Shown piece by piece: positions 1 to 44,421 of a DNA stretch of 44,421 nt. Positions within the stretch are counted from its first letter, which is position 1. The number at the start of each line of letters is the position of its first letter. A model generated the notes under the pieces. The model was not told the DNA's origin. It searched no databases and was given only the letters and a program-made list of their open reading frames with translations. Made by a program: the position numbers and the translations under genes. Location: the IMG/VR virus record IMGVR_UViG_2529292911_000009, one strand, 5' to 3'. Source of the stretch: a virus (taxonomy: Duplodnaviria > Heunggongvirae > Uroviricota > Caudoviricetes).

Positions 1-150
1 ATGGTCATCTGGAGCTTACAGGTGGCCATTCGTGGGACAGTATCCCTGACAGCCTACAAAACGCAATTGAAGAACGCGAGGCATCGTCTTAACGAGGCAC
101 CGAGGCGTCGCATTCTTCAGATGGTTCAACCCTTAAGTTAGCGCTTATGG

Positions 151-197
151 GATTTGACCCCCCGGTAGAGTTGCCCCTACTCCGGTTTTCGAGACCG
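151..197. repeat. att-type direct repeat, left copy: displaced 3' fragment of tRNA-Ser
   Basis: 47-nt segment matching 42203-42249 with 3 mismatches. On the minus strand it reads as anticodon arm to T arm of a serU-type tRNA but has no 5' half. Identity is exact over roughly 180-197 (anticodon stem-loop), the likely crossover core. Confidence 0.75.
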
Positions 198-939
198 ATG
201 ATACAGAGTCGAAAAATCAAAGAGTTAAAAATTTTTCTTGGAATAAATGTCTTAAAATCGTACACGAAAAATCAATGAATTACATAACATTAAAGAAGAA
301 TATTCCAAGCCTTCTTAAGTCCACCACCTGTTTCAGGTGTCATTCAGACGTGATTTGCCCCAGATTGGGAAAGCACGCTTTTTTCTCAGCTATCGTCCTC
401 TTATTTTGCCGTTACATTTCTTTTTGCGCTCTAATGATTAATTTACAATAATAATATCGGTAATTATTGAGTAATAATAAATTGATTATTGCAAATGTAA
501 TTTAATTCCATCTTCGCGCTATATTCCAATCTTTAATCTCCGCATGGAACAAGTTGCATGCGTGACTATATTAAGACAACTTATAACCACCAAAACATTT
601 GCTTTGCAAGCAAAAACAGTGACCATTGACTCTAAGAAAATTCCGATCTATTGTTAGGGTCATCAAAGTTACTTAACAGTATTCCGAAATGAAAATACAA
701 AGCAAGCTAATTGTCTTATTAAACATTATTATTGCATTTATATTATTTGAGCTTTTAGCTCAAAAATTTGGTTTGAGTACATTATTTTAAAGCAAGATAA
801 ACAATATCGGGCACTCTAGTTTTTATAATTAACAATTAAACGTCCATAAAATGTTATTTACTTTTCTTCGCTATTGTCATATCTTAATATAGTGGCTTAC
901 GCCACTCTACTTTCATCACATTTTGTACGTTTATGTACT

Positions 940-972
940 CGCCATGAAGCTCTTTCATGGCGATTTTTTATT
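940..972 (+). terminator. putative intrinsic terminator in AT-rich prophage arm
   Basis: 9-bp stem cgccatgaa/ttcatggcg with 5-nt loop followed by attttttatt on the plus strand. Confidence 0.4.
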
Positions 973-1235
973 CTTAATCCAAGAACATACTCCCTACCTA
1001 TAGCAAAATCACTTTTTTAACAAAAGAATAACGTATTTAGGTAAAAATTACGAATTTACCCTATAGGTGCTACTGGCCATTCAATATCCGGTGCAGTTGA
1101 TGTATCAACACGGTTCAGCAACACCCGATACTTTTTCCAGGCTTCCAGCAACAAGGTTTCTTCCTCCGTTGCGATTTCCAGCTCAACAACAGTCTGAACG
1201 TACCAGGAACAGCCTCCTTCAGGGCTTGAAGGATA

Positions 1236-2505
1236 TCAATGTTCGCTTCCTGTTAACTGCCCGACAAGTGCAACCAGTTCGCTTACCTGATTTTCCAGAG
1301 TGCTGATCCGGGTGCCTGCTGTTGCCAGATTTTTACGTAGCGTTATGTTTTCCTCTTCCAGCGCGGTAACGCGACCATCTGTTTCACGGGCGACCTGAAC
1401 AAGTAACCCCGTCACGGCGGCGTAGTCAACATTCAGATAACGTGTTTCTTCACGTAATTCATTGCCGTCAACCGTTGGTCCCTGCAACTCTTCACCGTAA
1501 TGAGTAAACGATCCCACAGCTTCTGGTATCGCCTCCATTACTTCCTGTGCAATAACGCCAGCATAAGGCATCCCGTTTTCCCTGAGCGTGTAGGTGTATC
1601 CGTTCATTTTACGGATTGCTTTCGTCGCGTCGCTGATAACGAGAATATCGTCTTTAAGGTCGCGGTCTGATGACTGATTCAGCGTTGTGCAATTAATAGC
1701 GCCATTTACATCAAACAACTGGCCTGCTGACGTTTTTTGCGCATAAAACAGATACGCAGCAGACGTTCCAACCTCAAAAACGTTTTGTCGATCACTTGAT
1801 CCCCATACTTTTGCGGCAAATGATAGTTCTGTATTACCTAAGTTCTGTAAAACAAAACGATTGCCAGTCCCTGATTGTTTTGTAAGAGTTAAATCAACAG
1901 TTGAGTTAACCTCATCCTTGTTGATAGTGAGCGCCTGCGCTTTAGCACCGTTAACAGCACCTGTTTTGAGTTGAACTGCTCCATCACTGCCATTAAGTAG
2001 AATCTCTGCATTACTATGGTAGTTCTTAAGTGACACCATTTTGCTTTCGCCTGAGTGCATACCTAACACCCACGCAGCGGAACTACCTGTACTGTTAAGG
2101 CCGCGAACATAGCATGACATTGTAGAAAATCTGCAACGCTACCAAGTATCTCTACCCTACCTCCACCGGATTTAACTGGTGATGATGTTGTTACTGACTT
2201 AACAGAAAGCTCGGTTGCTGAATTGAGATCGTCAGCCGTAAGTAGTTTTTTCCATTCCTGAACCGTTCCGTTTTCAACTGTTCTTCCCCAAAAACCGGAA
2301 TTGCGGCCTCCGAACTGCACAGCATAATTTTTACTAAATTGAACATGAATGCCGCCAAGAACCATAGAGCCTGCCGGGCCGTTTGTACTACCTGCGATTG
2401 GTCTAAATTTGTCGACGTTATCAGTATGCTGAGCGTTCCAGTCATGACCTGTTAATGTTGCGATTCCTGAGTTAGCTGTAATTAACCCAGACGCTTTTAA
2501 GATTT
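1236..2505 (-). pseudogene. side tail fiber, C-terminal part in two shifted frames; includes C-terminal intramolecular chaperone (peptidase S74-like) domain
   Basis: ORFs 2063..2365 and 1236..2120 continue the tail fiber in other frames. Frame junctions fall at a T5 run (plus 2503-2507) and an A4 run (plus 2126-2129); adding one base at each restores one long ORF. The C-terminus (SFTHYGE...YLNVDYAAVTGLLVQVARE) resembles autocleaving chaperone domains. Could be genuine decay or homopolymer sequencing indels. Confidence 0.65.
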
Positions 2506-4512
2506 TTGCACATCAATTCTGTCGTTTGCGAAATTATATGCAATTGCGTTACTAACGCTTCCGGCATCATCATAATCGCGTTTCTGAATAAACCAGTCGC
2601 CAGCATTAGCAATGAGAGTATAAGTAGGCGTGTTAGCCGGGCGATCTGTTTCATTAAATCTTATTGCTGGGTTAGCGCTCCTTATTTGTAAAGGTTTTTC
2701 AACCGTGGATTTCAGTATCGCACTATCTACAATTAAATTACCTTCTGAGGTAAAGTCTAGATATTTTGTAGCACCAGTTGAACCACCGTATGTAAATCTT
2801 ATTGTTAATCGACCTTGCTCATTTGGAAAAGTCTGAACATACATATCAGCGGCAAGGCGCACAGTGTTGTCATTTGCTAACAGCCTCGTATGGAGCATTC
2901 CGCCAGTAGTGTATGCGCCAGTAGAATCACTAGTCCTATCGAGAAATAGACTATTAAGCTGAGGGCTGTTATCCCTGCCTAATCCAAGATTAGTTCTGGC
3001 ACCATCAATAGTTGCCGCACCAGTACCTCCGGCCGCGATCGAAAGCGGAATCCATCCGCTATTCTCTGCATCGAAATAACCCCATGTTCCTGAATCGTAG
3101 ATACCAAAAAATTTGCTTGCATTTTGACAATATACGCGTGTATTACCTGTTAGTTGAGTAAGCCTGTCCACTTCATCTTTTCTTGCGTGACGCGTCCACT
3201 GCGGGCCTATTGTCGGATTCCAGCGATAAGTATAAAGCGAGCGCGTAGCCCATCCCTGAAATACACCTGTATACGCTGGTGTTCCATCTACCTGACTAAT
3301 AAACCCCGTAAGACTGCTTTCACCGGATGCAATCGATGGAAAGCCTTTTGCATTACTCATAATGCGCATAAATCCGATATACCCTGATGGGTTGCCGGAA
3401 ATATCAGGACAATCACGCGGTGATGCCCCGAGGCCGATGCTGGTGCCTACAATCCCTTGCGCCTGGTTGCGATAATTAAGTGCGTCCGCTGCCGATTTCG
3501 CCGCGTTTGTTTCACTGGATTTAGCATTAGTTTCGCTGGCTTTAGCGTTGGTTTCGCTGCTCTTTGCTGCTGCCTCGCTATTTTTCGCGTTGGTTTCTGA
3601 TTTTTTGGCTGCTGTCGCGGAGTTTGCTGATGCAGTTTGTGAGTCTGCTGCCGCCTGTGCGCTGTTATCTGCATTCGTCTCAGACGTTTTTGCGGCCTTC
3701 GCGGAATTTCCTGCCGCCGTTGCCGAGGAAGCTGCACTACTGGCACTTGATGATGCGTTCGTTTCTGATGATTTCGCTGCCTCTTTTGAGGCCGACGCAT
3801 CCCGGGCTGAGGTGGCAGCTTCTGACGCCTTTGTGGTCGCTGCGGATGCAGAAGTGGCTGCAGATTTTTGTGACGCTGCCGCATTCGTTTCTGACGTTTT
3901 CGCGGCACTGGCACTGGTAGCTGCCGCGCTTTTTGAGGACTCTGCAGCAGCAGCACTTTTCGATGCTTCACTGGCCTTTGTTGATGCCGTTCCTGCGCTG
4001 GAAGACGCTGACTGAGCCGACGACGCGGCCTGTCCGGCTGACGTGCTGGCTGCGCGTGCTGAGCCTGCAGCATCAGTCGCATGGGTTGCCGCCTCACGGG
4101 CTGATGTGCTGGCATCACTGGCTGACTTCTTCGCGGCTGCCGTGTTCTGTGCCACCACGGACGCGTTACGCGCCACCTCTTCCACCATCAGTTCAAAACG
4201 GCGCAGAGCCTCCGGACGGGCATCATCCTCCGTCATGGCACCGAGAAAATCATTCAGCGTACCCGGTTGTGAGTCTTCATACACGGTGATGATCCCGGCA
4301 TGCGATGGCGGGAAGCCTTCCACCAACAGAATAACGCTGTACTGACCGTACTCAACGTCCATGCTGTAACGCCCGGCTTCATCCGGATTTTCAGATGCCA
4401 CCGTGTTCACCACCACCGTGGTGCTGTTACGTTTTGCTTTCAGCTGGATTGTGCAGTTCTGTACCGGTTTACCTGCACCGTCTTTCAGTACACCTGAAAT
4501 TTTTACTGCCAT
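2497..4512 (-). CDS. stf: side tail fiber protein (lambda Stf-like), N-terminal 671 aa
   Basis: N-terminus MAVKISGVLKDGAGKPVQNCTIQLKA matches the conserved Stf start. Long Ala/Ser/Thr-rich region with KSSETNA heptad repeats. True ATG at 4512 preceded by GGGGTGA; the ORF-track start at 4518 is a GTG. Confidence 0.85.
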   Translation of the reverse strand: MAVKISGVLKDGAGKPVQNCTIQLKAKRNSTTVVVNTVASENPDEAGRYSMDVEYGQYSVILLVEGFPPSHAGIITVYEDSQPGTLNDFLGAMTEDDARPEALRRFELMVEEVARNASVVAQNTAAAKKSASDASTSAREAATHATDAAGSARAASTSAGQAASSAQSASSSAGTASTKASEASKSAAAAESSKSAAATSASAAKTSETNAAASQKSAATSASAATTKASEAATSARDASASKEAAKSSETNASSSASSAASSATAAGNSAKAAKTSETNADNSAQAAADSQTASANSATAAKKSETNAKNSEAAAKSSETNAKASETNAKSSETNAAKSAADALNYRNQAQGIVGTSIGLGASPRDCPDISGNPSGYIGFMRIMSNAKGFPSIASGESSLTGFISQVDGTPAYTGVFQGWATRSLYTYRWNPTIGPQWTRHARKDEVDRLTQLTGNTRVYCQNASKFFGIYDSGTWGYFDAENSGWIPLSIAAGGTGAATIDGARTNLGLGRDNSPQLNSLFLDRTSDSTGAYTTGGMLHTRLLANDNTVRLAADMYVQTFPNEQGRLTIRFTYGGSTGATKYLDFTSEGNLIVDSAILKSTVEKPLQIRSANPAIRFNETDRPANTPTYTLIANAGDWFIQKRDYDDAGSVSNAIAYNFANDRIDVQKS

Positions 4513-4520
4513 ATTCACCC

Positions 4521-4552
4521 CACAAAAAAGCCCGCCTGAACCGGCGGGCTGT
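4521..4552 (-). terminator. intrinsic terminator between lom and stf
   Basis: Minus strand agcccgcc-ggttca-ggcgggct hairpin followed by TTTTTTG. Confidence 0.7.
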
Positions 4553-4576
4553 CATAACACTGTGTTACCTGGCTAA

Positions 4577-5176
4577 TCAGAATTTATAACCAACACCCAC
4601 GATGAACCCGTCAGTGCGCCAGTCACCACTGCCGGAGCCTTCATAAGCGACATCAATGGCCACGGATTCGGTCGGGTTAAACTGCACGCCAGCTCCCCAC
4701 GCCAGAGACGTGTTGCTGTGGCGACCGTCATCACTTCCGGTCAGCACATCGTGCTTTTTCCCCTTGTTGTCAGTTACGCGGAGATAATCCCCGGAGAAAG
4801 TCGACACACGGCTGTAAGCCACACCCGCCATCGCATACGCGCTGAACCATTCATTCACGCGCACAGACGGCCCCGCCATTACGCTGAACCAGCGGTTACG
4901 AACGGAATCTTCATGCCAGCGGGTATCGCTGTAACGGGTAATCTGGCGATTCTTGTCTCCTGCATAGCTGAACGACGTCACCATCCCCAGTGTGTCCGTA
5001 AACTCATAACGGTATTTCACGTTAATCCCGTTCAGATCATCACTGCCGGGAACGTTCGTCCGGGCATGAAGATACCCCGCGCTCAGCGTGGACTGATGTT
5101 CAGCCGCCCATGCAGGCGCACCGGATACGGCCAGACAGATGGCTGCGGACAAAATGGCGGCATAAAGTTTACGCAT
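4577..5176 (-). CDS. lom: Lom/Ail-family outer membrane beta-barrel protein
   Basis: Signal peptide [24 protein letters not shown], alternating beta-strand pattern, C-terminal GYKF. Sits between J and stf as in lambda. Confidence 0.9.
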
Positions 5177-5192
5177 AATTACCTCTCGCTTT

Positions 5193-5226
5193 TCTGCAAT
5201 AAAAAAGGCGCCAGAAATGGCGCCCG
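5193..5226 (-). terminator. intrinsic terminator between J and lom
   Basis: Minus strand ggcgcc-atttct-ggcgcc hairpin followed by TTTTTTATTG. Confidence 0.65.
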
Positions 5227-5244
5227 CATATGGGTTATGAAAAT

Positions 5245-8200
5245 TCAGCTAATCGTGATACCTGCTGTGGATTTCTTCATCACCACAACCAGCAAATCGC
5301 TGATGCTTGCTGTGGGATACCAGTTATTTACCAGCCATGCTGACACCGAAAACTCCAGTATCATGTGACCGTGACCGGCAGGCATATCAATAACACCACT
5401 GTAAATCAGCGTATTATCCAGCGCGGTACGGTTATAAATTTCAGCACCGTTTTTCCGCACTATCAGACGGCATGAGGAGTAAATATCAGTATGCTCTCTC
5501 TCATGCTTAGCGCCACTGAATGCCACCGCGGGAATAACAATCTGCCGGTCAAACGGCTGATCGTCATAAACCCTGACGGTAATGGTCCCTGATGGCCACC
5601 GCTCCGGTGCACGGGAGTCCCGGGGGAAAGCTTTGCCCACTGTTTTAACGAGATCGCCTTCAATCTGGTTCGCGGACAGTTTTCCCAGAACCCGACAGTT
5701 CTCGTTAATCGTGACATTGTTGAGCGTCCCTGAATTTGCATTCACATTACCGCTGATATCCGCATTTTTAGCGGTCAGCTTTCCGTCTGGTGTCAGGGAA
5801 AATGCCGGCGGATTTCCACCGCTGGTAATGGTGGGAGCCGTCAGGCGTTTCAGGAACACGTCGTTCATGAATATCTGGTTGCCCTGCGCCACAAACATCG
5901 GCGTTTCATTCCCGTTTGCCGGGTCAATAAACGCGATACGGTTAGCGGCAACCAGAAACTGGCTCAGTTTGCCTTCCTCTGTGTCCTCCATGCTGAGGCC
6001 AATACCCGCGACATAATGTTTGCCGTCTTTGGTCTGCTCAATTTTGACGCCCCACATGGCATTCCACTTATCACTGGCGTCCTTCCACTCTTTCGAAAAC
6101 TCCTCCAGTTTGCTGGCGTTATCCTCCGTCAGCTCGACTTTTTCCAGCAGCTCCTTGCCGAGATGGGATTCGGTTATCTGGCCTTTGAAAAAATCCAGGT
6201 AACCTTCCGCATCATCGCTCGCCCGACCAACAGCCTCCACGAATGCCGATTTGCCGACGGTGTTCACACTGCGGATATAAAAGTAATAATCACGACCCGG
6301 TTTGATATTGATACTGGCGGCTATCCAGTACAGCCCCGTGCCAAGATAGCGGGCTGTGGTTTCAACCTGCCTGATATCGGTAATCCGCTTTTCCGAGAAC
6401 CAGAACTCAAACTGTACCGTCGGATCATAAACCGCAAGATGCGGCGTTGCGGTTATCTGAAAATAGCCCGGCGTCAGCTCAATCCGCGACGGTGCTGCCG
6501 GTGCGGCGATCCGGAACGATACCGACGCCGGATCGCCCTGCTGTCCCCACGCATTTACCGCCCGGACCGTCAGCCTGTAGTTCCCCAGCGCCAGTTGCGT
6601 GAAGCGGTATGTGGTTTCCGTCGTCCTGGCCGTGCTGACCAGCCGCTCACTGCCGTCATCCGCTGCCACGGTCAGGCGAAGCATAAAGCTCACGCCCTTC
6701 ACCACCTTCGGCGTGTCCCATCGCGCCAGCACCTGATATTCCCCGCTGTCTGCGGTGACTTCGGCGGTCAGATGCTGCACTGCTGGCGGCGTGACACCAT
6801 TCACCGTGCCGCTCTGGTCACCGTCAAAGTGCGCCCCGTTATCCACGATGGCTTCTTTCTCCGGTACATGCTGCACGGCAGTGATGGCATACGTGCCGTC
6901 GTCGTTCTCACGGATACTCACACAGCGGAACAGGCGCTGGCGCAGCGTCGGCAGCTTCAGCCCCCACACGCTGTATCCGGCAACGCCGTCAGGAACCCGG
7001 CTCACTTTCACCTTCACGCCGTCGGTGACGGACTGGACCTCCACGCTGACCGGATTGCCACTTCCGTCAACCAGGCTTATCAGCGTGGTGCCGGAGGATG
7101 GCAGCGTGATTTCACGGTCGAGCGTCAGCGTCCGGGTCTGGCTGTTCACCGCCAGCACACGCCCGCCGATGCTGATCCCCGCATAGTCATCATCACAGAT
7201 TTCAATGACATCGCCCGGTACATGGCGAAGCCCTTCGGCACCCACGCTGAAATCCACGGTCTGCGTCTCCAGCAGCTCCGTTTTAATCAGCCACAGCCCG
7301 GCGCGGTGTGCCTGCCCCCGGCTGGTACAGCCAAAGGCATCCATCTTCGTGACGTTACGACCGTAACGGGCAATGGCCTGCGTATCCTCCACAAGCTCTG
7401 TCGCCGTCTCCCAGCCGTTATCCGGGTCAATCCAGTTCACCTCAACGGCATTATGGCGGTCCTTCAGGGCGCTGAAGCTGTAGCGGAACGGCGCGCCATC
7501 ATCCGGCATCACCACATTACTGCGGTTATAGGTCCACACCTTATCCGACGGTCGGTCCTGCACGAACGTCAGCGTCTGCCCGTTCCATACCGGCATACAG
7601 CGCATCGCCGAGCAGAAATCGCTGAGAACATCCCACGCCTTACGCTGTGTGGTCAGCCAGGCATTACAGGTGATGCGCGGCTCCGTGCCGCCAAAACCAT
7701 TCGGTACCAACTGGTCGCAGTACTGGCCGATAACGTACAGCGCCCATTTGTCCACATCTGCCGCACCAAGACGTTTCCCCATGCCGTAGCGTGGATGGGT
7801 CAGCATATCCCACAGACACCAGGCCATGTTGTTGCTGTATGCTGGCTTAAACGTTCCGTCCCAGATACCGCTGTATTGCCGCGTCTGCGGGTTATAGTTC
7901 GACGGCACCTGCAGAATACGCCCGCGCAGATGATAATTACGGCTCACCTGCTGGCTGCCGAACTGCTCCGAATCCACCTGCACGCCGACCAGTGCCGTAT
8001 TCGGGTAGCACTGTTTCACATCGATGATTTCGGTGTATGACGACCAGAGCGTTTTGTTCTGCAGCTGGTCTGTGGTGCTGTCCGGCGTCATCCTGCGCAT
8101 CCGGATATTAAACGGGCGCGGCGGCAGGTTATCCACCACCACCGAGGCCAGATACTGCGAGGTGGTTTTGCCCTTAATGGTGATGTCTTTTTCCGTCACC

Positions 8201-8640
8201 CAGCCACCGTTACGTTGTATCTGAACCAGCAGGCGGACTTCCGATGGATTCCTGTCCCCCTTTGAGGTGGTTTCCACCAGTGCCTGCACACCGAAGGTAA
8301 AGCGCAGACGGTCGATGTTTGCCGACGTGATGGTGCGGGTGATCGGCGTGTCATATTTCACTTCCGTACCCAGCACCGTCTCGGAGCCGGAGGATTCAAA
8401 TCCCTCCGGCGGTGTCTGCTCCTGCTCGCCTGCCCGGAACACCACCGTGACGCCGGAGATATTGGTATTCCCCTCGCTGTCCAGCACCGGCGTACTGTTC
8501 AGCAGCACGCTTTTTAATCCATCCACCGGACCTTCAACCGGACCTTCGCTGATGGCATCAATCACACTCAGCAACTGCGTGGACTTCAGGTTGTCCTTCG
8601 CTTCGCGCGGGGTATGCCCCTTACTGCTGCCTTTACCCAT
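5245..8640 (-). CDS. J: tail tip host-specificity protein J
   Basis: 1131 aa. N-terminus [34 protein letters not shown] and most of the length are collinear with lambda J as recalled; the C-terminal roughly 150 aa diverge. Confidence 0.95.
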
Positions 8641-8700
8641 TCCTCACGCTCCATAAACGACAAAACCGCCCGGAGGCGGTTTCACATAAAACATTTTTCA

Positions 8701-9348
8701 TCAGCGACCAATCACCACAACCTGACCACCATCACCTTCATCTGCCGTGCTGATCTCCTGAGATACCACCCGCGACCCCACACGCATTTCACCGTACAGA
8801 ACGGGCAGAACATTGCCCTGGGCAACCATGTTATCCAGTGACGAGAAATACGTGTTCTGTTTGCCGTTATCTGTACTGGCTGCCGTGGGCGTCCTGGCTT
8901 TCGGTGCCAGCATCTGCGCCACACCACCCAGGATCATACTGGCCCCTGCTGCATACATACCCGATACAGCCGCGGCCCCTAGCCAGCCCACAGGGTTCCA
9001 CCATGCCACCGCAATCAGCGCCGCACCCAGCACCGCCTGAAACACACCGCCACTTTTGGCCCCCTCCAGACGCGGAACGATGTGGATCACGGCACCATTT
9101 GCCAGCGGCTCATTAAGACGGGCAGACAATTCGGTTTCACCTGCATCACGCCCGGCAATCCGTACCTGATACCAGCCGTCACTCAGTTTCTGACGAAACG
9201 CCGGGATCTGCATGGCCAGCGCCCGGATGGCTTCGGCCCCCGTTTTCACACGAAGGTCGATGCGGCGGCCAAATCGTTGTAAATTCCCGTAAAGGCAGAT
9301 GCGTGCCATGCCCGGTGACGCCAGAGGGAGTGTGTGCGTCGCTGCCAT
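8701..9348 (-). CDS. I: tail assembly protein I
   Basis: 215 aa, MAATHTLPLASPGMARICLYGNLQRFGRR..., lambda I-like with hydrophobic C-terminal region. Position between K and J. Confidence 0.85.
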   Translation of the reverse strand: MAATHTLPLASPGMARICLYGNLQRFGRRIDLRVKTGAEAIRALAMQIPAFRQKLSDGWYQVRIAGRDAGETELSARLNEPLANGAVIHIVPRLEGAKSGGVFQAVLGAALIAVAWWNPVGWLGAAAVSGMYAAGASMILGGVAQMLAPKARTPTAASTDNGKQNTYFSSLDNMVAQGNVLPVLYGEMRVGSRVVSQEISTADEGDGGQVVVIGR

Positions 9349-9989
9349 TTGTCGGTATACCTCTCTCGTTTGCTCAGTTGTTCAGGAATATGGTGCAGCA
9401 GCTCGCCGTCGCCGCAGTAAATGGCGGCATGATTCGGCACCGATGAACCAAAACAGCACAGCAGCACATCGCCCGGCTGCGCCTCTGTCAGTGCGACACG
9501 GTAAAAACTAGTCGCCTCCATATTGTCAAGATAGAGATTCTGGCCGTTACGCCACCAGTCATCCCCGCGATAAAAATCCGGCATCTCAATTTCCGCCAGA
9601 TGGTATGCATCCCGGAACAGCGTGTAACAGTCCGTCACCCCGTGCTCAAAGCGCCGCCCGGTAAGATGTGGCACACAGCGGAACTTGTGAATCGCCCCCC
9701 GGCAGACCAGCCACCACGGCAAATCACTCTGCACCTGCAGCCGCCTGTCGACCTCACTCAGCCAGGGCAGACCACCGGGGTGGCTGTGGACCAGTGCCAC
9801 AACCTCCCCCTGCATCTCTGCCTGCAGCCAGTCCTCCGGCGACATCCGGAAATACGCCTCCGGCTCACCGGAGATATTCACGCAGGGAAAATATCTGTCC
9901 CCCTCCGGCGTTCTCACCACGAAGCCGCACGACTCCGCTGGCGCACATCGCCGGGCGTGCGCCAGAATCGCTGATTCTGTCTCTGTCAT
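9246..9989 (-). CDS. K: tail tip assembly protein K (JAB/MPN plus NlpC/P60-like)
   Basis: HSHPGG metal-binding motif and a Cys/His peptidase-like C-terminus. Start taken at MTETES; the ORF-track start at 10064 overlaps L and is probably an over-extension. Confidence 0.8.
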   Translation of the reverse strand: MTETESAILAHARRCAPAESCGFVVRTPEGDRYFPCVNISGEPEAYFRMSPEDWLQAEMQGEVVALVHSHPGGLPWLSEVDRRLQVQSDLPWWLVCRGAIHKFRCVPHLTGRRFEHGVTDCYTLFRDAYHLAEIEMPDFYRGDDWWRNGQNLYLDNMEATSFYRVALTEAQPGDVLLCCFGSSVPNHAAIYCGDGELLHHIPEQLSKRERYTDKWQRRTHSLWRHRAWHASAFTGIYNDLAAASTFV

Positions 9990-9993
9990 GGGT

Positions 9994-10692
9994 TTACTGC
10001 GAAAGTTTGTTAATGGAAAGGTAGCCGCCAAAATTGCCGACGTTATTGCGGAACTTGCAACCACTCAGGCATTTGCTGCATTTATCCTTCGTGATATCGG
10101 ACGTTGGCTGGTCATATTCATCCGCGACCGCCGGGCCATCATAACCGCACTCATCGCCGCGGTAGATCCAGGTGCAGGTGTTGGCCAGCATGATGCGCCC
10201 CGGAAAAACAGCACCATCCGTTTCCGTCGGTGTGGACAGCACAAAAGAGGCACTGACCGCGCTCAGTTCGCTGCACTGTTCGATGCGCCAGCGGCTGATC
10301 ACCTCCTGCTCCGGATCGGCGTCACTGTTTCCGTTGACGAAGTTCACCGCATCCAGAAAACGGGCGTAAACCTTACGCCGGACCACCGTTCCGCCGACCA
10401 GACTCTGCAGATCTTCCGCCATCCCGGTGACCATGCCGTACAGATTAGAGACTTTAAGCGTTGGCCTTGCACTGGCTCCTTTGCCGTTCATCTCAAATCC
10501 GCTTCCCTGAATGGGATAAGCCTGATACTGCCGCCCCTGCCAGGTGACTGGTTCACCTTTTTCGTTCTGCTCATTACAGAAGAAATAACGATCTCCGCCG
10601 ACTTCTGTCAGATCAATTTCCCAGAGCACGACCAGCGCGGATTGCTCCGTTTTAGTGCACTCATTGAGTGTTTCCTGCTGTATATCCTGCAT
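9994..10692 (-). CDS. L: minor tail protein L
   Basis: 232 aa, same length and order as lambda L. Cys cluster near the C-terminus. Confidence 0.85.
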   Translation of the reverse strand: MQDIQQETLNECTKTEQSALVVLWEIDLTEVGGDRYFFCNEQNEKGEPVTWQGRQYQAYPIQGSGFEMNGKGASARPTLKVSNLYGMVTGMAEDLQSLVGGTVVRRKVYARFLDAVNFVNGNSDADPEQEVISRWRIEQCSELSAVSASFVLSTPTETDGAVFPGRIMLANTCTWIYRGDECGYDGPAVADEYDQPTSDITKDKCSKCLSGCKFRNNVGNFGGYLSINKLSQ

Positions 10693-11048
10693 CAGTGAGT
10701 GACCTCTTCAAAGGTACAGTTAAAATCGGTATACATGGTATTATCCGAAATGCTCCACTCCCTGCAGACAACCCGGACAGTCCTGTTGTGTTTTGGCGGA
10801 CGCCACAAAAAAGCACGAATCCCGGCATGACGGGATAAAAAACTGTCCAGCGCGGCACGGGAATATTCATCTGTGACACGAAATACCGGTTTAAACGTTT
10901 TCAGATCCGCATTCAGACCACCAGCCCGTCGCTGTTCATATCCGTCACCAAACTTTACCGTAATAACTGATGGCTTTCGTGTCGTCTCCATCCCCTCACG
11001 GGGGATCCAGTTAAAAACTTCAGGCTCAGGCACTGTACAATCCTCCAT
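10692..11048 (-). CDS. M: minor tail protein M
   Basis: FGDGYEQR...GLNADLKTF...FLWRPP matches the lambda M pattern (FGDGYSQR...GLNANLKTY...FLWTPP). Start codon uncertain (11048 or 10991). Confidence 0.75.
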   Translation of the reverse strand: MEDCTVPEPEVFNWIPREGMETTRKPSVITVKFGDGYEQRRAGGLNADLKTFKPVFRVTDEYSRAALDSFLSRHAGIRAFLWRPPKHNRTVRVVCREWSISDNTMYTDFNCTFEEVTH

Positions 11049-14000
11049 CCCGACGCGATGACTGCATAATTGACACAACCCTGCTGTCGATCAGATCCAC
11101 CAGTCCCCTGGCTGAGCGCGCATCTATCTCGCCATTGCTCCCTTGATTCTGAATGCTGATGTGATACACGGGAGAATAAACAAATCCACCGCCACCATTC
11201 ACATTTCCAATGGCCCTGACCCCAAGAGAGCCGTCCGCTGCCCGTGTCAGTGGCATGATTGCTTCAGGCCCGGCCTCGCCCATCAACCCGGCACCTTTCG
11301 CAAAAGCAAAATACGTCGGTGTATCCACAATAGTGTTACTGTAAGCACTCAGATTTGCCGATGTGTAAACACCACCTTTTGCGTTTGCCACTGCCCCCGA
11401 AATCCATCCGCCGACCGTACCAAGCCACCCTCCGGCACCGGAGAGTGATTTCAGTCCGTTAACAATGGCTGCATTCATCAGAATTTTTGAAACTTCCCGG
11501 AGAACTGAACTCCCCCAGTTCCTCCAGTCCACAACATTCCCGGCCAGTGCATCGGAAATATTTGATACCAGCCCGTCCATCGTGGAAACGACAGCATCTG
11601 CCGCCTGTGAAGCATAATCGGTGGCACTGTCTGCCCAGTTGGTCAGTCCCTCCTGGAGTCCGGCATTCCAGTTATTACGTAAAGCATCGGCCTTTGCATA
11701 ATAATCCTGCTGATCGCTGAGACGCTCTTCCAGATATTTTTTATTCAGTTCTTTCTCCTGTTTCCACAGAGCTTCTTCAATTTCTCCGGCCTGATACTGT
11801 CTCAGCAGCTCGTTATTTTTCTGCTCAAACGCCTGCCGGATACTCCACATTTCCTGGAGTCGTTCACGCATCCGTGAGCCTTCACCATATCCCAGCAACT
11901 GCGCTTCGTCAGATGCCCGGGCACTGGCATTACTGTCCGCCAGACTGCTCTCATACGCAGCAAGCTGCTCACGAATCTTTTTCTGGTCGATGAGTGCTGC
12001 ATTCTGCAAAAGCGTTTTTTTCTGCGCTTCTGACAGGGTTGATAATTCGCCCTGACTGACCTGATATTTCATCTTAGCCAGTTCAGTATTCTGCCCTGCC
12101 AGTGCTATTTGTTCTTTTTGCTGTTTAATCAGCCGTTTATAAATATCTTCTGTTTTTTCCGCTTCGGTCTTTTTATGCGCTTTGGGTTTATTTGCCTGGT
12201 TATTTCGCCAGGCATCCAGTGAGTTATTGATATAATTCTGTCTGGCTGTCTGATACGCCTCTCCCACAAAGCCGAGATCATCCGCAGCATAACCCAGGCG
12301 GGCACGCTCACGGGCTTCCCCCTTCAGGCGGGACAGAGCCAGTTCGCGCTCACTGTTATTCAGTGCGGCCTGCTGTTTATCATCCAGGGTTGCCTGTGGT
12401 AGCCGTAACGGTACATTCACCAGCCCCTGTCGCTGCTGAAGTAATTCATTACCGAGCCCGAGAAGGCGATTAAACTCGGTATGCTGCCCATTCATGATCA
12501 ACAGGGACTGATACGCTTTGTTTTGTTCCGCGGCCTGTTGACGGATCAACGCCACCCGTCGCTCCTCCAGCCCGGCAAGCACATCCTGAATGGATTGCGC
12601 TTTGCCCTGCATTTGTGTGAGACGGGACTGTTCAACTGCCAGTTGATTTGTTGCTTCTGCAAGCCCTTCTGTGACAGTTTTTACCGACGTCATGTGGTTA
12701 ATCATAAAACCGTTATCGGTTGTCCAGCCCGGGTTTGCCAGCACATACTGATAGCCAGCAATTTTTTCCTGTAAGGATTTAATCTTACTTTTCTGCTCGT
12801 CAATTAACCTGTTTTGCTCATCAAGTGCCTGCCGCGTCTTTTCCTCATTATCTGACGCTTCAGGAAGCGACATTGCCGACGTTTTCTGGCGAATTTCGTC
12901 GATTGTTGCGGCATACTGGCGTGCAGATTCTCTGGCCTGCTCCTGATTCTGATACATCGTGTACCAGGCCGTCGCCCCCAGCATGACGAGTCCCGGCACA
13001 CCACCAACCAACCCCAGCGCACCACTTAACAGACGACTCCCCACTGACGTGACAGTATTCAGCGTTGTCTGTGCCGCTGTTCTGGCCGCAATATTACGGG
13101 TAAGTGACGCCTGGGCAGCTGTCAGCTTCGCTTCTGCTGCGGCCTGCCTTTCGGTACCGCGAGCAGCAACAACCGCCTGTTGCGCACGATAAACCGCCGC
13201 ACGCGCCCTGGCGGTTGCTATCTGTGTCCCCCGAAGTTGCGCTTCAGCAAGAGCCACTTCTTTTCTGGCTGCAGTAATTAATCCGGCAGTTGCAGATCCA
13301 GCAGACGACGCCATATTGCCAAAATATCGGGCTACCCCGACGGCAACCAGTGCGCCAGCTGCAGCAGCCACGGTATCCATATTGTCTGCAACACCATTCA
13401 ACACCCCGGTGAGTGTCTTTGTCACTCCGCTTGCCTCGTTCGCACCACCAACCCAGGCCATAAAGGCGTTTTCAACTTTGGTTGCAGAGGATGAAACAGT
13501 ATCAGGCATTGCTGCATATTCATCACGCAACGCCCCAAGCTGACTAATCAGTGCAGGAACAACCTTATCGGCGGTCAGTTTTCCGTTATCCGCCATGGCC
13601 TTCAGATCCTTACGGGCAACACCCATTCCCGCAGCCAGCGCACGAATAACACGATCGCCGTTCTCATTCACAGAGTTAAATTCTTCACCGCGCAGCACTC
13701 CCTGCGCCAGTGCCTGACTGAACTGCGTGATCACCGAACTGGCTTCTGCTGTACTGGCACCGGATAATTTCAGGCCCGTAGAGATCGCCTCGGTGACTTT
13801 CAGTACCTCCTCAGAACTGTAGCCATACTCCCGCATGGAAGCTGCAGAGCGGGCAAAAAGGCTGGCGTTATCAGAAAACGCCGTTCCCGTTCTCTGGCTG
13901 ATTGCCATTAATTCACGTTGTGATACCTGAAAATCATCACTGGACTGTGAAGCCTGCTTCAGACGGGCATTTACTGAATTCCACTCATCGGCGAGAGAAA

Positions 14001-14259
14001 TAAGATGACCGGTAGCAAAAGCTCCGGCAAATGCCCCCGCCATATTCAGTGCCGAAGATTTAGCTATATTTATCTGATCCGTCACTTCTGCCAGTGCACG
14101 CCGCATTTCACGGGATGCAGCAGCGGACTGCCGGCCTCCGTTCTGCATGGTACGGTAGTAATCCTGCCCCATACGCGAAGCCCGGGAGATCTCTGACTGG
14201 AATGACCGGGAATTTGCCGAGATTTTAATAATCAGTTCACGTAATGTCGCCACACTCAT
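11026..14259 (-). CDS. H: tail tape measure protein (H-like)
   Basis: 1077 aa, long predicted helical Ala/Gln-rich protein between GT and M. Gly-rich C-terminal region. Confidence 0.9.
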   Translation of the reverse strand: MSVATLRELIIKISANSRSFQSEISRASRMGQDYYRTMQNGGRQSAAASREMRRALAEVTDQINIAKSSALNMAGAFAGAFATGHLISLADEWNSVNARLKQASQSSDDFQVSQRELMAISQRTGTAFSDNASLFARSAASMREYGYSSEEVLKVTEAISTGLKLSGASTAEASSVITQFSQALAQGVLRGEEFNSVNENGDRVIRALAAGMGVARKDLKAMADNGKLTADKVVPALISQLGALRDEYAAMPDTVSSSATKVENAFMAWVGGANEASGVTKTLTGVLNGVADNMDTVAAAAGALVAVGVARYFGNMASSAGSATAGLITAARKEVALAEAQLRGTQIATARARAAVYRAQQAVVAARGTERQAAAEAKLTAAQASLTRNIAARTAAQTTLNTVTSVGSRLLSGALGLVGGVPGLVMLGATAWYTMYQNQEQARESARQYAATIDEIRQKTSAMSLPEASDNEEKTRQALDEQNRLIDEQKSKIKSLQEKIAGYQYVLANPGWTTDNGFMINHMTSVKTVTEGLAEATNQLAVEQSRLTQMQGKAQSIQDVLAGLEERRVALIRQQAAEQNKAYQSLLIMNGQHTEFNRLLGLGNELLQQRQGLVNVPLRLPQATLDDKQQAALNNSERELALSRLKGEARERARLGYAADDLGFVGEAYQTARQNYINNSLDAWRNNQANKPKAHKKTEAEKTEDIYKRLIKQQKEQIALAGQNTELAKMKYQVSQGELSTLSEAQKKTLLQNAALIDQKKIREQLAAYESSLADSNASARASDEAQLLGYGEGSRMRERLQEMWSIRQAFEQKNNELLRQYQAGEIEEALWKQEKELNKKYLEERLSDQQDYYAKADALRNNWNAGLQEGLTNWADSATDYASQAADAVVSTMDGLVSNISDALAGNVVDWRNWGSSVLREVSKILMNAAIVNGLKSLSGAGGWLGTVGGWISGAVANAKGGVYTSANLSAYSNTIVDTPTYFAFAKGAGLMGEAGPEAIMPLTRAADGSLGVRAIGNVNGGGGFVYSPVYHISIQNQGSNGEIDARSARGLVDLIDSRVVSIMQSSRRDGGLYSA

Positions 14260-14267
14260 TCTCCGGA

Positions 14268-14291
14268 CGAAAAAAACCGCCGAAGCGGTTA
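14268..14291 (-). terminator. intrinsic terminator-like hairpin between T and H inside the tail operon
   Basis: Minus strand AACCGC-UUCG-GCGGUU hairpin followed by U7, 10 nt after the T stop and directly before the H ribosome-binding site. Confidence 0.6.
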
Positions 14292-14298
14292 TGTTGAC

Positions 14299-14610
14299 TC
14301 ACTGAGACACTATTAAAAGCGCGTTTTCCAGTCCGGCAAATGGATCTGAGACGCCTTCTGTCTGCTCTTGTTCCCACTGAAGAAGCGCATCATTCAGTGG
14401 GACTTTGACACCCTGCGCACCGTAAACCGCAGAAACTATCTGGGCAGCCCGGATATCAGCCCGCTCGTCACCCAGCGGGCTGAACCTGTCAAATTCTGCC
14501 CACATCATGATTTCTGATGCGGACATTTCCCGGCGTAACTCTGACAATGTGCGCCCCATCCTGAGCGCCAGCATCATCAGAAAACGCATCCCCGGAAGCG
14601 CTACTTTTTT
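14299..14610 (-). CDS. T: T segment of the tail assembly chaperone GT fusion, reached by -1 programmed frameshift
   Basis: The -1 frame stays open from the slippery site through to the stop at 14299; no independent start or RBS is needed. Confidence 0.8.
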   Translation of the reverse strand, partial: KKVALPGMRFLMMLALRMGRTLSELRREMSASEIMMWAEFDRFSPLGDERADIRAAQIVSAVYGAQGVKVPLNDALLQWEQEQTEGVSDPFAGLENALLIVSQ

Positions 14611-14987
14611 TTAACCTCGCCGGCATCACTGATCAGTTCCAGAGACTGCCGAAGAAGCCGCGCATGCACCGGGCCATACACGGCAATCACCTGTTCACGA
14701 TCATCCTCTGAAAATACAGGTTGCAGTCCGGTATCACACAGAACATCAATGAATAGTTCAACATCTGCCTCCAGATTTCGGCGGGCGCGCTCCGCAACGG
14801 ATAACGGTGTCTCATCATCTTTTGCTTTAACGATCTCCTGCCAGCGCAACCAGGCTTCTGCAGAAGGTTCCCGTAATACAACCGTTGCCCCTTCCCATTC
14901 AGGCACATCAACAGTTTTATGGCGAAACCCCGACATCGTTGCCAGTGCCAGATTGCGGATATTTTTAGTCATCACATCTATCCTCAT
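14601..14987 (-). CDS. G: tail assembly chaperone G
   Basis: 128 aa acidic protein directly downstream of the major tail gene, ending EVKKK at the slippery site. Confidence 0.85.
   Translation of the reverse strand: MRIDVMTKNIRNLALATMSGFRHKTVDVPEWEGATVVLREPSAEAWLRWQEIVKAKDDETPLSVAERARRNLEADVELFIDVLCDTGLQPVFSEDDREQVIAVYGPVHARLLRQSLELISDAGEVKKK
14604..14612 (-). other. slippery heptamer A_AAA_AAG for -1 programmed ribosomal frameshift (G to GT)
   Basis: mRNA reads GAG GUU AAA AAA AAG UAG; shifting -1 on A AAA AAG continues into the T frame. Confidence 0.8.
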
Positions 14988-15691
14988 TAACTGACGGTAA
15001 CAGTGCAGGAAGTGGAGGTCACCTTGTTAACAGGGCTTGCTGAATCAGAAATCTCGCAGGTATACGCACCGGCATCACCTGATGCTGCTGATGCCTTACT
15101 GAATGTTGCCGCCGTCTGTCCGGAAACAGGAGAACTACCTTTCTTCCAGACATAAGAATAAGGCGGCACACCACCGGCAGCCTCAACCACCATTTCGAGT
15201 TTCGCTCCGGCAGAAACCTGCAGCGTGCTGTTTAAATCGACCTTCACTTTCAGCGGCTCTGTCGTCAGCACAGGTTTACCTTTCAGGCGCAGGGAAAACG
15301 TTGCAGCCACAACACCATTAGTTCCTGCAGACCAGGTATGCTGACGCACCTCTGCCATAAAGGTAAATCCGTTGCCTGACGGAAAAATAACTTTAAAGCC
15401 ATACGTGGTGTCATTGTCATAGGCACTGCGCAACGCGTTCTGGGCAGCATTGAGGTAAAAGTTGCCTGACATGGAAATCTCTGACGCGGCACCAAGGCCG
15501 TTAATATTTTCCTGCTCAACAGAACACAGCGTGGTGACATCAATATCCTGCTTTTGTCCTGCGGTAAACTGCACCTCTTTGATTGTACAGCTCAGGCCAA
15601 GATAGCTGGCAGAATCCAGGGTTTCTGCTGTTACCGGTGCAGACGAAATCATAATTTTCGTCAGTTGCGAACGCTCAAAATTAGAGGACAT
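14987..15691 (-). CDS. V: major tail tube protein with C-terminal Ig-like domain (V-like)
   Basis: Position upstream of G/GT/H. C-terminal Ig-like segment (TSTSCTVTVS). Start set at MSSNF (AGGAGA RBS); the upstream ORF-track extension translates the terminator hairpin. Confidence 0.8.
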   Translation of the reverse strand: MSSNFERSQLTKIMISSAPVTAETLDSASYLGLSCTIKEVQFTAGQKQDIDVTTLCSVEQENINGLGAASEISMSGNFYLNAAQNALRSAYDNDTTYGFKVIFPSGNGFTFMAEVRQHTWSAGTNGVVAATFSLRLKGKPVLTTEPLKVKVDLNSTLQVSAGAKLEMVVEAAGGVPPYSYVWKKGSSPVSGQTAATFSKASAASGDAGAYTCEISDSASPVNKVTSTSCTVTVS

Positions 15692-15702
15692 ACTCGTCTC
15701 CT

Positions 15703-15730
15703 GAAAATAAAAAACCCGCCAGCGGCGGGT
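15703..15730 (-). terminator. intrinsic terminator-like hairpin upstream of the major tail gene
   Basis: Minus strand acccgccgctggcgggt hairpin followed by TTTTTTATTTT, then RBS and V start. Confidence 0.55.
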
Positions 15731-15750
15731 GGGTAAAATCATTAACGACC

Positions 15751-16095
15751 TCAGGCTATTACCTGAAATTCAAGCGTGGCTCTGCTCAGACGGGAATCAG
15801 GATCATAACCCTGAGTTTTAGAAATAACGGAGGGTGCAAGTTGCCTTACCGCATCAAGCGCCTGCTCACGGATATCATCTGCGTCATCAGGTACTGTTGC
15901 CCAGACATCGATCTGCACGGTAATTCTGGATTCAGCCTGACCATCAAGCACATCAGACGCAGTGTCAGACACCACAGAAAATACCAGCCATGGCGGAGAT
16001 ACCGCAGGCTTTCCCTCCGTCAGCGGGACCACATAAGGATAAACCTGTCCTCCGGCCAGTTGAGACAGCAGGGAATACAGTGTGGTCTCTCTCAT
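15751..16095 (-). CDS. tail terminator / tail completion protein (U-like position)
   Basis: 114 aa, position immediately upstream of the major tail gene; start overlaps the upstream gene stop. Assignment by synteny only. Confidence 0.55.
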   Translation of the reverse strand: MRETTLYSLLSQLAGGQVYPYVVPLTEGKPAVSPPWLVFSVVSDTASDVLDGQAESRITVQIDVWATVPDDADDIREQALDAVRQLAPSVISKTQGYDPDSRLSRATLEFQVIA

Positions 16096-16541
16096 TTACT
16101 TAAGACCTCATCAATAGCCTGATTCATTCGCTGTATGGCAATCTGTGCTGCCAGTTCCTCTGTCGTATCGAAAGCCGGGCGAATGAACGGATGCGCGGGC
16201 ATGTTTATCGTTCCCAGCTCCACAAAGCGCCAGTAAAACGCATTTCGGGGATCACTGGCTTTCATGCTGTTATCACTGTTTCCGGTTCGCAGGTTCCGTC
16301 CACGAATGTGGACACCCGAGATAATTTCCCCCCGACGCTTTGAACGCTGAGTGAGAACAACCACATTTTTCTTCAGTTTCCCGGTTCGCTCCGGCGCACG
16401 TTCAACAACTGCATCCCGCATAACTTCAGCACCGGCACGGGTGGCATCGCGCAGTACCTTATTGTTTTCTGCCCTGCTGAGCGTCTCCAGATCCCGTGCA
16501 ATATCCGCCAGACCTGAAAAATCAAGACTGAAATCCATCAC
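16092..16541 (-). CDS. HK97 gp10-family head-tail joining protein
   Basis: 149 aa; pattern PERTGKLKKN...GTINMPAHPFIRPA recalled as typical of the HK97 gp10 family. Syntenic position. Confidence 0.65.
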   Translation of the reverse strand: MMDFSLDFSGLADIARDLETLSRAENNKVLRDATRAGAEVMRDAVVERAPERTGKLKKNVVVLTQRSKRRGEIISGVHIRGRNLRTGNSDNSMKASDPRNAFYWRFVELGTINMPAHPFIRPAFDTTEELAAQIAIQRMNQAIDEVLSK

Positions 16542-16876
16542 ACATTCCCCTTCTGAGAACAGAGTATCTCAAGCCGTGTGGCACGAGCATCCGGTATCGG
16601 CGGACCGTCTATACTCAGAATCGCGCCTTTGAATGCACCAGTCAGCACTTTCAGACATGAAGTTGCTGTTACATCTCGCCGGAATCTCATCCAGACCCTC
16701 ACTGTAGCCTGAGCAGTTTCTGCGCCTCCGGATATTCTCTCCCTGCCACTGATCCCCTTAACTTCTGCCCATATGGTTGCCCCCTCCGTCATTGTTTCCA
16801 CAGGGTGCCCTGACGGAGACCGAACGGTGGTGGCATTCAGAATAACCACACGATCACGTAATCTTCCTGCCTGCAT
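16538..16876 (-). CDS. head closure / head-tail adaptor protein
   Basis: 112 aa, between connector and gp10-like gene; overlapping stop/start coupling. Confidence 0.6.
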   Translation of the reverse strand: MQAGRLRDRVVILNATTVRSPSGHPVETMTEGATIWAEVKGISGRERISGGAETAQATVRVWMRFRRDVTATSCLKVLTGAFKGAILSIDGPPIPDARATRLEILCSQKGNV

Positions 16877-16884
16877 GAATCCTC

Positions 16885-17190
16885 CTATGTTCCGGGATGA
16901 AATCGATACATCCGCAGTCCGGTATAGAAAAAATCAGGCACTGCATCCTGCATTTCCCTGTTCTCGTACCAGTAGCCAACCAGTTGCATAAGACGCAGTT
17001 TTATCAGAGGTGTTATTACAAGCCCGGTCGTATCCTGCTCAGAAACAGTTTCATCGTAAAGCGTCCGGTTTAAAAACTTTTCAGCCTCTTCCCTGGCAGC
17101 AGCCAGATACATCATAAGAAGAGAATTCTCCTGTTCATTGTCATCATCAATCCGGCACTGAACACGAAGCTCTTCCAGAGTGGGCATCAT
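16885..17190 (-). CDS. head-tail connector protein (gp6-like)
   Basis: 101 aa acidic protein after the major capsid gene; typical size and position. Confidence 0.6.
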   Translation of the reverse strand: MMPTLEELRVQCRIDDDNEQENSLLMMYLAAAREEAEKFLNRTLYDETVSEQDTTGLVITPLIKLRLMQLVGYWYENREMQDAVPDFFYTGLRMYRFHPGT

Positions 17191-17201
17191 TTGGGCAACC
17201 T

Positions 17202-17390
17202 CTATGAATGCTGTTTTTTAGACTTATCAGCCCCCCGCGCAACAGGTGTTCTCTTATCAGAGACAATCCCAGCTGCAGTGGCAATTTCGCGTACCCGTTC
17301 GGGTAATTCTTTATCTTCATACTCACCGGCCCGAATAATCTCAACACGCATACCGTCCGGTGACCATTTCAGATCTTGTTTCAGGATCAT
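17202..17390 (-). CDS. small hypothetical protein in head module
   Basis: 62 aa ORF fitting exactly between capsid and connector genes, with AGGTGA RBS 7 nt before the ATG. Confidence 0.5.
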   Translation of the reverse strand: MILKQDLKWSPDGMRVEIIRAGEYEDKELPERVREIATAAGIVSDKRTPVARGADKSKKQHS

Positions 17391-17441
17391 GATTCTTTCA
17401 CCTGTCAGAACAGGGGGCGCACTTCTGCGCCCCCTGAATGA

Positions 17442-18647
17442 TTACGCCGCTGCAATCTTCAGCAGTTTGATGGCCTGCGAATCGACCAGCATGCCGCCGG
17501 TGCGCTTGGTGGTATAAAAACCGACAAACGGTTTATTGGTGTACGGGTCACGCAGAATGCGGGTACCGATACGGTCAACGATGGTGTAACCCCGTTTGAA
17601 GTTACCAAATGCAATGGCTTTCGCATCAGCGGCAATATCCGGCATCTGTTCGTTTTCAGCGATAGCGTAACCCGCCAGAGAGGACGGCTGCCCCAGCTCC
17701 AGCCCCGGACGCCACAGATAGTTACCCTCACTGTCTTTCAGCAGACGGATGGCAAACAGACTGTTGTTGTTCATCATGAACTTCGCGCCAGTGCGGTGTG
17801 CCTTACGCAGCGTGTAAATCAGTTTGATAATGGCATCTGCGGTCACCGCCGTCGCTTCGCCGGATACAATATGCTGAAGTTTGCCGAACGCCCGGACCTT
17901 GTCTGTTTCATCCGTGGACTCATACGCCAGGAACCCTTTCGGCTTCTTGGTACCATCGCCGGTGGTAAAGGCAATTTCTTCCTGTTCGGCAAATTCGGTT
18001 GCCAGCTCGCTGTTGATCCATGCTTCCACGTTGAAAAAGGCATCATCCAGCATTTTCTGGGTGGCCTGCGGGTTACCGTAGATTTCCCCCATGAAAGGTT
18101 CAATCAGGCCCAGTTTTGAGGTGGCAGTCTGGGAGCGCGCGTCAGTCTCGCCAACCCATCCGGAAGCCGTGCCGCCCAGATTCACCAGTTTTTTGTAGTC
18201 GGAACCACCAACGCTGATCACCGTGGCTTCCTGGCGCATCACCACTTCATCTTTCAGCAGGGTGAGAATGTTGCGATCCAGTGCTTCCGGCACGGCATAG
18301 CCGCCGTCTTCATCGGTGCCCACCTGTAATGCCTTGCGCTCCAGATCGCGCAGACCATCTTCACGGCCTTTACGCAGGAAGCCCACAAACGCTTCTTTAT
18401 GCTCGGTGGCCAGTTTATTTTGCGCACCACCTGCCGGACGTTTCAGCTCAAGCAGCTCTTTTTCAAGATCGCTTTTGAGGTTTTCCAGCTCGCTGAGTTT
18501 CCCGTTCAGGGTTTCCACCTGCCCGGCAAGTTTGCCTTTTTCCTGCTCAATCGCATCCACGCGCTTGTCGTTCTTTGCTTTGAAGTCGTCAAACTTCTGC
18601 TGCAGCTCCTGCGCGACCTGTTCGACATCTTTAATATCAACCGCCAT
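17442..18647 (-). CDS. major capsid protein, HK97 fold, with N-terminal delta (scaffold-like) domain
   Basis: 401 aa. N-terminal roughly 100 aa predicted coiled coil, then a capsid-like body. Follows the protease gene. Confidence 0.9.
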   Translation of the reverse strand: MAVDIKDVEQVAQELQQKFDDFKAKNDKRVDAIEQEKGKLAGQVETLNGKLSELENLKSDLEKELLELKRPAGGAQNKLATEHKEAFVGFLRKGREDGLRDLERKALQVGTDEDGGYAVPEALDRNILTLLKDEVVMRQEATVISVGGSDYKKLVNLGGTASGWVGETDARSQTATSKLGLIEPFMGEIYGNPQATQKMLDDAFFNVEAWINSELATEFAEQEEIAFTTGDGTKKPKGFLAYESTDETDKVRAFGKLQHIVSGEATAVTADAIIKLIYTLRKAHRTGAKFMMNNNSLFAIRLLKDSEGNYLWRPGLELGQPSSLAGYAIAENEQMPDIAADAKAIAFGNFKRGYTIVDRIGTRILRDPYTNKPFVGFYTTKRTGGMLVDSQAIKLLKIAAA

Positions 18648-18661
18648 CGTATTTCTCCTGA

Positions 18662-19348
18662 TTAGAAGTTTAGATTTTTCAGTGCATTCAGTGCAGAGCC
18701 CACATCCTCAGCGTCGCGCAGGGACAGTGCGCCATAGCCCCCGGCCATGAATGCTTTGGCCTGGGTACGGGAGAGTCCGACATCACGCAGGACTCTTTCG
18801 ATTTTTTTCTGTTCGGGGATTTCCCCGCGGGCCAGTGCGTTCTTGACGTCGCTGATCCGCGCCTCGTCGTTAGACGGGAACGTCACCAGGCTGACTTCCC
18901 AGAGGTCGATTTCTTTCAGCAGAAAGGCTTCTTTGCTCCGGTCGTATTCCCAGTCTTTCAGGACGTACCCAATAGAAAGGCCGGTTAACGAACCGGCCTT
19001 CATGTGTGCATGTGCGCGTTTTGCGAGGGGATCATCATCAATAAGCAACCGTCCCCTGACGTAAAGCCCGACATCGTCTTCCTTCATTTCGGTGTAAACA
19101 CCGATGGGTTCATCCATGCGGTGCTGCCAGAGCAGCGCAGGTAACGCTTTTCTGTCACTCCACGCCCGCAGTGAAGCAGCAAATGCCCCGGACATCACCA
19201 CATCATCGTGGCTGTCCTTTACACCAAAGACGGAGCCATACCCTTCAAACTCACCGGAGTCACTGACAGATTTCAGACTCAGCGGTACATCAAGACGTTG
19301 TTTCGTCTGCATTGGCGTTATCCTTCTGCTTACCGGCTTTACTGCCAT
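18662..19348 (-). CDS. prohead maturation protease (HK97 gp4-like)
   Basis: Between portal and capsid genes. Start uncertain (19348 or 19312); overlaps the portal 3' end. Confidence 0.8.
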   Translation of the reverse strand: MAVKPVSRRITPMQTKQRLDVPLSLKSVSDSGEFEGYGSVFGVKDSHDDVVMSGAFAASLRAWSDRKALPALLWQHRMDEPIGVYTEMKEDDVGLYVRGRLLIDDDPLAKRAHAHMKAGSLTGLSIGYVLKDWEYDRSKEAFLLKEIDLWEVSLVTFPSNDEARISDVKNALARGEIPEQKKIERVLRDVGLSRTQAKAFMAGGYGALSLRDAEDVGSALNALKNLNF

Positions 19349-20531
19349 CGGATGGTTTCGTGGTCATGTTCATCGGTGTGAGATAGACATCCCCACCGGG
19401 ACGCGGATTCATATCTTCCAGGTCGCGGCAGTCATTGGGAGAGTAAATTCCCCAGTTGATCCCGGTGGCGTAGGCTTCAAAACGGGACTTCATATCCCCG
19501 CGCAGTAACGCCCCGGCGTTAAATTTGGCGTAATAAACGCCCTGCTTACTTTTTCGTACCAGTCCGGTGTTGATCCGCTGTTCGATGCGGGTCAGATACG
19601 GCACCAGTGAATAGTTGATAAATCCCAGCCCCAGCTCTTCGATATTGTTGAAGGTGGCGCGATCGGTGTTCTGCACCATGTGCAACGGCACCCGGAACAG
19701 ACGACAGATTTCTTCAAGCTGAAACTTGCGGGTTTCCAGGAACTGGCTGTCCTCGGCGTTCAGCGCCATCGACTTCCAGTCCAGCCCCATCTCAAGGATC
19801 ATCGGGCGGTGAGCATTGCCAAGCCCGGTGTGACGCTCCTCAAAATCTTTCTTCAGGCGCTCATAAGCCTGATCCGACAGCGTCTGTTCTGTACGCAACA
19901 CACCGGACGTCACCGCACCATTGCTGAACAGTCTGGCCCCGTGCTCTTCGGTCGCTGCTGCCAGCGATATTGCCTCGCGGGCATAGGCGATGGGATTCAG
20001 TCCCACCAGACCGTCCAGCGTCAGCGTGCGCACATGCCAGATATCTTCCTGGCTCAGTACATCCGTGGAACCGTCCGGGAATGTGACCTGATAGACCGGC
20101 TCCCAGCGACTGTTAAGCTTCGGTACCACACAACCGGGATCGACGGGCAGCAGTTCAGCCACTTCGCCAAATGCTTTCACTTTGTAGGCGTAAAAGTTTC
20201 CCCTCAGGCACAGACAGGTGACCACCAGCTCCCAGAACTCCTGCGGCGTCATATAGCCATTGGGATGCGTGGAGATCAGCTTATGCAGACGTTCGCCGGT
20301 GGCTCTCTGTTTCAGGCTGCCGTTCAGGTGATACAGATTGCAGGGCAACATCCCGACCGACTCTGCTAGCACTCTGACGCAGGAAAAAACCGCCGTCAGT
20401 CGCATGGCCCGCTGACTGCTGATCTGCTTTCCGGTATAGGTGTCGTAAGACAACCCGATGGCATCCGCCAGCTCTGCTGGCGTGGTCACCGGCGCGTCAC
20501 TTTTTCGTTGAAATAATCCCGAAAAGAACAC
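19290..20531 (-). CDS. portal protein (HK97 family)
   Basis: 413 aa, directly downstream of terminase large subunit; acidic C-terminal tail. Confidence 0.85.
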   Translation of the reverse strand: MFFSGLFQRKSDAPVTTPAELADAIGLSYDTYTGKQISSQRAMRLTAVFSCVRVLAESVGMLPCNLYHLNGSLKQRATGERLHKLISTHPNGYMTPQEFWELVVTCLCLRGNFYAYKVKAFGEVAELLPVDPGCVVPKLNSRWEPVYQVTFPDGSTDVLSQEDIWHVRTLTLDGLVGLNPIAYAREAISLAAATEEHGARLFSNGAVTSGVLRTEQTLSDQAYERLKKDFEERHTGLGNAHRPMILEMGLDWKSMALNAEDSQFLETRKFQLEEICRLFRVPLHMVQNTDRATFNNIEELGLGFINYSLVPYLTRIEQRINTGLVRKSKQGVYYAKFNAGALLRGDMKSRFEAYATGINWGIYSPNDCRDLEDMNPRPGGDVYLTPMNMTTKPSDGSKAGKQKDNANADETTS

Positions 20532-20713
20532 TATTTACCTCCGCCGACAGACGGCTGTGTACGGTCGAGATATCGCGCCACCAGCCACGACCAGAACAGG
20601 CACAGCACCCCGGCAACAACAAAACCCGCCGGGGGATAAATCAGCCAGGCACCATACGCCAGCAAAAGCGCACCCAGCACGCCCACCAGTGGCGCGAGAA
20701 TTATCAGAAACAT
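20531..20713 (-). CDS. small two-helix membrane protein
   Basis: 60 aa, two hydrophobic segments, GAGG RBS, packed tightly between TerL stop and portal start. Confidence 0.5.
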
Positions 20714-20724
20714 AATGACCTCGG

Positions 20725-22482
20725 TTAAAGCGAACGGATGCCCACGCTGACCAGATGTTCAGACAGATCCAGCTCCGGTTCACCACCATTGACCAGCATC
20801 CGGCTCATTGCTGTAAACATCGCAACAGGGCCGTCGATTTTGGCTTCCAGCGTGGATTTATTCGGGAAGATATTGTCGTTTTTGTCCGGTTTTACCGTAA
20901 CGTTAGACATCATCCAGTTCATGACCGGATGATTGCTGTGATGGAAACGCCCGGCATAGACCAGTGATTCCGTTTCCTTCATGGCCTCTGACAGATTGCG
21001 AACCGTCTGCGGAACCTCCACCAGCGGTATCCCTTCTTCAGCCAGTGCCAGGCTGAACTGCATCGCGCTCCACGGGTCAAATCCCAGTTCCCTGAGGTTT
21101 TCACCACCAATCCATTCCAGTAAGTCACTTTTTATCTGAGCATGATCGATAACATCACCATCCGTCAGAATCAGCTTATCCATCTCCGCCCACTTCCGGT
21201 AAAGTTCTGCCTGCTGCCGCGAGCATCGTTCCAGCCGTCCTTCCGGAAGCCAGAATTTAAAATCGGCATGAACATGCCCGTTATCCGTTCGCCAGAGTTT
21301 TGCCGCCGCACAGATATCAATCTTATGAGCAAGGTCAACGCCGACCCACATGGGATACGTTTTCAGCTCATGTCGTGGGGCAATGTATTCGCACTTCTCC
21401 CACTTAATCATGTCCATCCAGGCAGACTCTGCTGTTACCCACACATTCATGTGTTTGGTAAAAAAATTCACCCGCGCAGAGACCTGTTCTTTCGCTTTTT
21501 TCGCCAGGCGACGCAGATCATCCCAGCGTTTACAGATGCCCAGGCCGGGATTCGCTTTCTGCCAGACCGTTTCATCAAACGGATCATCTCCCTCATCGAG
21601 GGTGTAAATAATCGCAAAGTAGGAGTCGTCTTTTACAGCGCCCTCCACATCGCTGTTATAGCCACGCAATACCTTGATGGCGTAATCACGCTGCTCGTAA
21701 CAAATCCCTTCCTTGTTAAACCCTGCCGTGGTGATACCAAATAACAGGGACTGCAGGCGGGCACCGGTTGCCGTTTCCAGAACGTCCCACACGTCGCGGG
21801 TTTTATGTGCATGCAGCTCATCAATAATGGCGCAGTGGATGTTCAGACCATCCAGGTTGTTTGCATCCGAGGAAAGCGGTTCAAATTTTGATGCGCTCTG
21901 CTCCTGGTAAATCGCCAGCTTGTTGAAATCAAACAACCGCCCGAGTGTCGACCGGGCTTTTCTGACCATATTTTTGGCGTCTTCAAACACAATTCTGGCC
22001 TGGTCACGCGTGGTGGCGGCTGAATACACCTCAGCACCGCCTTCACCATCTGCCCCCGTCATATACAGGCCGATACCCGATGACAGAGTTGATTTTGCGT
22101 TTTTACGGGCGACTTCGTTGTACGCCGTCCGGAACCGGCGCACCATCACCGGACGTCCGCTGCCATCGCTGCGCATGACAACTTCCCCGGTCTCTTCATT
22201 CACCAGCGGAATGACAAAACCAAAAATATTAATGAGGATAAATACATGCCAGTCCATCAGTTCAATGGGCTGGCCTGCCAGCGCCCCTTTTACATGAGGC
22301 ACAAATTTGTAGAAATTCAGGATGTGCTGCGCACGGGGTTCACTGAAATAAATCCCCCGCTCTTCGCCGTACTTCAGATCATCAAGAAAACGCTGGCAGG
22401 CCAAGCGGACAAATTCGCCAGCAACAATTTCTCCTGCAACAACACGTTCGGCGTAGCGGATCCCGTCAGCCACTTTTGCCAT
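20725..22482 (-). CDS. terminase large subunit
   Basis: 585 aa with Walker B-like IIDELH and a nuclease-like C-terminal half; follows TerS. Confidence 0.9.
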
Positions 22483-22964
22483 CAGTCTCTCGCTTTTAAA
22501 AGCTCCGCCAGCGGATCAACATCATCCGGTCCGGCGATATTTACTTTAGCCCGGCTTGCCGGTGACATACCAAACTCTGCAAGCATTGCCCGGATCCGCT
22601 TCCAGGCATCCGCTTTCATTGCCGCCGCGGGGTGCGCCTTAATCAGTACATCACCGCTCTGCGTTTCCGTGCGGTAGGTATACCCCTCAACATCGAGTGT
22701 TTCGCAGTGATGCCGATATTCGGTGTAGGCTTCCACCAGCAACTCGAGCGCACGCGCATCAAGCTGAGAAATGATCCCTTCCGCATTCAGCTCTTCCGCC
22801 ATTCGCCTGAACCAGTACTTCCCCTGAGCCCCTAAATGCTGCGGAATTTTAGGAAGACCTTTTTCATCCTTTTTAGCGGTTTTTTTGTGGTCTTTAACGG
22901 GGCGCTTTGAGGGGTTGCCTCGAATCAAATGCAGGCGTGGCGGGGTTTTCGGAGGTCCTGACAT
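22482..22964 (-). CDS. terminase small subunit (P27-like)
   Basis: 160 aa basic N-terminus; immediately upstream of and overlapping TerL; HNH gene next to it as in HK97-type packaging modules. Confidence 0.8.
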   Translation of the reverse strand: MSGPPKTPPRLHLIRGNPSKRPVKDHKKTAKKDEKGLPKIPQHLGAQGKYWFRRMAEELNAEGIISQLDARALELLVEAYTEYRHHCETLDVEGYTYRTETQSGDVLIKAHPAAAMKADAWKRIRAMLAEFGMSPASRAKVNIAGPDDVDPLAELLKARD

Positions 22965-23112
22965 AATCGGTCTTACCTATCAATCGTTTGTTCACATTTC
23001 CAAAAAAAAGTTTTCGAACCTGCGGCGATGTGAGGAAGGGTCAGGCGGCGGTACTGAGCAGCCAGGGCGGCAGAGATTTGCCCCGCCCCTCCCCTACAGA
23101 TGAGAACTGTTA
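22965..23112. other. candidate cos region
   Basis: Intergenic gap between HNH and TerS containing a GC-rich segment (aggcggcggtactgag, gccccgcccctcccc) that resembles lambda cosN in composition. Inference from position only. Confidence 0.3.
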
Positions 23113-23463
23113 TCAATTGATGCGTTCGCGCGCTGTTTTTGCTTTATGGCAGGGCCAGCACAGACTCTGCAGGTTACTGTCTGCATCCGTGCCACCATGA
23201 GCTTTCGGAATGATGTGGTCCACAGTTCTGGCTTCAACAGCTCTCCCATTGCGCAGGCAGTTCTGACACAGATGATTATCACGCTTCAGTATGCGCGCAC
23301 GTATGGCATCCCATTTCGAGCCATAGCCACGCTGGTGGCGGCTCAGTCCGCGCTGGTGCTGCACCCAGCCTTCACCCCAATGTTTATCGCAGTAGCCCGA
23401 ACTGTCTGTTGTTGTGCCTGCGCAGCCTCGCTTACGACATGCGCGGGGGATTCGTGATGGCAT
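23113..23463 (-). CDS. HNH endonuclease (packaging-associated)
   Basis: Motif DHIIPKAHGG...N...LCWPCH plus an N-terminal Cys cluster; located next to TerS. Confidence 0.85.
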   Translation of the reverse strand: MPSRIPRACRKRGCAGTTTDSSGYCDKHWGEGWVQHQRGLSRHQRGYGSKWDAIRARILKRDNHLCQNCLRNGRAVEARTVDHIIPKAHGGTDADSNLQSLCWPCHKAKTARERIN

Positions 23464-23884
23464 GGAACTTCGTTCTCCAGCGATTAAAACGTTTCTCTCT
23501 CGGGGATAACATGTATTGCATTCAGTCCCGCCGCCACAGCGTGCTGATTATGTTCATTGACAAGCTGCATTGTTTCATCAAGCAATTCACGACAGCGATT
23601 TGCATTCGTTTCGATGCTCAGCACCAGTGAATGACCCCCACACAACCGCCCATCCAATAAAAATGGAGAGTCAGCAGAAACAATTTCCGATTTTATGGGG
23701 TCAGTTCAACGGAAGGGCTGCTGTAATGCTGTGGACAATACTCCTTTTGTCGCTTACTGGTTGAATATCCTGGTTTTTATGCGCTTTATCCATTGTTAAA
23801 ATACAACCTCAGCCCTCCAGTGTTCGGACACTGTGTGAACAATGAATAAGAGCCTTGGCTGACGGCTCCGCAAAAGGAATGACA

Positions 23885-24094
23885 ATGACAAGCTTTAATA
23901 TAAATTTAAATGTAACAACAAAGGTTGAAACCATTTCTGACGTAGCTTTAGAAATTTCCCGTTTAAAAGTTACGATTGGAATATTATTGGCTAAACTACC
24001 TCCAGAACAGCGTGATTCATTCATTGCAGATCTAAAAGGCGTCGGGCTTAATGAAGAGGCCAGCTTATATAGTAATTTCAACCCAAAGATATAA
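23885..24094 (+). CDS. small hypothetical protein (moron-like, plus strand)
   Basis: AT-rich ORF opposite to the flanking operons, with AAGGA RBS and a strong downstream terminator. ATG choice among 23879/23885 is uncertain. Confidence 0.5.
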   Translation: MTSFNINLNVTTKVETISDVALEISRLKVTIGILLAKLPPEQRDSFIADLKGVGLNEEASLYSNFNPKI

Positions 24095-24115
24095 TCTGAA
24101 TCCATCGTTTACAGG

Positions 24116-24152
24116 AGCGGGGAGGGAGCACCTCCCCCCTTTTCTTTATTTG
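24116..24152 (+). terminator. intrinsic terminator
   Basis: GC hairpin ggggagg...cctcccc followed by TTTTCTTTATTT. Confidence 0.7.
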
Positions 24153-24332
24153 GTGTATGTAATATTTCCTTTTAAGTAAAACGCTCCCGTATTATCAAAT
24201 GCGCCCTCAGGTTTTTTATTGAGAATTTTTAATAATTTTGACTTCATAGCAATATTAAAAATCTTTGGGAAAAGAAACATATTTCCTCCTGAATAAATAT
24301 GCGAGGATGAATTGAGTTCACTTTATCTAACC

Positions 24333-24512
24333 TCACTGCATACACTGCCGGATGCCATCAATCAGTTGGCAGGCCTGAGAAGCAGCGTCAAAAAACTGGC
24401 GCGCCTTATCCAGGCTAACGCATCCCGCCAATAAAAAAGGCACCAGTATCGCTACCAGTGCCCATTTCGCCGCCGTTCGCGGCATTCTGTGTGTCCAGTG
24501 TTTTCTGCTCAT
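24333..24512 (-). CDS. small lipoprotein at the end of the lysis cassette (possible o-spanin-like or exclusion lipoprotein)
   Basis: Basic N-terminus, hydrophobic core WALVAILVPFLL, lipobox LAG-C, mature part about 29 aa with 3 Cys. AGGTG RBS. Confidence 0.55.
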   Translation of the reverse strand: MSRKHWTHRMPRTAAKWALVAILVPFLLAGCVSLDKARQFFDAASQACQLIDGIRQCMQ

Positions 24513-24526
24513 AACACACCTGGTTA

Positions 24527-24910
24527 TCAGCGTTTCAACTGAAAGTGAGGCCCGTCTTTCAGTGTTTTCCAGTCCCCGCCCCATTCGATGGCAGTTCCCA
24601 GCTCTGCGGCAGCCTGCTTAAATGCCTGCGCGATTTTCTCGTACAGAGGCCAGTCCCATGACACCTGGCTGCCAATGTAGGCCACAACATCCACCGCATC
24701 ACCGGTCAGGTGGCGGCTGTTCATGGTCTGGCTTTTCCCTTCCGCGACCAGCTGTTTCTGGCGATACTTACTGCGCAGGCCTTCCGTAATACCGAAATCA
24801 ACCTCCGTCAGTTCCAGCGCACGGCGAACGACAGCAACCAGCTGTGGTTTGACGCCCTCCAGATTCTTTTCGCTGCGACGACTAAATCTGAATTTACCCG
24901 ACATACTCAC
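24527..24910 (-). CDS. endolysin, peptidase M15 family (L-alanyl-D-glutamate peptidase-like)
   Basis: Zinc-site motifs SRHLTGDAVD and DGPHFQ; 127 aa; lies downstream of the membrane-protein genes. Confidence 0.75.
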   Translation of the reverse strand: MSMSGKFRFSRRSEKNLEGVKPQLVAVVRRALELTEVDFGITEGLRSKYRQKQLVAEGKSQTMNSRHLTGDAVDVVAYIGSQVSWDWPLYEKIAQAFKQAAAELGTAIEWGGDWKTLKDGPHFQLKR

Positions 24911-25185
24911 CTCAACAATGGAAAAATTCTTGCGACGTTCCCGCGTGCGCGTATTACCAGCACGCAGAACAGCAGATTAAAAAACACTTCCAGCCAGCCC
25001 GTTGCTAATGGGCGACCACACAGATAGCTGAGGGGCGCAAAGGCATACAGCAGCATCAGCAGCCAGGCCAGCCATGACATCAGCGGTTTATGTCTGGAAT
25101 CACGGCGACGATAAAAAAAGAGCGTCAGCACGATAACCGTGCATAACGCCACATTCAGCAATCCGGGAAGGTTACTTAACATTGC
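24907..25185 (-). CDS. lysis-associated membrane protein (holin or antiholin candidate)
   Basis: About 92 aa with 3 predicted transmembrane segments; overlapping start/stop with neighbours. Confidence 0.5.
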   Translation of the reverse strand, partial: AMLSNLPGLLNVALCTVIVLTLFFYRRRDSRHKPLMSWLAWLLMLLYAFAPLSYLCGRPLATGWLEVFFNLLFCVLVIRARGNVARIFPLLR

Positions 25186-25564
25186 CGCCTCCTCCACCCC
25201 GCAGGCGGGAGAACAGGCCGGACACCAGCGATGCAATATCCTGCTGGTGGATGAACGACAGAATCTTCACCGACACCACTGACACCAGCACTGCACACAA
25301 TGCGTCGACAGGCGCTCCGTCAAACCCTGTATGCTTTACCAGCCAGGATGCCAGAACCTCTGCGCCCAGCACACCGATAATGAACGACACCAGAAAATGC
25401 GCCGCCACACGCCAGGCTGAAAGCGCCTGCGGCATCGTTGCCACAAATAACGCCCCGGCGAACGCACCAAACACAATCCCGAAATCCGTTCCGGTAAACA
25501 ACCCGTACACCGTCGCCCCGCCGAGCGCCGCAGCCGTGCCGGAACCGGATAAGGGTTCAGACAT
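25172..25564 (-). CDS. putative holin
   Basis: About 130 aa with several hydrophobic helices and a Gly-rich charged C-terminus; first gene after the late terminators; AGGAG RBS. Start taken at MSEPL. Confidence 0.5.
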   Translation of the reverse strand: MSEPLSGSGTAAALGGATVYGLFTGTDFGIVFGAFAGALFVATMPQALSAWRVAAHFLVSFIIGVLGAEVLASWLVKHTGFDGAPVDALCAVLVSVVSVKILSFIHQQDIASLVSGLFSRLRGGGGGNVK

Positions 25565-25580
25565 ACTTTTTCTCCTGTAA

Positions 25581-25606
25581 ATAAAAAAGGGCCACCAGCG
25601 GCCCGT
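25581..25606 (-). terminator. intrinsic terminator immediately upstream of the lysis genes
   Basis: Minus strand gggccgctggtggccc hairpin followed by TTTTTTATTT. Confidence 0.7.
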
Positions 25607-25923
25607 AAAAAAACACCCCATCAAAGACACCCGCAGATGCCTTTTATGTGGTGTTATCTGATGTGATGTGCGCCTGACGTGGCTCGGAGAAAATGAAATA
25701 AAGCTTATCTGAAATTAAGGTTAATCCGGGGATTTAAACCATTTTTAAAGCTTAGTAATATCAAATCGTCTCCTGGAGGAGACTGATGCTTATTCTTCTT
25801 CACGGACTTTGTCCCGCGGCGTTAATCCGACAGCCGCGCTTTTTTTGCGCTCAGTTCATTATTAGCTTTCATGGCCTTGCCACACGGGTAATATCAATGC
25901 CCGTGTATTCTTTTCTGAGTTCA

Positions 25924-25954
25924 GAATAAAAAAACCGCCCGATAGAGGCGGTTA
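25924..25954 (-). terminator. intrinsic terminator downstream of the tRNA array
   Basis: Minus strand aaccgcctctatcgggcggtt hairpin followed by TTTTTTTATTCTG. Confidence 0.75.
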
Positions 25955-26220
25955 AGGATGCATTTCCAGGTTTTGCTTAATATATGATTAATCTCAATGT
26001 CATGGTGTTATTTACAACACCAGAATGATGCATCATCGGCCCCTGCCAGAAACATTGCAAATCTCTACCAATAATGCACCATTCCGGTGACGTAAAAAAT
26101 GGCACTGGTGCTGCAAGCGATATCACTCCTTACAGTACAGGGCGAGGTAAGGAGTCAGGAAAAACGCCCCACATAAAATGTGTCAGTGCCTAACACAACC
26201 TAGTATCAATCGTCCTCTGC

Positions 26221-26295
<75 letters not shown>

Positions 26296-26298
26296 ATA

Positions 26299-26374
<76 letters not shown>

Positions 26375-26376
26375 AC

Positions 26377-26453
26377 TGGACCGCCACCGGGGACTCGAAC
26401 CTCGCACACTCAACTTAAAGGGTTGACGCTCTTTCCTGATGAGCTAGTGGCGG
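26377..26453 (-). tRNA. tRNA-like gene, anticodon loop CCUUUAA (nominally Lys UUU), atypical
   Basis: Cloverleaf can be drawn (acceptor CCGCCAC/GTGGCGG, D stem GCTC/GAGC, T loop TTCGAGT, CCA) but it has C at position 33, C1-G72, U73 and one T-stem mismatch. Confidence 0.45.
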
Positions 26454-26454
26454 C

Positions 26455-26530
26455 TGGTGGCCCTTGCTGGATTTGAACCAGCGACCTGGCGATTATGAGT
26501 CGCTCGCTCTCACCACTGAGCTAAAGGGCC
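26455..26530 (-). tRNA. tRNA with CAU anticodon, ileX-like (tRNA-Ile2 lysidine type) or Met
   Basis: Acceptor GGCCCTT, anticodon loop CUCAUAA, T loop TTCAAAT. Closely resembles E. coli ileX as recalled. Confidence 0.7.
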
Positions 26531-26629
26531 GGGCGCAGGATAATAACGTTACGAAATCAATGTTGCAAGCATTCAAAAATCACCCTTATCTCCTCCACCA
26601 GCGCATTCACCATGTCTATCCGAGATAAG

Positions 26630-26659
26630 TGGCACAAAAAACCCGCTTGTGGGCGGGTT
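26630..26659 (-). terminator. intrinsic terminator just downstream of the Q-like gene (tR'-like)
   Basis: Minus strand aaacccgcccacaagcgggttt hairpin followed by TTTTTTG. Confidence 0.6.
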
Positions 26660-26724
26660 TTGTTTGCTTTTGCCATCACGTACAAAATCGGCAAAATATC
26701 AGATTTGCATGAAATATATGCCTT

Positions 26725-27420
26725 TCAATCTACTTTTGCAACACTTTGCTTTGAAAATGCCGCCTTTTGTTTTGAACGTGTTCTCATTACAAACAATAAA
26801 GCCTCACTATCAAGTCGGTGAAAAATGTGTTTCATTGCAACCCAGTGACGAGTAAATGTTTTGGACCAGTTTTTAGTTGTCACTCCCGCCAGTAATGCCA
26901 GCTCCTGGTATTCATAACCTTCCCCACCAAAAAGTTCTGCTTTTAATGCCTGCGCCGCCAGCCAGATTAATTTTTTCAGGCGTTCCTGCGTTTTCCCTGC
27001 AATTTTTCTGGTACCGGATTGAGTATTAAATTCATTCCACGCCCACTGTGTTATCGCGATCTGATATTCCCAACAAATACTCCCGCTGTAACACCACAAC
27101 AACCAGGCTTTATGATGTTCTTCAAGAGACAGAACTGCCCGTCGCCATGATGATGTCGAAAACTCAACCTGACTTACCAGAGCAATTGATGAGCCTTTCG
27201 CCAGTGATTGTTTTCCCGGTATCGGTGGACTATCCCGCGTTATCATTCTTCCAGTCACTTCATCGCGGTACCGGATTTTTTTACGCCTGTAACGCCCTGT
27301 ATCAAACATGGCATTCTCCTGCCAGGCTTCAAGCTGACCTTTTGTTGCCCCACTCAAATCAGCGGTAGCGATAATGAGCTGCTCACGCACAAACTGTAAA
27401 TACTGGTTATTCATGCGCAC
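26725..27420 (-). CDS. putative late-gene antiterminator (Q-like)
   Basis: 231 aa, between rusA and the late terminators/tRNAs/lysis genes, the canonical Q position. Family not confirmed from sequence. Confidence 0.45.
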   Translation of the reverse strand: MRMNNQYLQFVREQLIIATADLSGATKGQLEAWQENAMFDTGRYRRKKIRYRDEVTGRMITRDSPPIPGKQSLAKGSSIALVSQVEFSTSSWRRAVLSLEEHHKAWLLWCYSGSICWEYQIAITQWAWNEFNTQSGTRKIAGKTQERLKKLIWLAAQALKAELFGGEGYEYQELALLAGVTTKNWSKTFTRHWVAMKHIFHRLDSEALLFVMRTRSKQKAAFSKQSVAKVD

Positions 27421-27770
27421 TCCAGTTCTGTGATTTTTATCCCCAGCCGACCACCAGGAACAGGCAGTCCGCGCACAATATTGATTTCATCAAACTGCTC
27501 GTCGTCTATGAGAAGTCCGGCATGCGTCAGCGCATCCAGTGGTGCCTTCAGGATATTGTCCAGGTCGCGGCGGCGCTTATCCGGTGGCTCTGCAATAATT
27601 TTTATTGCCAGCCTTCCGGACAGGTTTAATTTCAACCGCTGCTGGCGAACAATTAGTGCCACATCACGGCGATAACGCTCACCGACTTTTGATACAAAAT
27701 ATGTGTTGCCACGACGTCGCCAGTAAGTATTCACCGTCGGCGGATAAGGCAAAACAAACTCTATACGCAT
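27411..27770 (-). CDS. rusA: Holliday junction resolvase RusA
   Basis: 119 aa; motifs PPTVNTYW, KRRRDLDNILKAPLDALT and GGRLGIKITE match the RusA family. Confidence 0.85.
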   Translation of the reverse strand: MRIEFVLPYPPTVNTYWRRRGNTYFVSKVGERYRRDVALIVRQQRLKLNLSGRLAIKIIAEPPDKRRRDLDNILKAPLDALTHAGLLIDDEQFDEINIVRGLPVPGGRLGIKITELECA

Positions 27771-27782
27771 CAGTAACCTCTT

Positions 27783-28904
27783 TTACCCGAGCACGCCGGT
27801 TGCAAAGGCGTGATCAAGAAAACGAAAAATTAAATCAACCTGGGAACCATGCTTTTCTTCGAACGCCAGCGGATCCGCATGAAGTTCGTTGTGATGTTCC
27901 CGGCACAACGGTAGCGTGAAAATATCGTGGGCCTTTGTTCCCATCCCTCCCTGACCGTGACCAATCAGGTGATGGGGATCGTCGGCTGGCTGACCACAAC
28001 ACGCACACGGCTGTGTCTTCACCCAGCGCGTATATTTCTCATTTACCCAACGGCGACGTTTAGGTCGCCTCATGAAAGATTCCGGAGACTCCGGATCAAC
28101 GGTGATGCATACCACCGTCTTTTCCTGTGGTGGGTTCTGTTGCTGGTGGGCATGAGGCAACGGCGCAAGATTTTTTGTGCGCTGCTTCAGTATGCTGGTG
28201 GCGGTCTGCTCTCCCGGTACGATGTCGCTTTCGCGGTACAAGGAGCGGATTTTTTCCGCACGTACCCCCAGAGAACGACGTAATACTGCCTCCGGAAGCG
28301 CGTCCGCCACCTGATTGCAGACCGCCCACCAAGATAATTCAGCCAGCGACAATTCCCGCTCCTGCGTGCCATTCATTGCATGGCGTATGACGTCAATCAT
28401 CCATGCTGACAGGTTTTGATGAGCAAGTTGCCCGAGTGATTCGGATGTCTGGTCACGCAACTGGTTGTCGCAGTGCCAGCACAACACCATCGCGCTGGTA
28501 CCGTAACGATGTATGACGATTTCACTGTGATGATAGTCACCATGAGGCCACTGGCAGGATTTGACATGACGCAACAGCCAGTCAGACAGTGCCCCAGCGC
28601 CGCCAGCAGCACGAATCACCCGCTCATCGCTGAAAAATGGCAGTAATGATTTATCCTCCGCCAGCGGCTGGCGAACGGCAGGGACGACTCCGGACGGCAG
28701 ACCGCGCATGCTTTTCGGTTCAGGCTCCACCAGCACTCGAGGGTTATGAAATACTTGCATGGATTCACGGCCCGGCCTAAGGACCACCAGCCCGAGTTCC
28801 GGTACCAGAACAGGTCGAAGTAATATCCGCACGTTACCTCCAGATCCGTTGCTGGTATGTGCGGGATGGGTGCGGTGGGCGTTCGGAATAAGGGAGCCTG
28901 ACAT
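27783..28904 (-). CDS. DUF968/YdfU-like protein with C-terminal HNH-like zinc-binding motif
   Basis: C-terminus CACCG...DPHHLIGHG...LCREHHNELH. Start uncertain (28904 or 28760). Family name is from recollection. Confidence 0.45.
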   Translation of the reverse strand: MSGSLIPNAHRTHPAHTSNGSGGNVRILLRPVLVPELGLVVLRPGRESMQVFHNPRVLVEPEPKSMRGLPSGVVPAVRQPLAEDKSLLPFFSDERVIRAAGGAGALSDWLLRHVKSCQWPHGDYHHSEIVIHRYGTSAMVLCWHCDNQLRDQTSESLGQLAHQNLSAWMIDVIRHAMNGTQERELSLAELSWWAVCNQVADALPEAVLRRSLGVRAEKIRSLYRESDIVPGEQTATSILKQRTKNLAPLPHAHQQQNPPQEKTVVCITVDPESPESFMRRPKRRRWVNEKYTRWVKTQPCACCGQPADDPHHLIGHGQGGMGTKAHDIFTLPLCREHHNELHADPLAFEEKHGSQVDLIFRFLDHAFATGVLG

Positions 28905-29112
28905 AGATTATCCAGTGACGATAATCGAGGCTGAGGGCTTTCTTAATCTCGTATCCGCGTCTGCGATAGTTATGAATTAGCCATTCGGCCTGTTCTTCAG
29001 TACATGGGTCATGCTGGAACCAGTCAGATTTGAAAGTGCGGGAACGCCGCCCGTGCCTGCTGGCAAAGACGGCAGAATCATCAGAATTGTGTAATTTGGT
29101 ATCGTGCGCCAT
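28834..29112 (-). CDS. hypothetical protein
   Basis: ORF downstream of a strong terminator, start taken at MAHDT; no recognisable motif. Confidence 0.35.
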   Translation of the reverse strand: MAHDTKLHNSDDSAVFASRHGRRSRTFKSDWFQHDPCTEEQAEWLIHNYRRRGYEIKKALSLDYRHWIIYVRLPYSERPPHPSRTYQQRIWR

Positions 29113-29182
29113 CGGTTGTCTCTGCTGGCGCAGCAGGTGCCAGTTGTTCAGGCTGGCGTGCGAATTGTAAACCAGAATGCCA

Positions 29183-29211
29183 GGAAAAAACAAAACCCGC
29201 CGAAGCGGGTA
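29183..29211 (-). terminator. intrinsic terminator
   Basis: Minus strand acccgc-ttcg-gcgggt hairpin followed by TTTTGTTTTTT. Confidence 0.7.
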
Positions 29212-29408
29212 TGCTAAAACAAACTGAAAGTAATATACCGGACTTGTAAAGGAACGATAGAATAATTATTGGATTAAACCCTGACTCAATCCAGATTTCA
29301 TAGACAACAACTACGGACTAATCATCACAGTCATGTTTGATAGACTTAGTCCACATTGGGTGAGGGTTTACGGCGTTTTCACTAATAATTTATCGTCCAA
29401 GCTATACA

Positions 29409-29801
29409 CTACTGCCCTGTTTTAACGAAGTTTTTAAAGGAAACAACTGCCTGATAGGGGTTTGGTTGACAGCCAAACATATTATCGCAAAAAGGCTTGA
29501 TGAAAATTCTTGAGGATCCATCTTCATTTGGCATTTTACTCACTTGATAAGCGAGGAATGGACTATTTGGAGAGGGATTATAAGTGGAAATTAGCGTGTC
29601 TGTCGCCGTTTGAATTTTCCATGAGGAATTATTAGCCAACCAGAATTGCGCTCGTTTCCAATAAAAGTCACATTGCTTTTCATCATTACATGTTAGTGGC
29701 TTCATTGCTTCTGCTTTCAACGCTGGATCGACCTTTGCTGCACACCCTCCCAACATTACTGTTGCAATCATTACACCTGCGACTAAAACAAGTTTCTTCA
29801 T
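29409..29801 (-). CDS. lipoprotein (moron candidate)
   Basis: Signal peptide MKKLVLVAGVMIATVMLGG-C with lipobox, Cys-rich mature domain, AT-rich codon usage unlike neighbours, terminator downstream. Confidence 0.6.
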   Translation of the reverse strand: MKKLVLVAGVMIATVMLGGCAAKVDPALKAEAMKPLTCNDEKQCDFYWKRAQFWLANNSSWKIQTATDTLISTYNPSPNSPFLAYQVSKMPNEDGSSRIFIKPFCDNMFGCQPNPYQAVVSFKNFVKTGQ

Positions 29802-29944
29802 CTCCCTGCCCCATCAATAAAAGTTCGGTTCTCTAATAACTAGAGTTAATCAACGGAAAAAACGCCGAAGCGGGTTAAGTGCGGGTGCGTTGAGGATGCC
29901 TGACACATCAGAGGTGGCGAGGGATTTCTCCCCCGCCAGGTCTC

Positions 29945-30100
29945 TTACTCCTCAGGTTCGTAAGCTGTGAAGACAGCGACCTCCGTCTGGCCGGTTCGGA
30001 TTCGTACCTCGCAGAGGTCTTTCCTCGTTACCAGTACCGTCACTATGACGGTTAAACAGATGACGATCAGGGCGATTAACATCGCCTTTTGCTGCTTCAT
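29945..30100 (-). CDS. hok: Hok/Gef-family type I toxin
   Basis: MKQQKAMLIALIVICLTVIVTVLVTRKDLCEVRIRTGQTEVAVFTAYEPEE is a typical Hok (close to hokD/relF as recalled); an in-frame upstream extension to 30157 resembles mok. Confidence 0.85.
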   Translation of the reverse strand: MKQQKAMLIALIVICLTVIVTVLVTRKDLCEVRIRTGQTEVAVFTAYEPEE

Positions 30101-30300
30101 AGCCTGCTTCTCCTTGCCTTTCGGCACGTAAGAGGCTAACCTACATTTGTGAGACATAGATTGGGCCTCAGATTAATGTTAAGCGTCTTGCAGGACGCGT
30201 AATGTTAACTGGGGCTTTTCTCTATCTGCCTTTTGGTGTTCATGCCCGAGGCAGATAGCCTCAAGCACCCGCAGCAATTCTACTTAACTCTCCTTTTCCC
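30101..30300. other. hok mRNA leader with long hairpin and probable antisense Sok region
   Basis: Inverted repeat tctatctgcc...ggcagataga at about 30222-30262 in the expected leader position. The Sok promoter was not pinned down. Confidence 0.4.
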
Positions 30301-30360
30301 GCAAACCGTTTTTGCTCACCATGATAAGTCGTTATTGTAATTAATTGACATAACGATTAG

Positions 30361-31256
30361 TCAAAACTCAATTTTTTGCGCTGGTCTTGCATTTAATATC
30401 CAACATTCTTGATGAGTGTGGTGCGCAATCAATAAATTTTGTAGTTGTGTTTTTTTGGCTTTATAATTTAACTCATTTGTCGTATCAATTATCCAATTCC
30501 CTGTCCCCGAAGAAGCCAGTGCCATGAGTTTATTACACTCTGCATGCATATTAATTATCTCACCAAACATATCTGTTTTTGTTTTTTTATTCACAAAGTT
30601 AGTAAAAATACCAGCATGCTTATAAGAATCCATTACAGTATAACGGCCATCACCATCTATATCAGAAGGTTTTGACATCCATTTAAAAACATGAAGGAGA
30701 AAAATATTGGCCGTCCAAGGAAATTCATCTCCATCAAGAAACGTTTCAGTAGTCGCTATACTCAGACTCTCAGTAAGATTAGTCGCCCCAATTAAAACAA
30801 CCTCAGGCTCGCCATCCTTTCTTTTACCCGCCCCAACAAAATTGAACGTACCTGCATAACACTGTCCAAAATAAACAATAGCATTGTTTAAATTAGGTGC
30901 TCCTTTTAAAGCCTTGAGAAGTTGATGAGGAGTAATAGGATTTTTTGCATCCAGTCCTTGTGGGCAACCATGACCAGTAACAAACATTACTATGTTATTG
31001 TAGTTATTATCACGCAAGTCATTAAAGAAATCTGCTGATGCTTTTGACGCATAAGGATACTTCGAGGCTGATGAAAAAAATCATCAAAATTCCTGTTAGG
31101 GCTGTCAATATATATTGATATGTCTCGTGGATTTATACCGGCCTTCTCAAGACATAGCACGCCAAAAACAATATCCAAAACGTGGCGCGATTCAACTTCT
31201 TCTTTAGAACGAGGCAAAAACATAACCCATTTCGTACGCTCAGACCTAAGGCTCAT
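30361..31256 (-). pseudogene. caspase-like (clan CD) cysteine peptidase homolog, interrupted by a 1-nt indel in an A7 run
   Basis: ORFs 30990..31256 and 30361..31017 are one gene in two frames. Adding one A at plus 31074-31080 gives a continuous protein of about 298 aa with strand-helix alternation and His-Gly (IVMFVTGHG) and Cys (AIVYFGQCYAG) dyad strands. Low GC. Confidence 0.6.
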
Positions 31257-31296
31257 ACATATCCTTATGATTCGAATGTTTTAAGTTAAAATTTTG

Positions 31297-31590
31297 TTAA
31301 TATTTAGGAGGCATTGCATTACTGAAAGATGGTGGCTTTGGTATATCAATAAAGTAAAAAAGCTCATCGATGCTTAAATGTTCAGTAATTTGGGTGGACG
31401 TTATTTGCCCTCTTTCATTCAAACCAAATATTTCATCGCCAGTTTTCAGAAAAAACACCACTTCAAATGTTGTGGTTACTTCATGCGCATAAGATTTGAA
31501 CAGCATCCACTGCCCGAGATTCACACACTCTTTTACTGAATCAGAAGTATCAGGTAACGCTGACGACTGTAGCCCTGTGAATTTCATCAT
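31297..31590 (-). CDS. hypothetical protein, upstream partner of the caspase-like gene
   Basis: 97 aa, AAGGA RBS, AT-rich, preceded by a hairpin terminating the upstream operon. Confidence 0.5.
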   Translation of the reverse strand: MMKFTGLQSSALPDTSDSVKECVNLGQWMLFKSYAHEVTTTFEVVFFLKTGDEIFGLNERGQITSTQITEHLSIDELFYFIDIPKPPSFSNAMPPKY

Positions 31591-31786
31591 TTATCCTTAT
31601 GAATCCGCATACGACATTCTAACAACATGGTATTTTTACGAACACAAACTGTGTGGGCGAGTTACCGACCACACAGAGAAAATATAACTTTGTGCCTCCG
31701 TTTTCGTCAACCCCAGCGGCAAATCGAATACACCACCAGCGCCACCGCCATTGCAATTCCTACCGTTGTGAATGCTTCAGGCCAGG

Positions 31787-32131
31787 TCATCGCAAAACAT
31801 CCTCCGCGCTTATCAGTTCGTTCCGCTTCAGGTAGTCCATCGCCTTATCCGGCAATTTACAGTCCGGCTTCACTTTCCTCAGTTGCCAGGTTAACTGCTT
31901 TACCAGCATGGTTAACTCGTCGACCAGACGCTGATATCCCACTGGTTTGTATTCATGCAATTTACCGGCTGGCTCTGCTGCCAGCGATGCCAATGCGATT
32001 TCCAAAACAGCAATATCCATTTTATATGTGCGGATGATGTCATGGTCGATTGTGCCTGGTATGCACAGTCTCTGTGCTTCAATAGTCTCCTCTGCGTGAG
32101 TTATTAACTGCTCTCTGGTAAAAGTGGTCAT
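31787..32131 (-). CDS. hypothetical protein (nin-like region)
   Basis: 114 aa ORF in a co-oriented gene array; no family recognised. Confidence 0.45.
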
Positions 32132-32141
32132 GTGTTACTCC

Positions 32142-32405
32142 TTAACCCGCAGTGCTTTCAACTGATGAGGGGAACAAAATCTTTTCATCAAACCCTGCAT
32201 TCATATCATGAACAGCAACACACCAATCCACCGACGAACGATTATCAAGAGCCTCCATGATTTCATCCATGCGGCGTAGGTCATACAGGTAAATGTTTTT
32301 ATCGCCAATGGTGTAAAAGCCAATTTTTTTCGGTGATGGACAGCGATCAATGACGTCCTGTAATTCGTTCAACCATGCCTGTTCTTTTTTTGTCAAAGTT
32401 GCCAT
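32142..32405 (-). CDS. hypothetical protein
   Basis: Start at MATLTKK with AAGGAAAA RBS, abutting the upstream gene stop. Confidence 0.45.
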   Translation of the reverse strand: MATLTKKEQAWLNELQDVIDRCPSPKKIGFYTIGDKNIYLYDLRRMDEIMEALDNRSSVDWCVAVHDMNAGFDEKILFPSSVESTAG

Positions 32406-32406
32406 A

Positions 32407-32625
32407 TCAGTTTTCCTTATACGGATTAATTTTATTGTGCAGTGTGTTGAACGGGGCCCATACAACGTCGTTATACAATTCAATAACGGGCTCAATTACT
32501 TTTCCGATTATCCAGGCCAGTAATAGCGGGGATATCGGTATCATCAACACGATAAACAGAATGAGAAACAAAAATTCTGTCGCTCTACTTTTTCGCGGAT
32601 ATTCTTTTCTGAATAATGTAGGCAT
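32407..32625 (-). CDS. small membrane protein
   Basis: 72 aa with two hydrophobic helices; RBS AAGGAGAG-TGAT-ATG. Confidence 0.45.
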   Translation of the reverse strand: MPTLFRKEYPRKSRATEFLFLILFIVLMIPISPLLLAWIIGKVIEPVIELYNDVVWAPFNTLHNKINPYKEN

Positions 32626-32626
32626 A

Positions 32627-32842
32627 TCACTCTCCTTTGTTGCTCCTCAAAATTTTATGCCCTGGCGCAAAAGCACGCGTTTTGTCGGCGCTTATTCGCC
32701 ACCCATCTTTACGTGCCTCTTTTGCACAGCCAGCCCATGACGTACCGATATACTCACCAAAATCTGGCGACTTATATTTGCCATTTGTACACTGGAGGCA
32801 ATCACAATAGAGATGCATGGTGTAACTTGCAGCGATAGCCAT
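32627..32842 (-). CDS. small Cys-rich (zinc-ribbon-like) protein
   Basis: 71 aa from MAIAASY with CDCLQC...C motif; same AAGGAGAGTGAT-ATG start context as the next gene. Confidence 0.45.
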   Translation of the reverse strand: MAIAASYTMHLYCDCLQCTNGKYKSPDFGEYIGTSWAGCAKEARKDGWRISADKTRAFAPGHKILRSNKGE

Positions 32843-32843
32843 A

Positions 32844-33034
32844 TCACTCTCCTTTAGTACGCAAGTGGTTTTTCCAGCGGTTTTGCGCCGCGCTGCGCTT
32901 ATCTTTGACTCCCTCTCTGGCAATTCCAGAATATAAGTACAACACCACACGGCGATTGCTAACTCTCAACCACTGGCTGGGATGGCAACGTCTGTATACA
33001 CGGGAAATAAGCATCTTTGCTTTACGGTTTTTCA
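32844..33034 (-). CDS. small basic protein, paralog B (MKNRKAK family)
   Basis: 63 aa from MKNRKAKMLIS; shares N-terminus and SNRR / AAQNR motifs with the adjacent paralog. Confidence 0.45.
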
Positions 33035-33214
33035 TCGTACTGCGTACCCTTTCTTCCGCCTGTTCTGTGCCGCGGTAGGCTTTTTGCAAAAACCACAATC
33101 CATCATCCCGTAATGTTTCATTAACCCCATCCGTCGGTTGCTGAGTCTCACCCACTGCCAGACGCCAGGAGCGTTTCTACGAACTAACAGAATCTTTGCT
33201 TTACGGTTTTTCAT
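33032..33214 (-). CDS. small basic protein, paralog A (MKNRKAK family)
   Basis: 60 aa, MKNRKAKILLVRR...VRLSNRR...AAQNRRKK; GGAGAA RBS. Confidence 0.45.
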   Translation of the reverse strand: MKNRKAKILLVRRNAPGVWQWVRLSNRRMGLMKHYGMMDCGFCKKPTAAQNRRKKGYAVR

Positions 33215-33338
33215 CGTTTTATTCTCCGATTAGTTCAGCCATTTTTATTACCGCCCTTTCGGGCGGCCTCCGGATGATTTGAGGGTGCAGAAATCCCTCC
33301 GGTTAAGGATTTGATTTTATTTACAGTGCTAAATTTAA

Positions 33339-33695
33339 TTATTCAGTTATGGATTTTGTCGCCCTGCGTATCCGCGCTTTCGCGTTACGCTCAATCTGAA
33401 TTAACTTTTCTATATTTTTCCGCCTTTCCTGTTCCTCCTGGCGCAATAGCTTTACATCATCTGCCAGCCTGGTTTCTCTTTTCGCCACAGAGAGCATCCA
33501 GTCAAATGGCTCCACAACTGCACCGCAGATTTTACAGCGGACCTGGCGCTCTTTTTCGTCAACCCGGACAGAGGCGTGATGGCAGTATGGTCTTTCCGAT
33601 GGCTCATAAAGAAAATTAACCTGATTACGTGGGTCATCCTCTTTTACCGGAAATAAAACAATATTACTTAACTCATCTTCTGGTTTTATTTCCAT
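33339..33695 (-). CDS. hypothetical protein with CxxC motif
   Basis: Start at MEIKPED with AGGAGAGGAG RBS; C-terminal basic helix. Confidence 0.45.
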   Translation of the reverse strand: MEIKPEDELSNIVLFPVKEDDPRNQVNFLYEPSERPYCHHASVRVDEKERQVRCKICGAVVEPFDWMLSVAKRETRLADDVKLLRQEEQERRKNIEKLIQIERNAKARIRRATKSITE

Positions 33696-33764
33696 GCTCC
33701 TCTCCTTTGATGCGAATGCCAGCGGCAATTGAAGCCTGATAGCTAATTTCACTCACAGCACCAC

Positions 33765-34175
33765 CTACTGAAAATTCCCCTGATAAAACGACAATATGCG
33801 CTGCATAACTTCGCTCTTCCGGCACTCGCGACAGATTATGTTTAGGCGACTGTCGTAGCGACGTATTTCTCCGTCAGGTAATGACCAGATAAGGTCCGGA
33901 TCAACCACAACCGGTTTCTTCAGCTTTGCCCTCGATAATTTTTTGCGGGCATTTTGCCAGTCCTTACGAGCCTGTTCAGACGGAAATAACCCGTAACCAG
34001 AGTTGTATACATCGCCACTAGCAACCAGCTCTCTGGCAAGAACGCTCATCAGATATCTTGTCGCACCTGTTTTGACTTCCAGTTGCCGTAACGTCTCACG
34101 CCCACTCTGGCGTACGAGTTCAACAACCTGCCCTTTAATTTTTTCTCGCTCTTCTTGTGTAAAAACTTTTGCCAC
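33765..34175 (-). CDS. hypothetical protein downstream of the replication gene
   Basis: 136 aa ORF in operon position after the O-like gene; no helicase-loader motifs seen. Confidence 0.45.
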   Translation of the reverse strand: MAKVFTQEEREKIKGQVVELVRQSGRETLRQLEVKTGATRYLMSVLARELVASGDVYNSGYGLFPSEQARKDWQNARKKLSRAKLKKPVVVDPDLIWSLPDGEIRRYDSRLNIICRECRKSEVMQRILSFYQGNFQ

Positions 34176-34215
34176 AAGTCCTCCTGAAAATTACCTCATG
34201 ACCAGAAATTAACAC

Positions 34216-35298
34216 TTACCCCCTGAAGCCCGGTGGAATTTCGGTATCCGGTTCAGAAATATGATTCACACAACGCTGGTTGTTCGTGCCGCTTACCGGG
34301 AGCAGCCAGGGGTTTTCAAAATTCCGGTCCGGTCCAAAAAACGTCGTCGCTCGCTGAACAAATTCCGTTCCCGTTTTCCCGGTAGCCGCAAGGTATCTTG
34401 CGTAACGCCTCACGCCATCCAGCATGGCCTCTGGTGACACCCCCTCGCGTAATCTGGCCTTCCAAGCACTGAAAGCGGATTTCTTCGGGTTTGCCCCAGC
34501 ACGCAACGGGTATTCCCGCCAGACCTGTTCGAACACATCCGGATAATCCACTCGTCCCACAGGCTGCCCGGTGTTTTCCGGGACTACCCGATCGGCTTCC
34601 CGCTGAATGGCGGAATCGGCTTCAGGCTGCTGCAGTTGGTGTGATTGCTCCGGCCTTGCGGTCATCACCTGCTGCACAGCGCCCGAATCGGCTTTCAGCG
34701 CATACGCTGAATCGGCTTCCGGTGTCGTGCCTGCTGGCTGACCAAGATTGACGGTCTGAACATCCCCTGCCTGGTTCGTGGCGTTTTTTACGCCATGGAC
34801 CATAGTGTTTTGATCTTCTTGATCTGTATCTGTATCTTTATCTGTATCTTTATCTGTCGTGACTCGTCGTGACATGTGCGTGACATTTCGTGACGCGCCG
34901 TGACAATCGCCATTTTGTTCCCGCTTTCTTTCCCTCTCTCGCTGCGCCCTCTTGCGCTCTGCAGGAGATTTTGCGGTTTGCGAAATATTGCCGTTGTCCT
35001 CTTTAAGCACCTGGCGTTTTTCCCATCCAGTGATTAAATCACCATCAAGTACCCGCCCCTGCATCGTCTGCAAAATTGAATCAATTACCTCTTCTGTCAC
35101 GTCGAGCGCACTTGCCAAATCTTCTGTCGTGACATCAATGTGACCTCGCGTGACATTTCGTGACGCGCTCACCAGGAGGTGGATATACACTGCCATCACT
35201 GTTGCAATTGGCTGCCCTGACACCCTGGCAATTGTTCGCCACTTAGGGTCATTTGGCATGTCATGCCATAATCTGAGCCAGGCGTTAGCCATACTCAC
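34216..35298 (-). CDS. replication initiation protein (O-like replisome organizer) containing the iteron origin
   Basis: 360 aa. N-terminal domain MANAWLRLWHDMPNDPKWRTIARV is typical of phage replisome-organizer N domains. Acidic linker DKDTDKDTDTD is encoded by the iteron DNA. Confidence 0.7.
   Translation of the reverse strand: MSMANAWLRLWHDMPNDPKWRTIARVSGQPIATVMAVYIHLLVSASRNVTRGHIDVTTEDLASALDVTEEVIDSILQTMQGRVLDGDLITGWEKRQVLKEDNGNISQTAKSPAERKRAQRERERKREQNGDCHGASRNVTHMSRRVTTDKDTDKDTDTDQEDQNTMVHGVKNATNQAGDVQTVNLGQPAGTTPEADSAYALKADSGAVQQVMTARPEQSHQLQQPEADSAIQREADRVVPENTGQPVGRVDYPDVFEQVWREYPLRAGANPKKSAFSAWKARLREGVSPEAMLDGVRRYARYLAATGKTGTEFVQRATTFFGPDRNFENPWLLPVSGTNNQRCVNHISEPDTEIPPGFRG
34822..34910. 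repeat. iteron cluster (candidate ori) inside the replication gene
   Basis: Tandem tatctgtatcttta units followed by five cgtgac-containing repeats. Confidence 0.6.
35126..35170. repeat. second iteron-like cluster
   Basis: cgtgac repeats; the 20-mer gcgtgacatttcgtgacgcg at 35148-35167 is an exact copy of 34878-34897. Confidence 0.55.
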
Positions 35299-35363
35299 CT
35301 CTTCTGATACCGAATCTTTTTACTCACGAGTTGCCGGAAGCGATTCGATATGGCTATTGTCAG

Positions 35364-35789
35364 TCAATGTACTGCCACAGCATTTCCTGCCGGGCCACCA
35401 CGGTTCATCTGATTGAAACCGGCGATTGCCACTGCGACAAAATCATCAGCGTCTCTCACCAATCGCTCCCGCGTCTCCACCAGCTCCCGAAAATAAGCTG
35501 AACTGTGGCTGCGCATTCTGGCCACCAGCAAAGGTGGCATTGCCTTTTCGATCGCTGGTAACAACGCCTGAATTTTTTCAACTGCATCAGGGGTGTCTTT
35601 CTCTACCCAGCGGAAAATTTTCTGGGTATTGCGAGCCAAGGCTTCCGGATGGCTGTCGTCATACAGTTCCGGGAACGTCATTCCCAGCTCGAAATACGCT
35701 TTGGTAATTTTCGCAGCCGGTACTTTTTCGCCGTCCGGATGCGCCCAGGCATTCATCGCCATGCGGATGTGTTCATGCTTGATTTTCAT
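35364..35789 (-). CDS. YdaT-like protein (CII-type regulator candidate)
   Basis: 141 aa immediately downstream of the Cro-like gene; N-terminus MKIKHEHIRMAMNAWAHPDGEK resembles Rac YdaT as recalled. Confidence 0.5.
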   Translation of the reverse strand: MKIKHEHIRMAMNAWAHPDGEKVPAAKITKAYFELGMTFPELYDDSHPEALARNTQKIFRWVEKDTPDAVEKIQALLPAIEKAMPPLLVARMRSHSSAYFRELVETRERLVRDADDFVAVAIAGFNQMNRGGPAGNAVAVH

Positions 35790-36040
35790 GAATCAACTCC
35801 CATCAGCTTTTTCGTAGTAGTTTTATTCCTGCCAATAGTTAAAATTGCATCGGCAGAAAATAATCCGTTTGATGCAAGAGCGATTTTTTCAGCGTAATTT
35901 GTTTCGCCGGTATATTCTGTGCGAGGCAATTTTCCGTTATCCATCCATTTATAGATTGCTCTTTGGCTGACACCACAAACGTCGGCCACAACAGCAACGC
36001 GAACAGTTTTGATTACATCTTCAAGTGTTTTCTGGTTCAT
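35786..36040 (-). CDS. Cro/YdaS-like HTH regulator
   Basis: About 84 aa from MNQKT with HTH-like segment VADVCGVSQRAIYKWM; divergent from the repressor gene. Confidence 0.65.
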   Translation of the reverse strand: MNQKTLEDVIKTVRVAVVADVCGVSQRAIYKWMDNGKLPRTEYTGETNYAEKIALASNGLFSADAILTIGRNKTTTKKLMGVDS

Positions 36041-36119
36041 ATCACCCTCATAATGTGAACTTTGAGTACATGCTATAACAGAACTGACAGTACATTCAAG
36101 AGCGAATATCATTGAACTT
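36041..36119. promoter_or_regulatory. divergent promoter/operator region of the immunity switch
   Basis: 79-bp gap between divergent regulator genes with two AGTACAT motifs (36064, 36088). Confidence 0.5.
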
Positions 36120-36539
36120 ATGGTTCATGAAGATAAAGCGCGTAAAGAGTTCGCCAGTAGGCTTGCGCTAGCCTGTGAAAACGCTGGTTATGAACAACAT
36201 GGAAGGCAGGCAGAAATTGCCCGTCGAATGAAATTAACACCAAAAGCGGTTAGCAAATGGTTTAATGGCGAAACAATTCCTCGCCGGGAGAAATTAAGGG
36301 AATTAGCAACACTAATAGGAACAACACCAACCTATCTTTTGGGAGAGGATACAGAAGAAAGTGGACAGGTACGTTTCTATCAGGAGTTAAATCCAAGACA
36401 AAAAATCATCATTGACCTTCTGGACGAGCTCCCTGACAGTGAGACAGATGAACTTTTAAAAACTCTTGAAGAGAAAAAACAGAAGTACAATGCAATTTAC
36501 GAAGAGTTAGCACGAAAGAAAAAACAAAAAGCCTCTTAA
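36120..36539 (+). CDS. prophage repressor, RacR-like HTH protein
   Basis: 139 aa with HTH segment QAEIARRMKLTPKAVSKWF, divergently transcribed from the Cro-like gene. Confidence 0.65.
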   Translation: MVHEDKARKEFASRLALACENAGYEQHGRQAEIARRMKLTPKAVSKWFNGETIPRREKLRELATLIGTTPTYLLGEDTEESGQVRFYQELNPRQKIIIDLLDELPDSETDELLKTLEEKKQKYNAIYEELARKKKQKAS

Positions 36540-36833
36540 ACCAGCATAAATCCGGTAGCGCCTTCCTCCGGGTTTGTGCTTCACTTTATCCCATCTCATT
36601 TTTTTACACACAGAATGTACTAAAAGTACTTTACAACAATGAACGCAAAGTACATTATATACCTGCCACCCACCCCGCCCCACAGAATGCAGGGCAATAC
36701 TTCGAGTTACCAGGCAGTGGTCAGGGGTTAAGTAGCCAGCCCGAGGCGTAAGAACATGACGGCAGGGTTCAACTTTAATAACTATGCAGCAGGTTTTTGT
36801 TCCGCTACCCCGGCGTTAAGGGGAAATGAGGTC

Positions 36834-36992
36834 AGCATGGATACTATCAATCTTGGCAACAGCGAATCTCTGGTATGTGGCGTGTTCCCCAACCAGGACG
36901 GTACGTTCACCGCAATGACGTATACCAAAAGCAAAACGTTTAAAACCGAATCTGGAGCGCGTCGCTGGCTGGAAAGAAATTCAGGTGGGTGA
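36834..36992 (+). CDS. small protein, YdaF-like
   Basis: About 52 aa from MDTINLG; resembles the Rac early-left small gene as recalled. Confidence 0.4.
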   Translation, partial: SMDTINLGNSESLVCGVFPNQDGTFTAMTYTKSKTFKTESGARRWLERNSGG

Positions 36993-36993
36993 T

Positions 36994-37122
36994 ATGGATT
37001 TCGACACAATCATGGAAAAGGCTTACGAAGAATACTTCGAAGGCCTTGCCGAAGGCGAAGAAGCTCTCAGCTTCAGTGAGTTTAAACAGGCGCTTTCCAG
37101 CTCGGCAAAATCTAACGGCTGA
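36994..37122 (+). CDS. small acidic protein, YdaG-like
   Basis: 42 aa ORF MDFDTIMEKAYEEYFEGLAEGEEALSFSEFKQALSSSAKSNG read directly from DNA; start overlaps the upstream stop. Below the ORF-track size cutoff. Confidence 0.4.
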   Translation: MDFDTIMEKAYEEYFEGLAEGEEALSFSEFKQALSSSAKSNG

Positions 37123-37151
37123 TAAGCGAAGCAACACCGCGAGGAATCAGT

Positions 37152-37370
37152 ATGCAGAAACGAGAACCCGTCATCATCGCGCCAGATTATACCGATGATG
37201 AACTTTATGAGTGGATGCGCCAGAAAATTAATGCAGCGCAGGATCTGAAATGGGCCAATGAAGCCAGGGCTAAGCAGGCTGAAAATCTGTCCGCTCTGGA
37301 GCAGGATATCACCAGGCTGGAAAAAGCAGCGGCATTAAGCATTGCCAGAATGATTACATACCCGCGTTAA
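37152..37370 (+). CDS. small hypothetical early protein (KilR-position candidate)
   Basis: 72 aa ORF with coiled-coil-like C-terminus; GAGGAA RBS. Confidence 0.4.
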   Translation: MQKREPVIIAPDYTDDELYEWMRQKINAAQDLKWANEARAKQAENLSALEQDITRLEKAAALSIARMITYPR

Positions 37371-37399
37371 TAGCTAACCAACGAAGCTAAGGTTGGTAA

Positions 37400-37935
37400 T
37401 TAAGGAGTTCTCCACGGGTGAGGTGGAGTGCGTGCGCCGGACACGGGTGAGCATCCGGCACTGACAGTTTACTGAAAGGATATTTCCATGAAAAGTCAGA
37501 CCATAACGCGAAAGCGCACGGCGAGGTAGCTGGTTCATAGATAGCCTGTCGTTAAATTTTCGTCGGCCGTGCGCTTCCGGTTGTGGCACTCCGCGAAATG
37601 GCGCGGCGGTAAGTATGGCGGGGTTATTCCTTCCCCGTTGAGGACACCTGGTTGTCAGGTTGACCATACGCTTAAGTGACAACCCCGCTGCAACGCCCTC
37701 TGTTATCAATTTTCTGGTGACGTTTGGCGGTATCAGTTTTACTCCGTGACTGCTCTGCCGCCCTTTTTAAAGTGAATTTTGTGATGCGGTGAATGCGGCT
37801 AAGCGCACGCGGAACAGTTAAAACCAAAAACAGTGTTATGGGTGGATTCTCTGTATCCGGCGTTAATTGTTAACTGGTTAACGTCACCTGGAGGCACCAG
37901 GCACCGCATCACAAAACTCATTGTTGAGGGCGCGA
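37400..37935. other. structured GC-rich noncoding region with nested hairpins and a long-range 15-nt inverted repeat
   Basis: No credible ORF. 14-bp hairpin 37509-37522 / 37566-37579; exact inverted repeat ttttgtgatgcggtg (37777-37791) / caccgcatcacaaaa (37902-37916); GTTAAC-TG-GTTAAC palindrome. Confidence 0.5.
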
Positions 37936-37937
37936 TA

Positions 37938-38126
37938 ATGAAAACGTTATTACCAAACGTTAATACGTCTGAAGGTTGTTTTGAAATTGGTGTCACTATC
38001 AGTAATCCTGTATTTACTGAAGATGCCATTAACAAAAGAAAACACGAACGGGAGTTATTAAATAAAGTATGCATTGTTTCAATGCTGGCCCGTTTACGTC
38101 TGATGCCAAAAGGATGTGCACAATGA
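37938..38126 (+). CDS. small hypothetical protein
   Basis: 62 aa from MKTLLPN with GAGGG RBS; first gene after the structured region. Confidence 0.45.
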   Translation: MKTLLPNVNTSEGCFEIGVTISNPVFTEDAINKRKHERELLNKVCIVSMLARLRLMPKGCAQ

Positions 38127-38314
38127 ATCCAGTATTTGCACTTATTCTGACGGTTTTTCTTGTTTCCGGAGAGCCAGTTGATATTGCAGTCAGTGTTCAC
38201 AGAACAATGCAGGAATGTATGGCAGCAGCAACCGAACAGAAAATTCCAGGCAACTGTTATCCGGTCGATAAAGTTATTCACCAGGATAATAACGAAATCC
38301 CGGCAGGTCTTTAA
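38123..38314 (+). CDS. small secreted/membrane protein
   Basis: 63 aa from MNPVFALILTVFLVSG (signal-like N-terminus) with AAGGA RBS; start overlaps the upstream stop. Confidence 0.45.
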   Translation: MNPVFALILTVFLVSGEPVDIAVSVHRTMQECMAAATEQKIPGNCYPVDKVIHQDNNEIPAGL

Positions 38315-38407
38315 AACAGCACCGTAATAAATATCCAGTTTCATTCTTATATGTCAGCAATGGCAGAGATTTGTTCACCCTTAAATCTGTGATGAGGTTT
38401 ACCAATA

Positions 38408-40849
38408 ATGAGCACTGATAAAGAAGAATTTGCACTATATTGCGAAGCAAAAAATGACAAAGTAAGAAAACGCCTAGGAATTAAAGGTGGTTTTTACTGG
38501 ACTACAGCAAAAAAATTATCTGTTGCAATCTCCCGCTGCATTACCGCAATGGATGACAACGATTATGATGAAGACGACTTTAAAAAACCCGTCCGCGTCA
38601 ATTTGCCCGTTGTTGACGACCTTCCGCCAGAAGGCGTGTTTGATACTGAATTCTGCAACCGCTATGAAAAAGGCGGGAAAGATGGCATCACAATGACATT
38701 TATCGGCCCTTCCCCCTCTGTTCAGGACAAACCAGCCAGCACTGACAATACCAACATCAACGGCGAAGACATGGCTGAGATTGAGGAGAGCATGCTTCTG
38801 CCTGTCTCCGGTCAGGAACTGCCCATTCGTTGGCTTGCTCAACACGGCAGCGAAAAACCAGTAACGCACGTTTCACGCGACGAACTCCAGGCATTACACA
38901 TTGCACGGGCTGAAGAACTACCGGCTGTTACTGCCCTGGCTATTTCGCATAAAACCAGTCTGCTCGACTCGCTGGAGATTCGCGACCTCCACAAACTGGT
39001 TCGTGACACTGACAAAGTTTTCCCTAATCCTGGTAATTCAGACCTGGGACTAATAACTGCTTTTTTCGAAGCATACCTGGACGCTGACTACACTGATCGG
39101 GGTCTGCTGACAAAAGAGTGGATGAAAGGAAATCGTGTTTCACGCATCACCCGCACGGCTTCCGGTGCTAATGCTGGCGGTGGGAACAAAACCGATCGCA
39201 ATCCGAATTTAGTACACACCCTCGACACACTGGATGTGGAGATTGCAGCAGCCACACTTCCGATGGATTTTAATATTTATGAAATTCCGGGCAGCGTTTA
39301 TCGTCGCGCAAAAGAAGTAGTCCTGAACAAAGAAAGTCCGTTCAAAGAATGGTCCGCAGCACTTCGTGCAACCCCGGGTATTCTGGACTATTCCCGCGCC
39401 GCTATTTTTGCACTTATCCGAAGCGCACACCCTGAATTTTATCACTACCCGGGACGCCTTCAGGGGTATATCAACGCCTATTTGACGGAAACTGATCACG
39501 AGAACCCCAGCAAGGAAACTCTCACAGCTGCCCGGCATACGCCGGAAAAAGATATCCTGGAAGAAATTAACCGCGAGGTGGTTACTGAGCGTGAAACAGA
39601 AGAAGAAAAACCACAACCATCTGACGCAATGGCAGGTGAACAGGCAACAACTGAAACAATGGAACCGGATACAACTGAACATGGCCAAAACGCGCAGTCG
39701 CTGGATGCTCAGTCGCAGGTGAGTTCCGCTAACCAAGTAAAAGTCACCGCTGACGAAGTAAACAAAATTATGCAGGCAGCCAATATCAGCCAGCCTGACG
39801 CCGATAAGTTACTTGCTGTATCGCGTGGTGAATTTGTTGAGGGGATTAGCGACCCGAATGATCCGAAATGGATTAAGGGGATCCAGACCCGCGATTCTGT
39901 GAACCAGAACCAGCAAGAAACGGAACAGAACGACCAGAAAGCGGAACAAAACAGCCCAAATACGCAACAAAACGAGCCAGAAACGAAACAACCTGAACCA
40001 GTAGTGCAACAGGAACCGGAAAAGATCTGCACCGCCTGCGGTCAGAGCGGTGGCGGCAACTGCCCTGATTGTGGTGCGGTGATGGGTGACGCAACATACC
40101 AGGAAATATTCGATGGAGAGAATCAGCCTGAAGTTCAGGAAAATGATCCGGAGGAAATGGAAGGCACTGCGCATCAGCACAAGGAGAACCCTGGCGGCAA
40201 TCAGCATCACGCCAGCGATAATAAAACTGGCGAGGCGACAGATCCCTTAATTAAGGTGAATGGTCATCATAAGCTCACATCCACCAGCAGAGCGGGGATT
40301 CATCTGATGATCGACCTTGAAACCATGGGAAAAAATCCCGATGCCCCGATTATCTCAATAGGCGCAATATTTTTCGATCCACAAACCGGAGATATGGGAC
40401 CGGAATTTAGCAAGACCATCGATCTGGATACTGCTGGCGGAGTCATTGATCGTGACGTCATTAAATGGTGGCTAAAGCAATCACGTGAAGCGCAGTCTGC
40501 CATTATGACCGATGAAATCCCGTTAGATGATGCACTACTGCAATTGCGGGAATTTATCGACGAAAACTCCGGTGAATTTTTTGTTCAGGTCTGGGGTAAT
40601 GGGGCCAACTTCGACAACGTGATTTTACGCCGTTCATACGAACGACAGGGTATCCCCTGCCCGTGGCGCTACTGCAACGATCGCGATGTACGCACAATCG
40701 TTGAGCTGGGGAAAGCCATAGACTTCGATGCCAGAACTGCTATCCCATTCGAAGGTGAGCGCCATAATGCACTTGATGACGCTCGTTACCAGGCAAAATA
40801 CGTTTCAGCTATCTGGCAAAAACTGATCCCGAGTCAGGCTGATTTTTAA
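38408..40849 (+). CDS. RecE-like protein with C-terminal DnaQ-like (DEDDh) 3'-5' exonuclease domain
   Basis: 813 aa. N-terminal and central parts resemble the non-catalytic part of Rac RecE as recalled, including CTACGQSGGGNCPDCG. The C-terminal roughly 200 aa carry DEDDh motifs MIDLETMG, NGANFDNVIL and HNALDDARY. Confidence 0.7.
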   Translation: MSTDKEEFALYCEAKNDKVRKRLGIKGGFYWTTAKKLSVAISRCITAMDDNDYDEDDFKKPVRVNLPVVDDLPPEGVFDTEFCNRYEKGGKDGITMTFIGPSPSVQDKPASTDNTNINGEDMAEIEESMLLPVSGQELPIRWLAQHGSEKPVTHVSRDELQALHIARAEELPAVTALAISHKTSLLDSLEIRDLHKLVRDTDKVFPNPGNSDLGLITAFFEAYLDADYTDRGLLTKEWMKGNRVSRITRTASGANAGGGNKTDRNPNLVHTLDTLDVEIAAATLPMDFNIYEIPGSVYRRAKEVVLNKESPFKEWSAALRATPGILDYSRAAIFALIRSAHPEFYHYPGRLQGYINAYLTETDHENPSKETLTAARHTPEKDILEEINREVVTERETEEEKPQPSDAMAGEQATTETMEPDTTEHGQNAQSLDAQSQVSSANQVKVTADEVNKIMQAANISQPDADKLLAVSRGEFVEGISDPNDPKWIKGIQTRDSVNQNQQETEQNDQKAEQNSPNTQQNEPETKQPEPVVQQEPEKICTACGQSGGGNCPDCGAVMGDATYQEIFDGENQPEVQENDPEEMEGTAHQHKENPGGNQHHASDNKTGEATDPLIKVNGHHKLTSTSRAGIHLMIDLETMGKNPDAPIISIGAIFFDPQTGDMGPEFSKTIDLDTAGGVIDRDVIKWWLKQSREAQSAIMTDEIPLDDALLQLREFIDENSGEFFVQVWGNGANFDNVILRRSYERQGIPCPWRYCNDRDVRTIVELGKAIDFDARTAIPFEGERHNALDDARYQAKYVSAIWQKLIPSQADF

Positions 40850-40907
40850 TGTTCAACCCTAATTGCCGCTAACCGTATATAGTTAGCGGCGGTTATGAGA
40901 TATAGCT

Positions 40908-41111
40908 ATGAGCAGCTTATTTTTAACCGAAGATGAATTGCTAATATTAACGGGCTGCAAATATGCAAGCCACCAGCGAAAATGGTTAATGGAAAACGGG
41001 CTTCCGTTCTATACCAATCGTAGTGGCAAACCGATTGTCAGCCGGGATCTATTTACCTGCAATAAAACTTTACCACCACGCGAGGTAGAGCCGAATTTTG
41101 GTGCGATCTGA
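40908..41111 (+). CDS. excisionase-like protein
   Basis: 67 aa ORF immediately upstream of, and translationally coupled to, the integrase gene. Confidence 0.55.
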   Translation: MSSLFLTEDELLILTGCKYASHQRKWLMENGLPFYTNRSGKPIVSRDLFTCNKTLPPREVEPNFGAI

Positions 41112-42135
41112 TGGGAAGACGAAGGAAAAATCCTGAACACGAAAAATTACCTCCAAATGTATACCCAAATAAATATAGTTATGTATGGAAACCAACATCC
41201 AGAGAATCTGTCACACTAACCGCCATCAAGGATGGTTTAGCTGCTTTATGGAAAAAGTATGAGGAAACTGTAAATAATCGCGATCGTGCAATGACATTCG
41301 GTCGCTTGTGGGAAAAATTCCTCGCCAGCGCCTATTACAGTGACCTTAGTCCAAGAACACAAAAAGATTATCTGCAACATCAAAAAAAGTTGCTTGCCGT
41401 ATTCGGTAAGGTACCAGCGGATTCCATAAAACCAGAACACATCCGTCGATACATGGACAAAAGAGGGGAGCAGAGTAAAACGCAAGCCAACCATGAAAAA
41501 AGCAGTATGTCCCGTGTTTACAGTTGGGGGTATGAGCGAGGGTACGTGAAGGCTAACCCATGTGCAGGTGTAAGTAAATTCAAGGCCAAAAACCGCGAAC
41601 GATATGTAACCGACAAAGAATACCAGGCAGTATTAAGCGTTGCACCTCTTCCTGTTTTTATCGCAATGGAAATTGCCTATCTGTGTGCAGCGAGGGTTTC
41701 CGATGTGTTATCGCTGAAATGGGAACAGATTGGAAACGACGGGATATTCATCCAGCAAGGGAAACCGGAAAAAAACAGATAAAAGCATGGAGTCCACGAT
41801 TACAGGCAGCGATCGAAAAAGCAAAACAGTTACCAAAATCTGCCTATGTGATCAGCAATCAATACGGCAACCGATATATGTACAAAGGCTTTAACGAAAT
41901 GTGGGTAGATGCAAGAAATCGTGCTGGAAAAATTTCAGGTATTTTAACCGACTTCACCTTTCATGATCTGAAGGCGAAAGGAATTTCAGACTATGAAGGA
42001 AGCAGCCGGGATAAGCAACTTTTCTCTGGTCACAAAACCGAAGGGCAAGTGCTAATCTATGACAGGAAGGTTAAAGTTTCACCAACACTTGATGTCCCGT
42101 TACCTGAAAATATTCCAAGAAAATATTCCAAGTAA
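41111..42135 (+). pseudogene. int: tyrosine integrase, frame interrupted by a single-base deletion in a short A run
   Basis: ORFs 41111..41782 and 41683..42135 are one integrase in two frames. Restoring one A near 41762-41764 gives IFIQQGKTGKKQIKAW, a typical integrase motif. True pseudogene or sequencing indel. Confidence 0.75.
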
Positions 42136-42187
42136 TTCCAAGTGTGATTTTTGTCACTGACTTAATGATGTGTAAGTGATTGAATTT

Positions 42188-42277
42188 TGGCGGAGAGAGG
42201 GGGATTTGAACCCCCGGTGGAGTTGCCCCCACTCCGGTTTTCGAGACCGGTCCGTTCAGCCGCTCCGGCATCTCTCC
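42188..42277 (-). tRNA. serU: tRNA-Ser (anticodon CGA), serU-type
   Basis: 90 nt with long variable arm, anticodon loop CUCGAAA, CCA encoded. 5' end GGAGAGATGCCGGAGCGG. Confidence 0.85.
42203..42249. repeat. att-type direct repeat, right copy (inside intact tRNA-Ser)
   Basis: Matches 151-197 with 3 mismatches; two of them form a compensatory base-pair change in the tRNA variable arm. Confidence 0.75.
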
Positions 42278-42370
42278 GTTCAGATGGTTGCCATGATGCC
42301 AGGAAATTTGGCATTTTAACAGTCCCTGTCCGTGCAATTTTGTTCAAGTGACGAGTTTGCGAGCAAAACG

Positions 42371-43168
42371 ATGATTAAGTGGCCCTGGAAAGTACAAGAA
42401 TCAGCACATCAAACTGCCCTTCCCTGGCAGGAAGCACTATCGATCCCCCTTTTAACGGGTCTGACGGAACAGGAACAAAGCAAATTAGTCACTCTTGCCG
42501 AACGTTTTTTACAGCAAAAGCGGCTTGTTCCTTTACAGGGCTTTGAACTGGATTCATTAAGAAGCTGCCGGATAGCACTTCTATTTTGCCTACCCGTTCT
42601 GGAGTTAGGACTGGAATGGCTGGATGGTTTTCATGAAGTCTTAATTTATCCTGCGCCATTTGTGGTCGATGATGAATGGGAAGACGATATCGGTCTGGTG
42701 CATAACCAACGTATTGTTCAGTCAGGTCAGAGCTGGCAGCAAGGGCCTATCGTTTTGAACTGGTTGGATATACAAGATTCTTTTGATGCATCTGGTTTTA
42801 ACCTGATTATTCATGAAGTCGCTCATAAGCTGGACACCCGTAACGGCGATCGCGCCAGCGGAGTTCCCTTTATTTCGTTGCGTGAGGTTGCTGGCTGGGA
42901 ACACGATCTTCATGCTGCAATGAACAACATTCAGGAAGAAATCGAATTAGTTGGTGAGAATGCAGCGAGCATTGATGCTTATGCTGCCAGTGATCCTGCT
43001 GAATGTTTTGCCGTACTTTCTGAATATTTCTTTAGCGCCCCAGAACTTTTTGCTCCTCGTTTCCCTTCATTGTGGCAACGTTTCTGTCAATTTTATCAAC
43101 AAGATCCTTTGCAGAGACTGCATCACGCTAATGATACAGACTCGTTTTCGGCGACGAATGTTCATTAA
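42371..43168 (+). CDS. mtfA: MtfA (Mlc titration factor A, zinc peptidase-like)
   Basis: Starts MIKWPWK; contains HEVAHKLD zinc motif; sits between serU and asnT as in E. coli. Confidence 0.85.
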
Positions 43169-43268
43169 TTAACAACTTTGCAGATTAATTAACCAATTGA
43201 AATGGCTTATGAAATTTAGTGTTGACAGACAAGGTACCGCTAAGTAATATGCGCTCCGTTCACACGAT

Positions 43269-43344
43269 TCCTCTGTAGTTCAGTCGGTAGAACGGCGGAC
43301 TGTTAATCCGTATGTCACTGGTTCGAGTCCAGTCAGAGGAGCCA
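43269..43344 (+). tRNA. asnT: tRNA-Asn (anticodon GUU)
   Basis: TCCTCTGTAGTTCAGTCGGTAGAACGGCGGACTGTTAATCCG...GAGCCA, anticodon loop CUGUUAA. Confidence 0.9.
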
Positions 43345-43504
43345 ATTTTCTGTTTTCATGCATCCTTGCAAATCTTTATCTGATGTTGATTCAACAGGTT
43401 AGTGTGAAAACTCTTCTCGGTGCATTCTGATTTTACCCTACGCATCGGGAAAAATTGGTGGTCAAATCTGGGATCAGGTTAGTTCGATAATGGAGTGACC
43501 CCCA

Positions 43505-44421
43505 TATGTTCCTTACCGACGCAAAAATCCGCACCCTCAAGCCTTCTGATAAACCCTTTAAAGTCTCCGATTCTCACGGTCTGTATCTGCTGGTCAAGCC
43601 GGGTGGCTCCCGCCACTGGTATCTCAAAGCTGGAGGTTGCGTCCCGCACACGGCAGCACCTGAGTAACATAATGCGCCATGCGGTCCATCAGGAGTTAAT
43701 CGATACGAACCCTGCAGCAAACCTTGGCGGCGTGACCACACCTCCTGTCAGACGGCACTATCCTGCCCTGCCGCTGGAGCGGCTGCCTGAACTGCTTGAA
43801 CGTATTGGGGCATATCATCAGGGCCGTGAACTGACCCGGCATGCCGTTCTGCTGATGCTGCATGTGTTCATTCGCTCCAGTGAACTGCGTTTCGCCCGCT
43901 GGTCAGAGATTGATTTCACAAACCGAGTCTGGACGATACCCGCGACGCGAGAACCCATTATTGGCGTGCGTTATTCCGGCCGCGGGGCAAAAATGCGAAT
44001 GCCGCATATCGTCCCCCTCTCAGAACAGTCCATCGCCATTCTGAAACAGATTAAGGATATCACCGGTAATAATGAACTGATCTTCCCCGGCGACCATAAC
44101 CCGTATAAGCCAATGTGTGAAAACACGGTCAATAAGGCACTGCGGGTGATGGGTTACGACACGAAAAAGGATATCTGCGGTCACGGCTTCCGGGCAATGG
44201 CATGCAGTGCGCTGATGGAATCGGGTTTATGGGCAAAGGACGCAGTAGAACGCCAGATGAGTCATCAGGAGCGCAATACCGTGCGCATGGCTTATATTCA
44301 TAAGGCAGAGCACCTAGAAGCCCGCAAAGCGATGATGCAGTGGTGGTCGGATTATCTGGAAGCATGCCGAGAATCTTATGCACCGCCTTATACAATTGGT
44401 AAAAATAAGTTTATCCCATAG
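43505..44421 (+). pseudogene. P4-type integrase remnant with internal out-of-frame deletion
   Basis: N-terminal MFLTDAKIRTLKPSDKPFKVSDSHGLYLLVKPGGSRHWYLK runs into a stop after 53 codons; the C-terminal catalytic region (HGFRAMACSALMESG...) continues in another frame. Roughly 115 aa appear to be missing. Confidence 0.75.

Follow-up and report, generated by a model that had tools for sequence, protein, structure and literature searches.

A mobile prophage cassette pairs a predicted legumain-like cysteine protease with a small partner protein that ends in an asparagine-bearing tail

Proteases of the caspase family are increasingly recognized as effectors in bacterial immunity. The caspase-like effector of type IV Thoeris, SAVED-CHAT and the gasdermin-activating proteases all belong to the C14/CHAT lineage; they are coupled to TIR, SAVED, CRISPR or gasdermin proteins, and nucleotide signals or fused sensors switch them on. 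To our knowledge, the described caspase-family effectors of bacterial immunity are without exception of this caspase/CHAT lineage and work through such signals or sensors. Peptide asparaginyl ligases and GPI8 are enzymes that transfer by transpeptidation. Among two-gene cassettes of prophages, relBE encodes RelE, an mRNA interferase, and RelB, a DNA-binding antitoxin. Here we describe a two-gene prophage cassette and compare it with these systems.

The window analyzed is a stretch of 44,421 nucleotides of viral (Caudoviricetes) DNA. On its minus strand, a gene for a 97-amino acid protein (31297–31590) is followed by two overlapping open reading frames of 88 and 218 amino acids (30990–31256 and 30361–31017, minus strand), which the initial annotation had joined into a single peptidase of about 298 residues across a run of seven A residues (31074–31080; T7 on the coding strand). 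In intact alleles of other E. coli this run has eight A residues and a single 298-amino acid protein is encoded, so the joining of the two frames was correct: they are the halves of one gene for a legumain-like clan CD cysteine protease (30361–31256, minus strand; 298 amino acids if intact) that is divided by a −1 frameshift. ETEC1731 shares the same one-nucleotide deletion, and in database records the 88-amino acid frameshift product comes from 5 contigs and the intact protein from 90. Unless the reading frame is recovered by slippage on its U7 run, the protease copy in the window is inactive because of the frameshift.

We regard it as an evenly balanced question whether the gene in this window is a decaying pseudogene remnant that has no present function, its split frames making no working enzyme. 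The one-nucleotide deletion relative to intact alleles speaks for decay, as does the 218-amino acid fragment, which misses β1, α1 and β2 and hence Arg24, His25 and Asp28. The frameshift product is also recorded from several independent assemblies, and other copies carry IS1 insertions or a second frameshift. On the other side, errors in homopolymer length are common in assemblies, and the intact protein is exactly what a −1 slip on U UUU UUU or slippage during transcription would yield. Moreover, there is only one mismatch to the intact allele in the remainder of the gene, so that any decay must be very recent. Over all E. coli copies the protease gene has been inactivated in four independent ways (two homopolymer frameshifts and two IS1 insertions), and the partner gene is intact in every one. 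This bias was considered as evidence that the protease is toxic and was dropped, since it is not significant: the chance that all four events fall in the longer gene is about 0.32.

The whole cassette lies inside a low-GC insert of about 1.4 kb (30314–31706). Its edges, at ~30314 and ~31706, were placed by alignment with a prophage of E. coli SE11 that is otherwise collinear but has an empty site, and the short repeat CCGTTTT is found at each of the two junctions. The GC content is 0.367 in the insert and 0.477 in the flanks, and along the GC profile it is 0.33–0.39 between 30300 and 31650 against ~0.48–0.55 on either side, in agreement with the AT-rich cassette described at the outset. The insert is carried by 13 of 5426 complete E. 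coli genomes; in the same slot, one related prophage is empty and another has an ORF6N gene. Immediately downstream of the cassette, on the same strand and outside the insert, is a hokD-type toxin gene (29945–30100, minus strand; 51 amino acids), identified through the hokD annotation of the near-identical 14EC029 prophage. In the Qin prophage of K-12, relB-relE-hokD fills this same slot in the same orientation, as had been pointed out, and in lambdoid prophages we flag this position, upstream of hokD, as a hotspot for cargo.

At the upstream edge of the insert, a consensus scan returned a sigma-70 promoter-like site, TTGACG-18-TATATT (31681–31710, minus strand; 10 of 12 matches), although such sites are no more numerous in the region than expected by chance. 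Between this site and the partner gene is a hairpin with a stem of 8–10 bp followed by UUUGUGUU (31649–31676, minus strand). The region of the hairpin aligns in each of the three E. coli alleles, and the two arms of the stem are for the most part preserved, which bears out the hairpin proposed in the initial annotation. Its designation as a terminator was dropped, as a terminator scan of the region did not call it and its fold z-score was only −1.6; given its place just 3′ of the promoter-like site (31710–31681), a terminator role is only a candidate. The sequence AAGGA precedes the ATG by 5–6 nucleotides in both cassette genes, consistent with the ribosome binding sites that had been ascribed to them.

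The fold of the protease was examined with an AF2 model of P0001, a protein that is 93% identical to the intact 14EC029 protein. The model (pLDDT 92.9) is an α/β/α sandwich with a caspase-type central sheet. A Foldseek search returned legumains, PIGK and peptide asparaginyl ligases at E values of ~1e-8, with PIGK and the ligases butelase and OaAEP1/VyPAL among the relatives, and the nearest structural neighbors are C13 proteins (legumain/GPI8) rather than caspases. A sequence search of the PDB with the protein by itself yielded no usable match. A family profile matched PDB legumains (E 1e-3) in two collinear segments, RH..D and GHG...C. Against Pfam PF01650 the E. coli protein scored 12.8 bits (E 0.088), below the gathering cut-off of 22.8; 19 of 39 relatives match this family at E ≤ 1, the best at 2.8e-6.

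Residue conservation was counted over 134 diverse representatives. The catalytic His96 (codon 30970–30972, minus strand; VTGHG) is conserved in 97% and Gly97 in 100% of them, and the catalytic Cys133 (codon 30859–30861, minus strand; GQCYAG) and Gly136 are each conserved in 100%. The His-Gly and the Cys end consecutive hydrophobic strands, VMFVTGH96G and VYLGQC133xAG, and both motifs by which the initial annotation had recognized the dyad, IVMFVTGHG and AIVYFGQCYAG, are within the 218-amino acid frame. The call of a clan CD peptidase, made there from the letters of the DNA, is thus supported by both fold and dyad.

A third motif, Arg24-His25-Val-Leu-Asp28 (31173–31187, minus strand), aligns by profile with the R-H-x-x-D motif of legumain, the Arg and His of which line the S1 pocket (PMC7489914). 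Arg24 is conserved in 90%, His25 in 75% and Asp28 in 100% of the representatives, and His25 is replaced by Phe in 17% of relatives. The position of the S1 Glu of legumain (Cys−2) is occupied by an invariant Gly131 in the protease family, and that of the catalytic Asn, two residues before the Arg in legumain, is Glu or Asp. With the S1 Glu changed to Gly and the counterpart of the S1 Asp not placed, specificity for Asn is not readable from the pocket. The N-terminus, MSLRSERTKW, leads straight into strand 1 at residue 8 and is not a signal peptide; the C-terminus is a two-helix hairpin (208–280) with a conserved HQECWILN strand, not a death-domain-like bundle. On the strength of the model, the product of the second gene is a cytoplasmic cysteine protease of the caspase-hemoglobinase fold, with predicted peptidase activity.

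The protease also has a motif of the EF-hand/DxDxDG calcium-binding-loop type at residues Asp199 to Asp210 (codons 30628–30663, minus strand; DIDGDGRYTVMD). Asp199, Asp201, Asp203 and Asp210 are kept in 98–99% of the 134 representatives. The pattern DxDxDGx5[DE] is present in 209 of 252 members, and 88 of the 252 fit the strict PROSITE EF-hand pattern PS00018; shuffled sequences gave 0 matches. The protease may therefore be calcium-responsive through this EF-hand-like DxDGDG loop, metal binding being predicted from the pattern.

The first gene encodes an acidic protein of 11 kDa (pI 4.8; 91–105 amino acids across the family) that is composed of a small α+β domain (residues 3–80) and a C-terminal tail. 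It had no match in Pfam or the PDB and no recognizable DNA-binding or antitoxin fold, and it is the only one of the two proteins recognized by PHROGs, in a family of unknown function. A gasdermin-type partner was ruled out by size and by the lack of a match: a gasdermin homolog would have about 240–300 amino acids, and the sole conserved neighbor of the protease is the 91–105-residue protein.

The tail of the partner contains Pro86-Pro-Ser-Phe-Ser-Asn91 (31318–31335, minus strand), for which the family consensus is P-x-S-L-S-N, and directly after Asn91 it ends in the variable sequence AMPPKY (31300–31317, minus strand). This Asn keeps a fixed distance from an invariant FxD anchor in 73 of the 76 partners, and the Asn-tail motif is present at 22 of 23 IMG/VR loci. 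Partner sequences are conserved up to the Asn and variable beyond it, with 63 distinct tails of 3–13 amino acids in this set, 43 of which have a hydrophobic residue at P3′; for the partner in general the variable tail has 3–15 residues. One divergent pair has a partner that ends in YFSDIETT and carries no Asn tail. Covariation between His25 of the protease and the Asn tail was also considered and dropped because the cases conflict: one of the R-F proteases has a tail-less partner and another has a normal SLSN partner. The tail was modelled at low confidence and is thus probably flexible, and its Asn91 is a candidate P1 residue.

The activation peptide of prolegumain occupies the active site in a canonical manner beside an Asn cleavage site, and the enzyme is latent (PMC7489914). 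With this peptide as the model, the explanation we prefer, tentatively and at somewhat short of an even chance, is a protease-based toxin or abortive-infection module in which the Asn tail of the partner occupies the active site. The tail, P-x-S-L-S-N-x-x-hydrophobic, would lie in the substrate groove of the protease with its Asn in S1, as a pseudo-substrate or slow-substrate cap that keeps a potentially toxic protease latent. A trigger such as phage infection or loss of the partner would then release the protease, which would cut cellular or phage proteins. This would have a toxin–antitoxin-like or abortive-infection effect, protecting the population of lysogens or stabilizing the element. 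Points against this explanation are the altered S1 pocket, the Phe that replaces His25 in some relatives, the divergent pair whose partner has no Asn tail, and the failure to recognize an antitoxin fold in the partner.

The same tail could mark the partner as a dedicated substrate rather than an inhibitor. The enzyme would cut after the conserved Asn and remove the variable tail, and the result would be either a matured, active small protein or the transfer of the new C-terminal Asn to a target amine by transpeptidation. The closest structural relatives do include dedicated transpeptidases (PIGK, butelase and OaAEP1/VyPAL), and precursors with a leaving-group propeptide look like this partner, in which conservation stops at a fixed residue and a short variable stretch follows. 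The mostly hydrophobic P3′ residue is in line with such a role, as is legumain ligation, which is favored near neutral pH (PMC7489914) and would suit the cytoplasm. We nonetheless hold processing or ligation of the partner to be unlikely. Of very low probability is a minimal tagging or maturation pair, in which a cytoplasmic legumain-type transpeptidase, possibly calcium-gated, forms a thioester at the partner Asn, the variable tail is discarded and the 10-kDa partner is ligated to phage or host target proteins, or the variable tail is released as a signal. If true, such a pair would be a mechanism of immunity or conflict comparable to ubiquitin-like conjugation but built on asparaginyl-ligase chemistry; we know of no tagging or maturation system of such a kind described in bacteria.

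At assessable loci the partner gene is immediately upstream of the protease gene, with 3 exceptions in about 45; this arrangement is seen in Pseudomonas, Burkholderia, Vibrio, Xanthomonas, Bordetella, Kluyvera and Treponema, and in E. coli both genes co-occur in the same 12 complete genomes. The 97-amino acid protein is an obligate partner of the protease. The family comprises at least 271 sequence clusters from Proteobacteria and Spirochaetes, and the cassette is present on 26 IMG/VR viral contigs. A search of 50,697 sequenced phage genomes found neither protein; the association with viruses comes from prophages and IMG/VR contigs. The homologs have no set place in a replication or morphogenesis module: some lie in the nin region and others in a cluster of tail genes, at the ends of prophages or on islands. 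At 21 of 21 loci the GC content of the cassette is below that of the flanks. This two-gene module is horizontally mobile and travels in prophages as accessory cargo (a moron).

This distribution bears on whether the protease serves the phage, cleaving host proteins such as immune or stress factors during induction or lysogeny with the partner as a chaperone or specificity factor. Such a counter-defense or host-takeover function would suit a cassette that is prophage-borne, that in Yersinia is found within a prophage structural gene cluster, and that appears to have its own promoter. However, the cassette also occurs in non-phage islands and beside host defense genes, is absent from all of the sequenced phage genomes searched, and has no fixed position relative to early or late genes; we judge this function to be improbable.

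Known defense genes do occur in some neighborhoods: DRT8 is 91 nucleotides from the cassette in Burkholderia aenigmatica, and Gabija is 1.6 kb away in Luteibacter. They are nearby at only 2–3 of 14 surveyed non-E. coli loci, as a raw count. No family in PADLOC-DB v2.0.0 matched either protein at E ≤ 10, and no NCBIfam or Pfam profile linked either one to a defense or toxin–antitoxin system. Literature searches on legumain/C13 proteins with phage or defense, and on caspase-like two-gene systems, did not find a description of the family; the initial annotation had likewise placed the cassette in no described system. From the context we infer a toxin, abortive-infection or defense role.

A plain addiction module, in which a labile partner neutralizes a stable toxic protease and stabilizes the prophage or island without any anti-phage role, would account for several of the same observations. 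The smaller gene comes first, the cassette takes the slot beside hokD where Qin has relBE, it is on mobile elements throughout, and in E. coli it is the protease that has been knocked out repeatedly while the partner stays intact. The partner, however, is without a DNA-binding domain for autoregulation, toxicity of the protease is putative, and the adjacency to DRT8 and Gabija suggests defense islands. We think it quite unlikely that addiction is the whole function, although many toxin–antitoxin modules also act in defense, which makes addiction hard to separate from the capped toxin or abortive-infection module that we favor.

If that module is correct, the cassette would extend the bacterial immune proteases to the legumain lineage, with a very simple logic based on two proteins, and the single near-invariant Asn in a flexible tail is a sharply testable recognition element. 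If the protease cleaves specifically at Asn and works at neutral pH in the cytoplasm, it could also serve in protein engineering as a compact asparaginyl endopeptidase or ligase of bacterial origin. For annotation, two 'hypothetical proteins' become a defined family. What our analysis adds to the first description of the locus is that legumain/GPI8 (C13) proteins are the nearest relatives, that the allele in the window is frameshifted, and that the 97-amino acid protein is an obligate partner whose Asn-bearing tail is conserved.

Compared with legumain, the asparaginyl endopeptidases (AEPs) and the ligases (MEROPS C13, PF01650), the cassette protease has a sequence identity of only 13–18% and a Pfam score below the cut-off. 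Legumain is a secretory or vacuolar zymogen, whereas the cassette protease is cytoplasmic and has no signal peptide. A helical hairpin and the HQECWILN strand take the place of the LSAM prodomain, the S1 Glu and the Asn of the catalytic triad are substituted as described above, and the DxDGDG loop and a dedicated small partner gene are extra. The peptide of prolegumain acts in cis, on the same chain, whereas the tail of the partner would act in trans; pseudo-substrate inhibition of legumain by cystatins is a further likeness that we propose for the tail. PIGK, also of family C13, is a eukaryotic membrane-complex enzyme, the catalytic subunit of GPI transamidase. The cassette has neither complex subunits nor a membrane anchor nor GPI chemistry, and transamidation by its protease would be pure speculation. 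In contrast to the caspase-like immune proteases, the enzyme is a stand-alone C13-like protein of 298 amino acids with a 97-amino acid partner and no PADLOC match. Type II toxin–antitoxin systems are bicistronic pairs in which a small protein, usually a DNA-binding antitoxin, neutralizes a toxic partner. The gene arrangement and strict co-occurrence of the cassette fit such a pair, an antitoxin or DNA-binding domain was not detected in the partner, and toxicity and its neutralization are putative. The cassette has no sequence or fold relationship with relBE of Qin. The likeness to relBE-hokD is one of layout: two genes, the smaller leading, lie next to hokD on its upstream side and share its strand, between the nin/replication genes and DUF968/Q.

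The cassette in the window comprises a 97-aa partner ORF (31297-31590, − strand) and, after 40 bases, a protease gene split into two overlapping ORFs of 88 aa (30990-31256, − strand) and 218 aa (30361-31017, − strand). Full-length matches to this region were found in 13 of 5426 complete E. coli genomes, and most of these encode a 298-aa "hypothetical protein" in a single 897-nt gene (WP_000058713/712). The initial annotation was therefore right to fuse the two ORFs, and its estimate of the fused length and the two motifs it quoted for the His-Gly and Cys strands were also correct. Where the intact allele has a coding-strand homopolymer of T8, the window has T7 (A7 at 31074-31080), one base fewer. 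The sole substitution relative to the intact allele of 14EC029, an E. coli with a near-identical prophage, is C16R; codon 16 (31209-31211) encodes Arg in the window and Cys in all other enterobacterial alleles (LPRSK versus LPCSK). The same T-run frameshift allele was found in ETEC1731, and among contigs on record the 88-aa frameshift product occurs on 5 and the intact protein on 90. The ETEC1731 occurrence and these five contigs suggest that the frameshift is probably a real minority allele, with a homopolymer assembly error as the less probable explanation. Judging from the sequence, a −1 slip at U UUU UUU would restore the intact protein exactly. The window's own cassette copy is about as likely to be non-functional as functional.

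A Pfam search with the single protease sequence returned only Peptidase_C13, below threshold (E 0.088). A database search recovered at least 220 relatives that are full-length, at about 295-300 aa; their sources include Enterobacteriaceae, Pseudomonas, Burkholderia, Xanthomonas, Vibrio and Cupriavidus. Peptidase_C13 was matched by 19 of 39 aligned relatives (best E 2.8e-6), and a profile of these 39 matched PDB legumains over two collinear segments. AlphaFold2 gave a confident model (pLDDT 92.9, pTM 0.89), and Foldseek ranked legumains, PIGK and peptide asparaginyl ligases at the top (E about 1e-8), with CED-3, MALT1 and caspases behind. Across 134 diverse representatives, C133, G136, G97 and D28 are present in 100%, H96 in 97%, R24 in 90% and H25 in 75%. 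The model, the legumain and PIGK matches and the retained H96/C133 dyad bear out the earlier proposal of a caspase-hemoglobinase-fold peptidase. D199, D201, D203 and D210 (98-99% of the 134) form an EF-hand/DxDxDG-type loop, D-x-D-G-D-G-x-x-T-x-x-D, a pattern seen in 209 of 252 family members and absent from every shuffled control. When 1.84 billion representatives were searched exhaustively with an HMM, only 271 clusters reached E<=1e-3, almost all single-domain and 280-320 aa long; the family is small, uniform and distinct from canonical legumains. RefSeq begins the protease of E. coli SC418 at an internal GTG, which gives 279 aa (L003:4154-5050). An ATG and the N-terminal strand are preserved further upstream in an intact 298-aa frame, so this start appears to have been placed too far downstream.

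AtLEGbeta uses C211, H168 and N64 for catalysis and forms its S1 pocket from R66, H67, E209 and D261 (PMC7489914). The protease family keeps the Arg-His pair of S1, whereas it has Glu or Asp at the position of the catalytic Asn and Gly at that of the S1 Glu; no counterpart of the S1 Asp (D261) was located in the family. The last 90 residues make up a long helical hairpin and, after it, a conserved HQECWILN strand, where legumain has its LSAM prodomain. No signal peptide was found. The protein is a cytoplasmic clan CD cysteine peptidase that is probably active, and it can be likened to legumain in its modelled fold and predicted working. It is nearest to C13, yet because it falls below the Pfam threshold, does not have the legumain zymogen architecture and is missing part of the S1 pocket, we do not file it as a canonical member.

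The small protein is an obligate partner of the protease. A homolog directly precedes the protease gene, about 10-50 nt away (at one locus the two overlap by 4 nt), in Pseudomonas, Burkholderia, Vibrio and Xanthomonas (not called in the source annotation) and also in Pandoraea, Duganella, Bordetella, Luteibacter, Kluyvera and Spirochaetales/Treponema. Among complete E. coli, the genomes with the one gene are exactly those with the other, 12 genomes with 14 places in all; a divergent SC418 allele comes in addition. In IMG/VR, the partner was upstream at 23 of 23 assessable loci, 22 of them with the Asn-tail motif. The exceptions are an N-terminally truncated copy (Caballeronia), a tail-less partner and loci at contig ends. 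The tail-less partner belongs to a divergent pair on an IMG/VR metagenome contig (L063:765-1016 and 1029-1892); it ends in YFSDIETT without P-x-S-L-S-N, and its protease, 39% identical, has R-F, not R-H. The two changes are not linked, since another R-F protease (L065) has an SLSN partner. A 126-aa E. coli protein on 21 contigs (P0125) joins a DUF7167 N-terminus to partner residues ~30-97 and looks like a deletion or recombination scar; another partner (P0139) is truncated to 56 aa.

The partner tail reads F-x-D-x-x-x-P-x-S-L-S-N, and in 73 of 76 sequences the distance between the F-x-D anchor and the Asn (N91) is constant; the Treponema partner has P-x-V-Q-E-N in place of P-x-S-L-S-N. Beyond the Asn, 3-13 residues (median 6) vary freely, giving 63 distinct tails, in 43 of which the third position is hydrophobic. 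With a conserved flexible-tail motif that ends in Asn encoded beside an enzyme resembling legumain, recognition of the tail by the active site would be the simplest reading; Asp82 of F-x-D, 100% invariant, is an alternative candidate for P1. The same recognition would serve if the partner were a substrate that is matured or ligated by transpeptidation, for which the structurally closest ligases and GPI8 offer a parallel. We regard this main rival as rather unlikely.

The cassette is missing from the otherwise collinear prophage of E. coli SE11, in which shared sequence on the hok side ends at ~30313 and restarts at ~31707. CCGTTTT is present at each junction, and the cassette has a GC of 0.367 versus 0.477 in the flanks. 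The right border coincides exactly with the stop codon of a hydrophobic 27-aa ORF (31707-31790, − strand), which is retained in the empty-site prophage too and whose ATG overlaps the stop of an upstream 114-aa ORF (ATGA). The insert includes a promoter-like site, TTGACG-18-TATATT (31710-31681), a conserved hairpin (31649-31676) and AAGGA ribosome-binding sites ahead of both genes; the hairpin and ribosome-binding sites had been noted in the initial annotation, whose assignment of a terminator role to the hairpin is not established. The slot directly upstream of hokD differs between lambdoid prophages: it is empty in SE11 (L012), holds an ORF6N-domain gene in E. coli UTAK-3 (L013:1640-2191) and, as the earlier analogy accurately stated, holds relB-relE in unchanged orientation in K-12 Qin (L038:3347-3873). 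With the cassette as a further occupant, the slot is a cargo hotspot.

Across prophages and islands the cassette is mobile and has no fixed position. In E. coli and Enterobacter it lies in the nin region, with replication genes on one side and DUF968/RusA/Q on the other; elsewhere it lies after a Q-like antiterminator in another prophage, within the tail/baseplate cluster in Yersinia, beside the integrase at the prophage end in Pseudomonas, in an integrase/resolvase island in Burkholderia and after a ClpP-like gene in Cupriavidus. Its GC was lower than that of the flanks at 21 of 21 loci. It is rare, with 16 loci in 100,044 species-representative genomes and 26 in 2.9 million IMG/VR contigs, and none was found among 50,697 sequenced phages. 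That the protease serves the phage is, in our estimate, very unlikely. Among 14 non-E. coli loci surveyed for defence neighbours, Burkholderia aenigmatica has a DRT8 reverse transcriptase 91 nt downstream (L019:3102-4721), Luteibacter sp. SG786 has Gabija 1.6 kb upstream (L022:2314-5029; GajA E 3e-197, GajB E 1e-126), and the Caballeronia cassette is close to genes for a type I methyltransferase and a restriction-enzyme-like protein. Known defence genes at 2-3 of 14 loci, a count that has no background rate alongside, are suggestive of defence islands. Porcine ETEC1747 (NZ_CP122722.1) and ETEC4085 (NZ_CP122634.1) each have the cassette at two separate chromosomal sites, which presumably belong to two prophages. 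The window's prophage also has four tRNA genes (26221-26530, −; Gly-TCC, Thr-TGT, Lys-TTT and one with a CAT anticodon, called Met by ARAGORN and Ile in the RefSeq annotation of a near-identical prophage), flanked by the Q antiterminator and lysis genes. Near the right end, tRNA-Ser(CGA) (42188-42277, −) and tRNA-Asn(GTT) (43269-43344, +) adjoin integrase genes in matching genomes, and this is probably the attachment region.

Of 16 E. coli copies (15 in complete genomes and the window), 5 have a broken protease gene, the result of four different, independent events: the T-run deletion (window and ETEC1731, L035) and an A-run deletion near codon 267 (CV839-06, L034), both −1 frameshifts, and insertions of IS1A and IS1B, each at its own site, in STEC409 (L036) and strain 0-4 (L037). 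The partner gene is intact in every E. coli copy. That only the protease is disrupted would fit a protease that is costly or toxic, but the bias is not statistically significant. A pure addiction module appears unlikely, slightly more so than a substrate role for the partner.

We tentatively favour, at somewhat below even likelihood, a latent protease capped by the partner tail. The tail would occupy the substrate groove with its Asn in S1 and hold the protease latent, doing in trans what the activation peptide does in prolegumain (by analogy with PMC7489914). Once released or activated, perhaps with a part played by the calcium-type loop, the protease would carry out proteolysis harmful to the cell or the infecting phage, and the pair would function as a toxin-antitoxin-like or abortive-infection module.

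Caspase-fold protease effectors of bacterial immunity occur in SAVED-CHAT, Craspase and gasdermin systems. Type IV Thoeris also uses one (bioRxiv 10.1101/2024.10.24.620036). No PADLOC model covers the protease/partner family, and we found no published description of it in the searchable literature. To our knowledge, neither type IV Thoeris nor SAVED-CHAT, Craspase or gasdermin systems pair an enzyme of legumain lineage with a small partner that has an Asn tail. While caspase-fold effectors as such are already known, this pairing appears to be new, and the function put forward for it here is a proposal.

Follow-up and report, generated by a model that had tools for sequence, protein, structure and literature searches.

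A structured gap upstream of dicB in a lambdoid prophage very probably corresponds to the dicF segment of a Qin-type dicBF operon

The large noncoding gap in the early-left operon of the prophage analysed here is, with high confidence, the dicF segment of the dicBF operon found in Qin-type prophages, and its hairpins would be the determinants of dicBF transcript processing. The window, that is, the whole stretch of DNA under analysis, comprises 44,421 nucleotides (IMG/VR record IMGVR_UViG_2529292911_000009). An original prediction, made from the sequence alone, had called attention to a large coding gap and had read it as a structured noncoding RNA, a long regulated 5' leader or a degenerate sieB-type region. 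The gap itself was confirmed, measuring 567 nt between the ydfC stop (37370) and the dicB ATG (37938). The first of the three readings was right in substance, although the region had not been recognised as the dicF gene, which became apparent when the Rfam covariance-model search suggested at that time was run and DicF (RF00039) was found. The DicF identity of this region is already known and does not constitute a new noncoding RNA; at the annotation level, the gap should read as dicF plus its processing signals. This sRNA has been on record since 1989-90 and has a curated Rfam family. It prevents the synthesis of FtsZ, reprogrammes sugar metabolism and, in EHEC, activates virulence.

At the locus level, the gene order is ydfA-ydfB-ydfC-dicF-dicB-ydfD, with ydfD (recognised by a DUF1482 Pfam match) immediately 3' of dicB and an exonuclease VIII-like gene next after it, and Pfam places HTH regulators at 35786-36539, the dicC/dicA position, 5' of the operon. 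The element thus occupies the operon position of dicF, between ydfC and dicB and 3' of a dicA/dicC-like immunity region. The annotated gene order of a K-12-like genome matches (ydfA/B/C-dicB-ydfD synteny), and in genomes that are 100% identical the gene at 37938-38126 is annotated dicB. Comparison with the Qin (Kim) cryptic prophage of E. coli K-12, whose dicF corresponds to Rfam RF00039, reveals the same gene order, the same 53-nt DicF and the same flanking hairpins; the two spacers align without gaps at 97% identity, differing by 16 substitutions in 568 nt, and DicF itself is identical. This arrangement is widespread: among 5,426 complete E. coli genomes, 3,516 have at least 80% of the spacer adjoining dicB, the median copy number being two per genome, and the spacer is also present in Stx and other lambdoid phages. 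The features of the region are collected in the table.

Table. Features of the ydfC-dicB region, in window coordinates
Feature	Coordinates	Strand	Description	Basis
ydfC	37152..37370	+	72 aa, last gene 5' of the gap	ORF; equivalent K-12-like position annotated ydfC
I2	37501..37586	+	interrupted ~22-bp helix; perfect core 37512-22/37566-76, lower stem 37501-07/37580-86, ~40-nt loop	fold
Module X	37580..37694	+	conserved structured domain, 5' part of the 190-nt DicF form	30-sequence covariation
Module X outer stem	37580-87/37687-94	+		covariation model
Module X hairpin a	37591-95/37602-06	+		covariation model
Module X hairpin b	37619-23/37633-37	+		covariation model
Module X hairpin c	37649-57/37677-85	+		covariation model
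Module X pseudoknot	37613-18/37664-69	+	possible	covariation model
Linker	37700..37713	+	AU-rich, single-stranded, with RNase E site CAAU↓UUUC, cut before 37711	linker identical to K-12
DicF sRNA	37711..37763	+	53 nt; single-stranded 5' seed region and terminator hairpin 37726-37762	Rfam RF00039, K-12 identity, fold
U-tract	37764..37768	+	DicF Rho-independent terminator	sequence
I1	37773..37920	+	19-bp closing stem P1, 37773-91/37902-20; putative RNase III site	fold, covariation
I1 H1	37795-99/37805-10	+		fold
I1 P2	37811-17/37851-58	+		fold
I1 H3	37859-68/37876-85	+		fold
I1 H4	37887-91/37897-901	+		fold
I1 pseudoknot	37816-21/37870-75	+	AGUUAA with UUAACU	covariation of family equivalent
dicB Shine-Dalgarno and start	37926..37940	+	GAGGG; start codon ATG 37938	sequence
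dicB	37938..38126	+	62 aa, cell-division inhibitor, first gene 3' of the gap	Pfam PF05358, 135 bits, E 5e-40

The strongest evidence for this identification comes from the sRNA itself. The Rfam match lies on the plus strand at 37712-37763 and covers the full model (positions 1-52) with a score of 76.7 bits against a cut-off of 48 (E 2.5e-15). When 37711-37768 is folded, the first 15 nt are left unpaired and are followed by a hairpin at 37726-37762 and then UUUUU, which is the structure of DicF. Therefore, the hairpin plus CTTTTT element of the original prediction, indeed present at 37726-37768, is the DicF sRNA with its own terminator. A simple terminator scan did not report this terminator because its loop exceeds the length that the scan allows. 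On the 5' side, the RNase E site of the linker presumably fits the RN↓WUU motif of the enzyme.

The biogenesis of DicF has been worked out in K-12, where the RNA of identical sequence binds Hfq, owes its 5' end to RNase E and acquires its 3' end from either the terminator or RNase III. It has been demonstrated that the polycistronic dicBF RNA gives rise to a 190-nt DicF species through RNase III and to the 53-nt form through RNase E (Ragunathan 2023). The 3' end of the 53-nt form results from Rho-independent termination, while cleavage of the full-length RNA by RNase III produces a 72-nt DicF (Balasubramanian 2016 and a 2022 review, both citing Faubladier 1990). Judged from its sequence, the determinants of this processing are conserved in the prophage. 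The operon would be transcribed as one RNA from the PL-like promoter dicBp, and its spacer would then be cut up to release the Hfq-dependent DicF following the steps shown in K-12: an upstream RNase III cut would generate the 190-nt precursor, an RNase E cut in the AU-rich linker would produce the mature 5' end, and the 3' end would be formed either by Rho-independent termination (53 nt) or by RNase III acting on read-through transcripts (72 nt). Mature DicF would finally repress the ftsZ, xylR, pykA and manX mRNAs, a set of targets established for the identical K-12 RNA. SroC, from gltIJKL, is likewise an intra-operonic sRNA produced by early Rho-independent termination and RNase E processing of its 5' end; DicF departs from this scheme in that RNase III provides a further route and in being flanked by two conserved structured domains.

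The two RNase III cleavages can be assigned to specific stems. Counting 190 nt back from the end of the terminator (37763-68) leads to 37574-79, inside the 3' arm of the upstream hairpin I2, and counting 72 nt forward from 37711 leads to 37782, halfway along the 5' arm of P1, the closing stem of the downstream element I1. Because both counts end in their arms, I2 and P1 are taken as two RNase III substrates: from fragment length, position and fold, I2 would be the substrate that defines the 5' end of the 190-nt precursor, and P1 the site where the 3' end of the 72-nt DicF (~37782) would be formed on read-through transcripts. The I2 segment (37501-37586) folds at -37.4 kcal/mol (z = -3.5). It had been described as a 14-bp hairpin around a 44-nt loop, which agrees with the arms measured at 37509-22/37566-79, 14 nt long, 93% complementary and separated by 43 nt, with a perfect core of 11 bp; a perfect inverted repeat of 11 bp was reached in 7 of 200 shuffles. 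The core helix of I2 is invariant among Qin-type copies and has almost no covariation support, and one compensatory pair was seen, by eye from the alignment, in its Rac-type analogue. The supplementary sequence panel of Ragunathan 2023 begins inside the I2 loop.

At the downstream site, a staggered cut in the 19-bp P1 stem would also create the 5' end of a dicB mRNA with a 5' untranslated region of ~26-28 nt. To this extent the reading of the gap as a long regulated 5' leader held: the 3' arm of the repeat does end 17 nt before the dicB start, and an RNase III cut there might have a regulatory effect. In phage early transcripts, such as the lambda N-leader and sib or the T7 R sites, long near-perfect RNase III stems split functional units and define mRNA ends. 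The prophage stem differs from these examples in that it closes a conserved pseudoknotted domain instead of a simple hairpin.

Beyond DicF, the gap as a whole is unusually structured, as had been predicted. Its minimum free energy is -223 kcal/mol versus -187.5 +/- 6.8 in dinucleotide shuffles (z = -5.2), and every feature listed beforehand was recovered at, or a few bases from, its predicted position. Three inverted repeats were returned by a repeat finder, at 37773-91/37902-20, 37509-22/37566-79 and 37618-32/37674-88. The first of them contains the exact 15-nt repeat noted originally (37777-37791/37902-37916, with 110 nt between the arms), which was verified and can be lengthened to 19 nt if 95% is accepted; in 200 dinucleotide shuffles the longest perfect inverted repeat measured 13 nt, and none attained 15. 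The GTTAAC-TG-GTTAAC palindrome is likewise there, at 37869-37882. Not all parts of the gap contribute equally, since shuffles fold as well as the 5' hairpins at 37400-37470 (z = -0.6), and z is -1.8 for 37610-37695 when this segment is folded by itself. A comparison across relatives, another check proposed with the original prediction, detected covariation in both I1 and module X, the segment between I2 and DicF.

The interior of I1 (37792-37901) is a conserved folded RNA. The element folds at -58.6 kcal/mol (z = -5.3), and across 17 distinct copies from IMG/VR and E. coli the model leaves 96.8% of cells paired, a value matched by none of 500 shuffles and compared with 30-40% in slid controls. 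Compensatory changes affect five pairs in these copies: two belong to the closing stem, two to H3 and one to P2. The P2/H2 arm is not the same in Qin-type as in Rac-type copies. Relative to K-12 Qin, one substitution in each P1 arm (37787 and 37905) turns a G.U pair into a G-C pair, and one further substitution, at 37917, creates an A.C mismatch with 37776 in the prophage stem, where most copies carry A-U. The pseudoknot of I1 makes use of the GTTAAC palindrome. The layout of terminator, long closing stem, Shine-Dalgarno and gene is seen again in Rac-type prophages, where the gene is kilR; in e14-like, Citrobacter and Erwinia lineages a different long-range stem of ~20 bp follows the terminator and brackets ~95 nt, after which comes the Shine-Dalgarno. 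This architecture of terminator, long stem and gene is therefore conserved even where the stem sequence is unrelated.

Module X, of ~115 nt, is also a conserved folded RNA. Its model of four helices plus a possible pseudoknot keeps 95.6% of cells paired over 30 sequences, with compensatory changes in 8 pairs; none of 500 shuffles did as well, and slid controls gave 34-51%. No Rfam family matches it. A pattern scan identified 59 distinct versions in viral contigs, and copies were also found in E. albertii, E. ruysiae, Shigella, Citrobacter, Trabulsiella, Erwinia tracheiphila and Izhakiella; in the genome-contig scan the GC-rich 18-base pattern also matched ~35 unrelated high-GC genomes by chance, and a conserved-core filter left 15 genuine Enterobacterales-type and P1-like copies together with 2 retained matches attributable to chance. 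An e14-like prophage, Stx2c phages and phage P1 carry the module without the DicF seed. The P1 copy is part of the ban leader, immediately 3' of the C1-controlled Pban promoters, and it overlaps a feature annotated 'dicF-like region'. An intrinsic terminator follows it in every lineage inspected. Rac-type prophages lack module X, and there an I2-like hairpin stands directly 5' of the DicF-like RNA. In the 190-nt DicF isoform, module X accounts for the first two-thirds from the 5' end.

The conservation of these folds raises the possibility, put forward here tentatively, that the sequences flanking dicF are functional RNAs themselves, the interior of I1 being an operon-embedded, RNase III-excisable relative of STnc100/PasD and module X an unannotated RNA structure. 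If either flanking domain were functional, the dicF locus would encode more than one functional RNA; module X, in particular, might influence termination or processing in cis, or it could turn the long DicF isoform into a distinct regulator. As far as the literature search went, the function of the conserved dicF-flanking folds has not been addressed.

The relationship of I1 to STnc100/PasD deserves separate consideration. The Rfam STnc100 model (RF02076) matches I1 with 38.8 bits, below its cut-off of 47, at E 7e-7 locally and 4.5e-5 over the whole window. An IMG/VR scan with the shared 3' motif retrieved more than 120 loci, from which 70 distinct STnc-type copies were used to derive an RNAalifold consensus. 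This consensus displays the same P1/H1/P2/H3/H4 layout as I1, whose interior folds into a four-way junction like that of the family, and it has many compensatory pairs. In addition, 36 sequence classes show complementarity between the segment following H1 and the H3 loop (e.g. CCAGUC/GACUGG, AUCAGC/GCUGAU and CUGGUG/CACCGG), which form a pseudoknot with a mean of 6.45 bp versus 4.44 bp in mismatched pairings. This covarying pseudoknot is not displayed in the Rfam STnc100 consensus. A covariance model built only from the 70 STnc-type copies recognises I1 over its full length with all 24 of 24 consensus pairs formed and 67.8 bits, a score inflated by the way its seeds were collected, the 22-nt motif used for this having come in part from I1; the same model finds no match in HK022 or phage P1. 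STnc100/PasD and I1 share the frame GGUGAAU...UCACCNGGAGGCACCNGGCACC; in both, a closing stem encloses three or four hairpins, and the post-H1 segment forms a pseudoknot with the H3 loop. They differ in the sequence and register of H1 and in the closing stem, which is 19 bp long in I1 versus ~7-8 bp in STnc-type copies. Their genomic settings differ as well: STnc-type copies are found 3' of TTGACA-type promoters and 5' of terminators in the late region, by holin, lysozyme and esterase genes, which fits the Zhu/Storz preprint, whereas I1 in dicF-type copies resides in the early-left operon between the terminator of DicF, or of a DicF-like RNA, and dicB, or kilR in Rac-type prophages. I1 is thus best called a diverged structural relative of STnc100/PasD, sharing the structure of the family but not being a member by the Rfam criterion.

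From this kinship it could be argued that the 110-nt interior of I1 is a diverged STnc100/PasD-type sRNA, excised by RNase III from read-through transcripts to work as a trans regulator or a sponge. This is regarded as doubtful. The significant, if sub-cut-off, Rfam match, the formation of every pair in the STnc-type model and the shared layout with its covarying pseudoknot are in agreement with it, as is the description of STnc100 and PasD as Hfq-associated prophage sRNAs (Zhu/Storz preprint), and the arm that varies between Qin-type and Rac-type copies does so as a target-specific region might. However, no plus-strand promoter-like site was found for I1, which also has no terminator of its own and runs into dicB, so that, unlike the STnc-type copies, it does not have the organisation of an independent sRNA gene; the retrieval bias noted above weighs on the model score, and the literature search yielded no transcript of matching size. 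A built-in sponge based on pairing between the DicF seed and I1 (GGUGACGUU at 37716-24 with AACGUCACC at 37880-88) was also considered and rejected, given that repeats of at least 9 nt arise in 66 of 200 shuffles and that the 9-nt match is absent from Rac-type copies and other DicF variants.

A role in cis on the toxic downstream gene is the other function that might be envisaged, in which module X, I1 or both would modulate read-through of the DicF terminator in a put- or attenuator-like manner, or would couple dicB translation to RNase III. Several positional regularities speak for it: module X always precedes an intrinsic terminator in the lineages inspected, its phage P1 copy sits directly behind the C1-controlled Pban, and an I1-type element always lies between the terminator and a division inhibitor or other gene (dicB, kilR). 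At the translation level, a helix between 37694-37700 and 37926-37932 is predicted to pair the dicB Shine-Dalgarno in the full-length RNA with a probability of ~1.0, and thermodynamic prediction lowers this pairing to 0.01-0.02, leaving the site free, once the RNA starts at 37911. Nevertheless, this helix lacks conservation, since the upstream partner segment is unrelated in copies whose dicB Shine-Dalgarno is the same, and it must be considered a weak, copy-specific prediction. I1 cannot affect DicF termination because it is located downstream of the terminator, and no alternative antiterminator pairing was seen between module X and the terminator. The put RNAs of HK022 are comparable in being structured, encoded in cis and part of the early operon of a lambdoid phage lacking N, and the phage P1 copy of module X is placed directly after a promoter and before a terminator. 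Neither I1 nor module X showed similarity to putL or putR in sequence or structure: an Rfam scan of the HK022 early region gave nothing relevant, and BLAST against HK022 returned only chance matches of 9-13 nt. Besides, put is ~70 nt long and consists of two stem-loops, compared with the ~115 nt and four helices of module X. Altogether, such a cis role is judged unlikely.

That the gap hides a protein gene, either the 111-aa minus-strand ORF or a degenerate sieB, is highly improbable, since the open frame (37374-37709), the 54-aa hypothetical protein that PGAP annotates there in some RefSeq genomes and the proximity of sieB to the equivalent element in Rac-type prophages are outweighed by the absence of Pfam matches for gap ORFs on both strands, by a segment from I2 to DicF whose length differs by a non-multiple of 3 in 14 of 42 distinct versions, by a minus-strand frame open in only 17 of those 42, by a short plus-strand ORF whose ATG (37489) is CTG in K-12 and by a conservation that tracks base-pairing and not codons. 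The only ORFs across the gap are the Arg-rich 111-aa one and others of 36 and 51 aa, and the earlier opinion that they are implausible was borne out. A frame conserved among homologues, which would have refuted the original prediction, was not found. The suggestion of a degenerate sieB-type region found no support, as Rac-type prophages carry sieB as an intact, separate gene upstream of the element and nothing resembling it was recognised in the gap by Pfam, the one search applied here and one that a very decayed remnant could escape. The 54-aa minus-strand protein is probably spurious because its frame is unconserved, length shifts are tolerated and conservation follows pairing.

With the region identified as the dicF segment, the additional findings are modest comparative observations made on sequences, namely the kinship of the spacer with STnc100/PasD, the pseudoknot of the family and the breadth of module X, none of which was found mentioned in the literature search. 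Their forward-looking value is only comparative and lies in the existence of covarying folds, one related to STnc100/PasD and the other common to the phage P1 ban leader and distant Enterobacterales. Finally, the prophage and K-12 Qin operons diverge beyond ydfD: the former runs on into a full-length exonuclease gene, more ORFs and tRNA genes, whereas in K-12 Qin the exonuclease gene is shortened by an IS2 transposase remnant.

At the level of gene organization, the sieB-kilR interval of Rac-type prophages contains a DicF-like RNA followed by an element of the I1 type, that is, resembling the inverted-repeat-closed fold that separates the DicF terminator from dicB in the window. A cassette composed of a small RNA, a structured element and a division inhibitor is therefore common to Qin-type (dicB) and Rac-type (kilR) prophages. 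Within the window, the 5' seed of DicF, GGUGACGUU (37716-37724), is perfectly complementary to AACGUCACC (37880-37888) in the downstream element. This complementarity is within chance, since a repeat of at least 9 nt was also present in 66 of 200 shuffles, and it is not conserved in the Rac-type copies.

Module X, the structured domain located between the upstream hairpin I2 and DicF, has also been found in other surroundings. In several lineages (L268, L273 (Citrobacter), L275 (Trabulsiella), L282 (Erwinia tracheiphila), L284 (Izhakiella) and the e14-like E. coli prophage L003) module X and a terminator are followed by a different long-range stem of about 20 bp, with arms ACAAAACAGAGAAGAGCAUCACC and GGUGCUCUUCUCUGUUUUGU, which encloses about 95 nt and precedes GGAGAAAC and a gene. 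The architecture of these loci is like that of the inverted-repeat element of the window but the sequence is unrelated, and the Citrobacter and Erwinia versions of the stem seem to differ by compensatory changes. Moreover, the leader of the ban operon of phage P1 (AF234173, 880-1060), situated immediately behind the C1-controlled Pban promoters, is a copy of module X followed by an intrinsic terminator, and part of it is labelled 'dicF-like region' in that record.

Among the IMG/VR loci L005-L124, the STnc100/PasD-type RNAs, which the downstream element resembles, share a covarying pseudoknot in which the stretch after the first hairpin pairs with the third hairpin's loop. Across 36 sequence classes this pairing has a mean of 6.45 bp, as opposed to 4.44 in mismatched pairings; it is absent from the consensus line printed with the Rfam match. 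In some viral contigs two or three STnc100-type elements are clustered within 0.3-4 kb, the spacing being exactly 484 nt in four contigs.

At the dicF locus, the dicF ncRNA is missing from the feature tables examined, and in some RefSeq genomes a 54-aa 'hypothetical protein' is annotated opposite the dicF upstream region, on the other strand. Frame-shifting variation argues that this CDS is spurious.

RNA genes, elements and annotated features in the window and in the compared loci (L-numbers)
Feature	Location	Strand	Score or remark
DicF-like RNA, Rac-type	L002 2951-3006		39.1 bits, below cut-off of 48
I1-type element, Rac-type	L002 3023-3157		56.9 bits, our model from STnc-type copies
STnc100/PasD-type RNA	L007 1647-1767	-	
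STnc100/PasD-type RNA	L005 8093-8208	-	
Clustered STnc100-type elements	L012 (2322-3354), L067 (4376-8519), L084 (7207-7583), L018, L037, L058, L078		
WP_001331716.1 CDS	L004 1504-1668	-	equivalent to about window 37374-37538 (-)
Match to sok antitoxin RNA (hok/sok-type toxin-antitoxin locus)	window 30095-30270	-	RF01794, 120 bits, cut-off 59
Cluster of four tRNA genes, within phage	window 26224-26530	-	
tRNA gene beyond early-left operon end	window 42191-42277	-	
tRNA gene beyond early-left operon end	window 43269-43341	+	
IS009-like match	window 1096-1296	-	Rfam, 93.8 bits, cut-off 117, E 3e-20

Elsewhere in the window, the sok RNA match is strong and lies within the prophage, and the IS009 match falls below the Rfam cut-off yet is highly significant.

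Follow-up and report, generated by a model that had tools for sequence, protein, structure and literature searches.

Full-length RecE (exonuclease VIII, b1350), encoded by the Rac prophage of Escherichia coli K-12, is the basis of linear-linear recombineering. It ends in a 5'-3' nuclease of the PD-(D/E)XK type (PF12684 at residues 615-850, in a domain spanning approximately 606-866), and its stop codon is overlapped by recT. The interface between RecE and RecT lies within this nuclease domain (PMC11611040). An exonuclease of another family, DEDDh, is encoded by T4, a virulent phage with modified DNA: DexA (exonuclease A; PDB 8KEL/8KEN), a stand-alone protein of 227 amino acids. DexA degrades DNA in the 3'-5' direction and is documented to process DNA ends during intron homing, and its bacterial homologues are most prevalent in Escherichia (PMC12153337). 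One of them, EcD, is a small, stand-alone bacterial/prophage member of the family in E. coli that keeps the catalytic residues. A plasmid carrying its gene is reported to protect E. coli from T4, and the enzyme to digest T4 DNA while leaving unmodified dsDNA intact (PMC12153337). In lambdoid phages, Zheng et al. 2025 (PMC12315714) describe DnaQ-like nucleases adjoining int in early-left operons, and define a "Tritos" class of Rec modules that contain a nuclease, but neither a SAP nor an anti-RecBCD function, in phages with many Chi sites (counts from 21/6 to 7/2).

The DNA analyzed here (the window, 44,421 nucleotides from a Caudoviricetes virus, IMG/VR record IMGVR_UViG_2529292911_000009) contains a Qin/Tritos-type lambdoid prophage, in which an exonuclease gene (exo) is the last gene before xis-int in a leftward early operon of order ydfABC-dicF-dicB-ydfD-exo-xis-int. 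The PGAP annotation of E. coli strain 14EC029, which is identical (100%) to the window over the exonuclease gene, was transferred to it; the two sequences differ by a 1-bp indel in the region of early hypothetical ORFs. The leftward early region is headed by a DicA/cI-like HTH repressor (36120..36539, + strand; "helix-turn-helix domain-containing protein" in PGAP), a member of an ORF cluster (c5) that is kept upstream of long exo genes in other species. It is followed by the small dicB-operon genes ydfA-like (DUF1391), ydfB and ydfC (36837..37370, +; PGAP of 14EC029 and ORFs), the DicF small RNA (37712..37763, +; Rfam RF00039, 76.7 bits, gathering score 48) and, directly upstream of exo, dicB (37938-38126) and a ydfD-like DUF1482 gene (38123-38314), which together occupy 37938..38314 (+; PGAP, ORFs). 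On the other side, an excisionase-like xis gene (DUF4224; 40908..41111, +; ORF, PGAP) lies 58 bp past the exonuclease stop, followed by a tyrosine integrase gene (41111..42135, +) that is annotated as frameshifted by PGAP and appears as two overlapping ORFs (41111-41782 and 41683-42135). The prophage is bounded by its integration site, a tRNA-Ser (CGA) gene (42188..42277, - strand; ARAGORN, Rfam, PGAP). The dicB-ydfD-exo-xis-int arrangement is found conserved both at four different integration sites and in the record of phage Tritos, and dicB-ydfD are likewise found upstream of exo in Tritos, E. coli W, O157 and strain 605.

The counterpart of this operon in the Qin prophage of K-12 is the dicB operon, which DicA represses; the exonuclease is, therefore, most likely made after induction rather than in the lysogen. 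A promoter-like site was found upstream of ydfA by a weak consensus scan, in which the hit count was not above that of shuffled sequence. In the 93-bp gap upstream of exo the same scan found no promoter-like site; the method being weak, some expression in the lysogen is conceivable. A promoter or terminator belonging to exo itself was discarded, the scan having given no excess over shuffled sequence.

The exonuclease gene is an ATG-started ORF of exactly 38408..40849 (+), stop codon included, which codes for a protein of 813 amino acids with Pfam, NCBIfam and PHROG matches. This protein is a three-part tethered nuclease and the product of module exchange: a RecE-type N-terminal region and a linker, which make its front three-quarters RecE-like, are joined to a DnaQ/DexA-type DEDDh domain that replaces RecE's own nuclease. 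The N-terminal region (residues 1-395; 38408..39592, +) is composed of a small alpha/beta domain and a helical domain and is confidently folded in the AF2 model; a search for structural relatives of this scaffold found none. Its resemblance to RecE, proposed in the initial annotation, is borne out by a match to Pfam Exonuc_VIII (PF06630) at residues 57-189 (E 1.1e-35) and by 58% identity between residues 58-615 and residues 50-591 of Rac RecE (BLASTP), with nothing aligned beyond: similarity stops at RecE residue 591, where the PD-(D/E)XK nuclease begins. The NCBIfam RecE equivalog model NF007259 (positions 1-603 of 877) matches residues 1-616, although its score of 933.4 bits is below the curated cutoff of 1269, so that the protein does not qualify as a RecE equivalog. 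The 813-residue protein gave no Pfam match to the PD-(D/E)XK/DUF3799 family (PF12684), whereas Rac RecE, analyzed in the same way, was matched by it at residues 615-850 (E 4e-28), and a phmmer search of the window's stop-to-stop ORFs with the nuclease C-domain of RecE gave zero matches.

The linker (residues 396-630; 39593..40297, +) has approximately 235 residues, is acidic and Q/E/N-rich as first noted (86% of residues 501-550 are polar), and is predicted to be disordered, with pLDDT below 50 across most of residues 489-627 in the AF2 model. Its dN/dS is 0.44-0.46. It carries the motif SRGEFVEGISDPNDPKWIKGIQTRD and four cysteines (C541, C544, C552 and C555; CxxC-x7-CxxC; 40028..40072, +), all of them kept in Rac RecE, where the counterpart of the four-cysteine motif is CNACGQTGGDNCPDCG, and in the phage Tritos protein. 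The initial annotation took these cysteines for a zinc ribbon; the motif is real and common to Rac RecE, but a ribbon domain was rejected, as the cysteines are modeled with low confidence inside a disordered linker, and because of this low confidence they are described here as a putative zinc knuckle.

The remainder of the protein (residues 631-813; 40298..40846, +) is a DEDDh exonuclease domain with the DnaQ fold, of the Rv2179c-like/DexA-like type, as had been predicted in place of a PD-(D/E)XK nuclease. The Pfam search retrieved PF16473 (Rv2179c-like 3'-5' exonuclease) at residues 632-803 (E 3.2e-66), with a score of 222.8 bits where the cutoff is 27 and with positions 2-177 of the 177-position model covered, and no PF12684/DUF3799. 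Residues D636, E638, D736, H786 and D791 align with D7, E9, D119, H186 and D191 of T4 DexA (D and E of ExoI, D of ExoII, H and D of ExoIII) and are invariant in 14 relatives at 51-71% identity. The AF2 model has pLDDT values of 81-94 over residues 631-810 and a DnaQ/RNase T-like fold, and Foldseek places T4 DexA (1e-10; TM 0.64-0.71, normalized to target length) and RNase T (1e-8) among its structural neighbors, together with the oligoribonucleases Orn and REXO2. DexA, which ranks first in the PDB whether compared by sequence or by structure, was found by profile search at 3.6e-16 and was the sole chain matched in single-sequence and profile searches of the PDB; it is only 26% identical to this domain and contains extra loops. 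The dN/dS of the exonuclease domain is 0.11-0.13, and the exonuclease gene is under purifying selection. Because of the strong homology to DexA, RNase T and other DnaQ-fold enzymes, its polarity is probably 3'-5', opposite to that of RecE; polarity and the nature of the substrate, DNA or RNA, are both read from homology, at approximately 26% identity to DexA.

Compared with Rac RecE, the protein has in common PF06630, an SRGEF..DPNDPKW motif, the CxxC...CxxC motif, the acidic linker and the location of its gene within a few genes of xis-int in the early-left operon. It differs in the nuclease, DEDDh instead of PD-(D/E)XK, in an expected polarity that would be the opposite one, and in that exo is followed by xis instead of an overlapping recT. 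The "exonuclease VIII" of phage Tritos (OV696610, TRITO_27) shares with it the linker and the DEDDh domain (about 90% identity from residue 443 onward) and an operon of cI, ydfABC, DicF, dicB, ydfD, exo, xis and int, although the Tritos protein has an N-terminal region of its own ("MSKVFICAAIPDEQ...") without a Pfam match and with weak similarity over residues 270-375. Stand-alone DEDDh exonucleases next to int, such as that of Salmonella P0111 (189 amino acids), have domains 59-71% identical to this one and are also encoded by the last early-left gene before xis-int, but they lack the RecE scaffold and have different neighbors: YfdP-DUF2303-HD, Erf-SSB and Abc2 (the exonuclease gene being right after Erf-SSB and before Abc2), Sak4-SSB (right after them), or a nearby upstream RdgC homologue. 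Among representatives (at 50% identity) of the RecE-like N-terminal region with at least 400 amino acids, 16 have the DEDDh domain and 23 the RecE nuclease; exchange of nucleases on the RecE scaffold is recurrent, not a single event. Ten representatives without a nuclease showed no Pfam domain besides Exonuc_VIII; they may stem from gene calls that were cut short, or be what Zheng et al. term "RecE-2" proteins.

The novelty implied by the initial annotation did not hold. An identical protein is present in RefSeq as "exonuclease" (e.g., WP_000102137.1 in strain 14EC029), five complete E. coli genomes contain CDSs with the same annotation at 100% nucleotide identity, and DnaQ-like nucleases next to int have the precedent of Zheng et al. 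2025. The exonuclease domain is found in 4043 of 5426 complete E. coli genomes (~75%), with up to 7 copies per genome, and the full architecture of RecE scaffold and DEDDh domain in 1265 of the 5426, while 4743 E. coli genomes match some part of the gene; the domain is also present in 732 of 50,697 phage records, from virulent and temperate phages alike. In the close relative vB_EcoM-606R7 the gene is split into two CDSs. The gene and its architecture are thus already known, catalogued and very common in E. coli prophages, and as a discovery they carry little weight; the literature searched contained no characterization of a fusion between the RecE scaffold and a DEDDh domain.

The absence of an annealing protein gene between exo and xis/int, also noted initially, was confirmed, and extending the search to the whole prophage gave the same result. 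No annealing protein was found in the PGAP annotation of the entire prophage, in Pfam and PHROG scans of ten early hypothetical ORFs, or in phmmer searches of all stop-to-stop ORFs of the window, where RecT, Bet, Erf, lambda Exo, Gam and Abc2 gave zero matches as queries; by these sequence-based searches, no RecT, Bet, Erf, Sak4, Gam or Abc2 is encoded anywhere in the prophage. RecT and Bet were found in none of 80 exo loci. In 25 long-exo loci of other species the operon is composed of the repressor, a few small ORFs, exo, xis and int, and every conserved ORF that precedes exo is small.

The window contains 19 Chi sites, both strands together, against 1.55 expected, 14 of them on the strand of the late genes and 5 on the other; for comparison, no Chi site occurs in 41.7 kb of P22 or in the 27-35.6 kb stretch of lambda. 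Across exo and its upstream DNA at the 80 loci, Chi occurs at 3.9-4.2 per 10 kb on the strand opposite to exo and at 0.8-0.9 on the exo strand. The prophage fits the Tritos class, since its early-left nuclease is accompanied by no SAP, SSB or anti-RecBCD gene, its gene order is that of phage Tritos, which likewise has a nuclease-only module in a Chi-rich genome, and its Chi counts (14/5) fall within the published range. However, phages of class A, devoid of any Rec gene, are equally Chi-rich (Zheng et al. 2025, PMC12315714); the enrichment in Chi belongs to the phage as a whole and alone does not implicate the exo gene.

DNA-end processing, one of the two roles suggested in the initial annotation, is our best guess for the function of this protein. 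We tentatively propose, at somewhat less than even odds, that it is a tethered nuclease that trims 3' ends and supports phage recombination dependent on host RecBCD and RecA, instead of single-strand annealing. After induction, expression of the dicB-type operon would produce the exonuclease, whose DEDDh domain, by homology, would use two metal ions to take nucleotides off 3'-OH ends. The phage lacks an annealase, SSB, Gam and Abc2 and its late strand is enriched in Chi and, therefore, it most likely relies on the host RecBCD-Chi-RecA pathway for recombination-dependent growth. Its targets would then be 3' tails or flaps at the ends of DNA, and trimming them could either leave the ends blunt enough to admit RecBCD or clear away non-homologous 3' ends ahead of priming, as DexA does in T4 intron homing, and no 3' tails would be produced for annealing, unlike in the RecE/RecT system. 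On the other hand, DnaQ-type 3'-5' exonucleases usually inhibit homologous recombination instead of promoting it, as pointed out by Zheng et al. 2025 (PMC12315714), who are hesitant to class int-proximal DnaQ genes as recombination genes.

The main rival of this proposal, although an unlikely one, is an HREX-type defense or superinfection exclusion function, in which the exonuclease would spare host DNA and degrade incoming 5hmC-containing T-even DNA like EcD. DexA is the closest solved relative, EcD provides an anti-T4 precedent for a stand-alone homologue (PMC12153337), and presence in 75% of E. coli genomes, with up to seven copies in each, is a spread typical of prophage accessory or defense genes. 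There is also a weak PADLOC match, but it is marginal (E 1.3e-4) and to a generic CRISPR-associated DEDDh model, and membership in a defense system was rejected. This reading is weakened by the loss of the residues proposed to recognize 5hmC, which EcD keeps: in an alignment at 26% identity, and hence indicative only, DexA W152 corresponds to C756 and D169 to A770, positions occupied in relatives by W/F/Y and by S/Q/F/T/A, respectively, while the DexA tetramer residue D90 is retained as D708 but is Ala in EcD. EcD is moreover a different, stand-alone protein (the primers give a start of MIDTET and an end of TIPETY, to which no retrieved protein corresponded), whereas this one has an N-terminal extension of 630 residues, including a RecE scaffold of some 600 that would be superfluous for a simple restriction nuclease. 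Also against it are the location of the gene inside an early-left dicB-type operon, with no promoter match directly upstream in the weak consensus scan, and the occurrence of stand-alone homologues within Erf/Sak4/SSB/Abc2 recombination modules. The same neighbors and the long scaffold point to DNA ends rather than small-molecule signals, which makes it quite improbable that the protein acts in counter-defense by destroying immune nucleic acids (retron msDNA, RT-made ssDNA or oligonucleotide signals), or in clearing by breaking down fragments of host DNA to nucleotides as DexA does for T4. The early post-induction timing suggested by operon position, the presence of Orn, REXO2 and RNase T among structural neighbors and the wide distribution of the domain in virulent and temperate phages would suit such a function; lambdoid phages, though, are not known to degrade host DNA. 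For the anti-defense role raised in the initial annotation we found no specific support, with no known anti-defense family matched in Pfam, NCBIfam, PHROG or PADLOC.

A 3'-5' exonuclease that trims RNA 3' ends, such as those of transcripts from its own operon like DicF, with which exo is co-linear, is very unlikely: the Pfam family takes its name from an exoribonuclease of M. tuberculosis and RNase T and oligoribonucleases are structural neighbors, but searches of the PDB by sequence and profile matched only a DNase, DexA, the scaffold is common to RecE, a DNA recombination nuclease, and stand-alone copies adjoin SSB, Erf, Sak4 and Abc2. We give similarly little credit to a conventional RecET-like system whose annealase was missed because it is divergent, lies elsewhere in the prophage or is supplied by another prophage such as Rac. 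SSAPs were sought by sequence alone, many E. coli genomes also have RecET-type prophages (among the 4743 that match some part of the gene), and an orphan gene of 298 amino acids (30361-31256), which is in two pieces in the window, matched no family; yet this orphan belongs to the nin region of the other operon, has a low GC content and is frameshifted, and none of the 25 long-exo loci of other species has an annealase-sized conserved ORF between repressor and exo. A 3'-5' nuclease would also destroy the 3' tails that an annealase needs, the RecE nuclease domain, site of the RecE/RecT interface, is absent here, and the absence of RecT and Bet from all 80 loci and the empty PHROG/Pfam and phmmer searches led us to discard a hidden annealase. 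Finally, the frameshift in the adjoining integrase, the split gene of vB_EcoM-606R7 and the absence of a full-length copy from K-12 (PMC12153337) could indicate a decaying, functionless remnant in a defective prophage, an idea that is hard to credit given that the ORF of 813 codons is intact, also in thousands of genomes and in the phage Tritos record, that the dN/dS of the nuclease domain is low, and that the five catalytic residues are invariant among relatives.

Labels such as "exodeoxyribonuclease VIII" given to this gene in phage records are misleading, and the records that bear them should not be taken as evidence of a RecET-type recombineering system. A single scaffold that bears one or the other of two nucleases with presumably opposite polarities, or in some cases no nuclease, is a clean natural experiment, which addresses both the role of a tethered 3'-5' exonuclease in Chi-rich lambdoid phages without annealase or Gam and the role of the conserved, well-folded N-terminal region of RecE. 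A more general and rather doubtful reading is that this region and the linker constitute a nuclease-agnostic delivery module, targeting DNA ends or a host factor, whose cargo would be a PD-(D/E)XK nuclease with RecT, a DEDDh exonuclease without an annealase, or no nuclease at all. If this were true, the DEDDh version would represent a third phage recombination strategy, in which a phage 3'-end trimmer conditions DNA ends for the host RecBCD-Chi-RecA pathway, neither replacing nor inhibiting it, and it would provide the first functional handle on the N-terminal domain of RecE, unexplained for 30 years.

The exonuclease gene (exo) is an ORF with an ATG start at 38408-40849 (+) encoding 813 aa, exactly as initially annotated. 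A Pfam scan of the protein gave two domains in all, Exonuc_VIII (PF06630; aa 57-189, E 1.1e-35) and a Rv2179c-like 3'-5' exonuclease domain (PF16473; aa 632-803, E 3.2e-66). In BLASTP, aa 58-615 align with residues 50-591 of the Rac prophage RecE of E. coli K-12 at 58% identity, and no similarity to that protein was found beyond aa 615. This alignment, which the initial annotation had proposed as a check, therefore stops at the start of the RecE nuclease domain, since the same Pfam scan places PF12684 (PDDEXK-like) at aa 615-850 of Rac RecE. The NCBIfam RecE equivalog likewise covers only aa 1-616 (model positions 1-603 of 877), with a score of 933 bits that lies below the curated cutoff of 1269. 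A CxxC-x7-CxxC motif (C541, C544, C552, C555) and a Q/E/N-rich linker are present in exo and common to Rac RecE. The DEDDh residues D636, E638, D736, H786 and D791 are invariant across 14 relatives of 51-71% identity and align with D7, E9, D119, H186 and D191 of T4 DexA. The claims that the N-terminal and central regions are RecE-like, that they carry the cysteine motif and the linker, and that the C-terminus has DEDDh motifs in place of a PD-(D/E)XK nuclease are thus borne out, and the enzyme class is assigned with high confidence. Records ON470580, ON470612, OV696610 and LR597641 name the DEDDh-type gene 'exodeoxyribonuclease VIII' or 'ds DNA exonuclease', names implying a RecE-like 5'-3' activity that its sequence does not support.

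The AlphaFold2 (AF2) model of the N region, run on exo with a 52-sequence alignment, folds aa 1-395 confidently (mean pLDDT 83; 262 residues at 90 or more). In a second AF2 model, of aa 441-813, pLDDT is below 50 between roughly aa 489 and 627, a stretch that contains the four-cysteine motif, and 81-94 across the exonuclease domain. Foldseek neighbours of this domain are T4 DexA (E 1e-10), RNase T (1e-8), a Cas2-associated DnaQ domain and oligoribonucleases, and DexA was the only PDB match by sequence to the domain-family profile (E 3.6e-16). Together, these models and matches suggest that the nuclease, of predicted DnaQ fold, is tethered to a folded N-terminal region through a linker of some 235 aa that is predicted to be disordered.

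Five complete E. coli chromosomes match the window at 100% nucleotide identity over exo, where PGAP names the product 'exonuclease'. The gene lies in a lambdoid prophage of about 41 kb at a tRNA-Ser beside mtfA, whose leftward early region contains an HTH repressor, ydfA/B/C-like genes, DicF, dicB, a ydfD-like DUF1482 gene, exo, xis (DUF4224) and a frameshifted integrase. The DicF small RNA (37712-37763, +; Rfam 76.7 bits) is encoded between ydfC and dicB, upstream of exo and on the same strand; a weak promoter scan, whose counts equalled those of shuffled sequence, found no promoter-like site in the 93-bp gap upstream of exo. This gene order recurs in phages Tritos (OV696610) and vB_EcoS-640R1, and at the rspB, ompW and potC integration sites of other E. 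coli strains. The tyrosine integrase gene (41111-42135, +) is broken up over ORFs 41111-41782 and 41683-42135, which overlap, and PGAP marks the corresponding gene of the matching strain 14EC029 as 'frameshifted'; therefore the prophage may be unable to excise, though exo is intact.

Beyond the integrase, 43269-44421 contains a tRNA-Asn and then a second integrase ORF running past the window end. In the related record ON470580 the same tRNA-Asn precedes fragments of integrase and recombinase genes as well as genes for siderophore biosynthesis (salicylate synthetase), so a separate genomic island probably begins here. Downstream of the Q antiterminator there is a cluster of four tRNAs (26221-26530, -) with a CAU anticodon, Lys-UUU, Thr-UGU and Gly-UCC; ARAGORN assigns the first to Met and PGAP to Ile, and it is probably a lysidine-modified Ile tRNA. 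Next to RusA, the nin region includes a hokD-type toxin gene and a DUF968/HNH-like gene (29945-30157, -, and 27783-28904, -), both ordinary for Qin-type prophages.

The absence of a RecT/Bet partner also held. PGAP names no annealing protein across the whole prophage; PHROG and Pfam searches of ten early hypothetical ORFs found no single-strand annealing protein, but a replication initiator, DUF968/HNH and unknowns instead; and phmmer with Rac RecT, lambda Bet, Exo and Gam, P22 Erf and Abc2 and the RecE nuclease domain had zero matches among all stop-to-stop ORFs of at least 60 aa in the window. The sole sizeable orphan is a low-GC (about 0.41) gene of the nin region (30361-31256, -), which is a single 298-aa CDS in 14EC029 (WP_000058713.1), whereas in the window a 1-bp indel breaks it into ORFs of 218 and 88 aa. 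Pfam, PHROG and PADLOC gave no match to this orphan, which may be a moron or another accessory gene. That an annealase was missed seems very unlikely.

Scanning one genome per species gave 80 exonuclease loci, nearly all from Enterobacterales, with RecT or Bet at none. ORF length is bimodal, with about 52 stand-alone forms of 182-260 aa and 25 long forms of 641-851 aa. The long-form loci have a minimal operon (repressor, a few small ORFs, exo, xis and int) in which the conserved ORFs 5' of exo are all small. The stand-alone exonuclease is likewise usually the last gene ahead of xis-int, and is preceded by YfdP-DUF2303-HD in about 20 loci/species, by an RdgC homologue at 6 loci, by Erf-SSB at 5 (with Abc2 next in some), by DUF2303 and a ParB-like gene at 5, and by Sak4-SSB at 2. 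The conserved trio of YfdP-like (PHROG 204), DUF2303/YfdQ (PHROG 210) and HD-domain YfdR-like genes (loci L027-L095) takes the position held by Erf/Sak4-SSB in other prophages, and could be an unrecognised DNA-transaction module.

Matches that span 80% or more of the whole gene occur in 1265 of 5426 complete E. coli genomes, and of the DEDDh domain in 4043 (75%), at up to 7 places per genome; the domain is also found in 732 of 50,697 phage records, temperate and virulent (tblastn, E<=1e-5). A search of 1.84 billion proteins gave 190 representatives (at 50% identity) of the RecE-like N region, and of those with 400 aa or more, 16 have the DEDDh domain, 23 the RecE nuclease and many neither. Several proteins of 700-800 aa (P0126, P0171, P0168, P0245 and others) have this N region and no Pfam-recognisable nuclease domain; they may be truncated gene calls or the 'RecE-2' proteins without nuclease domain mentioned by Zheng et al. 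2025 (PMC12315714). exo is internally mosaic: the Tritos protein is about 90% identical to aa 443-813 and has a different N terminus, and comparison with 640R1 gives dS values of 0.007 for the N region and 0.25 for the C domain. For the nuclease domain dN/dS is 0.11-0.13, and for the linker 0.44-0.46. exo is thus a genuine, modular gene under selection, with a DEDDh nuclease on the conserved scaffold substituting for both the RecE nuclease and RecT, and a dead relic, for all the damage to the neighbouring integrase, is the least probable of the readings considered.

The prophage is Chi-rich and lacks annealase and Gam. Across the whole prophage (1400-42160) Chi octamers (GCTGGTGG) are enriched, with 19 in the window against 1.55 expected and a maximum of 5 in 100 shuffles; 14 of the 19 are on the late-gene (-) strand, and several cluster near the Q/lysis end (25592, 26595, 28727, 28784). 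P22 (41.7 kb) and the 27-35.6 kb stretch of lambda have none. In DNA upstream of and including exo at the 80 loci, Chi density is 3.9-4.2 per 10 kb opposite exo and 0.8-0.9 on the exo strand. Zheng et al. 2025 classified lambdoid Rec modules, among them a 'Tritos' class with a nuclease, no annealing protein, SSB or anti-RecBCD gene, and 21/6 to 7/2 Chi sites; the enrichment and strand bias fit this Chi-rich class lacking anti-RecBCD. The same authors state that some lambdoid phages encode DnaQ-like 3'-5' nucleases, often adjoining int, and that nucleases of this kind usually inhibit recombination.

Other roles can be weighed against these features. Kang et al. 2025 (PMC12153337) solved the structure of DexA and report that EcD (HREX), a stand-alone homologue in E. 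coli, cuts 5hmC DNA and in this way protects against T4. In the alignment of exo with DexA, the proposed 5hmC-recognition positions correspond to C756 and A770, and the DexA tetramer Asp is kept as D708; an HREX-like defence is judged unlikely. Counter-defence or nucleic-acid clearing, part of which the initial annotation had entertained, is rated lower again, and RNA trimming, for which RNase T and the oligoribonucleases are the structural precedents, is given very little weight. The initial observation is therefore confirmed, and its interpretation, a different polarity and role from RecET, finds partial support. The feature itself is already known and very common. The polarity on DNA would be 3'-5', with expression upon induction, and the reading ranked first overall, at somewhat short of an even chance, is 3'-end trimming. 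In the biological role proposed, which we hold more tentatively still, exo would trim 3' ends and so allow the phage to use the RecBCD and RecA of its host.
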